This document shows, in pieces, positions 1 to 64,000 of a DNA stretch of 64,000 nucleotides (positions are counted from its first letter, which is position 1; every line of letters begins with the position of its first letter). The notes beneath the pieces were generated by a model. It was given only the letters and a program-made list of their open reading frames with translations, did no database searches and was not told the origin of the DNA. Source of the stretch: Deltaproteobacteria bacterium (GTDB taxonomy: Bacteria; Myxococcota; Kuafuiibacteriia; Kuafuiibacteriales; Kuafuiibacteriaceae). A program made the position numbers and the translations under genes. Location: the NCBI GenBank assembly GCA_040218735.1, contig JAVJQW010000043.1:64001-128000 (forward strand). Direction: 5' to 3'.

Positions 1-727
1 GCAATCCGAACCGACGCCCGGGGCTTGGGCGCAGTCGGTTGCGAAGATTTCCCACCTCACGATCGTCCCGCCGCCGGGGCCGGACCCGTGGAGCGCGACG
101 CACCTCGCACCCGACGCGTTTGCGCCGACGTCGATCTCCTTTCTCCCGCTCGCTGGCCTCCTCGGTCGTCGTGAACAGGCCAACCGCGACGGGCGTCCGG
201 TCATCGTCGCGGATCCGCAGAGCAACCTCGAAGCGGCGCGCCGCGAGGTCGAGGCGCTGCACCCCGGCGCCCTACGTCTGGTCGGACCCACCGCGACCCG
301 GCGCGCCGTGCTCGGTGCGCTCGACGGCGCGACGCACTTTCACTTCTCGGGCCACGGGGCGCTCCAGGCCGACCGCCCCTGGGACGCTCGACTGCTCCTC
401 GCCGCCGGTGAGTCACTCTCCGTCGAAGACCTGCTCATCGTCCGTCCGTCCGTCGCCCACGTCGTTCTGATCGGCTGCCGCACCGGGCGCTCCGCGAAGC
501 TGAGCCGGACGGCTTACCTCGGGCTCGCGGAGGCGTTCCTCCTCGTGAGCGCCTCGTCCGTCGTCGCGAGCACACGCGACGTCGAGGACGAGTTGTCGCG
601 ACGGTTCGTGCGGGCGTTCTACGCGGCGGGCGGTGCCGACGATCCGTTCCGCGCGTACGCGACGGTGGCCCGCGACGATCCGCGGCTCGCCCGCCCGTTC
701 TACGTCGCTGGAGCACCGCGCCCATGA
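1..727 (+). CDS. CHAT-domain (caspase-like, clan CD) protease, 5' part outside the window
   Basis: Frame is open from base 2 to the stop at 727. It carries VIVADPQSNL, the catalytic His motif HFHFSGHG, the catalytic Cys motif VVLIGCRTG and the typical CHAT tail GLAEAFL...VVAS...V.DE. Confidence 0.85.
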   Translation, partial: QSEPTPGAWAQSVAKISHLTIVPPPGPDPWSATHLAPDAFAPTSISFLPLAGLLGRREQANRDGRPVIVADPQSNLEAARREVEALHPGALRLVGPTATRRAVLGALDGATHFHFSGHGALQADRPWDARLLLAAGESLSVEDLLIVRPSVAHVVLIGCRTGRSAKLSRTAYLGLAEAFLLVSASSVVASTRDVEDELSRRFVRAFYAAGGADDPFRAYATVARDDPRLARPFYVAGAPRP

Positions 728-1410
728 ACGACGAGCGCCTGGACTCGCTCCTCGCGCAGGGGCCCGAGCCGGGACCCGAGGGGACCCACGTGGACGACGG
801 CAAGCTCGTCGCGTTCCGGGAAGGGCGGCTCGGTGCCGACGAGATCAATGACGTCGAGGCACACCTCTCTGCGTGTCGCGATTGCCGTGAGCTACTCGAA
901 GAGCTCGCCGTCGACGTCGAGCCCGAGCTGTTCGACCGCGCGCGCGCGGCGGCGCGAAGAAACCGACGCTCCGGGCGTGCGCTCGTCGTCGGCCTCGCGC
1001 TCGCGGCGGCGACGCTCGCGGCGTTCTTCCTCCCGCGCAACGGCCCGTTGCCACCCTACGCGGTGGAGGGGCCGATGGGGGGCCTCACCACGGTGCGCGG
1101 TACGTCGCCCGGCGGCGAGGTCTTCGTTCCGGCGAGCCGCGTCAAGATCCTGCTGAGGCCGGAGCGACCCACACGTCCCCCACGCTTGACCGTGTTCGTC
1201 GTCGATCTCGACGGCACCGACGTCCGCGCGCCCGAGGGCGTCGTCACCGCCGGCGAGCAAGGCGGCTTCAGGGTCGAGTTCACGGCTCGGGATCTATTCA
1301 AGCGAACGTTCGGCACACGCACGGTCCGGCTCGTGCTGTCGGACGGCGCCGCCGAAACGCAGTTCGAGGTCGCGGTCGACTACCGCGAGGAAAGAGGGAG
1401 TGAGAGATGA
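724..1410 (+). CDS. Membrane-bound zinc-finger (zf-HC2/ZAS) anti-sigma factor
   Basis: H-x3-C-x2-C motif (EAHLSACRDC), one TM segment (LVVGLALAAATLAAFFL), then an extracytoplasmic domain. ATGA overlap with the CHAT gene. Confidence 0.8.
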   Translation: MNDERLDSLLAQGPEPGPEGTHVDDGKLVAFREGRLGADEINDVEAHLSACRDCRELLEELAVDVEPELFDRARAAARRNRRSGRALVVGLALAAATLAAFFLPRNGPLPPYAVEGPMGGLTTVRGTSPGGEVFVPASRVKILLRPERPTRPPRLTVFVVDLDGTDVRAPEGVVTAGEQGGFRVEFTARDLFKRTFGTRTVRLVLSDGAAETQFEVAVDYREERGSER

Positions 1411-3698
1411 AACGCCGACAAGCCACCCTGACGGTGCTGATCGTATCGGCGCTGGCGTGCACGACCGCGTCGGAGCCGACGCAGCCCACGGAGAGCGCAT
1501 CGAGGATCCGCGAGCTCGGCCGCCCGTGTCGCTCCGACGCGTTCTTCGTCGACATCCCCGTGAAGCTGGCGATTCCGTCGCACTGGCGGAACGCAGGCTT
1601 CCTCTCGGCGCTCGAAACCAACCTCGAAGCGCTCGCCAACGCGCCGGGCAAGCCGTGGTTCTGTGGTTCGGGCGCGATCACTTGTCCGACGAACGCGGTG
1701 ATCGTCGAAGCCACGTCGCTGCTCCCCGAGCGCTCGACCCCTGCCTGGCGAGCCGACGGTCACCTGCGGCACTTCCGCGTGAAGTTCCGGGAGGCCGGCG
1801 GAGACGGGACGCCGCTCTCCGTTCGGCACCTCGAGCAGTGCAAGGTGGTCGCGACGATCCGCGACGAGTTCGCGCTCGTCGCAGGCGTCGTCGCCGCCGA
1901 CACCCTGTTGGTCGGACGTGAGTGCGACGCATCGGTGGCGGGCGTCGAGGGCGCGCCGAGCGACGAGATGCTCTCGTGGCACCTCACTCGCATCGGACTT
2001 CCGGCCTCCGTGACCGCGGTCGAGCCTCCCGCCTCGTCCACCGTCGACCTCGGGCTCGTCGACTCGGGTGTCATCCCTGAGGTGCAGGCTTCGATCGGCG
2101 TGGCGTCCGAAGACGACCTCGTCGCCGCTCCCGGCCGTCACGTTCACGGGACCGCGCTGGCGATCCTCGCCCGGCAGGTCGCGCCGGAGGCTGCGCTTCG
2201 ATCCGTGCGGGTCCTCGACGCCGGTGGATCCGGGACCAGCGGTGCGCTCGCGCTCGGCCTCGACCAGCTGCTCTTCGACACCACGTCCACGCAGCCGCTG
2301 GTGATCAACCTGAGCCTCGGATGGCCGAAGCAGCTCAGCAACAGCGCCGCGCTGGTCGGTCTCAGCTGCCAGACCCACGAGGACCCGTACGGCGAAGCCG
2401 TGCGCTACGTCCTCGACGTCGCACAGCGCATCGACGCCGCCGGGACCCGTCCGATCTTCGTGGCCTCGTCGGCCGGCAACCTGCCCCTGCCTCCGGACGA
2501 CGCGTTGTTCCCGAACACCGACGGGATGTACGGCCCGGACCCCGACTGCAGCGAGCCCGAGCCGAAGCTCTTCTTCCCCGCCGAGTGGAGCCGCACCGAC
2601 ACCTGCCGCATCGATGTCACGCGGCGCGAGCGCGTCAGCGTTGCGGTGAGCGCGACCGACGACCAAAACCACCGCGCACAGATCTCCATCCCCGGGACGG
2701 AGACGCCGATCGTCGCGCCGGGGCAGCACGTCTACGCCGCCGACGAAGCCGCGCCGCTCACTTCGACGGCCCCGGTGTGTGGCGGAGCGTCGATGGCGTT
2801 CCCGCCGACGGTCACGTTGCCCGTCGCGCTGACGGGGACGTCGGTCAGCTCCGTGTTGGTGTCCGCCGCGGCCGCGCGAGCCCAAGCCGCGTTGATGGCT
2901 GCGGGTGGCGTTCCACTGAAGCGAACCCCGCTCGCTCGCCTGATCTACCTGACGGGGCGCCCCGTGTGTCGCAACACGGCCGAAGGGACGCCGGTGCGCA
3001 TGCTCGACGTCGCGCGTCTGGACGCAGCCATCGCGAACTGTCCGTCCCTCGTTCAGTGCGCGGCGGCCGTTCCGTCTTCCAACGAGTCGATCATCGATAA
3101 ATGGACGCTCGCGGAGTGCAGCATCGAGATCGCCGCCTGCTCCGCGTTGGGCGGGACGCCACCGTGCACGCAGCCGACCTCGGTCGAGTGGCCCAGCGCC
3201 TATATGAACACGCGGGCCGTCTGCAAGCTCGACGTCATCGACGAGCCGCTGAAGCTCGTCTCGAGCTGCACGCCCAACTGTCCCTTCAACAACGGACGTG
3301 ACCGCGCGCTGGTCGGCTCGTTGGGACCGCAGCCCGGCAGCCCGCTCTGCCCGGACTGCCCCGCGCTGATCGACGCGCAGGCGCCGGCCGCCCACCTCGT
3401 CCTCGAGTTGGAGGACACCTACGAGCCGGAGACGACGCTCGCGAACCCGTTCCTCCTGATCTCCGGTCCGCACCCGACGACCGGGCACGTCCAGAAGTTC
3501 CACATCGATCTGTCGAAGGACACGCCGCCGCACATCTGGGTGCCGGGCGCGCACCTCGAGCTCACCGTCTCGCTCGACGGTCCGCAGATCGACTGGGGTC
3601 AGGTCGACGCGATCGATGCCGCGCTCGTCGTCGGCGTCACGCCGCCGGGAGGCAAGGCGTCGACGGACTACTCGCCGCTGCGCGTGGGGCCGCTCTGA
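1407..3698 (+). CDS. S8 (subtilase) serine protease, predicted lipoprotein, Cys-rich
   Basis: Signal peptide ending SALAC. Triad motifs LVDSG (Asp), HVHGT (His), GTSVS (Ser), plus INLSLG and oxyanion-hole SAGN. ATGA overlap with the anti-sigma gene. Confidence 0.85.
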   Translation: MKRRQATLTVLIVSALACTTASEPTQPTESASRIRELGRPCRSDAFFVDIPVKLAIPSHWRNAGFLSALETNLEALANAPGKPWFCGSGAITCPTNAVIVEATSLLPERSTPAWRADGHLRHFRVKFREAGGDGTPLSVRHLEQCKVVATIRDEFALVAGVVAADTLLVGRECDASVAGVEGAPSDEMLSWHLTRIGLPASVTAVEPPASSTVDLGLVDSGVIPEVQASIGVASEDDLVAAPGRHVHGTALAILARQVAPEAALRSVRVLDAGGSGTSGALALGLDQLLFDTTSTQPLVINLSLGWPKQLSNSAALVGLSCQTHEDPYGEAVRYVLDVAQRIDAAGTRPIFVASSAGNLPLPPDDALFPNTDGMYGPDPDCSEPEPKLFFPAEWSRTDTCRIDVTRRERVSVAVSATDDQNHRAQISIPGTETPIVAPGQHVYAADEAAPLTSTAPVCGGASMAFPPTVTLPVALTGTSVSSVLVSAAAARAQAALMAAGGVPLKRTPLARLIYLTGRPVCRNTAEGTPVRMLDVARLDAAIANCPSLVQCAAAVPSSNESIIDKWTLAECSIEIAACSALGGTPPCTQPTSVEWPSAYMNTRAVCKLDVIDEPLKLVSSCTPNCPFNNGRDRALVGSLGPQPGSPLCPDCPALIDAQAPAAHLVLELEDTYEPETTLANPFLLISGPHPTTGHVQKFHIDLSKDTPPHIWVPGAHLELTVSLDGPQIDWGQVDAIDAALVVGVTPPGGKASTDYSPLRVGPL

Positions 3699-3709
3699 GC
3701 GAGTGACCC

Positions 3710-4294
3710 ATGTCCGTCGACGACCGCCAGATCGTCCGCCGCGCGTTCGCGGATGAGGACGACGAAGCGCTGGAGCAGCTGCTCTGTCGCCTCGTTCCCA
3801 TCATCCGCGCGCGCGCCGCGCGGGCGCTGCGAAGAGGCCCGATCGGCGCGCACGACGTCGCGGACCTGGTCCAGGAGATCTGGATTGCGCTGATCGCCGA
3901 CGGCGGTCGCCGTCTGCTGACCTACGACCCCGCGCACGGCCTCACCCTCGAAGGTTTCGTCGGGTTGATCGCCGAGCGTGAGATCGCTTCGATGCAACGT
4001 AAGGTCCTCGCGAAGAAACGCGGCGGCGATCTCCGAATCGTGAGCGACGATGGCCTCACTGTCGCGGCGTGCGGCGGCAACCCCGAGGACGAGGCGGTCA
4101 CCAACGACCTCGCCGCCCGCCTCGCGGCGCACCTCGACGCGCAGCTCCCGGTGCGCGGTCGCCTCGTCTGGCGGCTCGCGTTCAACGACGGTCAGTCGAC
4201 CGCCGAGGTCGCGCGCAACATGGGCGTCAGCCAACAGGTCGTCTACAACTGGCAGCACAAGATTCGCGCGTTGGCGCGTGCGTTCCTGAAGTGA
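3710..4294 (+). CDS. ECF-type RNA polymerase sigma-70 factor
   Basis: 194 aa. Region 2-like DVADLVQEIWIAL and region 4 HTH STAEVARNMGVSQQVVYNWQHKIR. Confidence 0.85.
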   Translation: MSVDDRQIVRRAFADEDDEALEQLLCRLVPIIRARAARALRRGPIGAHDVADLVQEIWIALIADGGRRLLTYDPAHGLTLEGFVGLIAEREIASMQRKVLAKKRGGDLRIVSDDGLTVAACGGNPEDEAVTNDLAARLAAHLDAQLPVRGRLVWRLAFNDGQSTAEVARNMGVSQQVVYNWQHKIRALARAFLK

Positions 4295-4312
4295 GGCGGG
4301 GCGGGGTGGGGT

Positions 4313-4339
4313 GGGCCGGGAGCATCGCGCCCCCGGCCC
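4313..4339. terminator. GC-rich hairpin between convergent genes, possible terminator
   Basis: GGGCCGGG (4313-4320) pairs with CCCGGCCC (4332-4339). No U-tract. Confidence 0.3.
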
Positions 4340-4349
4340 GAGGCTCGGG

Positions 4350-6614
4350 TCACCGCGAGAAGGGCGAGTCCATGCCTTGGTGGAGCTGCTGCCGCAGCAG
4401 GGTGGTGTTGCCGTCCACGACGTAGCCGTACACCGCACCGCCAGGGAGGTTCAGGCCCAACGCGGTCGGCGTCAGCGATTCGGGCGCGCCGACGAACAGG
4501 CGCATCCGCTCGGCGCCGTACACCCCGCCGACCCCCGCGACCAGCGGGTCGATGTGCACCCAACCCGACGCCAGCGACATCCCGAAGCGCTTGGCGTTCG
4601 AGACCGTCAGCAGGTCAGGTCCGTTGCTGACGTTCCAGGTGGTGACGAGGACGCGCTCGACGCGCCCGTCGCCGTCGAAGGGGGCGCCCACGATGATGTC
4701 GTCATCGCCGTCCGCGTCGATGTCCGCGGCGAGCACGGCGTGACCGTAGCGCCCGCCGTCCACGCTGCCGTGGGCGTCGCCGGCCGCGAAGACCGTGCAC
4801 CCCGAGCCGAAGATCTTCTGATAGACCACCACCCGACCCACCTCGGCGTTGCCGCTGCGGTAGCGCGGGGCGCCGATGATCAACTCGTCGGCGGACTCGA
4901 ACTTGCCGCGCACGTTGCCGGTCGTCATGGAGAATCCGAACTCGCTGTTCGACGTCGGCGGCGTGATGTGCTGGTGGGGTTGGAAGTACTGCAAGCCGCC
5001 ACCGCAGAACACGTAGACGTGCTCGCGACCGTAGGCCGGCGCGGCGATCGCGACGTCGGCGTTCCCATCGCCGTCGAAGTCTCCGGTGGTGACCGCGGCG
5101 CCGAGCGTGAAGGGCGGCGTGCCGCCCAGGCCGCTGACGTCGAGGGGGGCCCCCAGGGCCGTGCCGCTGGGATCCAACGTATCGCCGATGAAGAAGTAGG
5201 CTCTGCCGGTCCCGAAGCCGGAGCTCGCCCGAGGAGCGCCGACGATCAGCTCGTCCGTGCCGTTGCCGTTGCCGTCGCCCGTCGCGAGGGCGGCGCCGAA
5301 CCAGTCGCCGCTGGCCTCGGCGACGCCGGAGATCGAGCTGCCGCTGAGGATGCGCCACGGGGTCAGAGGCTCGTAGTCGCTGTCGACGCACGTCGGGCAG
5401 TTCGTGTCCGTCGCTTGCGGTTGCATGTTGGCCTGGGCGAACTGGCCGCCGCCGAAGATCGAGACCGTGCCGGACGCGATGCCGAACGGGCTGAGCGCGC
5501 CGGGCGCGCCGACGGCGAGGTCGGGGAACTGATCTCCGTCGAAGTCACCCACCGCGAGCGCGGCGCCGAAGCGATCGTCGTTGCCGTGCAGGCCGCCGAC
5601 GTCCGCGTAGCGCAGGACGCGCCAGGGGACGGGCGTGCGCGCGGTGCCCTTGTAGACGAGCACGGCGCCGAACGTCGTCGAGCCGGGTCCGGCCTCACCG
5701 GGCACGCCGACGGCGATGTCGTCGTAGCCGTCCTGGTCGAAGTCGGCGACGACCATCGCTGCGCCCATGTCCTCGTTCGGGAGCGGTGTGCTCAGCGGCT
5801 CGGCGTACATCAACCACAGCGCGTTGATGTCGTGTTTGGTCGGGAGGTTGTTCGTCGCGATGGCGGTCTGGGTGCCCGGCACGTCCGGGGCGGTGTCGAC
5901 ACCGGCGCGGGCCTTCAGCGTCTGATTCGTCGTGACGTAACCCTCGGTCGTGAGTGACGTCGTGGTCTCGCAGACGAACTGCGGAGGCGTCACCGTGTAG
6001 TCCCAGACCGGCGTGCAGAACAGGTTCGTGCCGTAGTGCATGACCGACTGGTGGTCGTAGGGCGTGAGCTTCGAGTGGTCGTTCGGATCCTTGATTTCGA
6101 AGTTGTGCGCCTTGTCAGCGATGTTGGCGTGGATCACCGTGACGTAGTCGTCCCGGTCGGGCCGTTGGTGCTCGTGCCTCAGGCCGAGGATGTGGCCGAC
6201 CTCGTGAATCGCCGTGCGTACGCCTGCGTTGTCCGTGAGGTGGACGACCGACTTTCCGCCGCCCGTACCGTTCTTGGCGTGTGACCCGCCGTTCGTGTCG
6301 GGCTCGCGCTGGAACAGGATGTAGTCGCCGCTGCCGCTCGGGACCTGGATGAACTGAAGCGGCACGCGCGCTTCGAGGGCGTCGACCGCTTGTTCGACGG
6401 CGCCGACGACGTCCGCGGGGAGCACCTTGTCGGCGTCGGACCCCGAGTAATACGTGTACTGGACGACGTTGCTCGGCCAGCGCGTCCCGAGGTCGTTCCT
6501 CGCGTAGACCTCGTCGGTCGTCGTCTCGGCCTCCACCGCTTCGGGCAGCTCACCCGAGCAGGCCGTGAGCCACAGCGTCGCCCACGCGAGGTGAGTCTTG
6601 GTTGGATGTTTCAT
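4350..6614 (-). CDS. Astacin-family (M12A) zinc metalloprotease fused to seven FG-GAP repeats, predicted lipoprotein
   Basis: Lipobox LTAC. Zinc motif HEVGHILGLRHEHQRPDRD, Met-turn SVMHY, and seven FGAALAxGDFDGDG...GAP-type repeats. Confidence 0.88.
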   Translation of the reverse strand: MKHPTKTHLAWATLWLTACSGELPEAVEAETTTDEVYARNDLGTRWPSNVVQYTYYSGSDADKVLPADVVGAVEQAVDALEARVPLQFIQVPSGSGDYILFQREPDTNGGSHAKNGTGGGKSVVHLTDNAGVRTAIHEVGHILGLRHEHQRPDRDDYVTVIHANIADKAHNFEIKDPNDHSKLTPYDHQSVMHYGTNLFCTPVWDYTVTPPQFVCETTTSLTTEGYVTTNQTLKARAGVDTAPDVPGTQTAIATNNLPTKHDINALWLMYAEPLSTPLPNEDMGAAMVVADFDQDGYDDIAVGVPGEAGPGSTTFGAVLVYKGTARTPVPWRVLRYADVGGLHGNDDRFGAALAVGDFDGDQFPDLAVGAPGALSPFGIASGTVSIFGGGQFAQANMQPQATDTNCPTCVDSDYEPLTPWRILSGSSISGVAEASGDWFGAALATGDGNGNGTDELIVGAPRASSGFGTGRAYFFIGDTLDPSGTALGAPLDVSGLGGTPPFTLGAAVTTGDFDGDGNADVAIAAPAYGREHVYVFCGGGLQYFQPHQHITPPTSNSEFGFSMTTGNVRGKFESADELIIGAPRYRSGNAEVGRVVVYQKIFGSGCTVFAAGDAHGSVDGGRYGHAVLAADIDADGDDDIIVGAPFDGDGRVERVLVTTWNVSNGPDLLTVSNAKRFGMSLASGWVHIDPLVAGVGGVYGAERMRLFVGAPESLTPTALGLNLPGGAVYGYVVDGNTTLLRQQLHQGMDSPFSR

Positions 6615-6722
6615 GGTCGTTCCTTCCTCGAGCGCGCGGGGGGGCGCATCGATCTGGGGCCGACTACGGGAGGTGGGGGCCGTTCCTTTTCTGCGGTCGG
6701 GCTTCGAGGGTTTTCGATCTGC

Positions 6723-6738
6723 TTGACTGACGAGTCAA
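6723..6738. promoter_or_regulatory. Palindromic operator-like site TTGACT-N4-AGTCAA
   Basis: Perfect 6-bp inverted repeat ending 21 bp before the ATG of the MFE-2-like gene, in an AT-richer patch. Confidence 0.5.
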
Positions 6739-6759
6739 TCAATCCCAACAAGGGGACCC

Positions 6760-9702
6760 ATGGGGACCCTCCGCTTCGACGGTAAGACCGTCATCGTCAC
6801 CGGCGCCGGCAACGGGCTCGGCCGCGCGCACGCGCTCCTGTTCGGGAGCCGCGGCGCGAACGTCGTGGTCAACGACCTCGGCGGGAGCATGCACGGCGGG
6901 GGCAAGAGCAGCGCCGCCGCCGACGAGGTGGTCGAGCAGATCAAGGCGGCGGGCGGGAACGCGGTCGCGAACTACGACTCGGTCGAGGACGGCGCGAGCA
7001 TCGTGAAGACGGCGATGGACGCGTTCGGGCGGGTCGACGTGCTCGTGAACAACGCGGGCATCCTCCGCGACAAGTCGTTCGCGAAGATGACGGAGGAGGA
7101 CTGGGAGCTCGTCTACCGCGTGCACGTCCTCGGCGCGTTCCGTGTGACGCACGCGGTCTGGCCGATCATGCGCGAGCAGCAGTATGGGCGCATCGTCATG
7201 ACCGCGTCGGCGGCCGGGCTGTACGGCAACTTCGGACAGGCGAACTACGCGATGGCGAAGCTCGGGCTCGCGGGCTTTTCGAACACCCTCGCGATCGAGG
7301 GCCGCACGAAAAACGTGCACGTGAACACGATCGCGCCGATCGCCGGCTCACGGCTGACCGAGACGGTGATGCCGCAGGAGCTCGTCGACGCGCTGAAGCC
7401 CGAGTACGTCTCGCCGCTCGTCGCGTACCTCTGCCACGAGGACACCGAGGAGACGGGCGGCATCTTCGAGGTGGGCGGTGGGTTCTTCGGCAAGCTGCGC
7501 TGGGAGCGCAGCGTTGGATCGATGACGCGGCTTGGGCGAGAGATCACGCCCGAGATCGTCGCGAGCCACTGGGACAGCATCGCGGGCTTCGACGAGACGA
7601 CGCACCCCGCGGACGTGATGGGGTCGATGCAGCCGATCGTCGAGAACGTCAGCGCCGGTCCGAGCCGGGGCGGCAACGAATTCATCGACGTCGACGCCGC
7701 GCTCGGCGCCGAGCTCCCGGCGGTGAAGACGAAGTACGACGAGCGCGACCTCGCGCTCTACGCGTTGGGCGTGGGGGCCGCGGAGGACCCGTCGGGCGCG
7801 GACCTCCCGCTCGTGTACGAGCTGCACAACGAGGGCTTCAAGGCGCTGCCGACCTATGCGGTGGTGCCCGCGGTGAACGCGTTCCTGAACGCGATGAAGG
7901 ACGGCCTCAGCGTGCCCGGGTTGAACTACGGGCTCGACCGCGTCCTGCACGGCGAGCAGCGCACGACGCTGATTCGCCCGCTGCCGAAGAACGCGACGCT
8001 CACGCACAAGGCGCGCGTGAAGAACATCTTCGACAAAGGCAAACACGGGATCGTCGAGATCGAGACGAAGACCTACGACGAAGACGACGATCTGCTGTGC
8101 ATCAACGAGATCGTGATCGTCGTGCGCGGCGCCGGCGGTTGGGGCGGTGAGCGTGGCGAGTCGAGCGAGGCGAAGCCGATCCCCGAGACGAAGCCGGACG
8201 CTGTCGTCGAGGAGAAGACCCACGACAACCAAGCGCTGCTCTACCGCCTCTCCGGGGACTGGAACCCGCTGCACGCCGATCCGCAGTTCGCGAAGATGTT
8301 CGGCTTCGACCGGCCGATCCTCCACGGGCTCTGCACGCTCGGCTTCGCGGGGCGGCACGTGGTGCAGGCGTTCGCGAACAACGACCCGCGCTACGTGAAG
8401 CGCATCGGCGTTCGGTTCGCGGACAGCGTGTTCCCGGGCGAGACGCTCGTGACCGAGATGTGGAAGCAGGACGGCGCGATTCGTTTCGTGACGAAGGCGA
8501 AGGAGCGCGACTCGGTGGTGCTCAAGGACGGCGTCATCGAGCTGTTCGACGAGATTCCGAAGAAGGCACCGAAGTCGAAGACGATCGAGCTGCCGGTCTC
8601 CGACGAAGGCGCGACCGCGGTGCCGACGAGCGCGGACGTGTTCACGGCGATTCGGCGTTACATCGAAGCGAATCCGTCGCTCGCGAAGAACGTGCAGACG
8701 GTGTTCCGCTTCGAACTGTCGAACCCCGGTAGCGCGTGGACGATCGATCTGAAGAAGGGCGAGGTGCACGTCGGGCGGGACGGCGATGCAGACACCACGC
8801 TCGCGCTGACCGACGACGACTTCATGAAGATGTGCACCGGCGAGGCCGACGCACAGAAGATGTTCATGAACGGGCAGCTGAAGATCACGGGCAACGTGAT
8901 GGCGTCGCAGAAGCTGGAGTTCCTGAAGAAGCTCGACCCCGCGTGGGTGTTCGAGGCGGCCGCGGAGCGAGGTGGCGGCGCGGCGCCGGTCGTGAGCGAC
9001 GAGCCCACGAGCTGGGACGTCTTCATCGCGATCGAGGACCACGTGAAGCGGAACCCGGACCTCGTCGCGAAGATCGGCATGGTCTACCGCTTCGACCTCA
9101 CGGACCCGAGCACCACGTGGACAATCGATCTGAAGAACGGCGCGGTCGTCGAGGGGGCGCCCGCGAGCGCGGACTGCACGCTCACGCTATCGGACGCCGA
9201 CTTCATGGCGATGACCAAGGGCGAGGCGGATCCGCAGAAGCTCTTCATGGGTGGGCAGCTGAAGATCAGCGGCAACATCATGGCGTCGCAGAAGCTCGAG
9301 TTCCTGCAGAAGATGGATCCCGAGGAAGCGAAGGCCGCGGTGATCGCGGCGCGCAAGGCGGGGCGCGGACCTTCGGCGAACGAAACGACGACCGCGGACG
9401 CGCCTTCGGCCTCGCAGGCGGAGGCGATCGCGAAGCAGATCGAGGCGCAGCTCGCGGAGGCGAAGGACCTCGCGGGGACGGTTCAGATCCTGCTGACGGA
9501 TCCGGACGCGGCGATGACGGTCGACGCGTCGGCGGTGAAGCTGGAGCGCGCGTCGGAACCGTCGGCGACGGTCACGGTTGCGCAGGACGACCTGCTCGGC
9601 CTGTTGAAGAAGGAGAAGTCCGCGCAGGAGCTGTTCCAGCGCGGCGAGCTCAGGATCGACGGTGACCTCGACGTCGCCCGACGCCTCTGGTTCATTCGGT
9701 AA
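6760..9702 (+). CDS. Multifunctional enzyme type 2-like protein: SDR 3-hydroxyacyl-CoA dehydrogenase + MaoC-type enoyl-CoA hydratase 2 + three SCP2 domains
   Basis: [12 protein letters not shown] and YAMAK (SDR). [14 protein letters not shown] (hydratase 2). Three SCP2-like units ending [16 protein letters not shown] and GELRIDGD. Confidence 0.92.
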
Positions 9703-9716
9703 AGGAGATCGAGAGC

Positions 9717-10898
9717 ATGAAACGCAAAACGAACGTCATCGGCGTGGGCATGATCAAATTCGCGAAGCCCGGCGCGAGCGACGACTACCACGTGATGGCG
9801 AAGAACGCGGCGCACGCCGCGCTCGAAGACGCCTCGGTCCCCTACGACGCCGTCGAGCAGGCGTACGCCGGTTACGTCTACGGCGACAGCACCTGCGGGC
9901 AGCGCGCGCTGTACGAGGTCGGGCTCACGGGCATCCCGGTGTTCAACGTGAACAACAACTGCTCGACCGGTTCGACCGCGTTGATGCTCGGGCGTCAGGC
10001 GATCGAAGCGGGCGTCGCGGAGTGTGTGTTGGTCGTCGGCTTCGAGAAGATGGAGCGCGGCGCACTCGGCGCGAAGTACACCGACCGTACGAGCCCGATC
10101 GAGCTGCACGCCAACGTGATGAGCAAGGTGCAGGGCTTCTCGAACGCGCCGCCGACCGCGCAGATGTTCGGCGGGGCGGGGCGTGAGTACCGTTGGAAAC
10201 ACGGCACGAAGCGCGAGACGTTCGCGAAGATCTCCTCCAAGGCGCGCTCCCACGCGGCCAACAACCCGTACGCGTTGTTCAACCAGCCGCTGACGGTGGA
10301 AGAGGTCATGGCGTCGCCCGAGGTGTTCGATCCGCTGACGCGGTTCCAGTGCTGCCCGCCCACGTGCGGTGCGGCGGCGGCGGTCCTCGCGTCCGAAGAG
10401 TTCGCGAAGAAACACAACATCGACAACCCGGTCTACATCGCGTCGCAGGCGATGACGACGGACTACGCGTCGTCGTTCGAGTCGGACTCGATGATCAAGA
10501 TGGTCGGCTTCGACATGACGAAGAACGCCGCGAAGAAGGTCTACGAGGACACGGGCATCGGGCCGGACGACGTCGACGTCGTCGAGCTGCACGACTGCTT
10601 CACCGCGAACGAGCTGCTCACCTACGAGGCGCTCGGGCTGTGCGACGAGGGCCAGGCCGAGAAGTTCATCTGGGACGGCGACAACACGTACGGCGGCAAG
10701 TTCGTCACGAACCCGTCCGGTGGCCTCCTCTCGAAGGGGCACCCCCTCGGCGCGACGGGCCTCGCGCAGTGCACGGAGCTCGTGTGGCAGCTGCGCGGAC
10801 AGGCCGACAAGCGCCAGGTCGACGGCGCGCGCGTCGCGCTCCAGCACAACCTCGGCCTCGGCGGCGCCTGCGTGGTGACGATGTACCGCAGGGATTAG
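9717..10898 (+). CDS. SCP2-type (SCPx-like) thiolase / 'lipid-transfer protein'
   Basis: [22 protein letters not shown] and QHNLGLGG motifs. AAGGAG ribosome-binding site. Confidence 0.92.
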
Positions 10899-10908
10899 AC
10901 TGGAGGGC

Positions 10909-11754
10909 GTGCGCGCGCTCCTCGTTGGTCTGGTCCTCCTCCCGACGGCGGCCGTCGCTGCGCCGCCGTCGGTCCAACCCGGCCAGCAGTACCCCGGCCC
11001 CGCGACGGTCCGCTTCGACGCGGTCGGCGTGGACATGAAGATCCCCGCGAAGTGGATCGGCGCGATGGCGCCGAACGGGGAGGCGTTCCTGCTCGTCTCG
11101 AAGACCGAGCCGGGGATGATCGTCGCGACGGGTGAGCCGGAGTCGAGCGTCGCGAAGGTGAAGGCTTCGATGTCGGAGGCGTTCCCGCTCGAGGACGTGA
11201 CGCTGACGCCGACGGGTGCGCCCAAGGTGAAGGGCCATCGCGTGACGCAGAGTTACTCGGGGAGCGGGGGCAAGCAGCCGCTGATCGGAGAGGCGGCGGC
11301 GATCGTGAAGGGCGGCGTCGCAGTGGGGTTCGTCGCGGTCGGTCCGAAGTCGGCGCAGCAGGCGCACAAGAAGCTCGTCGCGCGGCTCGTGAAGAACGTG
11401 CGCTTCCTCCCGAAGCCCAAGGCCGGAGACACCGGCGGTGGCGCGTGGCATCAGAAGCTCACGGGGTACGCGCTCGAGCACCTGCGGACGAGCGGCGGCC
11501 TGTCGACGCGCCACACGATCCACCTCTGTCGCAACGGGACGTTCTCCTCGTCCGGCGGCGACAGCTACCTGTCGGGCGGCTTCTCGGCGGTGGGTTCGAG
11601 CGGCAGCTCGGGCACGTGGCGCATCGCGGGCTCGACGCTCACGCTGACCCACCGCGGCGGCGGCACGACGAAGCATGCGATCACCGCGAAGGGGAGCAAG
11701 ACGTTCCTCGACGGGACGCGCTACTTCGTCGCGAACCCGGCGAGCTGTCGCTGA
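10909..11754 (+). CDS. Secreted hypothetical protein
   Basis: Sec-type signal peptide (MRALLVGLVLLPTAAVAA), GGAGG upstream, host-like codon usage. Confidence 0.7.
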   Translation: MRALLVGLVLLPTAAVAAPPSVQPGQQYPGPATVRFDAVGVDMKIPAKWIGAMAPNGEAFLLVSKTEPGMIVATGEPESSVAKVKASMSEAFPLEDVTLTPTGAPKVKGHRVTQSYSGSGGKQPLIGEAAAIVKGGVAVGFVAVGPKSAQQAHKKLVARLVKNVRFLPKPKAGDTGGGAWHQKLTGYALEHLRTSGGLSTRHTIHLCRNGTFSSSGGDSYLSGGFSAVGSSGSSGTWRIAGSTLTLTHRGGGTTKHAITAKGSKTFLDGTRYFVANPASCR

Positions 11755-11777
11755 GCCGGGGCGTCCGGTTCGACGTG

Positions 11778-12275
11778 TCAGAGCGCGTCGATGTGCTCGA
11801 TGAGGATCTGGCTCCAGGGACCGTAGCGCGCTCTGTCGTGCGCGAGGTCGCCCGGGCCGCTCACGCCGTGGGCGGAGCTCGGCGGGAGCCGCTCCTTCAG
11901 GCGACCGACGTAGACGAGACCGACGCCGTCGTCCTGAATGATCCCCACGAGTCGCCAGCTCGTCAGCAGGTCGGGGGCGATCGTCGGGGCGACGAGCTGC
12001 TCCGCGACGCGATCGATCGCCTCGTCGAGGAAGAGCGGCGGGTCACGCTCCGGCCACGCGAGGGGGTGCCGCAGGACGAGGCTGGGGCCGCGGTGCGTCA
12101 GCCACGCGTGGTTGTGGTGGAACGCAGCGACGATCTCGATCTCGGCGAGGCCTGGGCCCGGCACTTCGAGTTCGACGCAAGCGTAGTGCCGTTCGATCTC
12201 CTCGCGAGGGAGGGCGACGAAGGGCCGCGCCCCCAGCTGCGCGGCGAGGGCTCGAGGGGAGAGGGCGAGGTGCAC
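11778..12275 (-). CDS. Hypothetical protein, weakly like Nudix-fold putative phosphoesterases
   Basis: LVGIIQDDGVGLVYVG and WSQILIEHI resemble the C-terminal half of that family. Start estimated at GTG 12275. Confidence 0.45.
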   Translation of the reverse strand: MHLALSPRALAAQLGARPFVALPREEIERHYACVELEVPGPGLAEIEIVAAFHHNHAWLTHRGPSLVLRHPLAWPERDPPLFLDEAIDRVAEQLVAPTIAPDLLTSWRLVGIIQDDGVGLVYVGRLKERLPPSSAHGVSGPGDLAHDRARYGPWSQILIEHIDAL

Positions 12276-12283
12276 GACCGTGA

Positions 12284-13036
12284 TTAGGGGGTGAGGCCGC
12301 AGCGGTCCGCGGCCATCGACGCGAAGTCGCAGCAGTCGTCCTGCGAGCGCACGCCGAAGGTGGTGCCGACGCGCGCGCCCTGCACGCAGGTGCACACCCA
12401 GATCATGCCGGCGGACGTGGAGGCTTCGCTGCACTCGATGGCGGCGTCGCCGGAGCTCTGCGGGCAGGTCTGCGAGATCTCCGCGAAGCACGTCGGTTCG
12501 GGAGCGACGGTGGATGTGCCCGCGTCGCGGATCGGGGGCGGCTCGACGGAGCCGCCGCAGGAGACGCTCGGTGAGCAGTCACAGTCCTCTTGGGCTTGGA
12601 AGCTATCGATGCACCGGCCGAAGAAATCGGGGAAGTCGTTTTCGTCGCAGGTCGACGGGCTCTGCAAGATGCATTGCAAGGTCGCGTCGAACTCCGAGAG
12701 GCAGCCGGCGGCTTCGGCTTCGGCGCGAGACTCGGCGCCTTCCATGAGGCAGTCACCTTCGTTCTCGACGCAGGGGATGGCGTCGAACTTGTCGCAGACC
12801 TGACGGATCTCGTTGGTCGGCGCGCCGACGTTGACGTTGATCGGCTCGGGCGGCGTGAAGACCTGGATGCAGGTGCTGTTCGCGCAAGCCAGGCTGCACG
12901 AGCAGTCGGCGCTCGTCACGCAGGCGCCGCCGGCGGGGGAGGTGCCGCACATCGCGGGGGTGCCCAAGTCGGTCGGGTCGCGGCTGCCGAGGCAGCCGGC
13001 GAGGAGGAGGGCCAGGAGGACTACGGAGCGTCGCAC
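12284..13036 (-). CDS. Cys-rich lipoprotein
   Basis: GTG start VRRSVVLLALLLAGC (lipobox) followed by about 20 Cys in 250 aa. Confidence 0.75.
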   Translation of the reverse strand: MRRSVVLLALLLAGCLGSRDPTDLGTPAMCGTSPAGGACVTSADCSCSLACANSTCIQVFTPPEPINVNVGAPTNEIRQVCDKFDAIPCVENEGDCLMEGAESRAEAEAAGCLSEFDATLQCILQSPSTCDENDFPDFFGRCIDSFQAQEDCDCSPSVSCGGSVEPPPIRDAGTSTVAPEPTCFAEISQTCPQSSGDAAIECSEASTSAGMIWVCTCVQGARVGTTFGVRSQDDCCDFASMAADRCGLTP

Positions 13037-13064
13037 GCGATCGTTGTACCCGACTTTTTGGGGT

Positions 13065-13487
13065 TCAGGCGTCAGGGAGCGCGTGGAGCAGCTCGAGCAG
13101 ATCGAAGCCGAGCTCGCCGTAGGCGTGCGCCATGTGGGCGAGGTACTCGGGGCAAGGTGCGTTGCGCGGTTGGTCGGAGCGGCGGACGTAGGTCCACAGC
13201 GTCTCGCCGGCGATCTCGATCTCGACGCGGTGGTAGTTGCCTTCGAAATCGTCGAGGCGGGCGAGCGCCTCGTCGGCGAGCGCGTAGATCCGGCCCGCCA
13301 CGGAGCGGCCGGGGTTCGGGACGATCGTCGCGACGCCACCCTCTCGCCAGTTCTTCGAGGTGCCGGCGAAGACGAGGCGGTAGCCGTCGAGGCGGGCGGC
13401 ACCCCGATCCTCGATGGTCATGTCGCAGCGATCCTGCATCTGCTGCGGGTTCAGGTTCGAACCGTAGGCGAAGTACCGAGCCAACAC
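13065..13487 (-). CDS. Gamma-glutamylcyclotransferase family protein
   Basis: N-terminal YFAYGSNL, plus GGVATIVP and LDDFEG. Start estimated. Confidence 0.85.
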   Translation of the reverse strand: MLARYFAYGSNLNPQQMQDRCDMTIEDRGAARLDGYRLVFAGTSKNWREGGVATIVPNPGRSVAGRIYALADEALARLDDFEGNYHRVEIEIAGETLWTYVRRSDQPRNAPCPEYLAHMAHAYGELGFDLLELLHALPDA

Positions 13488-13514
13488 GCTACTTGTACCG
13501 AGCCCGGCGAAATC

Positions 13515-13543
13515 TTGTTTACTGAACAAAAGTGCGGTATATC
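13515..13543 (+). promoter_or_regulatory. Sigma70-like promoter with a LexA-box-like site in its spacer
   Basis: TTGTTT-N17-TATATC. The spacer reads CCGCACTTTTGTTCAG on the minus strand (13522-13537), close to the Myxococcus xanthus LexA consensus CTRHAMRYBYGTTCAGS. Confidence 0.6.
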
Positions 13544-13550
13544 GATCGGG

Positions 13551-14243
13551 ATGTCCACGGCGGCCCGTACCACCGACCTCGACGCGATTCGCGCCCTCCT
13601 GAAGAAGAAGGCGCCCTTCGTCGGAGAGCGGGGCGGCCGGCCGACGGGCGTGCCCGAGCTCGACCGCCTCCTCGGGGGCGGCTTCGTGAAGGGCGGCATC
13701 ACCGTGCTGACCGGGCTCCCCGGTTCGGGACGGATGTCGATCGCCGCGCGGCTCCTCGCGGAGGAGACGCACCGGCGACCCGTGGCGTGGATCGACGCCA
13801 AGGGCACGCTCTACCCGCCGGCCCTCGCGAACCTCGGCGTTCGTTTGAATCGAATGCTGATAGTGCGCGGCGCGAAGGACCGATCCGTCTACGCGGCGGA
13901 GCAGATCATCGCGTCGCGGGCGTTCGGGGTCGTCATCGCCATAGGGCTCGACGGCCAGCTCGACGACGCGCGCGCGCGCCGGCTGCAGACGGTGACGGAG
14001 GGGACGGACACGACCACCGTGTTGATCCTCGAGCCGCGCGCCGCGGAGCGCTTCGGCAACGCGGTGATGAAGCTGTCGATGACGCGCCGGGCGACCTCGA
14101 TGATCGTGCAGGTCGACAAGGATCGCACCGGCGCCGCCGGGCGGCGCGCGACGATCTCGAACGCGGTGACGGGGTTCAGTCCGTCTCGGGATGTGTTGGA
14201 CGAGGTGGCTCCGGTGCCGGTGCCGATGGCTTATGCCGGGTGA
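13551..14243 (+). CDS. imuA: ImuA-like RecA-fold protein
   Basis: PTGVPELDRLLGGG, degenerate Walker A GLPGSGRMS, WID..GTLYPPALANLGVRLNRMLIVR and ARRLQ. LexA-like box upstream. Confidence 0.72.
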   Translation: MSTAARTTDLDAIRALLKKKAPFVGERGGRPTGVPELDRLLGGGFVKGGITVLTGLPGSGRMSIAARLLAEETHRRPVAWIDAKGTLYPPALANLGVRLNRMLIVRGAKDRSVYAAEQIIASRAFGVVIAIGLDGQLDDARARRLQTVTEGTDTTTVLILEPRAAERFGNAVMKLSMTRRATSMIVQVDKDRTGAAGRRATISNAVTGFSPSRDVLDEVAPVPVPMAYAG

Positions 14244-15434
14244 TCAGCTCACGCGCTCCAAGACGACCGCGATCCCCTGGCCGCCGCCGATGCACGCCGA
14301 GCCGACCGCGTAGCGGCCCTCGCGGCGCTGGAGCTCGTAGACGAGGTGCGACGTGATGCGCGCGCCCGAGGCGCCCAGCGGGTGGCCGAGCGCGATCGCG
14401 CCGCCGTTCACGTTCGTCTTCTCGCGCGGCAGGCCGAGCTCCTTCTCGACCGCGATGTACTGCGGCGCGAAGGCTTCGTTCACCTCGAAGACGTCGATCT
14501 GGTCCTGCTCGAGGCCGGCGCGCCCCAGCGCCTTCTTGATCGCCGGCGCCGGGCCGATGCCCATGATCTTCGGGTCCACGCCCGTGATGCCCCAGTCGAC
14601 CAGACGCGCGAGCGGACGCAGGCCCTTCTTCTCCGCCGCCTCGCGCGACGCGATGACCAACGACGCCGCGCCGTCACAGATGCCCGACGCGTTGCCGGCC
14701 GTGACCACGCCGTCCTTCTTGAAGACCGGGCGGAGCTTCGAGAGGATCTCGAGCGTCGTGTCGCCGCGCGGGTGCTCGTCGGTGTCGAACTGCACCTCGC
14801 CCTTGCGCGTCTTCAACGTGACCGGGACGATCTCGTCGGCGAACTTGCCGGCCTTGTTGGCCTCGGCCCACGTCTGCTGCGAGCGCAGCGCGTAGGTGTC
14901 CGCCGCCTCCCGCGTGATGTCGTACTTCTCGGCGAGGTTCTCCGCCGTGATCGCCATCGGGCAGCCGCAGTACGAGTCCGTCAGCGAGGCCCACAGCGAG
15001 TCCGCGAGCTCCGGCGACTTGCCGAACGGGAGCCCCCAGCGCGCGCCGTACACGACGTGCGGCGCCTGCGACATGTTCTCGGCGCCACCCACGAGACAAA
15101 TCTCGGCGTCGCCCAAGAGGATCTGCTCGGCGCCCGTCACCACGGACTGAAAGCCCGAGCCGCACAGCCGGTTCACCGTCAGCGCCGGCACCTCCTGCGG
15201 CACCCCGGCGCGCAGGCCCACGTGGCGCGCGTGGTAGATCGCGTCGGCCGACGTCTGCTGAACGTTCCCGAAGACGACGTGGTCGACGTCCTCCGGCTTC
15301 ACTTCGGCCTGCGCGAGCGCCGCCTTGGACGACTCCACCGCCAGGTCCGTCGCGGTCAGGTCCTTGAGCTTGCCGCCGAACGTGCCGAACGCCGTGCGCT
15401 TGGCCCCTACGATCCAGATCTCTCGTTTGGTCAT
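14244..15434 (-). CDS. Acetyl-CoA C-acyltransferase (thiolase)
   Basis: NRLCGSG, NEAF, GHPLGASG and CIGGGQG motifs. Confidence 0.95.
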   Translation of the reverse strand: MTKREIWIVGAKRTAFGTFGGKLKDLTATDLAVESSKAALAQAEVKPEDVDHVVFGNVQQTSADAIYHARHVGLRAGVPQEVPALTVNRLCGSGFQSVVTGAEQILLGDAEICLVGGAENMSQAPHVVYGARWGLPFGKSPELADSLWASLTDSYCGCPMAITAENLAEKYDITREAADTYALRSQQTWAEANKAGKFADEIVPVTLKTRKGEVQFDTDEHPRGDTTLEILSKLRPVFKKDGVVTAGNASGICDGAASLVIASREAAEKKGLRPLARLVDWGITGVDPKIMGIGPAPAIKKALGRAGLEQDQIDVFEVNEAFAPQYIAVEKELGLPREKTNVNGGAIALGHPLGASGARITSHLVYELQRREGRYAVGSACIGGGQGIAVVLERVS

Positions 15435-15482
15435 GCTCCCGTTCTTTCCAAAACGGGCGCAGATCCGCAATTCAGATCGAGC

Positions 15483-15893
15483 CTAGATGTGGCGCTTCGG
15501 CGGGGGCGGGAGCTCCGGGGGGGCCTCCTCCGCATCGACCGCCTCCGGGCGCTTCTTGCGCACCAGGCGATCCGCGCTCTTCCGGCCCAGGTGCTCGCCC
15601 GCCATCTGCCCCATCATCCCGCCGCAGAACGCGCCCGCGAGGCGGCCCACGCCGGGGAACCAGATGCCGGCCAGAGAGCCGATCGCCGCGCCGCCGACCG
15701 TGCCGGTCAACGAGCCGAGGTGCACTCCCGCGCGACGCTTGAACTCCTCCTCGGAGATCTCCCCCGATTGGAACTTGTAGGCTTCCTGACCGAAACGAAT
15801 GCCGAGCGCCATCGCGGCCGCGACGGCCATCGGGCTCTTGAGCCGGTCGCTCACCCAGTCGGGGAGCTTCGGCAGCTTGGGGACTTTGGGCAT
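15483..15893 (-). CDS. Glycine-zipper membrane protein (paralog 2)
   Basis: GxxxG-rich hydrophobic segment, clearly similar to the adjacent ORF. Confidence 0.7.
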   Translation of the reverse strand: MPKVPKLPKLPDWVSDRLKSPMAVAAAMALGIRFGQEAYKFQSGEISEEEFKRRAGVHLGSLTGTVGGAAIGSLAGIWFPGVGRLAGAFCGGMMGQMAGEHLGRKSADRLVRKKRPEAVDAEEAPPELPPPPKRHI

Positions 15894-15905
15894 GGGCCCG
15901 TACCT

Positions 15906-16334
15906 CTAGAGGTGGCGCTTGATGGGTTCGGGGCGCGCCGGGCCCTCTTCGGCCGCCGGGGATTCGGGCGTTTCACCCTGCGCGGAGCGGCTGCGCACCA
16001 GCTCTTCGGCGCGCTCGACGGCTTCGCGGCCGATCCGGCCGCCCGCCATCTCACCGACCATGCCCCCGGCGAAGGTCCCGATGATCGTCCCGATGCCGGG
16101 GACCACGGAGCCGGCCGCCGCGCCCGCCGCGGCGCCCGCGAGGCCGCCGCCCAGCGTGCCCAGGTGGCTACCGGTGCGCTTGCGGAACTCGGGCGGGTCG
16201 ATCTCGCCCTTCTTGAGGGAGAAGGCGTCCTTCCCGACGCGGAACGAGAGGGACAGGGTGCTGACCACCATGACCGGGTGACGCGTCAGACGACGCAGGA
16301 TTCGCTCGGGCAGGGTACGCTTCAGTGCTCGCAT
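15906..16334 (-). CDS. Glycine-zipper membrane protein (paralog 1)
   Basis: GAAAGAAAGSVVPGIGTIIGTFAGGMVG segment. AGGAGA RBS and an extended -10-like TGCTATCAT upstream. Confidence 0.72.
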   Translation of the reverse strand: MRALKRTLPERILRRLTRHPVMVVSTLSLSFRVGKDAFSLKKGEIDPPEFRKRTGSHLGTLGGGLAGAAAGAAAGSVVPGIGTIIGTFAGGMVGEMAGGRIGREAVERAEELVRSRSAQGETPESPAAEEGPARPEPIKRHL

Positions 16335-16381
16335 TCAACGGGTCTCCTGGGCAGCACGCCCATGATAGCACGAGCCGTCGA

Positions 16382-16627
16382 TCACCCCGAATGAGGGGCG
16401 ATCCGCCACAGCTCGGCCTCGTGAGAGATCTCTTCGGCCATCTTGTAGGCGGTGTAAGCGGCGACGATGTGGCAGACCCAACCGATGGCGCCCCCGGTCC
16501 CCACCCAGAAGCCGGGGGTGATGACCAGCCAGAACAGGCCGCGCAAGAAGTGTCCGTTGTAGATCTGCCCCAGGCCGGGGATGAGGAACGAGAGGACGGC
16601 CGCGAGGCCGGGGTTCTTGATGTCCAT
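16382..16627 (-). CDS. Small membrane protein (TM2-like)
   Basis: KNPGLAAVLSFLIPGLGQIYNG motif and two hydrophobic segments. Confidence 0.75.
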   Translation of the reverse strand: MDIKNPGLAAVLSFLIPGLGQIYNGHFLRGLFWLVITPGFWVGTGGAIGWVCHIVAAYTAYKMAEEISHEAELWRIAPHSG

Positions 16628-16753
16628 GCCCTCTCAAATTAGGTCCCCGCGCCGCCTCGTCCAGTGACGGCCCTCCCGTTCAACACCGCGGCGCTGTTCG
16701 CTATTCACCTTCCGCCCCTCGCCGTGGTACCGCCGCCGCGCGGAGGTTCGAAC

Positions 16754-19425
<2,672 letters not shown>

Positions 19426-19429
<4 letters not shown>

Positions 19430-20877
19430 CCCGAGCCCGACTATTCGCCGTGGCGCTGCTCGCCGCGGCGTGCGCCGAGGATGTGCCCGGCACGCCGCCG
19501 CCGGAGCAGGAGGTGTACTTCCCGCTCGGCGCCGAGGTCGTCACGCTCGACGACGCGGGCGAAGTGCTCGTCGTCGTGAACAGCAACTTCGACCAGCGCT
19601 ACAACGCCGGCTACGTCAGCACGTACAGCGTCGAGACGCTGACCTCGCTCGCCGGCTCCGGTGACGTGACGACGTTCGTCGACAGCCTCGAGGCCGCCTT
19701 CATCAGTCGCGTGCGCATCGAACAGTTCGGCGGCGACATCACGCTCAGCGACGGGACGCCACGTCGGGTCTTCGTCGCGTCGCGCGGGCGCAACGTCGTC
19801 ACGATGATCGGCCTCGCCGAAGACGGGACGCTGTTCTGTGACGACAGCCCTTCCGCGAAGCGCAGCGACGCCTTCGACTGCACGGCGGCGCACGAGGTGC
19901 GTACGTTTGCGGACGATCCGTTCCCCGTCGCGTTCGTTCCGCAGGACGGCGCCGGAAACGCCGTGGCGACGCTCGCCGTCGGGCACCTCACGGTGCGCGA
20001 CCTGGGCATCCGGAGCGACGCGGTCGTTCGGACCATCGAGTATCCGCGGTACGAAGAACGCGTCGCGCAGGACGTCGACCCCGAGGTCCACGTCTTCGAT
20101 CCGACCGAGACGAGCACCATCGGCCGCGAGGGCTTCTCGCAGGCCCAGTTCTCCAACAACGGCGGCGTCGCGGGGCTGGTGTTCTCGCCGCAGGCCGGGT
20201 TCGCTGCCACCGATGGCTCGCCGGCGGGCCGACTGCTCATCGCCTCCGCCGGGCAGCTGAACGTCTCCAACTCCCTCACGATCATCGCCGGGATCTTCGA
20301 AGACGGTGTCCTGCGGGCGAGCGGCACGCCGCTAGCGCTCGACGTCGCGACCTCCGCGATCCAGACCCGAGGCATCCGCGCCACCGCAGACGGTCGCCGC
20401 GCGTACGTCGGGATTCGCTTCCAGGAGGGGCAGACGATCACGCAGTTCAACTCGGGCGTCGCGATCGTCGACACGTCGTCGGCGTCGCCGCAGTTCGTGT
20501 CGGTGTTCGAGGTCGGCGAGGAGGGCTCGCGCCCCTCGCTCGTCGAGCGCGCCGACGCGCGGCTCCTCTACATCCCGGACCTGCGCCTCGACCGCATCTT
20601 CATCCTCGACGTCACCAACGACGAGCCGACGCTCGTGGGCAGCATCGTCGGTCGCGCGAACCGCGTGGTGAACGGCGAGCAGATCCAGGCGCGCACGCTC
20701 GCGTCGCCCGCGCAGGTTGCGTTCACGGCGGACGGCAACTTCGGGTTCGTGACCAACTTCCTCAACAGCACGATCGCCGTGCTGGATACGAGCGATCCGG
20801 ACCCGCGCAAACACCGGGTGATCGCCCGCCTCGGTCGCAACATCGATCCCGAAGGCGACATGGAGATGCCGCAGTGA
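19426..20877 (+). CDS. Lipoprotein, probable beta-propeller (YncE-like)
   Basis: Lipobox LAAAC, repeated beta-strand units, GTGA overlap with ppdK. Confidence 0.7.
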
Positions 20878-23153
20878 AACGCGCCGCCGTCATCCTGACC
20901 CTCGCCGCGTTGGTGTGGGGCTGCGACCAGGACCCGCCCGTGGAGAGCGCGAACATGCGTCGGCCGTCGGGGCTGCTCGCGATCGATCGCACGGTGTCGG
21001 AGACCTCGACCCGCTCCGACGTCCTGATCGTCGACTCCGAAGCCCAGGGCGTTCGTGTCCTGCAGTACCTCCACACCGACGACGGCGGCCTCGGGAAGCG
21101 CTTCCTCCCCGGACCGGTCGTCTTTTTCCCGCTGCTGGTCGCCGCGCCCGGGTATCCGACGCGTATCGCGATGAACGACGACGCCAACCGCGCCTTCGTC
21201 ATCGCGACCGTCGATGTGGGGCTCGACCTCGACACCGTGCGCGAGGGGCGAAGCTACGTTCACGTGCTCGACGTCCCGGAGCTGTCGACGACGGACCGCA
21301 TCACGCCGAACGACCACGTCCTGATCAACAGCCTCGACATCACGGAGCCGGAGCCGGGCGAAGTGTTCGTGCCCGTCGACATCGTCTCGCTCGGCGAGGT
21401 CGGCACGGGGACCTCGGCGGCGGACCGTGTCGCGGTCGGCTTCGACGCGCTGGGCTCGGGGGCAGGGCGCGTCGCCGTCTACGATTTCCTCCACAGCATC
21501 GCGGTGGGCTCGGCCGATCTCACGATCGAGCCGGTCGGCGTCTACGAGGTGCCGGGGGGCGTCTCCGATCTCGAGGTGCACAACGGTCGCGTCTACACCA
21601 CGAGCATCTTCGACAGCGCGACGAGCGCGCTGGCCAACGTCGTGACGGAGGTGCATCCGCTGCTCGGGGCCGTCCGCTCGTTGAACGCGGGCGGACCGAC
21701 GAGCGGTCTGCTCTCCGCGGGGCCGTTCGGGTTGCTCGCGCTCCGCGCCGACATCCCGTCGGTGGTGGTGTTCGACGGGGACCCCCTGAACCGCGCGACG
21801 CGCGTCTATCCTTCTCCGTACACGCCCTTGGAGGAGCGTGGTCAGGGGGGCGACGAGCTCGGGCGCATCGATCTTCGTGACTCCCCGCTGGGTCCCGCGG
21901 CCTTCGCGCCCAACGTTCCGATCCTGACCGTCAGCTCCGCGACGAGCGGCGAGAACGCGCCGGTGGTGATGGTGACGCACGCGAACGGGTTTGCTTCGTT
22001 CCTCTACGCGTCGGCCGACGATCCGAGCTCACCCGAGACGTTCGGCCTGGGGGTGGTGTCGGAGCCCGCGCCGACCGGCATCTATCTCGCGAACGGCGTG
22101 GCGAGCATCGCCGGGTGTGTCGCGGACACGACGCTCGACGTGGGCGACGCCAACCCCGAGTGTGAGGAGCCCATCGTCCAGGTCGCGACGCCCGGAGCGG
22201 GGCGGTATCGCGCGCGCTTCCGTGGGGCGATGGTCCGTTCGCGGAACGGGAACTGGGCGCCGACTTCCGCCTCGGAGCCGCGGGGCATCCTGTCGGACTA
22301 CGCGGGGATTTCGTACGTCGATCGGCAGGTTCGGGCGGGCGATCTCGTGAAGATGACGGCGCTCGACTTCGCGAACTGCCGAGGCGAAGACGACGAGGCT
22401 CCCGACGAGATCGAATACGACGGGGTCGTCACCGTGGTTCGCGACACTTCGGTCGAGATCGAGCTCACCGACGCGGCGCCGGGCTGCACCACGGGATCGT
22501 TCGACGTGTTCTTCTACGAGATCTTCCCGAGCGGCGATGAAGGCGTGCTCGTACAGCTCAGCGCCGGCGCGATCGTGGACGTCATCGAGCGTGTCCCCAG
22601 CACGCCGACGGAAGTCGCGCAGCAGGTCCGCATGACCTTCGGCGGCTCGCGACGCCCGAATGGGCTCCCGCCGCCGCTGGCCTTCGACCTCCTGACGAAC
22701 GATGCGTGCTCGCCGGGGACCACCGGAGACATCTGCAGCAGCTTGCTGGAGTGCGGGGCGGGGTGGGGCTGCGTCGCGCCGAACTTCAACTCGACGACCG
22801 AGGAGGAGGAGGAGGAGACCCCCGAGCCCACGGACGGCGAGCACGTCCCGACCCGCGTCGCGGGGCTGGCGCGCTGCGAGCCCTCGGTGTGCCCGCAGGC
22901 CGTGGGCACCTGCATGACCACGGCGTTCGACCGCGGTTGCCCGGGGCTGGAGGTCACGGTGCTCGGAACGCTCTCCGCGGAGGCGGATCTGAAGCAGGAC
23001 TCGGGTCAGCTGGCCTCTTCGGTGCCCTCTGCGGCCCCGGACGACGCCGTCTCGTTCGACGCCGGGCGGCACTTCCTGGTCTCCTATCCGGGCGCACGGA
23101 GCGTCGTCGAGGTCCGCACGGGATCCACGCTGGTCTTCGACCAGATCCGCTGA
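20874..23153 (+). CDS. Large lipoprotein, beta-rich with Cys-rich C-terminal part
   Basis: Lipobox VWGC, GTGA overlap with the preceding gene, host-like codon usage. Confidence 0.7.
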   Translation: MKRAAVILTLAALVWGCDQDPPVESANMRRPSGLLAIDRTVSETSTRSDVLIVDSEAQGVRVLQYLHTDDGGLGKRFLPGPVVFFPLLVAAPGYPTRIAMNDDANRAFVIATVDVGLDLDTVREGRSYVHVLDVPELSTTDRITPNDHVLINSLDITEPEPGEVFVPVDIVSLGEVGTGTSAADRVAVGFDALGSGAGRVAVYDFLHSIAVGSADLTIEPVGVYEVPGGVSDLEVHNGRVYTTSIFDSATSALANVVTEVHPLLGAVRSLNAGGPTSGLLSAGPFGLLALRADIPSVVVFDGDPLNRATRVYPSPYTPLEERGQGGDELGRIDLRDSPLGPAAFAPNVPILTVSSATSGENAPVVMVTHANGFASFLYASADDPSSPETFGLGVVSEPAPTGIYLANGVASIAGCVADTTLDVGDANPECEEPIVQVATPGAGRYRARFRGAMVRSRNGNWAPTSASEPRGILSDYAGISYVDRQVRAGDLVKMTALDFANCRGEDDEAPDEIEYDGVVTVVRDTSVEIELTDAAPGCTTGSFDVFFYEIFPSGDEGVLVQLSAGAIVDVIERVPSTPTEVAQQVRMTFGGSRRPNGLPPPLAFDLLTNDACSPGTTGDICSSLLECGAGWGCVAPNFNSTTEEEEEETPEPTDGEHVPTRVAGLARCEPSVCPQAVGTCMTTAFDRGCPGLEVTVLGTLSAEADLKQDSGQLASSVPSAAPDDAVSFDAGRHFLVSYPGARSVVEVRTGSTLVFDQIR

Positions 23154-23198
23154 CGGCACCAAAACTTCACGATTCAGCACCCCGGGGCGGTCGACAAC

Positions 23199-23226
23199 TT
23201 GTGGCGACCCTTGGGTTTGCTACACT
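23199..23226 (+). promoter_or_regulatory. Sigma70-like promoter with extended -10
   Basis: TTGTGG-N16-TACACT with TG-n before the -10 hexamer, 17 bp upstream of ATG 23244. Confidence 0.4.
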
Positions 23227-23243
23227 CCGACGGCAAATTCGCC

Positions 23244-25394
23244 ATGTTCCAGATCACGATCAACGAAAAGGGCGGGCCGGCGAAGCAAGAGAGCTTCGAC
23301 AAGACCGAGATCACGATCGGCCGAGTGCAGGGCAACGATGTGATCCTTCCGAAGGGCAACATCTCCAAGCGCCACTCGCGGATCGTGCTCAAGGACAACA
23401 AGTTCATCATCGTCGACCTCAAGTCGACGAACGGGACGTACGTCAACGGCAAGAAGATCACTGCGCCGCAGGTGGTCAAATCGACCGACAAGATCTACAT
23501 CGGCGACTTCACCCTTCAGCTCCAGCCCTCGAACGGTGCAGCCCCTGCGCCCGAACCTGTGGAGGCGAGCCCCCGCGGTCGCAGCGCGGCCGCCGACGAA
23601 GGCATCGATCTGTTTGGCGGTGACGCCGCGGACGACGAGCCGGAACCCGCCGGCGGTGGCGTCCCCGGCCTGATCGACGACAACTTCGATCAAGAGTTCG
23701 ACGCGCCCGACCCGGCGCCCAAGCTGCCGAAGCCCAAGCGCGCCTCGCGCCTTCCGGAGCCGGAGCCCGAGCCGGAGCCGGAGCCCGATCTGGAGCCCGC
23801 CGCCGAGCTCGACCTCGGGGGCGAAGACTTCGACGACGCGGATCTCGACGGCGACTTCGATCTCCCCGAGCCCGAGCCGGAACCCGACCTCGAGCCGGAA
23901 CCCGAGCCGGAGCCGCCCCGCGCGGCCGTCGTGCCGATGAAGAAGAAGGCGAGCGCACGGGGGGCGCCCTCGCGCGTGCGGCCGTCACCCAAGCGCGCGG
24001 AGCCGGAGCCCGAGCCCGACGACTTCTTCGACGACGCGCCCGAAGACGACTTCGACGACGCGCCGCAGACCGCGCTCCCGTCCGCCGCGCCCGTCGCACC
24101 GCTCGCGCCCGCTGCGCCGGTGGCCGCCGTCGCGGCGGCGGCGCCGATGGATCGCGAGGAAGCGGTGCGCCTGTGCCACTTGTATGTGGTCGACGCGCTC
24201 GGCCTCGCGGGGATGGAGCTTTCGGCGCTCCCGAGCCAGCGCAGCCGCGCCGTGCAGATCGCCGAGGCCTGGGTCGCGCGCCAGCAGCGCATCGGGCGGA
24301 TCGATCCGCTCGACGCCGAGGACCTCGCCGAAGAGGCCGCGAGCCTCGCGGTCGACCTGTCGCTCGTCCTCGACCTCGTGCAGGACGAGACGGTCGTCGA
24401 GATCGCGGTGACCCACGACCGGCAGGTGCTCGCGGATCGCGAAGGTCGGCTCGAGCCGATCGACCGGATGATCAGCAGCGAGGACCAGGTCGTCGCGTTG
24501 ATCCGACGCCTCGCGGCGCTCGGTGGGCAGTCGCCGACCGCAGAGCACCCCCTCGTCGACGTGCGGCTGCGGGACGGCGCGCGGGTCGTCGCGTCGTTGC
24601 CGCCGCTGTCGTTCCGCGGGCCGACGCTCTCGTACCGGAAGACGACGCGCGACTTCTACACGCTGGACCGTTTGTTCGAGGAGTACTCGACGATCTCGGA
24701 GGGGATGCTCCGGTTCATCGACTACTGCGTGCGCTTCAAGCAGAACCTGCTCTTGTCGGTCGCGCCGGGCGTGACGCCCACCGCGACGATGAACGCGCTC
24801 GTCGCGCAGATGGCGCCCGACGAGCGGATCGTCAGCATCGAGACGGGCATCGAGCTGCACCTCGCTTCGCACAAGAACGTCACGGCGCTCGAGCGCTGCG
24901 GTGACATCAACGACGCTCAGCTCGTCGACCACGCGCTTGCGCTCCAGGCCGACCGCATCGTGATCGGCTCCCTCGCCGGGTCGTCCTGCGGACGCGTGCT
25001 CGAGGCGATCGCGGGTCCGCTGGAGGGATCGGTCGCGGGGTACTCGGCGTCGACGCCGGAGGCCGCGCTGGATCGCATCGCCAAGCGAGAGCTCGCGCCG
25101 GCGCTCGGCGGTGACGTCGCGGAGGCACGTCGGATCGTCGCCCAGGCGTTCCCGGTGGTGCTGCAGGAGCAGAAGTTCCTCGACAACAGTCGGCGCATCA
25201 CCAAGATCAGCGAGATCCTCGTCGACGACGGCGAGGTCCGCGTTCAGGACATCTTCCAGTTCAAGCCCGAGGGTGTGGACGAGAACCAGATCGTGACCGG
25301 CTCGTTCTCCGCGACCGGGCACGTGCCGCGTTTCCTCGAAGAGTTGGTGGACCGGGGTGAGGCCGACGTGGACATGGACATCTTCAAGAGCTGA
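23244..25394 (+). CDS. FHA domain + CpaF/TadA-like ATPase fold with degenerate catalytic motifs
   Basis: FHA: IGR...ISKRH...STNGTYVNG. Acidic/Pro linker. CpaF-like PLVDVRLRDGARV...PPLS..GPTLSYRK, ERIVSIE and RRITKISEI. Confidence 0.85.
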   Translation: MFQITINEKGGPAKQESFDKTEITIGRVQGNDVILPKGNISKRHSRIVLKDNKFIIVDLKSTNGTYVNGKKITAPQVVKSTDKIYIGDFTLQLQPSNGAAPAPEPVEASPRGRSAAADEGIDLFGGDAADDEPEPAGGGVPGLIDDNFDQEFDAPDPAPKLPKPKRASRLPEPEPEPEPEPDLEPAAELDLGGEDFDDADLDGDFDLPEPEPEPDLEPEPEPEPPRAAVVPMKKKASARGAPSRVRPSPKRAEPEPEPDDFFDDAPEDDFDDAPQTALPSAAPVAPLAPAAPVAAVAAAAPMDREEAVRLCHLYVVDALGLAGMELSALPSQRSRAVQIAEAWVARQQRIGRIDPLDAEDLAEEAASLAVDLSLVLDLVQDETVVEIAVTHDRQVLADREGRLEPIDRMISSEDQVVALIRRLAALGGQSPTAEHPLVDVRLRDGARVVASLPPLSFRGPTLSYRKTTRDFYTLDRLFEEYSTISEGMLRFIDYCVRFKQNLLLSVAPGVTPTATMNALVAQMAPDERIVSIETGIELHLASHKNVTALERCGDINDAQLVDHALALQADRIVIGSLAGSSCGRVLEAIAGPLEGSVAGYSASTPEAALDRIAKRELAPALGGDVAEARRIVAQAFPVVLQEQKFLDNSRRITKISEILVDDGEVRVQDIFQFKPEGVDENQIVTGSFSATGHVPRFLEELVDRGEADVDMDIFKS
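23753..24020 (+). repeat. Low-complexity (Pro-Glu)n coding repeats
   Basis: Runs of CCGGAG/CCCGAG encoding three PEPEPE tracts in the linker. Confidence 0.7.
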
Positions 25395-25396
25395 CC

Positions 25397-27790
25397 TTGC
25401 CCAAGGCCGCGCGCTTCTTTCTCATCGTCAAAGCGCCCAACGGCGACGTACGTGAGGTTCCGCTCGGGGGCCACGCGATCGTCGTCGGTCGCGACGAGAG
25501 CGCGGACATCCGCGTCGACGACAAGAAGGTCTCGCGGCGCCACGCGGCGTTCAAGCTGATCGACAACGAGCCCTGGGTCGAAGACCTCGGCAGCAGCAAC
25601 GGCGTTCGGCTGAACGGGAAGAAGATCAACCGGCGCGCGCGGTTCGACTACGGATCGTCGGTCCGCGTCGGTGGGTTCGTCGTCACGCTGAAGGACGACG
25701 TCGAGGACACCGGCGCGTCGGTGCTCGACGAACACGTCGACGGTCCGCCGCAGCAAACCCGTTCTCCGCGCATCGTGGAGCGTCGCCCGGAGCCGAAGCC
25801 CGAGACGCACCCGATGTTGTTTGGCATCGACCCGCCCGTCGAGGGGAAGCAGTTCGCGCTGCACAAGGGCGAGAACATCGTCGGTCGGCTCGAGGAGTGC
25901 GACGTCCCGATCCTCGACGGCTCGGTGTCGCGTCAGCACGCGCGCATCCTGTACGCGAAGGACCGCGTCACGGTGACCGATCTCGGCTCGTCGAACGGGG
26001 TGTTCGTGAACGAGGTCCGCGTCGACATGGCGCAGCTCGCGGACGCGGACAAACTTCGGATCGGCAACGTCGGTTTCTCGGTGTCGTTGCCGCCCGCGCT
26101 CGCGAAGAACCCGGCGCCGCTCGCGACGCGGGCGCGCGCGAAGAAGACGCCGTCACGTTCGAAGAAGTGGTTGGTGCTCGGCGCGGTCGGTCTGTTCTCT
26201 GCGGCCTTCATCGTGTCGGCGGCGCTGTTCTGGCGTCACCGCGCGCAGGCGGCCGGGGAGGCCGATCCATTCGCGCGTTTCCTACCGAGCTCGTCGGAGC
26301 GTGACGCGGGCGCTTCGCCCGACATCGTGGTCGCGGCCGCCGGCGATGATCGCGACGGTGGCGACGCGGTCGAGGCGCCGCCCCCCGTCGAGACGCCGCC
26401 GCCTCCGGTCGAGGCGCCGCCGCCGGTCGAGGCGCCACCGCCGCCTCCGCCGCCGGTGGAGCCACCGCCGCCTCCGGTCGAGCCTCCGCCTCCGGTCGCT
26501 GCGCCGCCCGTGGAGCCGCCTCCGCCGGTCACCGCGCCCGCGGTGGCGACGGGGTTGGTGGGCACGGCGACGTCGCCGTTTTCACGTCGCGGCGTCGACG
26601 GGCTGCCGTTGAACCTGCCGATCGTCGATTCGGAGTTCGACTTCGACGCGTTCGTCGCGGCGCGGATGGACGAGGCGAAGGCCTGTCAGGAGAAGACGGA
26701 CTGGAGGTGCCTGCAGGGGGCGGTGAAGGAGATCCTCGCGGTCGACCCCATCCACGAAGAAGCGGGTGTCCTCGAGAAGAAGGTCGTCCTCTACGAGGCC
26801 GCGGAGCAGGCGCTGCAGAAGGCCGAGGGGCTCGCGAAGAAAGGCGAGTACGCGGCGGCGTACGACGTGCTCGAAAACGTCCCGCAGGAGCTCCCGCAGG
26901 CGGGCCCCGCGCAGACGCGCGCGAAGGAGCTGCGGCACCTCGCGGTCGAGGACCTGCTCGCGAAGGCGGAGCGCGAGGCGAAGTCGCGCGGCACGTGGCG
27001 GAAGGCGCACAAGCGTTACAAGCAGGCGCTGGTGCTGGAGCCCGACAACACGGAGGCGCTCGGTGGGTTACGCGGCGTCGAGCGGAAGATGCGCCGCAAG
27101 AACATCAACTTCGCCGCGTACAACCCGCGGCGGCACAGTCAGGTCGGGACGAAGGCGGACGTTCCGGGCCCCGAGCTCGACGTCGCGATCGTGCGCCACT
27201 TCGACGGCGACAAGGAGCTCGCGAAGATCGCGAAGATCTATCGCCGCGGCGCGATCGACAAGGCGCGCCGCAAAGCAGACAGCGTGTCGAAGCGCGGTCC
27301 TGGTGTGCGCCGTCGCCGCGCGAAGCGCCTGAGCAAGACGCTCAAGGACATCGAGCGGCGCTTCACGCGCGTGCGCTCCGAGATCAGCAACGACCCGGCG
27401 CGGGCGTGGTCGATGCTGCGCGCGCTCCAAGACGCGGAGAAGGCGTTGCTCCCCTCGGGGGTGAAGTCGTTCGTCGTGCGTGAGCTCGAAGTGAGTTTGT
27501 CCGAGGCCTACGCGGACCAGGGCGCGTCGATGTTCGACCGCGGTCGCTACGAGGACGCCTTCGAGCGTTGGGAGTCCGGGTACAAGCTCGACATGACGAA
27601 CCCGAAGGTCGTCGCCGGCCTGAAGAAGCTCGAGGCCCGCGCCGAGCAGTACGCTCAGGAGGCGGAGCTCGCCGCACAGCGCGGGGAGCCGGACGTGTGT
27701 GAGAAGTGGAAACGCATCACGCGCATGACGAACGCCAACAGCGACGTCCACCAGAAGGCGCGCAAGAAGGCGCTGCTCGTCTGCGGTTGA
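25397..27790 (+). CDS. Membrane protein with two FHA domains, TM segment, Pro-rich stalk and TPR-like C-terminus
   Basis: Two GR...VSR.HA...DLGSSNG units, TM WLVLGAVGLFSAAFIVSAALFW, VEAPPP repeats, helical repeats. Confidence 0.85.
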   Translation: MPKAARFFLIVKAPNGDVREVPLGGHAIVVGRDESADIRVDDKKVSRRHAAFKLIDNEPWVEDLGSSNGVRLNGKKINRRARFDYGSSVRVGGFVVTLKDDVEDTGASVLDEHVDGPPQQTRSPRIVERRPEPKPETHPMLFGIDPPVEGKQFALHKGENIVGRLEECDVPILDGSVSRQHARILYAKDRVTVTDLGSSNGVFVNEVRVDMAQLADADKLRIGNVGFSVSLPPALAKNPAPLATRARAKKTPSRSKKWLVLGAVGLFSAAFIVSAALFWRHRAQAAGEADPFARFLPSSSERDAGASPDIVVAAAGDDRDGGDAVEAPPPVETPPPPVEAPPPVEAPPPPPPPVEPPPPPVEPPPPVAAPPVEPPPPVTAPAVATGLVGTATSPFSRRGVDGLPLNLPIVDSEFDFDAFVAARMDEAKACQEKTDWRCLQGAVKEILAVDPIHEEAGVLEKKVVLYEAAEQALQKAEGLAKKGEYAAAYDVLENVPQELPQAGPAQTRAKELRHLAVEDLLAKAEREAKSRGTWRKAHKRYKQALVLEPDNTEALGGLRGVERKMRRKNINFAAYNPRRHSQVGTKADVPGPELDVAIVRHFDGDKELAKIAKIYRRGAIDKARRKADSVSKRGPGVRRRRAKRLSKTLKDIERRFTRVRSEISNDPARAWSMLRALQDAEKALLPSGVKSFVVRELEVSLSEAYADQGASMFDRGRYEDAFERWESGYKLDMTNPKVVAGLKKLEARAEQYAQEAELAAQRGEPDVCEKWKRITRMTNANSDVHQKARKKALLVCG

Positions 27791-27793
27791 GCG

Positions 27794-28429
27794 TCAGGGA
27801 CCGAGCTCACCGCGGCCGGCGCGGATGTCTTCGATCTTCTTCCGCATCCGCGACAGCAGCTCCTCGAAGCCTTCCTTCTCGATCAGCTTACGGAACTGCG
27901 AGCGGTAGGTCCGGACGGTCGAGACGTCGTCGATGGCGACGTCGTACACGTGCCAGCGGCCGTCGTGCCAGATCGTCGAGAACTCGAGGATGGCGACCTG
28001 CTTGTCGGCCTGGACGCGAGCGGAGACCTTGCCCTTCTTGCCCGAGATCTCTTCCTCCAGCCACTTGATCTCGATCTTCTTGGGCTTCTTGACGTCGCCC
28101 TTCGACGCGATCTTCAGCTTGCTGCGGTAGGAGGTCTCGATCATCTCGCGGAGGATCGCGGAGAACTCCTTCTTCTGCTTGTCGTCGATCTTGCTCCACT
28201 GGCGGCCGAGGGAGCGCTTGGTCATCTCGGGCCAGTCGAGCATGTCGTCGATCAGCGCCTTCGACTTCGCGTTCCAGGACTCGACGTCCTTCGACTTCGA
28301 CTCCTTCTCGGCGAGCTTGCGGCCCTCCTCGACCTTCTTCTCCAGCCAGGGGCGCGGGGAGGGGAGGTCGGCCGCGAACACGGGGCTGGCGACGAAGGTG
28401 AGCGCAAAGAAGGCAATTGGGGCACGCAT
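27794..28429 (-). CDS. MlaC/Ttg2D-family periplasmic lipid-binding protein
   Basis: Signal peptide, MTKRSLGRQW and WHVYDVAIDDVSTVRTYRSQF motifs, AGGAG RBS. Confidence 0.85.
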   Translation of the reverse strand: MRAPIAFFALTFVASPVFAADLPSPRPWLEKKVEEGRKLAEKESKSKDVESWNAKSKALIDDMLDWPEMTKRSLGRQWSKIDDKQKKEFSAILREMIETSYRSKLKIASKGDVKKPKKIEIKWLEEEISGKKGKVSARVQADKQVAILEFSTIWHDGRWHVYDVAIDDVSTVRTYRSQFRKLIEKEGFEELLSRMRKKIEDIRAGRGELGP

Positions 28430-28495
28430 GCGGATACTCCTCATTCGTGGTTTATGACGCACGAGGCAAGGCCTTCATGCACGCTGTGGCCGGCC

Positions 28496-29947
28496 TCACT
28501 CGCCGCCGCTGCGCGCCTGCACCAATCGTCCGGTGGCGCGGCTCAGCTCCGTGAGGCGGATCAACGTGTCGAAGCGTGTCCGCTGGAGGTCGGCCTCCGA
28601 GGCGGCCCAGGCGAGGAACGCGTCGATCAGCTCGTCCGCGGCGCCCGTACCGATGTCGTAGGCGAGGCTCGACGCCGTCAGCCAGCCGCGCGCGGTGCGG
28701 TTCGCGCGCTCGAGCTTCGCGATGCGGTCGTAGCCGCCGCTGATCTCGATGTGGATCCGCTGCACGTCGAGCTCGACCGCCTGCTCCGCGAGGCGCGTCT
28801 GCGCGATGCGCACCTTCGCCTCGGCCTCCGCCTGCTCGAGCAACGCGAGCTTCTGGAAGATGTCGAGCTCGATGCGTACGCCGAGCCCGGCCGCGAGGTT
28901 GAAGAAGTTGAACGGGTCGTTCACGAACGGGTTCGTCTGGTTCGTCGCGTTACTCGTGTACGCCCACTGCAACACCCCGCCGAGGTAGATGTCCGGGTAG
29001 AACTGACGCCGCCGCAGCTCGGCGAACGCCTCGGTCGCCTTCACGATCTCCCGCAGCGCGAGCAGCTCGGGCCGACCGCCCTGCGCGGACTCCGTGGCTT
29101 CGAACAGGCTCGGGATCTTGTCGGGGAGATCGGCCAGCTCGGCGTCCGCGACCTCCAACCGGCGGCTCTGATCCCACCCCATCAACAACCGCAGCGCGCG
29201 CAGCGCGATCTCGCGCGCTTGCTTCGCCTCCGTCTCGCGCACGAGCAGCGTCGACAGCGCGTACTTCAACCGCAGCCGATCGTTCTCCGTGACCTGCGGC
29301 GAGTCGTTGTCGAGGAGCTCCTCGATCTTCTCGAGCACCTTCTCGAGGGTCCCGCGTCCGTCGTCGAGTGAGTTCAGGAACGTGCGCGTCAGCTGGTACG
29401 CCCAGAACGCGCGCGTCACGTTCACGACGACCTCCGCCTCCGTCACCGTGCGCTGGTGTCCGGCCGCCCGCACGACGTGCGACGCCGCCTCCTTGCCCTT
29501 GGAGATCTTCCCGAACGTGTAGAGCGGGAGGAACGCTTCGCCGTTCACGCGGAAGCCCACGCCCAGCTCACCGAAGTCGAAGTCCCCCTCCAGCGACGCC
29601 GGCGTCGCCGTCGACGGATCGTTCGTGACCACCGTACGCGCCTCGGGGGTGGGGCCGCCGAACAGCGAGTTCAAGGTCATCCGCGGGTACGCCTGGCTCG
29701 CCGCGAACGAGTACAGCGCCTCGGCCTGTTCGATCTGGGCCTTCGCGACGTCGATCTGCCAGCTGCGCGCGAGCGCCTCGTGCACCATCGACTCGAGGTC
29801 CCACTTCCCGGTCGCGGTCTCGGTCAGCGCGAGGGTGCTCGTCTCGGACAGACGGAACGTCATCGTGTCCGAGGTGTCGTCCGCGTAGGCCGACCCCCCG
29901 AGGCAGCACAGCGCGACCACGATCGGGATGGACGAAGTGAACCGCAT
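28496..29947 (-). CDS. TolC-family outer membrane protein
   Basis: Signal peptide, two OEP-type halves (AYPRMTLN...LPLYTFGK and FYPDIYLG...), long amphipathic helices. Confidence 0.85.
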   Translation of the reverse strand: MRFTSSIPIVVALCCLGGSAYADDTSDTMTFRLSETSTLALTETATGKWDLESMVHEALARSWQIDVAKAQIEQAEALYSFAASQAYPRMTLNSLFGGPTPEARTVVTNDPSTATPASLEGDFDFGELGVGFRVNGEAFLPLYTFGKISKGKEAASHVVRAAGHQRTVTEAEVVVNVTRAFWAYQLTRTFLNSLDDGRGTLEKVLEKIEELLDNDSPQVTENDRLRLKYALSTLLVRETEAKQAREIALRALRLLMGWDQSRRLEVADAELADLPDKIPSLFEATESAQGGRPELLALREIVKATEAFAELRRRQFYPDIYLGGVLQWAYTSNATNQTNPFVNDPFNFFNLAAGLGVRIELDIFQKLALLEQAEAEAKVRIAQTRLAEQAVELDVQRIHIEISGGYDRIAKLERANRTARGWLTASSLAYDIGTGAADELIDAFLAWAASEADLQRTRFDTLIRLTELSRATGRLVQARSGGE

Positions 29948-30034
29948 CGACGATTCTCTCGCCGCGCGTAACAGACACGTGGGTGCCAGGCAACTCGCGC
30001 TCGCGGTGTGTTCGTCCGCACCGGCCCGAATACC

Positions 30035-30370
30035 GTGAAGCACCTCCGCGCCGCCGTCGTCATCGTCGCCTCGATCGGTATCGCCGCCGGCCTCGCCGCC
30101 GCGGGGCTCGCCCGTTGGGGCGTCGCGGCCGGTGTCGGCGCCGCGCTGGTCACGCTCGGCGTCGCTCTCGTGCGCGGCCACGGCCCACGTCGCGCCGCCG
30201 GGGCGGGGGCCGTCGCGGGGCTCGCGGGTGTGCTGCTCCACGTGTTCTTCGCGGAGTCGTTGGGGGCGGGCCTCCCGGAGGTCCGCGCGGTGGCGTCGGG
30301 CATCGGCTTGGCGCCGGGGGTCACCGCGGTGATCGCGTTCTGGGCGTGGTGGGATCACCCGCGCCGCTGA
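30035..30370 (+). CDS. Small multi-pass membrane protein
   Basis: Four Gly/Ala-rich hydrophobic segments, fills the gap between tolC and the next gene. Start estimated. Confidence 0.5.
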   Translation: MKHLRAAVVIVASIGIAAGLAAAGLARWGVAAGVGAALVTLGVALVRGHGPRRAAGAGAVAGLAGVLLHVFFAESLGAGLPEVRAVASGIGLAPGVTAVIAFWAWWDHPRR

Positions 30371-30377
30371 CCGTGCG

Positions 30378-32333
30378 TCAAGTCCGCTTGCGGTAGCGCT
30401 CTTTGCGCTCCTTGTTCAGCGTGCGGCGCACCTTCTTGGGGAGGTGGTTGTAGAGCGCGCCGAGGATGCGGTTCTGCCCGAGCTGCGAAGAGGCCTGCGC
30501 GAGGCGCCCGGTCTTGGTCACGTCGTCCGCGACGACCAGGAACGCGGCGTCCACGAGCGGCAGCAACAGGTTCGTGTCCGCGAAGGGCGTCACGGACGGG
30601 GCGTCGAGCACCGCGATGTCCACGGTGTTCACGAGCTCGGCGATCAGCGTCTTGAACCGCGGCGAGGCGAGCACCTCCCCCGGGTGCGGGTGTCGGCCCC
30701 CGGCCGGGAGGATGACGAGGTTGCGGTCCGCGATCTTGAGGACGGAGTTGGCGAGGTCCGCGCGGCCCTCCACCACGCCGAGCACGCCCTGCCGCTCGTC
30801 GATCCCCAGCAGCTCCGCGAACCGCGGGAAACGGAAGTCCGCCTCCATCAGCGCGACGCGCCGGTGCGTGTCCTCCGCCAACGCAAACGCGAGGTTCATC
30901 GCGGCGGTGGTCTTTCCGGTGAGCGGCTCGGGGCTCGTGACCATGTACGCGCGGTAGCCGAGGTTCTTCGCGAACTCCTCGATGCGCGCCGCGAGGAGGC
31001 GCGTCGACGTGGCGTAGGTGCCGTCCGGCTCCCGGAGGATCTGCGTCGCCGCGTCGTGTCCGGCCTTGGACGAGATCTCCTGGATGGTGCGGCGAACACC
31101 ACCGGCGACACCGTGGTCCTGCTTCCTTTGAATGGAACGCCTGCCCGTCGCCGCCGGGTCCGGTGCGCGTCGTCCGTCGTCTCCCCAGGCGTTGCCGCGA
31201 CGCGGGGTCGGGGCGGGCGCCGGTGCGGGAGCGGGCGCGCGGGCGTCACCCGGCGCGATCGTGTCTCCCCAGGCGTTGCGTTTCTTGTCGGCGGGGCGCT
31301 CGACGAGGGCGCGGTCGGCCGGGTCCCCCCACCGGTTGGCGGAGGGGAGGTCGTCGCTCGTCGGCATCGTCTGGTCCGCCGCACCGTCCCCCCACGCGTT
31401 CGACCCGCGGCTCGGCGTGGAGCGGGGCTCCAGCGGGATGACCTCCGCCGGGGTCGACGCGCCCGCGCCCGTGGCGAAGTCCGGCCGCGCGGACATCGAC
31501 GACTTGCCGGCCCCGGGCATCGGCGCCATCTGCGACTCGGGCTGCGCGAGCACCTCGGGGAGCGCGCCGGCGTTCGTCGGGCGCGGCTCGATCTTCTTGG
31601 CGCGGTCCCACGCGCTGCCGCTCTTCTTGGGTTTGCGTTCGTTGAACGGGACGGCGACCGGGCGGCCGTCCTGCCACTGGACGCCGATCGTCCGCTCTTC
31701 GTGGAGCGGCTCCTCACCGACGGGCTTCACGTCGACGTTCTCGAGCACCGGTTCGTTCAGCACCGACGGTGCGACCGGCGCGCGCTCACCGCGGAGGCGG
31801 CTGCGTGCGAGATCGCGGAGGTCGTCGGGCGGTCGATCGCCCGCGATGGTCGCCGCCTGCGACAGCTCGATCAGATCCTCGCTCGACGATTCGGCGGGGA
31901 GCATGTCCTCGCTGCGGAACTCGACCGGCTGCGCGTGCACGCTGGTGATCATGTCCGCTTCCTCCTCGGGGAGGACGAACGCGCCGGTCTCGCGGAGTTT
32001 GATCTGCTGTTCGACGACGTCGTCGTCGAGTGTGCCGGGGAAGAGGAGCAGCTCGGTGTTCGCCGCGCGGATCAGCGCGCCGCGGCGACCGGTCTGCGGA
32101 TGGGACCAACGACGGTCGACGGTGATGCGGTTGTCGGGCGACAGGGTGTGGATGCGCCACCGGCCGGCGTCGATCAGCACCAAGAAGTGACGAGGTGCGA
32201 TGTGGCGATCGTCGAGTACGAGATCGTTGTCGCGCGCGGCACCGACAGAGATGCGCTTGCGGACGGTCCTGAGCACGGCACCCTTGTTGGCGCCCTTGAG
32301 CACCGCCAACGAAAAGGGTTTTGGCTCGCTCAT
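30378..32333 (-). CDS. FHA domain + disordered linker + CpsD/CapB (BY-kinase-like) P-loop domain
   Basis: FHA-like ISVGAARDNDLVLDDRHIAPRH. Walker A VTSPEPLTGKTT, A' LMEADFRFP, B AVLDAP. Confidence 0.85.
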   Translation of the reverse strand: MSEPKPFSLAVLKGANKGAVLRTVRKRISVGAARDNDLVLDDRHIAPRHFLVLIDAGRWRIHTLSPDNRITVDRRWSHPQTGRRGALIRAANTELLLFPGTLDDDVVEQQIKLRETGAFVLPEEEADMITSVHAQPVEFRSEDMLPAESSSEDLIELSQAATIAGDRPPDDLRDLARSRLRGERAPVAPSVLNEPVLENVDVKPVGEEPLHEERTIGVQWQDGRPVAVPFNERKPKKSGSAWDRAKKIEPRPTNAGALPEVLAQPESQMAPMPGAGKSSMSARPDFATGAGASTPAEVIPLEPRSTPSRGSNAWGDGAADQTMPTSDDLPSANRWGDPADRALVERPADKKRNAWGDTIAPGDARAPAPAPAPAPTPRRGNAWGDDGRRAPDPAATGRRSIQRKQDHGVAGGVRRTIQEISSKAGHDAATQILREPDGTYATSTRLLAARIEEFAKNLGYRAYMVTSPEPLTGKTTAAMNLAFALAEDTHRRVALMEADFRFPRFAELLGIDERQGVLGVVEGRADLANSVLKIADRNLVILPAGGRHPHPGEVLASPRFKTLIAELVNTVDIAVLDAPSVTPFADTNLLLPLVDAAFLVVADDVTKTGRLAQASSQLGQNRILGALYNHLPKKVRRTLNKERKERYRKRT

Positions 32334-32464
32334 CGACCCACCCGGGCAGTTCCCGGCGCGAAAAAGCCTAGCCCGCTCGCCCACCGCCAGCAACAATCCG
32401 ACGCGGTCGTGACGGTTCGAGGCTCGCCATGGACTCGATCGCGGATACGGGTTAGGGGGAAGAC

Positions 32465-33073
32465 GTGCATCGAACCGCGCGTTTGGGGACGTTCGTGGGC
32501 GCGCTGCTCCTCGCAGGCTTCGGCTGCAGCAGCGTCTGTCCGGCCATCCCCCAGGCCGAAAAACAGACCTTCCTGTCCGTCCGGCCAGAGGAAGGCGGCT
32601 ACGTCATCGGGGCCAACGACGAGCTCCAGATCGAGGTCTGGCAGAACACTCAGCTGACCCGCCGCGTCCGCGTCCGGCCCGACGGCCGAATCACGCTGCC
32701 GCTGGTGAACGACGTCCAGGCCGCCGGGGACACGGTCCCGCAGTTTCAGAAGCGCCTGACGGAGGCCCTGAAGCACTACATCAAGGACCCGATCGTCAGC
32801 ATCACGGTCAGCAACTTCAGCCAGAAGCAGATCTTCATCCAGGGCCAGGTCCGCAACAGCGCCGCCTACGGCTACACGGGTGACATGCACCTGCTCCAGG
32901 CGCTGACCATCGCGGGGGGCGCTTCGCCGTTCGCGGAGGGGTGCGCGGTCATCGTGCGTCGCAAGGGCGAGGAGTTCGTCCGGTACGACGTCGAGCTGAT
33001 GCCGATCATCTCGGGCGAGAACCTGAAAGAAAACATCTCGCTCCAGCCGAACGACGTCGTTACCGTTCACTGA
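32465..33073 (+). CDS. Polysaccharide export (OPX/Wza-like) lipoprotein, short form
   Basis: Lipobox-type signal, YVIGANDELQIEVW, VRPDGRITLPLV, one SLBB-like domain ending LQPNDVVTV. Confidence 0.9.
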   Translation: MHRTARLGTFVGALLLAGFGCSSVCPAIPQAEKQTFLSVRPEEGGYVIGANDELQIEVWQNTQLTRRVRVRPDGRITLPLVNDVQAAGDTVPQFQKRLTEALKHYIKDPIVSITVSNFSQKQIFIQGQVRNSAAYGYTGDMHLLQALTIAGGASPFAEGCAVIVRRKGEEFVRYDVELMPIISGENLKENISLQPNDVVTVH

Positions 33074-34609
33074 GTGCTTCTCCAGCGCACGCCCTTCGCC
33101 CTGCTCGCGGCCGCGATGTCGGGCGCGTTCTACTTCCTCGGCTTCGTCGGCTTCGACATCTGGCCGCTGATCTTCATCTTCTGCGTCCCGGTGCTCCTCG
33201 CGCTGCGCGGGACGACGACGCGTCGCGCGCTGCTGCTCGGCGCGACCGCCGGCTTCGTCGCGAACCTCGGCGGCTACTACTGGGTCATCCACCTGCTGAA
33301 GGAGTTCGCCGGGCTGCCGCTGCCGCTCGCGCTCCTGGGGTACGTGCTCCTGTGTCTGTACCAGGGCTTCCTGGTCGGGCCGGTGATGGCGCTGGTGCGG
33401 ATCGCGGATCGGGATCTCCTTATCCCGCCGATCGTCGCGCTCCCGATCGCGTTCTGCGCGTTGGAGTGGGGCTACCCGCTCCTGTTCCCGAGTTACATCG
33501 GCAATGCGCTGTACCTCGCGCCGGTCCTCACGCAGACCGCCGACCTGTTCGGCATGTACACCCTCACCGTCCTGATCTGCGTCGTGAACGGCGCGATCTA
33601 CGCGGTGCTGACGTCGCGCCTCGACCGCGCGCCGCTCCCGATCAAACCGGCGATCGCCGGAGCCGTCGTGCTGGTGCTCTCCGTCGTCTACGGCTTCGTC
33701 CGCCTCGGGCAGGTCGAGGACACGATCACCTCCGCGCCCAAGTTGAAGACCGCGATGATCCAGACCAACCTCGGCGCGCGCGACAAAGCCGAGAAACGCA
33801 GTGAGTTCATCCGGCGCCACCAGGCGATGTCGCGCGAAGCGGTTGCCTCTCACCGCGACCTCGATCTGATCGTGTGGCCGGAGTCCGCGTACAACCGCTG
33901 GATCCCGCGCTCGACGGAGAACCTCAAGCTCGTCACCGGCGACCTCGGCGTCCCGCTGATCTTCGGCGCGCTGACCTGGGAACAGGGGCCCGACAAGGAG
34001 CGCTTCACGTACAACACCGCCGTCGCGACGTCCTCGACGGGCGCGGTGCTGGAGTACTTCGACAAGATCGAGCTGCTGATGTTCGGCGAGACGATCCCGC
34101 TGATCGAGACGTTCCCGCAGATCAAACGCTGGTTCCCGCGCAGCTCCACGTTCACGCGCGGCACGAACTTCTCGTCGTTCGAGATCGCCGGGACGACCGC
34201 GCTCCCGACGATCTGCTACGAGGACATCATCCCGTCGATCGTCCGCCGCATCTACAACCAAGGCGGCGGCGCCGAGGTGCTCGTGAACATCACGAACGAC
34301 TCCTGGTACGGCGACACCCACGAGCCGCTGATCCACCTCGTGCTCGCGACATTCCGGAGCATCGAGACGCGGCGCGCGATGATCCGCTCCACCAACACCG
34401 GCATCAGCGCGTTCATCGATCCCGCCGGACGCATCACGAAGCGCACGGGCCAGTGGACGAAGGAGATCCTCGTGCACGACGTCCCCCTCGTGAAGGACGG
34501 CGGTCGCACGGTCTACATGATCGTCGGCGACGTCGTCGCCTACGCGTCGGCGCTGCTGGTCGTCGTCGGGTGGTTCATGGCCCGACGAGCTCGCCGGCGT
34601 AGACGTTGA
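33074..34609 (+). CDS. lnt: Apolipoprotein N-acyltransferase
   Basis: Several TM helices followed by a nitrilase domain with WPESA, DKIELLMFGE, ICYED, NDSWYG and RSTNTGISA. Confidence 0.95.
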   Translation: MLLQRTPFALLAAAMSGAFYFLGFVGFDIWPLIFIFCVPVLLALRGTTTRRALLLGATAGFVANLGGYYWVIHLLKEFAGLPLPLALLGYVLLCLYQGFLVGPVMALVRIADRDLLIPPIVALPIAFCALEWGYPLLFPSYIGNALYLAPVLTQTADLFGMYTLTVLICVVNGAIYAVLTSRLDRAPLPIKPAIAGAVVLVLSVVYGFVRLGQVEDTITSAPKLKTAMIQTNLGARDKAEKRSEFIRRHQAMSREAVASHRDLDLIVWPESAYNRWIPRSTENLKLVTGDLGVPLIFGALTWEQGPDKERFTYNTAVATSSTGAVLEYFDKIELLMFGETIPLIETFPQIKRWFPRSSTFTRGTNFSSFEIAGTTALPTICYEDIIPSIVRRIYNQGGGAEVLVNITNDSWYGDTHEPLIHLVLATFRSIETRRAMIRSTNTGISAFIDPAGRITKRTGQWTKEILVHDVPLVKDGGRTVYMIVGDVVAYASALLVVVGWFMARRARRRRR

Positions 34610-35405
34610 GGTTGCCGCCGCGCACGAACCCGACGAGCCCCATGTTCGACGCGTTCGCGAGCTGCACCGCGAGGCTCGACGGCGCGCTCACCGCGGCCAC
34701 CGTCTGAATCCGCGCGACGAGCGCCTTCTGGATGATCTCGAACGACGTTCGTCCCGACACCATCAGCGTCGCGCCCCTCAGCGGGAGCAGCTCGCGCATC
34801 ATCAGGAAGCCGACGCACTTGTCGACGGCGTTGTGCCGGCCGACGTCCTCGCGCGCGACGACGAGCTGCCCGTCCGCGTCGAACACCGCCGCGCCGTGCA
34901 GGCCGCCGGTCGAGTCGAAGACCTGCTGCGCGGCGCGCAGGCGATCCGGGAGCGGGAGGATCCTGTCCGCGACGATCTCGGGCGCGCGCTCGAAGGGCGG
35001 GGCGTTGCTGTGCAGCGCCTCGATGCTCCGTTTGCCGCAGACGCCGCAGCTCGCGGAGGTGACGGTGGCGCGCTCGGCGCGACGCTGACCGAGGAGGGCC
35101 TCCGCGCTCTCGCGGACCGAGCCGATCAGCCGCACCTCGACGATGTTCTCCGGCTCGTCGGCGTCCGCGCTCGTGCAGTGGCGGATGCTCTCGAGGTCGT
35201 CGCTGCTGCGGATGATCTCCTCGGCGCACAGAAACCCGGCGGCGAGCTCCATGTCGTGTCCGGGCGTGCGCATCACGACGGCGAGGGCCTCGCCGTGCAG
35301 GCGGATCTCGAGGGGCTCCTCGGCGGCGACGGTGTCCGAGCGGGACAGGTAGCCGCCGTCCTGGAGGGCCTGCACACCGACGTCGTGCGTCATGGAGAGC
35401 GGCAT
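34575..35405 (-). CDS. fdhD: Formate dehydrogenase accessory sulfurtransferase FdhD
   Basis: EEPLEI, MRTPG, SCGVCG, TGGLH, REDVGRHNAVDK, SGRTSFE. Start is 35405 or 35393. Confidence 0.95.
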   Translation of the reverse strand: MPLSMTHDVGVQALQDGGYLSRSDTVAAEEPLEIRLHGEALAVVMRTPGHDMELAAGFLCAEEIIRSSDDLESIRHCTSADADEPENIVEVRLIGSVRESAEALLGQRRAERATVTSASCGVCGKRSIEALHSNAPPFERAPEIVADRILPLPDRLRAAQQVFDSTGGLHGAAVFDADGQLVVAREDVGRHNAVDKCVGFLMMRELLPLRGATLMVSGRTSFEIIQKALVARIQTVAAVSAPSSLAVQLANASNMGLVGFVRGGNLNVYAGELVGP

Positions 35406-35478
35406 GGTCGTCAAAGCGTAGCGAGGCCGATTCGCGCTGGCAAAACGCGATCGCACTTTGCTACGACCGCCGGACTTC

Positions 35479-36822
35479 ATGGTCTCAGCAGCCCAGACGT
35501 CGGCACCCGCCGGCGCCAGCAAGATGCCCAAGGGCATCCCGTTCATCATCGGCAACGAGGCCGCGGAACGTTTCTCCTACTACGGGATGCGCGGCATCCT
35601 CGTCGTCTTCATGACGCAGTACCTCCTCGACCAGTCGGGGGCGCTCGCGGTCATGCCCGAGGCGGAGGCGAAGGGCTGGTACCACACCTTCAGCTCGGCG
35701 GTGTACGCGTTCCCGATCCTCGGCGCGCTCCTGAGCGATGCGTGGCTCGGCAAGTACAAGACGATCCTCGGCTTCTCGATCATCTACTGCCTCGGGCACC
35801 TCGCGCTCGCGCTGGACGAGACGCGCATGGGGCTGTCGGTCGGATTGGGGCTGATCGCGCTCGGGTCGGGCGGGATCAAACCGTGTGTGTCGGCGTACGT
35901 CGGCGACCAGTTCGGGGAGGGCAACCAACACCTGATGAGTCGGGTGTTCAGCTGGTTCTACTTCTCGATCAACTTCGGCTCGTTCTTCGCGACGATGCTC
36001 ACGCCGTGGCTCCTCAAGAACTACGGCCCGCAGGTCGCGTTCGGCGTGCCCGGCGGCCTGATGCTGCTCGCGACGATCATCTTCGTGATGGGCACGAAGA
36101 GCTACAAGAACGCGCCCCCGAAGGGGATGCAGTTCGTGAAGGAGGCCTTCAGCCGCGAAGGCCTCGTCGCGATCGGCAAGCTCGCGTTGGTGATGTTGTT
36201 CCTCGCGCCCTACTACGCGCTCTTCGAGCAGCAGGGCTCGTCGTGGATCCTCCAGGCGAAGCAGATGGACCTCTCGCTCCCGCTCGTCGGCGAGCTGCTC
36301 CCGTCGCAGATCCACTCCGTGAACCCGCTGCTGGTGATGGTCTACATCCCGCTGTTCACGTACGTGGTGTACCCCGCGTTCGAGAAGTTCTGGCCGTTGA
36401 ACCCGCTGCGGAAGATCGGGCTCGGGTTCTTCGTGGTGGCGTCGTCGTTTGCGGTCTGCGGCTTCGTCGAGACCATGATCGCGGGGGGCGCACGGCCCTC
36501 GATCTGGTGGCAGCTGCTCGCCTACGCGCTGATCACCGCGGGTGAGATTCTGATCTCCGTCACCGCGCTGGAGTTCTTCTACACGCAGGCGCCGCGCAAG
36601 ATGAAGTCGGCGATCATGTCGATCAAGATGTTCTCGGTGTCGCTCGGCAACGGCGTCACGGCGGTGGTGAACTTCATGATCCTGAACGACGACGGCTCGT
36701 CGAAGCTCCCCGGCGCGACGTACTTCTGGTTCTTCGTCGGCATGATGGTGCTGACGGGGGTGTTGTTCATCCCCGTGGCGAAGGCCTACGAGATCAAGAA
36801 CTACATGCAGGAAGGCGAGTAG
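35479..36822 (+). CDS. POT/PTR-family proton-dependent oligopeptide transporter
   Basis: NEAAERFSYYG (ExxERFxYY), GGIKPCV and FYFSINFGS motifs. Confidence 0.93.
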   Translation: MVSAAQTSAPAGASKMPKGIPFIIGNEAAERFSYYGMRGILVVFMTQYLLDQSGALAVMPEAEAKGWYHTFSSAVYAFPILGALLSDAWLGKYKTILGFSIIYCLGHLALALDETRMGLSVGLGLIALGSGGIKPCVSAYVGDQFGEGNQHLMSRVFSWFYFSINFGSFFATMLTPWLLKNYGPQVAFGVPGGLMLLATIIFVMGTKSYKNAPPKGMQFVKEAFSREGLVAIGKLALVMLFLAPYYALFEQQGSSWILQAKQMDLSLPLVGELLPSQIHSVNPLLVMVYIPLFTYVVYPAFEKFWPLNPLRKIGLGFFVVASSFAVCGFVETMIAGGARPSIWWQLLAYALITAGEILISVTALEFFYTQAPRKMKSAIMSIKMFSVSLGNGVTAVVNFMILNDDGSSKLPGATYFWFFVGMMVLTGVLFIPVAKAYEIKNYMQEGE

Positions 36823-37895
36823 TGCGCCGCGCGGCGATCGCGCTGCTGTTCGCCGCCGGCTGCGCGCCGCAGGCCGCCATCCCCTACGACCTGGCGCGGG
36901 TCGAGACCGCGCCTTCGCCGCGTCACGATCGCGTGATCGCGATCCTGCCGCTCGAGGACGGCCGCAAGGTGAACGAGGCGCCCGACAAGAAGGGGCGCTT
37001 CGTCTACAACCGCACCGAGTACGCCGGGACGCGCCTCGACGATCTCCCCGGCAACCCGATGTGGCGCGTGACGGAGGTGCTCGGACAACACCTCGCGCGG
37101 ACGAACCACTTCGCGAAGGTGCTGCTCGTGTTGAGCCGCGACCAGGCGCCGGAGGCGGACCTGTTCCTCACCGGGACCGTGCTGCGCGCGCGCGGGTACG
37201 TGGAGGCCAACGCGCCCGACAAGAAGTCGGGGCGCCCCGAGAACGAGCGGAAGATCCTGTCGGAGGTGCTGCTCGAGGACCTGCGCATCGTCGATCGCGA
37301 GGGGCGGCGGCTGATGGACGTGAGCGTGGGGTGGTCCTCGACGTCGAAGGAGCTCGTGCCCGAGGGGCAGACGATCGACCCCTGGCGGGTGCTCGCGAAG
37401 TCGATGCGCGTGGCGATCACCGACTTCGCCGACGTGATCGCGAAGGCGGATCTCTCGGGGGCGTTCGTGGTGGAGGACGAGGTGGCGATGACCGACACCG
37501 CGACCACCGGCTTCGCGGCGCTGGAGGGGGCGACACCTTCGGGGTGGAAGTTCACGGCGACGTCGTCGACGTCGGCGCCGATCGGGTGGACCGGCAAGCC
37601 AGCTTGCAAGCAGGTTCGCTTTCAGCAGCGGCAGACCGTGCGCTTTCACCGCTTCCTCGGCCCGTACCGTCCAAGGGTCGTGGTGTGGTCGTGCCCGGAC
37701 ACGGTCGCGTTTTCGTACGACGCGAAGGCGGACTTCCCGGCGAAGTTCGTGGGGACGCGCGGGCGGGCGCGGTTCTTCGTGCACCGGGTGGGCGAGAGCA
37801 ACTGGCCGAAGGCGGAGGAGCAGGTGAGGACGCGCCTCGGCGCGCGACAGCCGCAGCGCAGGCACGTCTTCGAGCTGCCGGCCGCTCCCCCCTGA
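36822..37895 (+). CDS. Hypothetical lipoprotein
   Basis: Lipobox AAGC, 1-bp overlap with the POT stop codon. Confidence 0.7.
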   Translation: MRRAAIALLFAAGCAPQAAIPYDLARVETAPSPRHDRVIAILPLEDGRKVNEAPDKKGRFVYNRTEYAGTRLDDLPGNPMWRVTEVLGQHLARTNHFAKVLLVLSRDQAPEADLFLTGTVLRARGYVEANAPDKKSGRPENERKILSEVLLEDLRIVDREGRRLMDVSVGWSSTSKELVPEGQTIDPWRVLAKSMRVAITDFADVIAKADLSGAFVVEDEVAMTDTATTGFAALEGATPSGWKFTATSSTSAPIGWTGKPACKQVRFQQRQTVRFHRFLGPYRPRVVVWSCPDTVAFSYDAKADFPAKFVGTRGRARFFVHRVGESNWPKAEEQVRTRLGARQPQRRHVFELPAAPP

Positions 37896-37900
37896 CATGG

Positions 37901-38068
37901 TCAGTTACACGCGATCGCGAGGTCCAGCTCGCCGATCATGTGTCCGCGCGCGGGGCTGTCGAAGAAGCCGGAGACGGCGATCGACTTGTTCGTCGGCAGG
38001 CCGCCGTAGACGGTCGAGCTCTCGATGTTGGCGGTTCACGCCGGGAGGAGGGGGAGGAGGAGGCGAGT
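37901..38068 (-). pseudogene. Possible gene relic
   Basis: Minus-strand frame RLLLPLLPA*TANIESSTVYGGLPTNKSIAVSGFFDSPARGHMIGELDLAIACN* has host-like GC3 bias, an in-frame TGA and no clear start. Confidence 0.3.
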
Positions 38069-38223
38069 CGAGTCAGCGTCATGTAGCGGCATATGCCGCG
38101 GCATGTGGGGATCTCAAGCCTCCACCAGGCCCGCAGGGGGCCGTTTGACGCCCCGACGATGCGCAATTGATGCCCTTCCGACTATCTCTGAACCCTTGAT
38201 GGTGGCAAGAACAGGGCCAGCGC

Positions 38224-39375
38224 ATGTCGTCGGCGGCGGGAGCGTTTGGGCGGTACGAGCTCGTTCGCAAGATCGCGGACGGAGGCATGGCCTCCATTTA
38301 TCTCGCGACGACGCAGGGGCCCGGTGGCTTCGCCAAGCCGTGCGTGATCAAACGCATTCGTCCTGAATACTCCGCGGCACCAAGCTTCCGCGAGATGCTC
38401 GTGCGCGAAGCCAAGGTCGCCGCGCTCCTCAGCCATCCGAACATCGTCCAGGTCTTCGACTTCGGTGAGGTCGACGGCGAGTACTTCCTCACGATGGAGT
38501 ACGTGGAAGGGATGCCGCTCTCGCGCCTCATTACGCGCGAGTGGCGAGCCCAGCGCAGGCTGCCCATCCCCGTCGCGTTGTCGGTCGCGCTCGAGATCGC
38601 GCGTGCGCTCGAGTACATCGCGGTTGGCGTCACGGTCGACGGTCAGCTCACGAAGATCGTCCACCGCGACGTCTCGCCGAGCAACGTGCTCGTCGCCACC
38701 ACCGGCGCGGTGAAGCTGACGGACTTCGGCATCGTCAAGGTGCTCGAAGCGTCCGCCGCGACGGTCGCCGGCGTCATCAAGGGCAAGTACGCGTACATGT
38801 CCCCCGAGCAACTGGGAGGTCGCGCGCTGGACATCCGATCCGATCTCTTCTCGTTGGGCGTCGTCCTGTTCGAGTCGTTGACCTCCAAGCGGCTCTTCCG
38901 ACGTCCGGACGTGGCCGCGACGATCGCGGCCGTGCTCGGTGCGCAGGTCCCGGCGGTGTCGTCGCTCGTGCCCGAGGTGCCGCCCGAGGTCGACGCGATC
39001 GTCGCGCGGGCCCTCGCCAAGGATCCGGATGCTCGTTACGCGCACGCATCCGATCTCATCGCGGATCTCGAAGCGGCCCTCGCGATCCTCCCGGACCAAC
39101 GCCACGCGGATCGTCAGCGCGCCGAGGTCGTGAACCGCAACGTCGTCGGACGGGACATCGACGTCGACGACACCGTCTCGACGACACCCTCTCCGCTGGG
39201 CGACGCGCTCCTGGGGGACGTCCCCCTCGTCGCGGAGCCCCTTTGGCCAGGCACGGTCGTGGCCGCATTCGAATCCGACGATGTGAGCGCGGGTGGCGCG
39301 TCTTGGTGGATGTTGGCGGCCGTACTCCTCGCCGCCGTCATGTCCCTCGCGTTCTGGCTGTTCGTCCTCGACTGA
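38224..39375 (+). CDS. Hanks-type Ser/Thr protein kinase with C-terminal TM anchor
   Basis: IADGGMASIY, VIKRI, HRDVSPSN, DFG, YMSPEQ, terminal hydrophobic helix. Confidence 0.93.
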   Translation: MSSAAGAFGRYELVRKIADGGMASIYLATTQGPGGFAKPCVIKRIRPEYSAAPSFREMLVREAKVAALLSHPNIVQVFDFGEVDGEYFLTMEYVEGMPLSRLITREWRAQRRLPIPVALSVALEIARALEYIAVGVTVDGQLTKIVHRDVSPSNVLVATTGAVKLTDFGIVKVLEASAATVAGVIKGKYAYMSPEQLGGRALDIRSDLFSLGVVLFESLTSKRLFRRPDVAATIAAVLGAQVPAVSSLVPEVPPEVDAIVARALAKDPDARYAHASDLIADLEAALAILPDQRHADRQRAEVVNRNVVGRDIDVDDTVSTTPSPLGDALLGDVPLVAEPLWPGTVVAAFESDDVSAGGASWWMLAAVLLAAVMSLAFWLFVLD

Positions 39376-39394
39376 CTCGCTTTGGAGGCTTGCG

Positions 39395-40774
39395 ATGCAC
39401 ACATCTCAGTTTGCCCAACCCCGACCACCTCCACCGAAACGTCCGTGGGCCGCGATCGGTATCGTCTTCGTGCTCGTCGTCGTGCTCGCGAACTTGGTCG
39501 GCTACATGCTGTACCGAGACCGCGGTCGAAAACCTGCGACGGAGCCGGTGGCTGCCGTCGAGGCACCGCCCGTCGCGCCGACCAACGGCGAGCAGGACGT
39601 CTCGGTCACCGCGCTCGCCAAGGAGCAGAGGCGGGAGGGGGTCAAGGCGCTGCGCGCCGGAAACTACACGCGCGCGATCGCGAACTTCGAGGCGGCGCTG
39701 AAGCTGGACCCCGAGCTCGAAGACACACTGACGCTGAGGGAGGTCGCTCAGCGGCTCGAGAAGTCCGTGCCCGAGGACGAGGCCGCGGCGCCGGCGCCGC
39801 CCGCGCCACGGCCGACGGTCAACAGAACGACACGTCCGAAGCGGCGCGAGTCGCGCCGTGTTCGCGAACGGCAGGCGCCACCGCCGCCGGTCGTCGTCGC
39901 GAGGGCGGACGTCGAAGAGCCGGACCCCGAGCCGGAGCCCGAGCCCGTCGCGCCGCCTCCGCCGCCCCCTCCGCCTGCGCCGCCGCCGGCGGAGTCGTCG
40001 AGCTCCGAGTTGGAGTCGGACGAGCGTCTGAACCTGGTCGCGCTGGTCGACCGGAACGTCGTCGACGATACCGTCCCGCCGGAGACGCCCAAGCCGGCGC
40101 GCGTCGAGCCGGCGCCGGCAGGACGCGAGGAGGCCGTGCGTCCGAGCAGCGGCGGGTCGCCGCGCCTGGTGGTGTTCTGGCCGGGGCGCTCGAGCGCCGC
40201 GCTCGCCGGGACGCTCCGTCCGGCGATGTCGGGCGTCGAGGTCGTGGTCACGTCGGAGAAGGCGTCGCTCCGAGCGGCGCTGGAGGGCGGCGCGGACGGG
40301 CTGATGGCGTCGCCGTCCGTCCTGCGGACGTATGGGCTCTCGGGGGCGATGACCGGCGCGAGTGAGGATGGCGGGCGCTACGTGGTCGCGTCCCTCTCGA
40401 ACGCGCTCACCAACGACGCGCTGCGCGGGATGACCGTCGGCATCGTCGACGAGCTCGGTCGCAGGGGCATGAAGTCCCTCGTCGCGAAGCTCCTCGGGGG
40501 GACGTCGCCGCGCCTGCGTCGGGTGACGAAGGTGGAAGACCTCTTGCCGCTGCTGCAGTTCTCGATCGCCGGCGCGGTGATCGTGCGGCAGCGCGACCTC
40601 GAAGGTTTGCGGTCGCGGACGGAGCAGAAGCTCTACACCCGCGTGTTGTCCAACCACAGCGAGCCCCTCGTGGTCGGGTTCGTGGAGGGTGGGCGTCGGT
40701 CGGTCGTCGAGCGCGCCGTGCGATCGATGAGCCCGGCGGCGCGGTCGAGTCTAGGAGTCGAATCGTGGCGATGA
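39395..40774 (+). CDS. Membrane-anchored TPR + Pro-rich + probable periplasmic-binding-like domain protein
   Basis: GGAGG RBS, N-terminal TM, one TPR (GVKALRAGNYTRAIANFEAALKLDP), Pro-rich linker, alpha/beta C-domain. Confidence 0.7.
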   Translation: MHTSQFAQPRPPPPKRPWAAIGIVFVLVVVLANLVGYMLYRDRGRKPATEPVAAVEAPPVAPTNGEQDVSVTALAKEQRREGVKALRAGNYTRAIANFEAALKLDPELEDTLTLREVAQRLEKSVPEDEAAAPAPPAPRPTVNRTTRPKRRESRRVRERQAPPPPVVVARADVEEPDPEPEPEPVAPPPPPPPPAPPPAESSSSELESDERLNLVALVDRNVVDDTVPPETPKPARVEPAPAGREEAVRPSSGGSPRLVVFWPGRSSAALAGTLRPAMSGVEVVVTSEKASLRAALEGGADGLMASPSVLRTYGLSGAMTGASEDGGRYVVASLSNALTNDALRGMTVGIVDELGRRGMKSLVAKLLGGTSPRLRRVTKVEDLLPLLQFSIAGAVIVRQRDLEGLRSRTEQKLYTRVLSNHSEPLVVGFVEGGRRSVVERAVRSMSPAARSSLGVESWR

Positions 40775-41775
40775 CGAAGCGTCTTGCGTGGTTGATGGTG
40801 TGCTCGGGCCTGACGGCGTGCTCCGCGTCGTCGAAGCGGACGAGCGCCTTCGAGGATGTCGCGGTCGAGCCCCGCAGACCGAACCTCCCGGCGATCGTCG
40901 CGTTGATGCCGGACAGCCCTTCGGCGCGTGCGACGTACGACGGCATCGTCGAGGAGCTCGCGGAAGAGTACGACGTGCTCCCGCGGTTCATCGAAGAGGA
41001 CGCGCCGACGAGCGCCATCGCCGGGATCTTCGCCGCGGACCGCCCCTCCGCCGTCGTGTTGATGAACAACCCGACGGTTCGGCTCTACCGAAAGTTCCAG
41101 CGCGAGTCGTCGGCCGCCGAGCGAAGGGTGCCGGCCGTGGCGGTGTTGACCTCGTTCCTGCGGGAGTCGAGCGGTGGCATCGACAACCTCACCGGCATCG
41201 TCTACGAGGTCCCGCTCGTCACGAGCATGGTCAACCTGCGCGCGCTGCTCGACCAGCCCGTCAAGAAGGTCGGCGTGCTGCACCGGGCGTCGTTCGCTGC
41301 GTTCGTCGAGGAGCAGCGTCGGCTGTGCAAGGCGGAGGGGTTCGAGGTGGTCTCGCTGGAGGTGTCGGGCGACAACCGCGCGGAGATTCGCAACGGGCTC
41401 CGGCGGCTCCGCGAGGACAAGGCCGTCGACGCGATCTGGGTGCTGAACGACAACGTGCTGTTGGACCGCGACCTGTTGCTCCGCGGTTGGCTTCCGGGGC
41501 TCAGGGGGAACAAGACGCCCGTCGTCGTCAACGTGAGCACACTCGTCTCCGAGCGGGTGGACTTCGGGACCTTCGCGGTCGTCCCGGATCACCGGGCGCT
41601 GGGGACGCAGGCCGCGCAGATCCTCCTGGGCGTCGCGGAGTCGAATTGGCGGGTCCCGTCGGGGAGCTTCGAGTTTCCGCTCTCGGTTCAGAAGGTCCTC
41701 GACATCGGGTTCGCGCGAGAGAACCTGCGCGTCACGGAGCGTGAGCTCGCGACGATCGATCGGCTGGTGCAGTGA
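40771..41775 (+). CDS. ABC-type substrate-binding-like lipoprotein
   Basis: Lipobox LTAC. NLTGIVYEVP, VKKVGVL, VDAIWVLND and LGTQAA resemble COG2984-type binding proteins. Confidence 0.75.
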   Translation: MTKRLAWLMVCSGLTACSASSKRTSAFEDVAVEPRRPNLPAIVALMPDSPSARATYDGIVEELAEEYDVLPRFIEEDAPTSAIAGIFAADRPSAVVLMNNPTVRLYRKFQRESSAAERRVPAVAVLTSFLRESSGGIDNLTGIVYEVPLVTSMVNLRALLDQPVKKVGVLHRASFAAFVEEQRRLCKAEGFEVVSLEVSGDNRAEIRNGLRRLREDKAVDAIWVLNDNVLLDRDLLLRGWLPGLRGNKTPVVVNVSTLVSERVDFGTFAVVPDHRALGTQAAQILLGVAESNWRVPSGSFEFPLSVQKVLDIGFARENLRVTERELATIDRLVQ

Positions 41776-43832
41776 TGAGATTCGGGATCGTGTTTGCGTT
41801 CCTCTTGCTGGCCGAGGTGGCGATCGCGCAGCCGGCGGCGCCGATCGACGAGAGCCAATTCGAACAGCTGAACCTGGATCGCCTCCTCCAGATGGAGGTC
41901 TCCGTCGCGTCGCTCCGTTCGACGACGCTCCGGGAGTCACCGGGCATCGTGACGGTGATCAGCCGCGACGAGATCATCAGCTCGGGCGCGCGCGACCTCG
42001 TCGACGTGTTGATGATGGTGCCGGGGCTGTTCTTCGCGGTCGACGTGCAGGGCGTCGTGGGGATCGGCATCCGCGGCCAGTGGGCGCACGAGGGCAAGCT
42101 GCTGCTGATCGTCGACGACCAAGAGATGAACGAGCTGGGTTACCAGACGCTCGCCTTCGGGCATCACTATCCGGTCGAGGCGATCGAACGGATCGAGATC
42201 ATCCGTGGCCCGGGCTCCGCCATCTACGGCGGGAACGCGGAGCTCGGCGTCATCAAGGTCACCACGCGGCGCGGCGACACGCTGCGCGGGGCGCGCGCGG
42301 CGGCGCGGTACGCGACGCCCCGACGCTTCTACGCGAGCGACGGTGACAAGCTCGGGCTCGCGGACGTCACGGTCGAGGTCGGCGACGGTGACGACGACTT
42401 CGAGTGGTCCGTCTCGGGCCTCCTCGGTCGGAGCACGCGGAGCGACGCGCTGTACACGGCGATCGACGGCACCGAGCTGCAGCTCGGCGGCATCTCTCAG
42501 ATTCGCCCCGGTTTCCTCAGCGCCGGCGTTCGTTTCAAGCGAACGAGCGCGAGGCTCATCATCGATCGGTACGGACTCGACAGCCGGGACGCGTTCGACG
42601 CGCCGTCGGAGCTTACGCACCCGTATCGTCACGCCGGGCTCTACGCGGAGGTGAAGTCGGCGTTGGAGCTCGCGCCCGGGTTCACGCTGACACCGCGCCT
42701 TACGTACAAGCAGCAGCAACCGTGGTTCACGCCCGCCACGAACGACGAAGGGCTCGCGGACCAGCTCGACTACTTCCTGTTCCTCCGCCAGACGTACCAC
42801 CGCTACCTGGCGGGCGCGACGGTGAGCTGGGACGCGTTCGACACGGCGAACCTCGTGTTCGGCGTGGAGGCGTTCTACGACTACGCGGTCGCGAACGCCG
42901 TCGACGATCCGGACGCCTTCCAGGAGAACCTCTTCGTCGACGACGACGGCAACGACGTCAGCCGCCTCGACTTCTTCACGACGGCGTTCTTCGGACAGCT
43001 CCTGTGGCCGACGCCCTACGTGAACATCACGGCGGGTGCGCGCATGGAGATCCACGACAAGTTCGGGTTCGCCGCGGTCCCGCGGCTGGCACTGACGCGT
43101 GTGTTCGACTTCGGCCTGCACGCGAAGCTGCTCGCGGCGCAGGCGTTCCGGACGCCTTCGTTCCAGAACACGAGCCTCGAGACCGCGATCGATCCCGACA
43201 ACGTGATCGGGCGCGAGCGGACGTCGGTGCTCGAAGCGGAGGTCGGGTACCAGTTCCCGTTCGGGATGCGCGTCACCGCGAATGGCTTCTACACGCGCAT
43301 CGACGATCCGCTGATCTACGTCTACGACGAAGACCTCGACGAGGAGTCGTACTTCAACCGTGGGACGAGCGCGACGATCGGTGCGGAGCTCGAGGTTCGC
43401 CAGCGGCTCGACAACCTCAACGCGATGCTCACGTACTCGCACTACAGCAGCGCGGGGACGCCGATCGAGGACTACGACGTCGAGCCCGGGAACGCGCTAC
43501 TCGGAGCGCCGCGGCACAAGATCACCGCGCGCGTGGCGTACGAGCCGATCCGCGACCTGTTCATCACGCCGTCGCTGTGGTGGCTCATCGATCGGTACGC
43601 GGTGGTGAACGAGGACGAGGACGATCCGGTGAAGCTGTCGAGTGAGCTGGTCATCGGGCTGGCGGTGACGGCGCGGAACCTCGGCGTGGAGGGCTTGGAC
43701 CTGACGCTCGCGGGACACGACCTGCTCGACACGGTGGCCCAGTACCCGCAGCCCTACCGGGGTTATCACTCGCCGCTGCCGGGGCAGGGGCGCCAGTTCA
43801 TGCTGCGCCTCGCGTACGAGTACGGTCGCTGA
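41772..43832 (+). CDS. TonB-dependent receptor
   Basis: Plug motifs ESPGIVTVISRDEI and IERIEIIRGPGSAIYG, beta-barrel C-terminus GRQFMLRLAYEY. Confidence 0.92.
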   Translation: MMRFGIVFAFLLLAEVAIAQPAAPIDESQFEQLNLDRLLQMEVSVASLRSTTLRESPGIVTVISRDEIISSGARDLVDVLMMVPGLFFAVDVQGVVGIGIRGQWAHEGKLLLIVDDQEMNELGYQTLAFGHHYPVEAIERIEIIRGPGSAIYGGNAELGVIKVTTRRGDTLRGARAAARYATPRRFYASDGDKLGLADVTVEVGDGDDDFEWSVSGLLGRSTRSDALYTAIDGTELQLGGISQIRPGFLSAGVRFKRTSARLIIDRYGLDSRDAFDAPSELTHPYRHAGLYAEVKSALELAPGFTLTPRLTYKQQQPWFTPATNDEGLADQLDYFLFLRQTYHRYLAGATVSWDAFDTANLVFGVEAFYDYAVANAVDDPDAFQENLFVDDDGNDVSRLDFFTTAFFGQLLWPTPYVNITAGARMEIHDKFGFAAVPRLALTRVFDFGLHAKLLAAQAFRTPSFQNTSLETAIDPDNVIGRERTSVLEAEVGYQFPFGMRVTANGFYTRIDDPLIYVYDEDLDEESYFNRGTSATIGAELEVRQRLDNLNAMLTYSHYSSAGTPIEDYDVEPGNALLGAPRHKITARVAYEPIRDLFITPSLWWLIDRYAVVNEDEDDPVKLSSELVIGLAVTARNLGVEGLDLTLAGHDLLDTVAQYPQPYRGYHSPLPGQGRQFMLRLAYEYGR

Positions 43833-43835
43833 GCT

Positions 43836-44234
43836 TCAGTCGGCGCTCGCGATCATCACGTCGGGGCGCTCGGGGACCATCATCACGGACAGCGTGATCT
43901 TGTCGTCGCCGGTGCGGTACTTCAGCGCGACGGGGTTGCCGAGGCACTCGGCGATGTCGGCGCGCGCGGTGCAAGTCCAGCGGACGACTTCGTTCGAGCC
44001 GGAGACGGAGCGGGCGACGAGGATCGCGTCGGCGCCTTCGGGGAGCGCGGCGGAGGGCGCGCTGAAGACGGCGCTGGCCTTCTTGCCGGTGCGGACGCGC
44101 TCGATGACGTGGGCCTCGTGGTAGCGGTCGGCGGCGACGGCGGTGGTCTTGGCGTCGTCGGCGAGGGCGACGTTGGCGGAGAGGACAGCGGCGGTGAGGG
44201 TGGCGAGGGCGGTCAGCGTCTGGTTCGTGTTCAT
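43836..44234 (-). CDS. Small secreted protein, copy A
   Basis: 132 aa, signal peptide ending VALA, two Cys, about 92% identical to 45036-45434. Confidence 0.8.
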   Translation of the reverse strand: MNTNQTLTALATLTAAVLSANVALADDAKTTAVAADRYHEAHVIERVRTGKKASAVFSAPSAALPEGADAILVARSVSGSNEVVRWTCTARADIAECLGNPVALKYRTGDDKITLSVMMVPERPDVMIASAD

Positions 44235-44246
44235 GCCCTCTTGCAA

Positions 44247-44263
44247 AGCAACGGGCGGGCCAA
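44247..44263 (-). promoter_or_regulatory. Sigma54 (-24/-12) promoter of copy A
   Basis: Minus strand TTGGCCCG-CCCG-TTGCT matches TGGCACG-N4-TTGCW with one mismatch and correct GG-N10-GC spacing. Confidence 0.75.
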
Positions 44264-44300
44264 CTTCTGCGGACGTGGTTTCGGGGGGTTAGGGGCCGCG

Positions 44301-44323
44301 TGTCACCGCGGAGGGCTGTGACA
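44301..44323. promoter_or_regulatory. Palindromic enhancer-like site of copy A
   Basis: TGTCAC-N11-GTGACA upstream of the sigma54 promoter. Confidence 0.6.
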
Positions 44324-44361
44324 GGCTTCCGCGCGGCACCGCGACCGCTGAGACACACACG

Positions 44362-44841
44362 TCAGGAGGCGGCGCGGGGGGCGAGGGGGTGGTCGAGGCC
44401 GGCCTTTTCGCGGAGGTCGTGGCACTCGTTGCAGCGGCAGTAGCGCATGACGTCGTCGGGGTGGATGCCCATCTCGCCCTTCCGCGCGAGGGTGATCGCG
44501 CGCTTGTACTCCTTGCAGCGGCGCGGCTCGGGCGGCTTGAGCGCGTCGATCTCCTGGGCGAGGCGCTTCATGGCGTTCTTCACCGAGCGCTCCGGCGCGG
44601 GCTCGAAGGCGCCGAGCACGGCGTCGATCTGCTCGAGCGCCTTCTCCGCCTTCTTGAGCAGCACGCGGATCTGCTTCGCTTCGTCCTCGCTGCGCTTGGG
44701 TTTGTCGCGCTCGAACCGCGTCGGCTCGGCGGGCGCTTCGGCCGCGGGCGCCGCGGATCCCTCGGGATCCTTCGCGGCCGCTTCGACCTTCGGCGCGGCG
44801 GGCGCCTTCTTCGACTTGGACTTCTTCTTGGACGTAGCCAT
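44362..44841 (-). CDS. Hypothetical protein with Lys-rich N-terminus and C-terminal Cys cluster
   Basis: MATSKKKSKSKK start, coiled-coil-like middle, C...H...CRCNEC. Host-like codon usage. Confidence 0.7.
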   Translation of the reverse strand: MATSKKKSKSKKAPAAPKVEAAAKDPEGSAAPAAEAPAEPTRFERDKPKRSEDEAKQIRVLLKKAEKALEQIDAVLGAFEPAPERSVKNAMKRLAQEIDALKPPEPRRCKEYKRAITLARKGEMGIHPDDVMRYCRCNECHDLREKAGLDHPLAPRAAS

Positions 44842-45035
44842 GGCGTCGCGCACGTTCGAACACGGGCGCGACGCCCGCGTAAAGGAGTACCTTCGTGGGA
44901 GGCGAGCCGTACGTGCCGACCTGGTCGACCACCTGCTCAGCGTTCTCGGTCTCCCGTGCCTCGCGCGTAGCGGCGGTGCGCGCCTCGGCGGAGCTGCGGT
45001 CGCGACCGCGTCACGGATGCGCTCTAGAGCGACCG

Positions 45036-45434
45036 TCACTCCGCGCTCGCGAGCATCACGTCGGGGCGCTCGGGCACCATCACCACGGACAGCGTGATCT
45101 TGTCGTCGCCGCTTCGGTACTTCAGCGCGACGGGCGTGCCCAGGCACTCGGCGATGTCGGCGCGCGCGGTGCAAGTCCAGCGGACGACTTCGTTGGAGCC
45201 GGAGACGGAGCGGGCGACGAGGAGGGCGTCGGCGCCCTCGGGGAGCGCGGCGGACGGGGCGCTGAAGACGGCGCTCTCCTTGGTGCCGGTGCGGACGCGC
45301 TCGATGACGTGGGCCTCGTGGTAGCGCTCGGCGCGGACGGCGGTGGTCTTGGCGTCGTCGGCGAGGGCGACGTTGGCGGAGAGGACAGCGGCGGTCAGGG
45401 TGGCGAGGGCGGTCAGCGTCTTGTTCGTGTTCAT
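45036..45434 (-). CDS. Small secreted protein, copy B
   Basis: 132 aa, GGAGG RBS, paralog of copy A. Confidence 0.8.
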   Translation of the reverse strand: MNTNKTLTALATLTAAVLSANVALADDAKTTAVRAERYHEAHVIERVRTGTKESAVFSAPSAALPEGADALLVARSVSGSNEVVRWTCTARADIAECLGTPVALKYRSGDDKITLSVVMVPERPDVMLASAE

Positions 45435-45446
45435 GCCTCCCTACAA

Positions 45447-45463
45447 AGCAACGGGCGGGCCAA
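45447..45463 (-). promoter_or_regulatory. Sigma54 (-24/-12) promoter of copy B
   Basis: Same TTGGCCCG-CCCG-TTGCT element as in copy A. Confidence 0.75.
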
Positions 45464-45495
45464 CTTCGGCCGACGTGGTTTCGGGGGTTTAGGCG

Positions 45496-45526
45496 CGCGT
45501 GTCACTGCGGACGGCTGTGACACGCG
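45496..45526. promoter_or_regulatory. Palindromic enhancer-like site of copy B
   Basis: Perfect 10-bp inverted repeat CGCGTGTCAC-N11-GTGACACGCG. Confidence 0.65.
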
Positions 45527-45590
45527 GTCTCGCGAGGAGCACAGGGGCACCCAGACACCCCCGTCGGGATCGTGCCATAACCTTGATGTC

Positions 45591-46697
45591 TTGAAACGGC
45601 TGCTCGTCGCGATCGTCGCAACCGCTCCCATGGCGTTCGTCGCCGACGCGTCGGCGCACTTCAGCCGCTTCCTGGTCGCCGGGAACGTCGTCGTCGCCCG
45701 AGTGGTCGACGTGCCCGCCGAGCCGGGCACGCAACAACATCCACCGCAGGTCACGATCGAGATCGAGGAGGTCCTGCGCGGTGACTTGGAGCTCGGTCGC
45801 GTTGTCGTCACGTGGGGCCCGAACCGGCGCGGCTCGATGTGTGGCAGCGGCCCTCGCGGGGAGCGCGATCGCTTCGGTTCGTGCGCGCTTCAGCTACCTC
45901 GGGTGGGCTGGAGGATGATCCTCGGCGTGAATCATCGCGAAGGTCAGCTCCAGGTCGCTCCTGAGCCGCGCTTCGGGTTCAGCGACAAGGCCCGCGCCCT
46001 CTTCGTCGAAGAGATCGAGCGGCAGGCGGGCATCGAGCGTCAGCAGGCCAAGCGACTGGCCGAAGGACGCGCGAGCTGGGCCGAACAGGCGGAGCGTATC
46101 GACATCGAGCCGCTGCTTCGGGACAACGACGTCGACGTCGTCGTCCTCGGTCGATTCACACCACACGCGAGTAGCCCACGGTCGGCGAGGTTCGAGGTGG
46201 TTCGGCCTCTGCTCGGGGCGTACGACGGCGACGACGCCGATGGCCTGAGTTTCCGCGACGGGTACTTCGATGGCACGCCGGGGCGTGAGTACATACTCCT
46301 CCTGCGGGCGGACCGGACGTCCTTTGGAGGCCGCTACCAAACGCAGTACGTCCCCGCGGTTCCCTTCACCCACTTCGCCCTGCCGGCCACGTCTGCGAAC
46401 CTCGCGGCGGTCTCGATCTCGGCGGCCCCGCCGCGCGAGGACCTGTGTGCGACTCGCGACGCTTTCTCGCGCCACAGTGTCGGCTCCAGCGTTCGCCGTT
46501 CGGCGAGCGGTGACACCCGGCAGTATTCGCCGTGGGAGCTCGACGGAGCTCAGATCGTGGACATCGTGCCGATCGATACGTCCGCGAGCACGATGTACCA
46601 AGTGCGCTACACAAACGGCGCGGTCCGCATGATTGCGAGTCGGCCGCCGAGTGAGATCCTCGAGCGCCTTCGGTCCAAGAGGACTGGACGTCGGTAG
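45591..46697 (+). CDS. Secreted hypothetical protein
   Basis: TTG start LKRLLVAIVATAPMAFVADASA (signal-like). Two internally similar beta-rich segments. Start estimated. Confidence 0.55.
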   Translation: MKRLLVAIVATAPMAFVADASAHFSRFLVAGNVVVARVVDVPAEPGTQQHPPQVTIEIEEVLRGDLELGRVVVTWGPNRRGSMCGSGPRGERDRFGSCALQLPRVGWRMILGVNHREGQLQVAPEPRFGFSDKARALFVEEIERQAGIERQQAKRLAEGRASWAEQAERIDIEPLLRDNDVDVVVLGRFTPHASSPRSARFEVVRPLLGAYDGDDADGLSFRDGYFDGTPGREYILLLRADRTSFGGRYQTQYVPAVPFTHFALPATSANLAAVSISAAPPREDLCATRDAFSRHSVGSSVRRSASGDTRQYSPWELDGAQIVDIVPIDTSASTMYQVRYTNGAVRMIASRPPSEILERLRSKRTGRR

Positions 46698-46724
46698 TAA
46701 GAAGCGCGACGGCCTGCGGCGCGC

Positions 46725-48773
46725 TCACTTCTTCTTCAGCTTCTTGCTCATCTCGTACTGCGCGCCCGGCTCCGGCTCGAACGAGATCGTCTTTCGGTAG
46801 CCGCGCTTGAAGATGCGCACCGTGTTCTTCTTCTCGTCGAGCTTCAGCCCGCGCACCGGTACGCGGCGCTTCAGAAGGCGCCCGTTCACGCGCACGCGGG
46901 CGCCGCGCGGGTAGGTGACGTCGAGCGTCGCGGGCAAGGGGGCCGGCGGGGGCTCCTCGACGACCGGGGGCTCCTCTTCGACCGGCGGCGGCGCCTCGAC
47001 CTCCTCCGCGGGTGGCGGCGCGAGCTCCACCGGTGCGGCCTCGACCGGCTTCGGCGGATTCGCTTCGGTGGATTCCACTCGAGCGATCGCCTCGGGCGCA
47101 TCCTCCGGCTCCTCCGGTATCAGCGCCTGTGCCCCCAGCGTCAGCAACACGCCGAGCGCCAGGCCACCCACGAACACCAGCGCCGTCTTCCCTCCGCGCG
47201 AGCGCAGGTCCGGGAGCGGCTCGTCCGGCACCGACAGCGCCGACAGATCCAACGACGCCGCCGACGTCGACGGCGCCATCGGAGGCACCGACGGCGCACG
47301 GTCCGGCGCCTTCAACGCTTCGGCCGACTGTCGCGCCTGCAGCCACGCCAGCACCGACAACGCCTCGTCCACCGACTCGTTCGGCCCCTGGATCTCGGAC
47401 ATCGGCGCGTCGACCGGCTGCCCCTTCACGATCTGCGTGGGTCCCGCGCCCTGCGCCGACGCTGCGGCCAACGCGAGCGCCTCCGCGGAGGGCACCGACG
47501 GGTCGTCCGTCGGCTCGGGGATGGGCGGCGGCTGCACCTGACCGACCCCCTCCTTACGCGCGCGACGCATCACGTCCGACTCGTGACGCGGCCGCTCGCG
47601 GATCAGCTCCGTCCCCAGGAACCGCTGCTCCGACAGCTCGCTCTCGTACGGCTTCGCGGGCGGCGGCGCCTCCGGCGGGGCGGGCGACGCGGGCTGGTAC
47701 CCGTGCACCGTCGCCACCTCCGACTCGGTCTTCTCCGGCACACCACCCGGCGACGCGATCCCCGCCGGCGCCGCCTCGTAGCGCGCGAGCGGATCCTCCG
47801 CGTCGGCGAACAGCTGCGAGACGTACGCGCCGACCTGCGCTCGGTCTGCGCGCCCGCCCGGGAGCAGACGCATCGCGGCTTCGAGCTGCTCGTGGAACTC
47901 CGACGCGCTCTGGATTCGATCCGGCGGCTTCGACTCCAGCGCGCGATCCAGCGTCTGCACCAAGAGCGGCGCGCGGAAGTCGAGGACCTCCTCCAGGCTG
48001 TCGCGGTTACCGTTCACGATCGCATAGAGCGTCTTCGGCACCGACGCCCGATCGAACGTCGGCTTGCCGGTGAGCATCTCGCAGATCACCGACGCCGCGG
48101 AGAAGACGTCGGAGCGCGGCGTCGCGGCCTCGCCGAGGATCTGCTCGGGCGACAGGTACCGCGCCTTGCCCTTCACGATGCCGACCGTCGTCGACACCGC
48201 CGACATCTGCGACTTCGCGATCCCGAAGTCCGTGAGCTTCACGTCCCCGTCGAACGACACCAGCACGTTCCCGGGCGTCACGTCGCGGTGCACGAGGTTG
48301 AGCGGCGTCCCGTCCTCGAGCTGGAACGCGTGCGCGTACGCGAGCCCCTCCAGGACGTCCGCCATGATCTGCAGGACGACCGCCGCCGGCATCTGCGTCC
48401 CCAGCTCCTCGTTGCGCGCGAGGATCTGCTGCACGTTCCGGCCGCGGACGTATTCCATGGCGAGGCACGGCGCCCCGTCGATCACCGGCATGTCGAAGAC
48501 CCGCACGATGTTCGCGTGGTCCAGCTTCGACATCACCGCGGCTTCGGAGTGGAACATCGAGACGTACTTCTCGTCGTCGAGGAGGTCCGCGAGGAGCCGC
48601 TTGAGCACCACGTAGGCGGAGTCCTGCCCCGGCGCGGTCATCTCCGCGAGGAACAGCTCGCCCATCCCCCCGCGGTCGATCGGTGCCAGGAGGCGGTACC
48701 GCCGGCCCTCGTCGCCGCGCCCCAGGGCGCCCACGCTCAGGCTCTTGCGGGGCAGCAGGACCTGGTCGTCCAT
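46725..48773 (-). CDS. Hanks-type Ser/Thr kinase with TM and PEGA-like C-terminal domain
   Basis: RGGMGELF, VLKRL, HRDVTPGN, DFG, YLSPEQ, TM, Pro-rich stalk, YPRGARVRVNG. Start is 48773 or 48824. Confidence 0.92.
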   Translation of the reverse strand: MDDQVLLPRKSLSVGALGRGDEGRRYRLLAPIDRGGMGELFLAEMTAPGQDSAYVVLKRLLADLLDDEKYVSMFHSEAAVMSKLDHANIVRVFDMPVIDGAPCLAMEYVRGRNVQQILARNEELGTQMPAAVVLQIMADVLEGLAYAHAFQLEDGTPLNLVHRDVTPGNVLVSFDGDVKLTDFGIAKSQMSAVSTTVGIVKGKARYLSPEQILGEAATPRSDVFSAASVICEMLTGKPTFDRASVPKTLYAIVNGNRDSLEEVLDFRAPLLVQTLDRALESKPPDRIQSASEFHEQLEAAMRLLPGGRADRAQVGAYVSQLFADAEDPLARYEAAPAGIASPGGVPEKTESEVATVHGYQPASPAPPEAPPPAKPYESELSEQRFLGTELIRERPRHESDVMRRARKEGVGQVQPPPIPEPTDDPSVPSAEALALAAASAQGAGPTQIVKGQPVDAPMSEIQGPNESVDEALSVLAWLQARQSAEALKAPDRAPSVPPMAPSTSAASLDLSALSVPDEPLPDLRSRGGKTALVFVGGLALGVLLTLGAQALIPEEPEDAPEAIARVESTEANPPKPVEAAPVELAPPPAEEVEAPPPVEEEPPVVEEPPPAPLPATLDVTYPRGARVRVNGRLLKRRVPVRGLKLDEKKNTVRIFKRGYRKTISFEPEPGAQYEMSKKLKKK

Positions 48774-48906
48774 CAGGCTGCTGGGCGCCACGCCCAGGTC
48801 CCCGCTCGATGGTCCCGCCGACATCTGCGCCAATCCTATAGGGAGTGGACCGGCTCGGCGACAATCGGTCTTGCGTCGGCGCGGCGCTGCGTGGCTTGCT
48901 CGATGT

Positions 48907-50142
48907 ATGGCCACCGAAGTGATGCCCGGGAACGACCTGATCTACGACTGGAACGAGATCGACCGTCGGGGCCCGGTCCTCAAGAAGAAGCCGGAGTTCG
49001 ACGACGAGACGCTCCGCGACGGCATCCAGTCCCCGTCCGTCACCGACCCGTCCATCGAGGACAAGCTGAAGATCCTCCACCTCCAGGCGAAGATCGGCGT
49101 CACCACCAGCGACATCGGCCTCCCGGGGGCCGGACCGCGCGCCTACAACGACGTGCTGCGCCTCGCGCAGGAGATCGCCAACCAAAAGCTCGACATCCAG
49201 GCCAACTGCGCCTGCCGCACCGTTCAGGCCGACATCGCCCCGGTCGTCGACGTCAGCCAGAAGGCCGGCATCCCGATCGAGGTCTACACCTTCATCGGCA
49301 GCTCCCCGATCCGCCAGTTCGCGGAGTCGTGGACCGTCGACCACATCCTCGAGACCAGCGAAGCGGCCATCAAGTTCGCGGTGGGCGAGGGCATGGACGT
49401 CGCGTACGTCACCGAGGACACCACGCGCAGCCACCCGAAGGACCTCGACCGCCTCTTCCGCCACGCGATCGACTGCGGCGTGAAGCGCCTCGTCCTCTGC
49501 GACACCGTCGGCCACTCCACGCCGGACGGCATCTTCAACCTCATCCGCTGGACGAAGGGCCTCATCGCCGGGATGAACGTCGACGTGAAGATCGACTGGC
49601 ACGGCCACAACGACCGCGGCCTGGGCGTGACGAACGCGATCATCGCGCTCGAAGCCGGCGCTGACCGCGTCCACGGCACGTGCCTCGGCATCGGCGAGCG
49701 CGTCGGCAACGCGGCGCTCGACCAGGTGCTCGTGAACCTCAAGCTCCTCGGCCACCTCGAAAACGACCTCACGTCGCTCCTCGAGTACTGCCAGACCGTG
49801 TCGCGCGCGTGTGACTGGCCCATCCCGCGCAACTACCCGCTCGCCGGGACCGACGCCTTCTGCACCGCGACCGGCGTGCACGCCGCCGCGATCGTGAAGG
49901 CCTTCGACCGCGACGACACCTGGCTCGCCGACCGCGTCTACTCCGGCGTCCCCGCCGGCCTGTTCGGCAAGGAGCAGGAGATCCAGATCGGGCCGATGAG
50001 CGGCATGTCGAACGTGCGCTACTGGCTGAAAAAGCGCGGCCACGAGTTCGACAAGGAGCTCGGCAAGAAGATCCTCGACAAGGCGAAGCAGTCGGCGCGG
50101 ACCCTCACGGACGACGAGATCCAGGCCGTCATCGACGCCTGA
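48907..50142 (+). CDS. 2-isopropylmalate synthase-family (DRE-TIM) enzyme without regulatory domain
   Basis: DETLRDGIQSP, LCDTVG, HGHNDRG and GIGERVGN in 411 aa. Confidence 0.85.
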   Translation: MATEVMPGNDLIYDWNEIDRRGPVLKKKPEFDDETLRDGIQSPSVTDPSIEDKLKILHLQAKIGVTTSDIGLPGAGPRAYNDVLRLAQEIANQKLDIQANCACRTVQADIAPVVDVSQKAGIPIEVYTFIGSSPIRQFAESWTVDHILETSEAAIKFAVGEGMDVAYVTEDTTRSHPKDLDRLFRHAIDCGVKRLVLCDTVGHSTPDGIFNLIRWTKGLIAGMNVDVKIDWHGHNDRGLGVTNAIIALEAGADRVHGTCLGIGERVGNAALDQVLVNLKLLGHLENDLTSLLEYCQTVSRACDWPIPRNYPLAGTDAFCTATGVHAAAIVKAFDRDDTWLADRVYSGVPAGLFGKEQEIQIGPMSGMSNVRYWLKKRGHEFDKELGKKILDKAKQSARTLTDDEIQAVIDA

Positions 50143-50906
50143 TGCGCGCGTTCCTCGCCGCCGCCGTGCTGCTCGCGCCGTCGTCGGCGTGGGCGTACGA
50201 GTGCACGGTCGTCGAGGACGATCCGGACATCCCGGTCACCTGGCCGCAGCGCGCGGTCGCCTACGCGGTCACCGAGTCGCTCGGGCTGTCGTTCAGCGAT
50301 GTTCAGGCGGCCTTCGGCGCGTGGGAGGACGTCCCCTGCTCCGACATCACGTTTTCGTTCGAGGGCGTCGTGGAACGCGACGCGGCGAGGCAGGTGCTCG
50401 TCGACTCCGTCACCGAGGGCTGGGACGACTCGGCCTCGGACGCGGTCGCGCTGACCACGCTGCAGTACGAGCTGAGCAACGGGCGGATCCGCACGGCCCG
50501 CATCGAGCTCAACTTCGACGACTTCATCCTCGGCGACACCACCAGCGAGCTCTGCGACGCGCAGGGCCGGCTGCACGACCACCGCTCCGTGCTCACCCAC
50601 GAGGTCGGCCACCTCCTGGGCCTCAGCCACACCCAGAGCTACTCGGGCGCTCCGACCGATCCCACGATGGCCCCGCGCGTCGACCCTTGCGACGCCTCGA
50701 AGCGGGATCTCGCGCCGGACGACGTCGAGGCGATCTGTGCGCTGTATCCGGTCGGCGCGCGTGGGGCTTGTCACGGCCGCGCCGTGCGCACGGGCGGGGA
50801 GGAGGGCGGCGGCTGCACCACGACGGGCGTTCGACCCGACTTCGCGGTCCTCGCGTTGTTGCTCCTCGGGCTGAAGACTTGCCGAAAGCCTCGGTCCGGG
50901 GGATAA
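50142..50906 (+). CDS. Matrixin-like (M10) metalloprotease with MYXO-CTERM-like sorting tail
   Basis: Signal peptide, HEVGHLLGLSH, Met-turn PTMAP, C-terminal GGGC + hydrophobic stretch + basic residues. Confidence 0.85.
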   Translation: MRAFLAAAVLLAPSSAWAYECTVVEDDPDIPVTWPQRAVAYAVTESLGLSFSDVQAAFGAWEDVPCSDITFSFEGVVERDAARQVLVDSVTEGWDDSASDAVALTTLQYELSNGRIRTARIELNFDDFILGDTTSELCDAQGRLHDHRSVLTHEVGHLLGLSHTQSYSGAPTDPTMAPRVDPCDASKRDLAPDDVEAICALYPVGARGACHGRAVRTGGEEGGGCTTTGVRPDFAVLALLLLGLKTCRKPRSGG

Positions 50907-50930
50907 CCGCCCTCGGACAGGGGCCGGCTG

Positions 50931-52535
50931 TTGTTCAATCATCCGTTCGCGCTCGAGCTGGCGTACATCGCCGTAGAAGAAGCGATCCGCCTCGGCGCTT
51001 CATACGCCGACGCCCGGTACGAGTACCGTCAACACGAGGACGTCACCACGCGTAATGGTGCGCTCCATCAGGCAGGTGCCTACACCGAGCGCGGGCTCGG
51101 TCTGCGGGTGCTGGTCCACGGAGCGTGGGGTTACGTCGGTGTCTCCGAGCCGAATCGCCACGACGTGGCGGTGAGCGCGCGTCGGGCCGTGGAGCTCGCG
51201 CGGGCGACGGCGATCGTCCAGGAGCACCCCGTCGCGCTGGTCGACAACGCGCCGCAGCGCTCCATCTACCGCACGCAGATCAAACGCGATCCGCTCGCCG
51301 TCCCGCTGGAGGACAAGGTCGAGCTGCTCTTCTCGATCGACGAGAAGCTCCGCAAGAACGACAAGATCGTGCTCGCAGAGGGCAGCTTCTCCGCCCACCG
51401 GCAGCGCAAGGTGTTCGTCAGCTCCGAGGGCGCCGAGCTCGACCAGGAGCTCGTGTACACCGGCGTCGGTTACCGCGCCGGCGCGTCGGACGGCGACGAC
51501 CTGCAGTTCCGCTCCTTCCCCGCGCCCGGGCGCGGGACCTTCATGGGCAAGGGCTGGGAGCTCGTCTCCGAGTCCGCGTTGCTCGACAACGCCGAGCGTG
51601 TCGCTGAGGAGGCCGTCGCGCTGTTGTCGGCCGAGGCGTGTCCGGCGGGCAACATGGCGCTGGTCCTCACCGCGGACACCGCCGCCCACCAGCTCCGTCA
51701 CACCTGTGCGCAGCTCCTCGAGCTCGACCGCGTGCTCGGCTACGCGCGCAGCGAGAGCGGCGGATCGATCATCACCACCGACCGCCTAGGCAGCGAGAAG
51801 TTCGCGAGTGACCTCGTCACGATCTACGCGGACGCACGCGAGCCGGGCGGCGCCGGCACCTTCGGCTACGACGACGAGGGCGTGGAAGCGCAGCGCGTCG
51901 ACCTCGTGACCGACGGCCGGTGCACCGGCTTCCTCTCCAGCCGCGAGTCCGCGTTCCGCGTAGGGCTCGAGCGCTCGCAAGGCAGCATGCGCGCGGCGAG
52001 CTGGGGGCACGCGCCGTCGGTGCGTGTCACGAACGTCTCGTTGGCGCCCGGCAAGGGCGGCGACCTGGACGCGATCATCTCCGACACCGAGGACGGCATC
52101 CTGATGGACACCGGCTCCTCGTTCTCGACGGACGGCGACGGTCGGACCTTCGTCACCACGACGGAGCAGGCCTGGCGCATCAAGAACGGCAAGCGCGCCG
52201 GGCTGCTGAAGAACCCGAGCTTCTCGGGCGACACCCTCGGCGTCTGGCAGAACGTGGACGTCGTCGGCGGGCAGGAGGCTTGGCAGTTCTCCGGCTCGCT
52301 CGACCAGACGAAGGGGCGGCCGCTGCAGATCGTCCCGGTGGGCCACGGCGCGCCGCCGATTCGAATCTCGGACGTGCAGATCGGCGTGGTCCCCGCGGGG
52401 ATCGCGGTGGTGCCGAACGGCGAGCGCATCGAGACCATCGGCGGCAAGTCCGGCGGCGGTCGGCGCTCGAGCAAGCGTCGCGGCGGTAAACGTCGCGGGA
52501 CGCGCAAGCGCACACGAAAGAAGGACACCAAGTGA
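50931..52535 (+). CDS. tldD: TldD-family protein with degenerate active site
   Basis: GASYADAR, GLGLRVLVHGAWG, ELDRVLG, FGYDDEGV. The HExxGH motif is missing. Confidence 0.85.
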   Translation: MFNHPFALELAYIAVEEAIRLGASYADARYEYRQHEDVTTRNGALHQAGAYTERGLGLRVLVHGAWGYVGVSEPNRHDVAVSARRAVELARATAIVQEHPVALVDNAPQRSIYRTQIKRDPLAVPLEDKVELLFSIDEKLRKNDKIVLAEGSFSAHRQRKVFVSSEGAELDQELVYTGVGYRAGASDGDDLQFRSFPAPGRGTFMGKGWELVSESALLDNAERVAEEAVALLSAEACPAGNMALVLTADTAAHQLRHTCAQLLELDRVLGYARSESGGSIITTDRLGSEKFASDLVTIYADAREPGGAGTFGYDDEGVEAQRVDLVTDGRCTGFLSSRESAFRVGLERSQGSMRAASWGHAPSVRVTNVSLAPGKGGDLDAIISDTEDGILMDTGSSFSTDGDGRTFVTTTEQAWRIKNGKRAGLLKNPSFSGDTLGVWQNVDVVGGQEAWQFSGSLDQTKGRPLQIVPVGHGAPPIRISDVQIGVVPAGIAVVPNGERIETIGGKSGGGRRSSKRRGGKRRGTRKRTRKKDTK

Positions 52536-53872
52536 GGGCCAAGGAAGAAGCGTTCCGGATCCTCGAGGCGGCGCTCTCGATCGCGTCGACGGGTGTCGAC
52601 GAAGCCGAGGTCAGCCTGGGCGGGGGTGAGCTGGGGATGACGTCCTTCGGGCTCAACCAGCTCGGCCCGGCGATCGACCACGCGCACGAGGTGCTCGCGA
52701 TTCGGGCGAGCAAGGACGGGCGGATGTGCCGCGTCCAGACGAACGACCTCAGCACCTCCGGCATCAAGGAAGCGGCCCAAGAGGCGCGCACCAAGGTCGA
52801 CCACCTCCCAGCCGCCGCGAAGGGCGCGGGGCTCCCGGAGCCTCAGAGCTACGAGCTCACCGAGGCGTACGACCCGGAGACCGACGCCACGAAGACCCTC
52901 GACCGCACGATGCTCGCGTCGCGCGCGTTGATGGCGGCGCACAAGGGTGACCTGTACGCGTCCGGCCTCGTCGCGGTGCGCCGCGGCTCCGTCGGGCTCG
53001 ACGGCAGCCCGGGGACCTACGCGGTCGCGAACACTCGCGGCCTCCTTGCGTATCACCCCGCCACGCGCGTGACCTACTCGGTCGACATGTCGCGGTCGGG
53101 AGGGCTCAACGGTTTTGCCGAGGACGAGTCGTACTCGATCTCCGGCATCGACCCGCAGCAGCTCGTCTCCACCGCGGTGAAGAAGGCTTCGCTCGGCGCG
53201 GAGGCGCAGCGCATCGGCCCCGGCGTCTACACCGCGGTGCTGGAGCCGGCGGCGGTCGGCGCGTTGATGGTGTACCTCGGGCGCACCGCCGGCGCGGCGC
53301 GGATGCACGCGGGTGCTTCGTTCCTGTCCGGGCGCATCGGCGAGAAGATCGCGGACGCCTCGGTCACGATCATCGACGACTACGCGCACCCGCTGCTCCG
53401 CGGGACGCCGTTCGACGTCGAAGGTGTCGCGCGGATGCGCGTGCCGATCATCGAAGAAGGTGTCGCGAAGGGCCCCGTGTACTCGTGGGACAGCGCGATT
53501 CGCTTCGAATCGCAGGCGACCGGACACCGCGTGGTGGATCCGTACGACGGCGAGGTCGAGCACGCCCAGAACCTCGTGATGAGCGGCGGCGACGCCACGT
53601 TCTCGGACCTCCTCGGCGGCGTGGAGTCCGGCGTCCTGATCGGACGCATCACCAACGTCACGCTCCTCGACCCGCGCCGGCTGATCGTCACCGGCATGAC
53701 TTCGGGCGGTTTCTTCCTCGTCGACCACGGTGACCTCACGGTGCCGCTGTCGAACATGCGCGTGACCGTGAGCCTCCTGGATCTGCTCGCGGGGATCGAA
53801 GGCATGACCGGGTCCGCCTGGGCCGAAGGCAGCGTCGTCCCTGCGCTCCGCGCGCAGATCCCGCTGACGTGA
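52532..53872 (+). CDS. tldE: TldE/PmbA-family protein
   Basis: AVANTRG, PGVYTAVLEPAAV, SFLSGRIGEKI, PFDVEG, TGMTSGG. GTGA overlap with tldD. Confidence 0.85.
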   Translation: MRAKEEAFRILEAALSIASTGVDEAEVSLGGGELGMTSFGLNQLGPAIDHAHEVLAIRASKDGRMCRVQTNDLSTSGIKEAAQEARTKVDHLPAAAKGAGLPEPQSYELTEAYDPETDATKTLDRTMLASRALMAAHKGDLYASGLVAVRRGSVGLDGSPGTYAVANTRGLLAYHPATRVTYSVDMSRSGGLNGFAEDESYSISGIDPQQLVSTAVKKASLGAEAQRIGPGVYTAVLEPAAVGALMVYLGRTAGAARMHAGASFLSGRIGEKIADASVTIIDDYAHPLLRGTPFDVEGVARMRVPIIEEGVAKGPVYSWDSAIRFESQATGHRVVDPYDGEVEHAQNLVMSGGDATFSDLLGGVESGVLIGRITNVTLLDPRRLIVTGMTSGGFFLVDHGDLTVPLSNMRVTVSLLDLLAGIEGMTGSAWAEGSVVPALRAQIPLT

Positions 53873-54966
53873 CTGCCGTCGGCGCGGTGGTCTCGGCCAT
53901 CGTCGCGCTGCTCTGGCTCCTCCTCCTCATTACCGGTCTGCGCGGCGCGAAACGAACGCCCGTCGTCGGCCCCGTCGAGGGCGAGGTGTCGGGCGTCGCC
54001 GCGTTCATGCCCGCGCGCAACGAAGCGGAAGTGATCAAACAGGCCGTCGATGGGTTGCGGACGCAGGCGCCGCTGGTGGTGATCGACGACCAGTCCACCG
54101 ACGGCACGCGTGAGGTGCTCGCGGGGATCGCGGGGATTCAGATCGTGGAGGGCACCGGCCCCGGCGAAGGGGAGTGCGGCAAGCCCGCGGCGCTGCTGCG
54201 CGGGTACGAACACGTCGCGGACGACGCACGTTGGCTGCTGTTCGTCGACGCCGACGTCATCCTCGAACCGGGCGCGGTCGCGGGGTTGGTCGCGCACGCG
54301 CAGGAGGTCGGCGCCGACGCGGTGACGGTGCTGCCGCGGCTCACGCTCACGACGCCGATCGAGAAGATCGTCATGCCTTCGATCGGCGCGCTGATCGTCG
54401 CCCAGTACCCGCCCGCGGCGGTCGCGGATCCGTCGAGCCCTGTCGCGTTCCTCAACGGCCAGGTGATCCTCGTCCGGCGTGAGCTGTACGAGCACATCGG
54501 CGGGCATCGTGCGGTCATCGCCGACGTGCTCGAAGACGTCGCGCTCGGTCGGCACCTGAAGCAGGCCGGGGGGAAGCTGTCGGTGGTGGACGGTCGGAAG
54601 ATCGCGCGCACGCGGATGTACGACGGCTGGCGTGAGCTCCGCGAGGGCTGGACGAAGAACCTCTACCTCCTCATGGGATCGAGCGCCTCGCGCACGGTGG
54701 TCTGGGCGCTGCTGTCCGTGGTGCTCGGAGGCTCGGGTTGGCTCGCGTTCGGCGTGGCGGGGTGGCCGTTCGGCGTCGCCACCTTGCTCTGGGCGGTGAC
54801 GGTGCAAGTCACCTTGCGCCGCACCGGGAGTGTGTCGCCGTGGTGGGCGATCTTCGCGCCGCTTGGCGCGGCGGTGACGGCGTTCCTGCTCCTGGAGAGC
54901 CTGTGGCGCCACCGCGGGGGGCGCTCCGTGGCCTGGAAGGGCCGAACCTACGGTTCGACGCGGTAG
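53869..54966 (+). CDS. Glycosyltransferase family 2, membrane-bound (CrtQ/HpnB-like)
   Basis: MPARNE, IDDQSTDGT, GKP, FVDAD, LEDV, RMY...GWTKN, N- and C-terminal TM helices. Confidence 0.9.
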   Translation: MTAVGAVVSAIVALLWLLLLITGLRGAKRTPVVGPVEGEVSGVAAFMPARNEAEVIKQAVDGLRTQAPLVVIDDQSTDGTREVLAGIAGIQIVEGTGPGEGECGKPAALLRGYEHVADDARWLLFVDADVILEPGAVAGLVAHAQEVGADAVTVLPRLTLTTPIEKIVMPSIGALIVAQYPPAAVADPSSPVAFLNGQVILVRRELYEHIGGHRAVIADVLEDVALGRHLKQAGGKLSVVDGRKIARTRMYDGWRELREGWTKNLYLLMGSSASRTVVWALLSVVLGGSGWLAFGVAGWPFGVATLLWAVTVQVTLRRTGSVSPWWAIFAPLGAAVTAFLLLESLWRHRGGRSVAWKGRTYGSTR

Positions 54967-55952
54967 CTCTTGGCGGTGTCCGGGTCGATGTCGACGCGAA
55001 CGCGGCGGTCGATCCCCAGCTTGGCGTTCACGGCGCGTAGCTCGACGCAGCCGGACGGGAGCTCCGCCGCGATCGAGGGGCCGCGGCCGAGGCGACGGGC
55101 GCCGAGGAAGAGCTCGTAGCGGTCGCTGGTCTCGAGCGTGACGCTGGTGATGATCGTCTCGTCGAAGAGGCAGGGCGGCGTGCGCGAGACCTGCACGAAG
55201 GCATCGTCCTCCGGCGCCTTCTTCGCGAGGGCTTCGGAGCGCGGCGCGACGTTCTCACACGCGGCGGAGCGGCGCCCGGGGGACAGCGCGACGTCGAGGT
55301 CGCAAGCCTGCTTGCAGAGGTGGTCTTCACCCTCAGCGCACATGCGTCGCCACTCGGCGAGCTGTTGACGGTGGAGGTCGCTGACGTCTTCGATCTCCCC
55401 GGGATCGAAGTCGACGATGATCGACTTGAGGCGGTTCGGTTCGATCTTCGCGCGGTAGTCGATGCACTTGTACGTGTTGCAGAACGTGATGCGGTGGGTG
55501 CCCGCCGGAATGTTCGACGCGATGAACGGGCCGTCGCCCTTCTCGATCTTGCGCCAACCGAGGCGCTTGGCGTCCACCGTCGCTTCGACGGGGAACGTCT
55601 GGACGATCAACGCGCCCACGCCCTTCGACGCCTTGGGTTTCACGACGCCGACGGGGATGGGCTGCCACGCTTGGAGGTGGTGCACGACGACGTTCCCGAG
55701 CACCACGTCGACCGACGCGCGCTGCGGCTCGTACCCCTCGCGGCGCGCCGTGACCCAGTAGCGGCCGGCCTCGAGGCCGCGAAACAGGACGCCGTCGCCC
55801 CCGTCCGAGACGTGGGTGCCGACGCCTTCCAGCTCCACCGAGATCCCCTGGCCGGCTTTGACTTGGAGGTAACCCAGCGGCGCCGCCTGAGCGGTTCCGG
55901 CGGCGAGGAGGACGACAGTCGCGAGGGGCACCCAACGCAAGACGCGGATCAA
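54948..55952 (-). CDS. Secreted protein with PEGA-like beta-sandwich domains
   Basis: Signal peptide, GLEAGRYWVTARREGY and NIPAGTHRITF units. Start uncertain. Confidence 0.65.
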   Translation of the reverse strand: MIRVLRWVPLATVVLLAAGTAQAAPLGYLQVKAGQGISVELEGVGTHVSDGGDGVLFRGLEAGRYWVTARREGYEPQRASVDVVLGNVVVHHLQAWQPIPVGVVKPKASKGVGALIVQTFPVEATVDAKRLGWRKIEKGDGPFIASNIPAGTHRITFCNTYKCIDYRAKIEPNRLKSIIVDFDPGEIEDVSDLHRQQLAEWRRMCAEGEDHLCKQACDLDVALSPGRRSAACENVAPRSEALAKKAPEDDAFVQVSRTPPCLFDETIITSVTLETSDRYELFLGARRLGRGPSIAAELPSGCVELRAVNAKLGIDRRVRVDIDPDTAKSYRVEP

Positions 55953-56016
55953 TGTAGTCGGGCCCCCTCGGGGCAGGCAACCAAAGTGCCGACGGTCACC
56001 CCGGGCGCGGGTGTGG

Positions 56017-57774
56017 TCACCGCGAGGACTTCTTCTTCTCGAGCTCTTCGTGGAGGTCCGAGACGAGCCGTTGGCGGCTGTGCACCCGCGTGGCGAAGTC
56101 GTCCGCCTCCAGCGGCGTCCCGCCGGCCGGCGTGAGGGAGGTCTGGGTCTCCAGCTCGACCCAGGTCGGCTGGTCGTCCGAGCCGAACTCCTCGCGGAGG
56201 GCCTTCAGCTCGTCCTCGTTGACGGACGACATACGCGTCGTCTCCTCGTCGTCGTGCTCCGTGTTCTCGGACGGGAGGGCGAGCTCGGCGGCGAGCCGGC
56301 CGGTGAACAGCGGGTCCTTCGTCTTCGACGGCGCGGGCGGCGCCGCCCCGAGCTGCGACGCGATGCGCGTCTCGGCCGAAGCGTGCGCGGCGGCTTGGGC
56401 GGGATCCGAAGGGCCACGGTGCCACGGGTGCTGGTGGATCGGCATCGCCTCGTAGGACGGCGTCGACACCCCGGAGTTGGGGCGCTCGACGTCGATGACC
56501 GCGTCGCCGGGCATCTCAGAGACCTCCTCGAGGACGTCGTTGTCGTCGAGCATCACCGTCGCCGACTTCGAGCGCCACGGATCCTCGGTCTCGTCGAGGG
56601 GGGAGAGCGCCGCGTGGGAGTCGGTCGCGCCCATCGGTGCGGAAGGGAGCTCGCCGACGTCGGGCGTCGAGCGCCGCACCTCGCGGAGCCGGCGGTCCAG
56701 CGAGCTGGCTTCGTCTTCGCGGCCGGCCTGTCGGAGCACCCGCGCGCCGAGCTCGAGCGCGGCTTCGTGGTTGGGGTTCGCTTTGAGGCACGCGAACAAC
56801 GCGCGGTCGCGTGCGGCGGTGTCGCCGGTGTCGTCGTGCAGCCGCGCGAGCTGGAACCAGAGGCGGGTCGCCTCGCCGGTGATGCCGAACGCGAGGCACG
56901 CGTGCGCGGAGACTTCGAGCGCCTGCGGATCCGACGGAGCCTCTTTGAGGAGCTTCGTGATCTCGGTGACGGCTTGCCCGCGCTGCCCGAGCTTGGTTCG
57001 TGCCTTCACGAGCTCGATGCGCGCGGGGACGACCTTGTCGTGCGCGCCGATCTGTTCGAGCGCGCGGAGCAGTGACTCGAGGACCCGCACCTCGTCCGGG
57101 AACTTCTCGTAGAACGGAACGAGCAGCGCGAGCGCTTCGCGGCTGCGGCGGTGCGCCATCAGGATCTCCGCGAGGTCCACGCCGACCTCGGGATAGTCAC
57201 CGGCGATCTCCGCCGCGCGGAGCAGGAGCGGCGCGATGTCGACGCCGCGTTGGTCGAGGCGCGCGCTCACGCGTTTCCAGGTCTCGACCGCTTCCTTCAC
57301 GCGGCCCGACTCACCGAGCGCGGTCGCGTGCTGCGTCGCGAGGTCGAGGTCGTCGGGCTGGAGCGCGCACAGCTCGTCGAGCGCCCAGACGCGGCGGCGG
57401 TCGCCCGACGCGCGCGCGACGCCGATCAGCTGGCGCAGCACGGGCTCGAGCTCGCGTGTGTTGCCGAGCATCTTGAGGCACTCACCCATGCGGAACAGGA
57501 TGTCGGGTTCGTTCGGGCTGACCGTGTTGGCCGCCTTGAGCATGCGGTAGGCGCCGAGCACTTCGTTCTGCCGCGTGAAGATCGCGGCGGCTTTGTTGAA
57601 GTGGTGGAACGCGCGCTCCTGATTCCCGGAGAGGCGGTAGGCCTCCGCGACCCGGCCGCGGATCTCGGCGTCGTCGGGGCGGTCGGACAGGAGCATCCGC
57701 AGGCGTTCGATCGCCTGCGCGTACCGACCTTTGCGGAGCAGCTCCTCCGCGAGCTCAAGGTCGAGCTGCGACAC
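56017..57774 (-). CDS. TPR-repeat protein with acidic disordered C-terminus
   Basis: Repeated helical units ending in P-D/N-x. Low-complexity tail. Confidence 0.8.
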   Translation of the reverse strand: MSQLDLELAEELLRKGRYAQAIERLRMLLSDRPDDAEIRGRVAEAYRLSGNQERAFHHFNKAAAIFTRQNEVLGAYRMLKAANTVSPNEPDILFRMGECLKMLGNTRELEPVLRQLIGVARASGDRRRVWALDELCALQPDDLDLATQHATALGESGRVKEAVETWKRVSARLDQRGVDIAPLLLRAAEIAGDYPEVGVDLAEILMAHRRSREALALLVPFYEKFPDEVRVLESLLRALEQIGAHDKVVPARIELVKARTKLGQRGQAVTEITKLLKEAPSDPQALEVSAHACLAFGITGEATRLWFQLARLHDDTGDTAARDRALFACLKANPNHEAALELGARVLRQAGREDEASSLDRRLREVRRSTPDVGELPSAPMGATDSHAALSPLDETEDPWRSKSATVMLDDNDVLEEVSEMPGDAVIDVERPNSGVSTPSYEAMPIHQHPWHRGPSDPAQAAAHASAETRIASQLGAAPPAPSKTKDPLFTGRLAAELALPSENTEHDDEETTRMSSVNEDELKALREEFGSDDQPTWVELETQTSLTPAGGTPLEADDFATRVHSRQRLVSDLHEELEKKKSSR

Positions 57775-57841
57775 CGCCGTCGAGCATAGGCCCTGTGGTG
57801 GTGTGAGTCGATTCCGAGGTCGCGCTCCGCGCGAAAACGCC

Positions 57842-59656
57842 TCATTCGCGGCGCACGATGACCTGTTCGCGCTCGTAGTCGGCGATCACCTTGAGCCGGG
57901 TCCCGCCTTCGATGCGGATACGCTTCTTGACCGTAGGGATCGTCCGACGCAGGGAGCCCGGCCGTTCGATCGGGGGGCAGCTCGTCCCCTCGATGACCAC
58001 GACGTGGTCGCCGGCGGCGATCTGGTGGTCGAAGGACGGTGTCGAGCGCGCGATGATGTTGCCGTCGAGCGAGACGCGGCTCGAGCACGAGCGGGTCCCG
58101 AAGGCGACGTGCGCAAACGCTTCGCGCTCCACGGTGCGCGGGGGGGCCTTCGTGGGCGGCGGCGCCCGGACCTTCGCGGGCGGCGGCGGCGGTGCCTCGG
58201 CGACGGTCGCGGTCTTGGTGGGCGGCGGGGCGACGACCGTCGGCGGCGGAGGGGGATCGCGCCGAGTGATCGGCTCGACCGGGGGCGGGTCGAAGATCCC
58301 GCTCCGGTAGGCGACGACGCCGGCCAGCACCAGCACGAGCAGCACGGCGGAGGCCAGGACCCACCGCGATCGGTCGGGCTGGGTGGGCAGGTGGTCCAGC
58401 GTCAGCGGATCCGGGGGCTCGTCGGGTGTGGCGGGCCGGCGTTCGTCGACCACCCGCGGCGGTATGGCGGGGCGCTCGACGACCGGGTGGCGCGCGAGCT
58501 GCGACGGTGATTCGGCGGACGTCGGCTTCGGCGCAAACGCGGAGGGGCGCTCCGACGGTGGCATCGGTTCCGTCGACGGCGGGAGCGGCCGCGCGCGGAC
58601 GACGTCGCTCGGCGCGCGCGCGATCGTCTCCTGCTGTCCGGACGTGGAGATGGCCTCGCGGATCGCGTCGTCCAGCTCGACCGTGGAGGGCAGGGCCTTC
58701 TGCGCCTCCGTCGCCTTCGTGGCCTTGCGATCCATCAGCGACGCGACGAGGCGCCCGACCGACACGGGCGTCACGTCCGGGTACCGCGCGTAGCGGATGT
58801 GGCCGATGCGGCGCGCGAGCTCGGCGGCGGTCTGCACGCGTTCGTCGGGGTTGCGGGTGAGCGCGGCGAGCACGACTTCGTCGATCTCGCGGGGTACGTC
58901 GAACGCGAGCGTCGATGGCGGCGCGATGTGGTGTCGTCGCATCCGCTCGCGCGTCTCTTGGTCGTCGGGGCGCCAGAAGAGCGGCTGGTGGGCGAGGAGC
59001 TCCCAGAGCAGGAGGCCGGCCTGGTAGACGTCGGTGCGTGCGTCGATCGCACGCCCGGTCGCCTGCTCCGGGGACATGTAGCCGGTGGTGCCCTTCACGA
59101 CGCCGGCGCGGGTCTTGGGCATCGCGGCGAGGCGGGAGGCGGTCTTGGCGATCCCGAAGTCGAGGATCTTCACGTCGCCCTCGCGTGAGACGAGGACGTT
59201 GCGCGGGTTGAGGTCGCGGTGGACGAGGCCGAGGGGGAGGCCGTCGGCGCCGACCTTGCGGTGGGCGTAGTCGAGGCCCTTGGCGACCTCCTCGGTGATG
59301 AACAGCGCGGCGCCGACGTCGATCTTCACGCCCGCGGCGGTCGCTTCCTGGACGAGCGTGAACCCGTCGAGCCCGTCGACCAGCTCCATCGCGATGAAGT
59401 AGGTGCCGTCGACGCGACCGAGCTCGTAGATGCCGACGATGTTGGCGTGGGTGAGGCTGACCGCGATCTTCGCTTCGGTGACGAAGCTCTGCACGAACTC
59501 GGGGTCGCGCGCGTACTGCGGAAGGATCTGCTTGATGACGAGATCCTTCTCGAACCCGTCCGCGCCATAGAGCTTGGCGGCGAAGACCTCAGCCATGCCG
59601 CCGACGGCGATGCGGCGGGTGAGGAAGTACTTACCGAACGTCGTGGGTTGGAACAC
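57842..59656 (-). CDS. Hanks-type Ser/Thr kinase with TM and PEGA-like domain
   Basis: FGKYFLTRRIAVGGMAEVF, VIKQI, HRDLNPRN, DFG, YMSPEQ, TM. GTG start estimated. Confidence 0.92.
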   Translation of the reverse strand: MFQPTTFGKYFLTRRIAVGGMAEVFAAKLYGADGFEKDLVIKQILPQYARDPEFVQSFVTEAKIAVSLTHANIVGIYELGRVDGTYFIAMELVDGLDGFTLVQEATAAGVKIDVGAALFITEEVAKGLDYAHRKVGADGLPLGLVHRDLNPRNVLVSREGDVKILDFGIAKTASRLAAMPKTRAGVVKGTTGYMSPEQATGRAIDARTDVYQAGLLLWELLAHQPLFWRPDDQETRERMRRHHIAPPSTLAFDVPREIDEVVLAALTRNPDERVQTAAELARRIGHIRYARYPDVTPVSVGRLVASLMDRKATKATEAQKALPSTVELDDAIREAISTSGQQETIARAPSDVVRARPLPPSTEPMPPSERPSAFAPKPTSAESPSQLARHPVVERPAIPPRVVDERRPATPDEPPDPLTLDHLPTQPDRSRWVLASAVLLVLVLAGVVAYRSGIFDPPPVEPITRRDPPPPPTVVAPPPTKTATVAEAPPPPPAKVRAPPPTKAPPRTVEREAFAHVAFGTRSCSSRVSLDGNIIARSTPSFDHQIAAGDHVVVIEGTSCPPIERPGSLRRTIPTVKKRIRIEGGTRLKVIADYEREQVIVRRE

Positions 59657-59825
59657 GGCCGAGCGCGCGGTGCGCGAGCGAGAGCATGCCACCCCCCGTG
59701 AGGCTTCGCGACGTCCTGGCTCCCAACCTCAAGGAAATCCGCCAAACAGACTGTGAGGTCTTTTTGGGGCTCCAGCGCTCGGAACGTTTGTCGAACGCCC
59801 GCCGGCCCGCTAAGAGCATCACGCT

Positions 59826-61061
59826 TTGTTCGTTCAGGAGATGCAGTGGCGCGGTCTCGTCAAACAGCTCAGTCACGACGGGCTCGACGAGGTGATGGCG
59901 AAGGAGAAGATGCGGGTCTACAGCGGCTTCGATCCGACCGCGTCTTCCATGCACGTCGGCAACCTCATGCCGACGATGGCGCTGCGGCGCGCCCAGCTCG
60001 CCGGGCACCACCCGATCGTGCTCGTCGGCGGCGCCACGGGGATGATCGGCGACCCCAGCGGCAAGTCGTCGGAGCGCAACCTCCTGGACATGGAGACGCT
60101 CGAACGGAACGTGGAGGGGCTCTCGAAGCAGTTCTCGCGCTTCATCGACTTCGACGACGCGACCCTCGTGAACAACTTCGACTGGTTTGAGGGGATCGGC
60201 TACCTCGAGTTCCTCCGCGAGGTCGGCAAACACTTCTCCGTCAACGCGATGATCGCACGCGACTCCGTGCGCACGCGCCTCGAGGAACGCGAGCACGGGA
60301 TCTCGTACACCGAGTTCTCGTACATGCTGATCCAGGCGTACGACTTCTGGCACCTCTACAAGGAGCACGGGTGCAAGCTGCAGCTCGGCGGGAGCGAGCA
60401 GTGGGGCAACATCGCCTCCGGCATCGACATCATTCGTCGACTCGGCGGGGGGGAAGCCTACGGCATGACGTTGCCACTCCTCCTCGACGCGTCCGGAAAG
60501 AAATTCGGAAAGAGCGAAGAGGGGGCCGTCTGGCTCGACCCCGATCGCACGTCGCCCTACGACTTCTACCAGTACTTCCTGCGCACCGATGACCGCGACG
60601 TCATCCGCGTGCTGCGCTACCTCACGACGCTGGAGCGCGAGAAGATCGACGAGCTCGAAGAGCGCCACGCCGCCGCGCCCGAAAAACGCGAGGCCGCGCG
60701 CGAGCTCGCGCAGTGGATGACCGCGCTCGTCCACGGTGAGGACGAGGCGAAGCGCGCCGAGGCGAGCGCCAAGGCGCTGTTCGATCCCAACGCAAAGGGT
60801 GACCTCCCGCCGGGGACCCCGACCTACGCCTGCGAGGCGAGCAAGCTCGAAGCGGGGTGGCCGCTAGTCGACGCCATCGTCGAGAGCGGCCTCCTCCCGT
60901 CCAAGGGCAAGGCGCGCAAGGCGATCGAGCAGGGCGGGATCTACGTCAACGGCGAGCGCCAGACCGATACGGCGCGTACGCTCACGACCGCCGACGCCGA
61001 AGGCGGCGACGTCCGCCTCCGCCACGGCAAGAAGAACCACATGGTCCTGCAGCCGTCCTGA
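59826..61061 (+). CDS. tyrS: Tyrosine--tRNA ligase
   Basis: YSGFDPTA, HVGN (HIGH), GGSEQWGNI, KFGKS (KMSKS), C-terminal S4-like domain. Confidence 0.97.
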   Translation: MFVQEMQWRGLVKQLSHDGLDEVMAKEKMRVYSGFDPTASSMHVGNLMPTMALRRAQLAGHHPIVLVGGATGMIGDPSGKSSERNLLDMETLERNVEGLSKQFSRFIDFDDATLVNNFDWFEGIGYLEFLREVGKHFSVNAMIARDSVRTRLEEREHGISYTEFSYMLIQAYDFWHLYKEHGCKLQLGGSEQWGNIASGIDIIRRLGGGEAYGMTLPLLLDASGKKFGKSEEGAVWLDPDRTSPYDFYQYFLRTDDRDVIRVLRYLTTLEREKIDELEERHAAAPEKREAARELAQWMTALVHGEDEAKRAEASAKALFDPNAKGDLPPGTPTYACEASKLEAGWPLVDAIVESGLLPSKGKARKAIEQGGIYVNGERQTDTARTLTTADAEGGDVRLRHGKKNHMVLQPS

Positions 61062-61076
61062 GCGAGATCGCCCGGC

Positions 61077-62234
61077 TCAGCTACGTCGGCGCGGCCCGAG
61101 GTGCGGGTGCGCGTGCGCGAACTCCTCGAGGGTCGATGTATCGAGGCCGGTGCCGCGCGTCCTGAATCGTCGCAGGCGCGGGAGGCGCGCGACCGCCCCG
61201 AGTGTCGCCTCCGAGATCGGCGTCTCGTCGATGAACAACCGTTCGAGTGTCTCGGCGGCCGACGTGAGCAGGGCGATGAATCGCGCCTCGTCGATCTCGG
61301 CGAACGCCACGGTGAGGTCTCGAACGCCGGTGCAGCGCTCCACGCCCCGCGGGACGACCGGGGCGCTCAGCGAAACACGACCGAGCCCCGTGAGGTCGAT
61401 CGGACCCGAAGTCTCGAGGTCGTGCGCGGACGCGAGCTCGAGATCCGCGAGGCGCGGCATCGCGGCCCGAAAGCCGCGGACGTCGTCGAGCGCGTTCGGC
61501 AGGTCGCGGAGCACGAGCCATTCGACGTTCGGGAGCGCACGCCTCGGCGTGAGCACGAACGAAGGAATGTCGCCGCACGTCACCCAGACGAAGCTCAGTC
61601 GCGGTACATCGGCCAGCGCATCCAGCCGACGAACTTGCGTGTGGCTGAGTGTCAGGTGCGTGAGGTTCTCGAAGCCGAGCCCGTCGAGCTGGTCCTCAGC
61701 GAAGTCCGAGCCCTCGAGTCGAAGCGTCTGCACCTTCGAAGCGTGGCGTCGAATGCGCTCCAGCTCCTCGAGGGAGGCGCACGCCTTCCTGAGGTGCAGG
61801 CTGAATCGAACGCCCTCCTCGTACTCGGGGGGCAGCGCCGGTCCGAGGACGTGAAACGGCGGGCGGCCCTCCTGCTGGTGATAGAGGCGCGCGTCGTCGT
61901 CCGTGAAGCGCCCGCAGACGGTGAGCTCGACGATCGTGTGCGCGTCCGTCGCGTCCTCGACGGACACGTTGATCCACTCCGGGATGCGCCCGTCGCGATA
62001 GAGCGCAGCGAACGCGGTCTCGGCGTCGACGTCGGCGAGCTCGGCGCGCCGCTCGGGCGCGGAGTCCTCCGGATAGAGCCTTACGGTCTCGTCGGCGTGC
62101 CCGTCGTAGGAGGCGTTCAGCTCGACGCGGAAGCGAACGGCGTCGGGGAGCGGTTCTTCGATGTACTCGCGCGCGAAGTCACGCGCGCGCGTGTAGGCGG
62201 CGACGAACCGGCGTCGGAACTCGTCGCGCTCCAC
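61077..62234 (-). CDS. Hypothetical N-terminal domain fused to leucine-rich repeats
   Basis: LxxLxL units (VQTLRLE, LTHLTLS, VEWLVLR, LADLELA, LERLFID) after about residue 150. Confidence 0.7.
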   Translation of the reverse strand: MERDEFRRRFVAAYTRARDFAREYIEEPLPDAVRFRVELNASYDGHADETVRLYPEDSAPERRAELADVDAETAFAALYRDGRIPEWINVSVEDATDAHTIVELTVCGRFTDDDARLYHQQEGRPPFHVLGPALPPEYEEGVRFSLHLRKACASLEELERIRRHASKVQTLRLEGSDFAEDQLDGLGFENLTHLTLSHTQVRRLDALADVPRLSFVWVTCGDIPSFVLTPRRALPNVEWLVLRDLPNALDDVRGFRAAMPRLADLELASAHDLETSGPIDLTGLGRVSLSAPVVPRGVERCTGVRDLTVAFAEIDEARFIALLTSAAETLERLFIDETPISEATLGAVARLPRLRRFRTRGTGLDTSTLEEFAHAHPHLGPRRRS

Positions 62235-62283
62235 GGCGCTACCGTATCACGCGCTCGATCCGTCGCGGCGAGCACGGACGCGA

Positions 62284-64000
62284 TCAGCGGAGTCGGTTGA
62301 GCACCACCGCGTGGTCCCCGCCGATCTCCACCCGAGCGCCCGTCGGCGCGAGGTCGCCTTCCTCGTCCACCGTGAACGTCGCGGTCTCGGTCGCCGAAAT
62401 CCCGAAGATGACGGAGCCCGTCTCGTCCACCGCGATGTCCGTCAGGCCGCCCGTCGGCAGGCCCTGCACGCGGGTGTCGTTCGGATCCTGATCGATCGCC
62501 GTCAGGCTGCCGTCCGCTTCGATGCGGTACACGAACAGCGCGCCGGGCGTCGTCTCGCCGCGCGGCGAGCGTGAGTCCGCGGAGACGAACAACCACGATC
62601 CCGACAGCGTCATCGTCACCGGGTTCGCGCCCGTGTCCATCGCGTCCCCGAGCGGGCTCAGCGTCCCGAAGTCCGGGTCCGCCGAGAACGTGCGGACGTG
62701 CCCGTCGTTCGTCAGCACGTAGACCCGATCGTTCGCCGCGTCGATCGCTACGTCGATCACGTTGTCCAACGAAGGCACGGTCGAGGATGCTCCGAGGGGC
62801 GCGCCCGGCTGGCCGCGGTCGATCGACAGCACCGACAGCTCCCGGTCCTCGGTGATCGCGTAACCCCAGCGCCCGTCGTCGTGTACGAAGATCCGGGTGA
62901 GGTGCCGGTTGCTCGCATTGCGGCGCCGCATCTCGAGACGCCCCGGCGCCGCGTCGCGGTTCAGATGGAAGCTGTACGTCCCGCCGTACTCGTTGTCGCC
63001 GTTGTGATCGACGCACCAGACGTACTCCCCGAGCGGGTCCACCACCACGGAGCGGTCATCCTTCTGTCCGCGCCCCGACTCCTCCGGCTGCACGAACGGG
63101 TTCACGGTGAGCGCGTTGGTCTCGGCGTCGATGTCGAACACCTGGACGAACTGCGAACCGTTGCGCCCCGTCGAGACCATAAGATGCCGTTGGTCCGGCG
63201 TCATCGCGAGCTCTTGGCGCTCACCGGTCCCCGGCATGTCCATCACCGAGCCCATCGTGAGCGCCCCGTCCGCCCCGACCTCGATCGCCCGCAGCGCGAA
63301 CCCGTCCGTCACGTACACGGCGACCGGCACGCTCGTCAGCAGCGGCGAGCACTCGCCGTTCTCCTCCGCGCTCCGCGCGTCGAGCGGCGACGCTTCACAC
63401 CGGTCAGAGGTCCCGTCGTCGTCGGTGTCCGGGTTGTTCGGGTCCGTCCCCATCGCACGCTCCATCGCGTCGTCGAGGCCGTCCTCGTCCGCGTCGTCGC
63501 GGCGCGGGTTCGATATCACGCGGTAGGCGACGTTCGCCTCCGTACCCTCGTCGTCGTAGGCGATCGAAACGGTCCACCCGTTCTTCACCTCGACGAAGTC
63601 GGAGAGCCCGTCGCCGTCCGAGTCGACCGCGTCGTCCGAGGTCCCGTACAACCCTTCTTCGCGCTCCATCAGCCCGTCACCATCCGCGTCGCGCACGTAG
63701 ACCAAACGCACCTCGTCGCCCGCGTACAGACGCACGTCCTCGAACGGTAGGTCGGCCCGCGCCTCCGACGGTCGCTTCACGTAGATGATCCAGAACGCCT
63801 GCGGGTCCCCCGCGACGCCCATCGCCGGCTCGCCGCGGTCGTCGGAGCGTTCGTTCGCGTACGAGCCGAGCGTGCGCTCGATGGCGTGCAGCTCCTCGAC
63901 CATCACGGTCTCGCCTTCCTCGGTGCGGCGCTCCACGGCGCGTGTCTCGTACGGGACGCCGAGCACGTCCTTCAGGAGCGTCCCCATCCGAATCCCCGCG
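62284..64000 (-). CDS. Large protein, 5' part outside the window, with DxDxDG calcium-binding repeats and a C-terminal beta-propeller
   Basis: Frame open to the window edge. DADGDGL, DSDGDGLSD, DADEDGLDD, DTDDDG, then lactonase-like blades. Confidence 0.8.
   Translation of the reverse strand, partial: AGIRMGTLLKDVLGVPYETRAVERRTEEGETVMVEELHAIERTLGSYANERSDDRGEPAMGVAGDPQAFWIIYVKRPSEARADLPFEDVRLYAGDEVRLVYVRDADGDGLMEREEGLYGTSDDAVDSDGDGLSDFVEVKNGWTVSIAYDDEGTEANVAYRVISNPRRDDADEDGLDDAMERAMGTDPNNPDTDDDGTSDRCEASPLDARSAEENGECSPLLTSVPVAVYVTDGFALRAIEVGADGALTMGSVMDMPGTGERQELAMTPDQRHLMVSTGRNGSQFVQVFDIDAETNALTVNPFVQPEESGRGQKDDRSVVVDPLGEYVWCVDHNGDNEYGGTYSFHLNRDAAPGRLEMRRRNASNRHLTRIFVHDDGRWGYAITEDRELSVLSIDRGQPGAPLGASSTVPSLDNVIDVAIDAANDRVYVLTNDGHVRTFSADPDFGTLSPLGDAMDTGANPVTMTLSGSWLFVSADSRSPRGETTPGALFVYRIEADGSLTAIDQDPNDTRVQGLPTGGLTDIAVDETGSVIFGISATETATFTVDEEGDLAPTGARVEIGGDHAVVLNRLR

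Follow-up and report, generated by a model that had tools for sequence, protein, structure and literature searches.

We found four forward-strand genes at the start of the window, the 64,000-nucleotide stretch analysed here: the 3′ end of a TPR-CHAT protease gene, then genes for a transmembrane (TM) anti-sigma factor, an S8 subtilase and an ECF sigma factor (Table 1). The first three are joined by ATGA overlaps (CHAT/anti-sigma at 724-727 and anti-sigma/S8 at 1407-1410, read in the sequence), and 11 bp (3699-3709) separate the S8 and sigma genes. All four domain assignments score above the curated cut-offs: CHAT (Pfam, E 5e-22), zf-HC2 (E 8.8e-5), Peptidase_S8 (E 6.3e-8) and Sigma70_ECF (E 2.5e-5); the sigma also scores above cut-off with TIGR02937 (E 8.4e-15). 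Open reading frames, Pfam and sequence all agree with the first-pass annotation on the four genes, their overlaps and their catalytic residues.

Table 1. Features of the four-gene cassette and the adjoining astacin gene (window coordinates; residue numbers are those of the protein named).
Feature	Coordinates	Strand	Remarks
TPR-CHAT protease, 3′ end	2..727	+	241 aa, ORF open at the 5′ end; gene start outside the window
Anti-sigma factor	724..1410	+	228 aa ORF; cytoplasmic ZAS/ASD helices, TM 86-104, extracytoplasmic Ig-like beta-sandwich about 105-222
Juxtamembrane loop G119-G120-x4-R125-G126 of anti-sigma	1078..1101	+	predicted CHAT cleavage site
Exported pro-subtilisin (S8) zymogen	1407..3698	+	763 aa ORF; lipoprotein-type signal, prodomain about 43-180, catalytic domain, Cys-rich region, C-terminal beta-rich domain
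ECF sigma factor of distinct subfamily	3710..4294	+	194 aa ORF; region-4 signature QVVYNW
Astacin (M12A) zinc protease	4350..6614	-	FG-GAP repeats, lipoprotein-type signal; convergent with cassette
Predicted sigma promoter	6664..6689	-	AAAG(G/A)-16 bases-CGTAG; ends 50 bases ahead of the astacin start codon

Co-occurrence of the S8 gene with the other three had been set beforehand as a point on which the functional proposal could fail, and it was found: all four genes are present in 11 of the 15 loci with an S8 relative (7 of 10 genomes), the other four loci being truncated by a contig edge. The proposal was thus not refuted, and chance adjacency is ruled out. The TM anti-sigma is present in 13/15 of these loci, which were selected through S8, so that the survey is blind to cassettes lacking it. 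Five gene orders occur among the four-gene loci, and a single genome carries four paralogous cassettes. The loci are labelled Myxococcota, Polyangia, Nannocystaceae, Myxococcales or Deltaproteobacteria, or only "bacterium". A plasmid collection searched with the TPR-CHAT and the sigma gave no match, and an Rfam scan of the window and locus L010 returned nothing. Mantel tests on 12 cassettes, with distances near saturation and the L014 sigma an outlier, gave modest correlations among the anti-sigma, S8 and sigma distances (rho 0.41-0.46, p 0.005-0.015) and no significant correlation of CHAT with the other three (rho 0.00-0.33, p 0.05-0.48). The clade L007/L010/L014/L009 is well supported and common to the CHAT and S8 trees.

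The full-length CHAT protein (P0196, 885 aa) is 100% identical to the window over all 241 residues, which form its residues 645-885. Catalytic His762 (353-355, in HFSGHG) and Cys803 (476-478, in LIGC) are kept in 16/16 sequences that reach the dyad (17 aligned). The first-pass annotation had asked whether the missing upstream part holds TPR repeats or a signal peptide, and it holds both TPR repeats and a hydrophobic export-type segment, the latter without a lipoprotein Cys. The TPR match in P0196 is weak, under the Pfam cut-off; TPR_12 scores above cut-off in the CHAT of L008. A hydrophobic N-terminal 12-mer is present in 12/12 locus CHATs (mean KD 1.77-2.69; start codons picked by eye), followed by a Cys in 11 of the 12 by eye, in 10 by a loose pattern and in 6 by a strict one; P0199 and P0201, as annotated, show no signal. 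TPR-CHAT is therefore predicted to be extracytoplasmic, a cytoplasmic location being ruled out on these N-termini, that is, from sequence only. The S8 had been described as a second, envelope-located protease; its placement stands, and the CHAT is likewise a predicted envelope protein, so that both proteases would lie outside the cytoplasm. The best PDB match of the TPR-CHAT family profile is 8rot, a 991-aa CHAT protein (E 1.2e-11), which we take as DdvA because length and dyad numbering agree with the published DdvA; a CHAT-domain profile matches DdvA (E 2.6e-14) and, more weakly, Csx29 (E about 2e-4).

The anti-sigma factor has the N-terminal helical domain and intact H48-x3-C-x2-C motif (H48, C52, C55) of a class I ZAS protein, and one TM segment (mean hydropathy 2.26). 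Its profile matches ChrR, 3hug_B and the DdvA N-terminal domain 8rlz (E 0.0036). The zinc ligands are not family-defining, being retained in 6/14 relatives and lost in 8/14. The AlphaFold model has a mean pLDDT of 79.9, and a structure search with the extracytoplasmic cap returned Ig-like matches (best Z 8.8, rmsd 2.5, 96 aligned). Leads from the ESM Atlas place cap look-alikes in Acidobacteriota, all under 0.9. Profile comparison of the anti-sigma and TPR-CHAT families found no homology (probability 4.9). A juxtamembrane loop outside the membrane is conserved: the R125 column is Arg in 13/14 relatives, and the glycines are kept at G119 in 13/13, at G120 in 12/13 and at G126 in 11/13.

Modelling of protease/anti-sigma complexes had been proposed as a check, and for the CHAT pair it gave a score of 0.62, the best of three controls scoring 0.00. 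That mark is reached by 116/157 solved complexes and 2/215 mismatched pairs, counts that are only rough with the alignments used here. The runs share at least 92% of contacts, with partner pLDDT of at least 81. The interface includes CHAT residues 760-764 and 801-804 and anti-sigma residues 119-127, and with the conserved GG-x4-RG loop docked at the His/Cys dyad, this model makes CHAT the likely site-1 protease. Since CHAT-substrate complexes (Csx29-Csx30) have already been solved, the prediction may in part reproduce memorised structures. Conservation at the interface does not significantly exceed that of the remaining domain residues (0.49 vs 0.43, p 0.14). We infer that the cut falls after R125. 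In separase, D2151 reads the P1 Arg and is equivalent to K670 of Craspase; it aligns near CHAT position 844, where the TPR-CHAT family has no Asp, so Arg specificity of CHAT lacks pocket support. A correspondence of CHAT D840 to the Arg-binding Asp of separase was not borne out by the alignment.

The S8 protein has the full triad (D219/H247/S479) and oxyanion N358, invariant in a 35-sequence alignment, and the triad is intact in 128/128 relatives covering it (150 examined). Its model (pLDDT 86.5, pTM 0.90) best matches unprocessed pro-subtilisin E (Z 24.7, rmsd 3.2, 324 aligned); triad, oxyanion Asn and subtilisin fold with prodomain are those of Peptidase S8. The N-terminus matches a Prosite-style lipobox pattern, as do 51/126 full-length relatives; the lipobox is not family-defining. 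Since no column reached 50% for a conserved RG-type site (35 sequences), there is no sign of CHAT cutting S8 at such a motif. At every locus with a site, the S8 gene is downstream of the sigma-type promoter; in three loci the CHAT gene is not. An enzyme induced for feedback or processing would show this pattern, and so would a trigger acting upstream. Of the roles S8 may have, triggering or amplifying the signal by acting on the signalling proteins is the likeliest by a small margin, though less likely than not; that it matures cargo, or is itself secreted cargo, is almost as likely, and that it resets the switch is less so. S8-like clusters among ESM Atlas leads are mostly from Gemmatimonadota and Bacteroidota (0.92-0.93, 132-144 shared features).

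For the sigma we found 45 homologues, with Q176-W181 invariant in 36 aligned sequences; the nearest solved sigma is 9isn (E 2.2e-10), and the ShbA model falls far below cut-off. The promoter motif across loci is AAAG(G/A)-N16-(C/A)GTAG. A matrix trained on 8 sites, all from other genomes, scores the window site highest of 127,940 positions, at 24.1 bits against maxima of 12.6-17.4 bits in 12 simulated windows; in leave-one-out trials it ranked the true site first in 7/8 loci and second in the remaining one. The plain IUPAC pattern by itself is not significant (matches in 20/100 shuffles). Another promoter-like hit in the window, at 49963, scored 15.3 bits, inside the null range, and was rejected. 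L014 yielded no site, nor did the stretch ahead of the CHAT gene in L005, and a sigma-70 promoter scan of 3600-6900 found none. The gene behind the window site encodes an astacin (Astacin E 7e-23, FG-GAP E 2.2e-39) with zinc motif HEVGHILGLRH and a matched lipobox pattern, and is a probable target of the sigma. Secreted proteases and surface proteins are the products of the genes downstream of predicted promoters, and the cassette may offer uncultured myxobacteria a route to turn on secreted proteases.

The reading we favour is a regulated-proteolysis switch like a split DdvA/DdvS pair, with S8 added; our moderate confidence applies to the steps from the anti-sigma to the target promoters. The anti-sigma would span the inner membrane, its cytoplasmic domain holding the ECF sigma, as family and adjacency suggest. 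Exported TPR-CHAT would be its dedicated site-1 protease, switched on through the TPR region by an envelope signal; its cut would fall in the GG-x4-R/G loop, some 20 residues from the membrane on the outer side, as the modelled docking suggests, and would remove the Ig-like cap. By analogy with DdvA, an RseP-type membrane protease (no such gene lies in the cassette) and cytoplasmic proteases would then free the sigma. Promoters of the form AAAG(G/A)-N16-CGTAG would be used by the sigma, both that of its own operon and those of neighbouring genes for secreted proteins, here the astacin. Pro-S8 would be an active, sigma-induced and fixed member of the cassette. The first-pass annotation had proposed that a two-protease relay may cleave the anti-sigma to release the sigma; this proposal is partly supported, its core of proteolytic control by the docking at the CHAT active site, with S8 a candidate member of the relay.

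DdvA/DdvS of Myxococcus xanthus (PMC11506125, PMC6061681; PDB 8rot, 8rlz) shares with the cassette a ZAS-type anti-sigma domain, one TM helix, an ECF sigma, an extracytoplasmic TPR-CHAT with His-Cys dyad (export being read here from the protein sequence alone), CGT at the promoter -10, and a proposed order of cleavage in which CHAT makes the site-1 cut close to the membrane and RseP acts next. DdvA is degraded in an RseP-dependent manner once the outer domain is removed (PMC11506125). Its authors propose the periplasmic CHAT as the anti-sigma site-1 protease and term such autoproteolysis unprecedented; this activity is still a proposal, validation awaiting identification of the signal (PMC11506125). 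DdvA joins ZAS, TM helix and TPR-CHAT in one polypeptide, whereas in the window, and at every locus that has both, anti-sigma and TPR-CHAT have a gene each; no fused form was found among 8000 scored candidates of 479-2000 aa, which weighs little. The cassette also differs in the anti-sigma's own Ig-like cap with conserved RG loop, in the fixed pro-S8, in a -35 of AAAG(G/A) (the DdvS promoter is GTAA-n16-CGT), and in neighbours that are secreted proteases and surface proteins where DdvA/DdvS controls an adjacent CBASS-CRISPR island. The family thus offers DdvA-type chemistry in trans, with a predicted scissile loop and promoter, and because enzyme and substrate are separate, the CHAT site-1 question can be tested with purified parts.

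An elaboration of this switch, possible though unlikely, is a self-amplifying envelope zymogen cascade: pro-S8, as sensor (of prey or foreign proteins, for example), would activate TPR-CHAT by limited proteolysis, CHAT would cut at R125, RseP would free the sigma, and the sigma would make more pro-S8 and cassette-specific secreted cargo (astacin, matrixin, RHS-type protein), paralogous cassettes forming channels insulated by -10 variants (CGTAG, CGAA, TGAA, AGTA).

S8 could instead be the site-1 protease, with CHAT at another step. Its triad is intact throughout, it is exported to the side on which the anti-sigma cap lies, the anti-sigma and S8 distances are the most significantly correlated of the six gene pairs (rho 0.42, p 0.0045), and in ECF33 a subtilase at +2 accompanies a TM zinc anti-sigma, with no CHAT listed. 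We find this arrangement improbable all the same, since it is at the CHAT dyad that the model places the conserved loop of the anti-sigma, and an exported CHAT could not make the inner, cytoplasmic cut. A more doubtful alternative makes the loop a pseudo-substrate that holds anti-sigma and TPR-CHAT in a stable, mutually inhibited complex, as within DdvA, until a signal or S8 dissociates them and other proteases reach the anti-sigma. It fits the steric block of RseP by the TPR-CHAT domain in DdvA (PMC11506125), the Gln that replaces Arg in one cassette (L008), and a second modelled contact, that with the lowest expected errors, between CHAT 560-566 and anti-sigma 143-150/175-183. A purely steric cap, however, would not need the dyad that all 16 complete CHATs keep, and the small Gly residues around the Arg would resemble a scissile loop.

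That the cassette is an anti-phage alarm like DdvA/DdvS, with defence genes as output, seems very improbable. Homology to DdvA is in keeping with it, as are two nearby genes, one for a PtuB-like HNH protein about 5.5 kb away from the L010 cassette and one for a TIR-CHAT-TPR protein adjoining L009. Against it, PADLOC run on 77 proteins (46 from the window including P0196, and 31 chosen locus neighbours within 10 kb) gave no Cas or CBASS protein among the best matches listed, these being four kinases, one TIR and one HNH protein; the 16 sequences hold no CRISPR array, and genes for secreted proteases and surface proteins follow the predicted promoters at the loci examined. The sole CRISPR-like flag in the 16 sequences, in L010, proved to be a 42/86-base tandem repeat. 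A redox- or zinc-sensing ZAS switch with the proteases as passengers is scarcely credible, for although the window anti-sigma has its motif intact and matches ChrR, the 8/14 relatives without ligands, which rule out such sensing as family input, still keep fold pattern, TM and RG loop, and the proteases are conserved in 11/15 loci.

Returning to the favoured switch, its neighbourhood of CHAT, subtilase and ECF genes is already known from ECF54, for which the association is in print with proteolytic control proposed (supplement of PMC7826278; review PMC8999054). Next to that sigma, a subtilase occurs at 0.68 and a TPR-CHAT protein at 0.71 per ECF. ECF54 is 100% actinobacterial, lacks an anti-sigma and has the promoter GTATCAG/CTCC, unlike that of the cassette, which has a TM anti-sigma and whose loci with named taxa are Myxococcota/Deltaproteobacteria. 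ECF54 has a carboxypeptidase-regulatory-like gene at +1, a Pfam match not found on the cassette anti-sigma, and the Ig-like cap may be the analogue of that domain. The cassette is a concrete model for such neighbourhoods. ECF33 of Proteobacteria (supplement of PMC7826278) resembles it in a one-TM zinc-finger anti-sigma at +1 and, in two subgroups, the subtilase at +2; its -35 motif, TGAACCTTT, is unlike that of the cassette.

In type III-E Craspase (Csx29/Csx30/CASP-sigma; PMC10028731, PMC9729208), a TPR-CHAT also cuts a separate sigma inhibitor in trans, and a sigma motif autoregulates the locus. That system is cytoplasmic, RNA-activated via Cas7-11 and without S8, whereas the cassette CHATs have export-type N-termini; neither Cas7-11 among the listed matches of the scanned proteins nor a CRISPR array in the 16 sequences was found. 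The Haliangium type III-B system SAVED-CHAT/PCaspase/PCc-sigma (bioRxiv 10.1101/2023.06.23.546230) differs in having no membrane anti-sigma or subtilase, a cyclic-oligoadenylate trigger, a caspase as second protease and a sigma that is itself cut; it resembles the cassette in placing two serial proteases beside a sigma in a myxobacterium.

The sequence contains the four ORFs, two ATGA overlaps between them and an 11-base gap, just as the first-pass annotation reported, and that annotation's domain calls (CHAT, zf-HC2, Peptidase_S8, Sigma70_ECF) each score above the Pfam cut-off. Also in place are the CHAT His and Cys, D219/H247/N358/S479 of the S8 subtilase, and the H-x3-C-x2-C motif and single transmembrane segment (residues 86-104) of the anti-sigma. 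The named homologues closest to the window genes are from Deltaproteobacteria/Myxococcota assemblies. The subtilase belongs to a distinct family with 187 representatives at E <= 0.001. A genome scan with a 16-sequence alignment of it matched 145 stretches, of which 15 loci (L001-L015) from 10 genomes were confirmed, cassette genes being detected by profile searches of six-frame translations; selection via S8 makes S8-less cassettes invisible to this survey. The expectation that S8 co-occurs with the other three genes was borne out: the complete set was found at 11 of 15 loci and in 7 of 10 genomes, counting L011, where a contig edge cuts the CHAT gene ahead of its dyad. At the remaining four the sequence ends inside or beside the cassette, leaving CHAT, anti-sigma and S8 (L004), S8 and sigma (L003), S8 and anti-sigma (L006), or S8 alone, with no CHAT in the 9.5 kb upstream (L013). 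There are five gene orders; CHAT-AS-S8-sigma, as in the window, occurs at seven loci, and CHAT-S8-AS-sigma, CHAT-S8-sigma-AS and two orders with divergent CHAT at one each. One single genome has four cassettes. L014 has a different gene order and a sigma of another subfamily (28-34% identical to the others), and a search there found no promoter site; this suggests that its sigma/anti-sigma pair was exchanged while CHAT and S8 remain in the L007/L010 clade.

The window CHAT fragment is identical across all 241 residues to the 885-aa database protein P0196, which we take to be the same gene. P0196 starts with a hydrophobic stretch that lacks Cys; TPR-like repeats follow, and CHAT comes last. The N-terminus is hydrophobic in 12 of 12 CHAT genes of the loci (start codons picked by eye) and Cys follows in 11 by eye, while a strict lipobox pattern fits 6 and a loose one 10; the N-termini of the relatives P0199 and P0201, as annotated, have no signal. 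The His-Cys dyad is kept in all 16 complete sequences. Among solved structures the family profile matches best to 8rot (991 aa, E 1.2e-11), whose length and dyad positions agree with those of DdvA, the CHAT-bearing anti-sigma of Myxococcus xanthus; the CHAT domain alone matches 8rot at E 2.6e-14, whereas Csx29 of Craspase is weaker (about 2e-4). Another relative, P0200, carries a lipoprotein signal, and fused N-terminal to its TPR-CHAT is a thioredoxin-like domain (WCLPC; AhpC-TSA matched weakly, E 0.0039). This domain might help the catalytic Cys to stay reduced outside the cytoplasm.

The anti-sigma profile matches the DdvA N-terminal domain (E 0.0036), and since TPR-CHAT matches 8rot, the first two cassette genes are counterparts of DdvA's two ends. 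The predicted structure of the cassette anti-sigma has N-terminal helices, a poorly predicted transmembrane region and a confident Ig-like beta-sandwich (best Z 8.8, little above many similar matches). Zinc ligands are retained in 6 of 14 sequences. A GG-x4-RG loop lies about 15-22 residues outside the membrane, with the Arg in 13 of 14. In complex modelling, TPR-CHAT 40-885 paired with anti-sigma 105-228 scored 0.62 (best control 0.00). Of 157 solved complexes 116 attain that value, as do 2 of 215 mismatched pairs; because custom alignments were used here, these rates are a rough guide. Runs share at least 92% of contacts, with partner pLDDT at least 81. Dyad-bearing CHAT 760-764 and 801-804 meet anti-sigma 119-127, and CHAT 560-566 meets 143-150 and 175-183. 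The model supports a putative binding of the two proteins, and the predictor's exposure to solved CHAT-substrate complexes may contribute to the score. Against Arg specificity, the family has no Asp equivalent to that of separase that binds P1 Arg, and interface conservation is not significantly higher than in the rest of the domain (p 0.14). The acidic interface residues D715 (conserved in 16 of 17) and D840 (15 of 16, plus one Glu) could serve in Arg recognition instead.

In the resulting scheme the exported TPR-CHAT would engage the loop and cleave after R125, an RseP cut would follow, as for DdvA (PMC11506125), and the released sigma would transcribe the cassette and its cargo. In the two-protease relay on the anti-sigma first proposed, CHAT is better drawn as a putative envelope site-1 protease.

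Upstream regions of 14 cassette starts are enriched in AAAG...TAG with fixed spacing. Over 284 kb the derived pattern gave 8 distinct sites (13 overlapping matches, versus 0-3 in 8 simulations), seven at cassettes and one in the window, where the plain pattern by itself is not significant (matched in 20 of 100 shuffles). A matrix was trained on eight locus sites, the seven plus one chosen by eye at L015, with the window excluded; the L015 site falls inside the 5′ end of the divergent CHAT gene, whose codons may contribute to the match. When sites were omitted from training in turn, the omitted one came out on top at 7 of the 8 loci and in second place at the other. The best matrix site in the window scores 24.1 bits, against maxima of 12.6-17.4 in 12 null simulations, and lies 50 bases ahead of the astacin/FG-GAP gene adjoining the sigma gene. 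S8 is downstream of the promoter site in every cassette-facing case; at L011, L012 and L015 CHAT lies outside it, and the 400 bases upstream of those CHATs have no site. Relaxed sites with other -10 hexamers, chosen by eye afterwards, occur at L003, L005, L007, L008, L009 and L010. Variant sites keep the -35 A-tract and 16-base spacer, with -10 hexamers CGAAC, CGAAG, TGAAT and AGTA; the CGAA type associates with one sigma-factor clade. A/T tracts upstream of several sites appear to resemble what CarD-CarG binds at promoters of DdvS, the sigma partner of DdvA.

The subtilase is a pro-subtilisin with prodomain, catalytic domain, Cys-rich region and beta-rich C-terminal domain. Its triad is intact in all 128 relatives covering it (150 examined); among 126 full-length relatives the N-terminus is hydrophobic in 109 and fits a lipobox pattern in 51. 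Judged by these features, it is an active, exported enzyme. P643, C648 and C651 are invariant in a 35-sequence alignment. S8 is present in every paralogous cassette while cargo varies, which favours a cassette-specific job, and its placement under the sigma promoter fits feedback. The candidate roles are close in likelihood: a trigger or amplifier is slightly favoured, a cargo or cargo-maturing enzyme is nearly as likely, and a reset of the switch is somewhat less so.

In Actinobacteria, ECF54 already associates ECF sigmas with both subtilases and TPR-CHAT proteins, without an anti-sigma (PMC7826278, PMC8999054), whereas the window cassette adds one, and ECF33 links a transmembrane zinc anti-sigma to a subtilase (PMC7826278). 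The group comparison covered part of the PMC7826278 supplement, and later groups possibly lie outside it. The comparison also drew on PMC6061681, PMC10028731, PMC9729208, bioRxiv 10.1101/2023.06.23.546230 (a Haliangium cascade) and 10.1101/2019.12.11.873521. A word-matching search of titles and abstract openings in mainly open literature found no description of the four-gene myxobacterial cassette. The genes of the cassette, their conservation and complete catalytic residues, the topology signals and the promoter motif are direct observations. The cassette is genuine and conserved, is suggestive of a mechanism, and represents an apparently new form of ECF signalling under CHAT control. The best matches listed for 77 scanned proteins included no Cas or CBASS; the hits comprised four kinases, a TIR-domain protein and an HNH protein; neither the window nor the 15 loci have CRISPR arrays, a candidate at L010 being an intergenic tandem repeat.

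The other genes behind sites encode secreted or surface proteins, which are common in these genomes anyway: a lipoprotein and a matrixin at L001, and secreted proteins of unknown type at L008 and L009. The astacin/FG-GAP lipoprotein of the window probably belongs to the system. Other neighbors are tabulated.

Features of the window and of the cassette loci
Feature	Location	Strand	Remark
S8 motif G-x-LGPQP-x4-CP-x-C	window, about 3315-3362		residues 637-652, between Cys-rich region and C-terminal domain
Lipoprotein, astacin zinc-protease domain and FG-GAP repeats	window 4350-6614	-	beside sigma gene; behind best promoter-motif match
Best matrix site	window 6664-6689	-	
Eukaryote-like multifunctional beta-oxidation enzyme	window 6760-9702	+	divergent from astacin gene; short-chain dehydrogenase, MFE-2 hydratase, three SCP2 domains
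Large RHS/SpvB/FG-GAP toxin-like lipoprotein	L003 3076-6927	+	directly 3′ of sigma gene, behind promoter-like site
Variant -10 sites (by eye)	L007 6402; L010 6319; L009 2357; L008 165; L001 6402, 6342		
Tandem repeat	L010 1854-2377		42- and 86-base spacing; no Rfam match
Outlier sigma region	L014 11987-13434		
Cassette flanks	L008 223-3168, 9593-10541		two related lipoproteins; 780-aa secreted protein, acidic, calcium-binding-like repeats, no match in Pfam scan
1841-aa TIR-CHAT-TPR protein	L009 16441-21966	-	AAA ATPase neighbor; ~3.5 kb from cassette sigma gene
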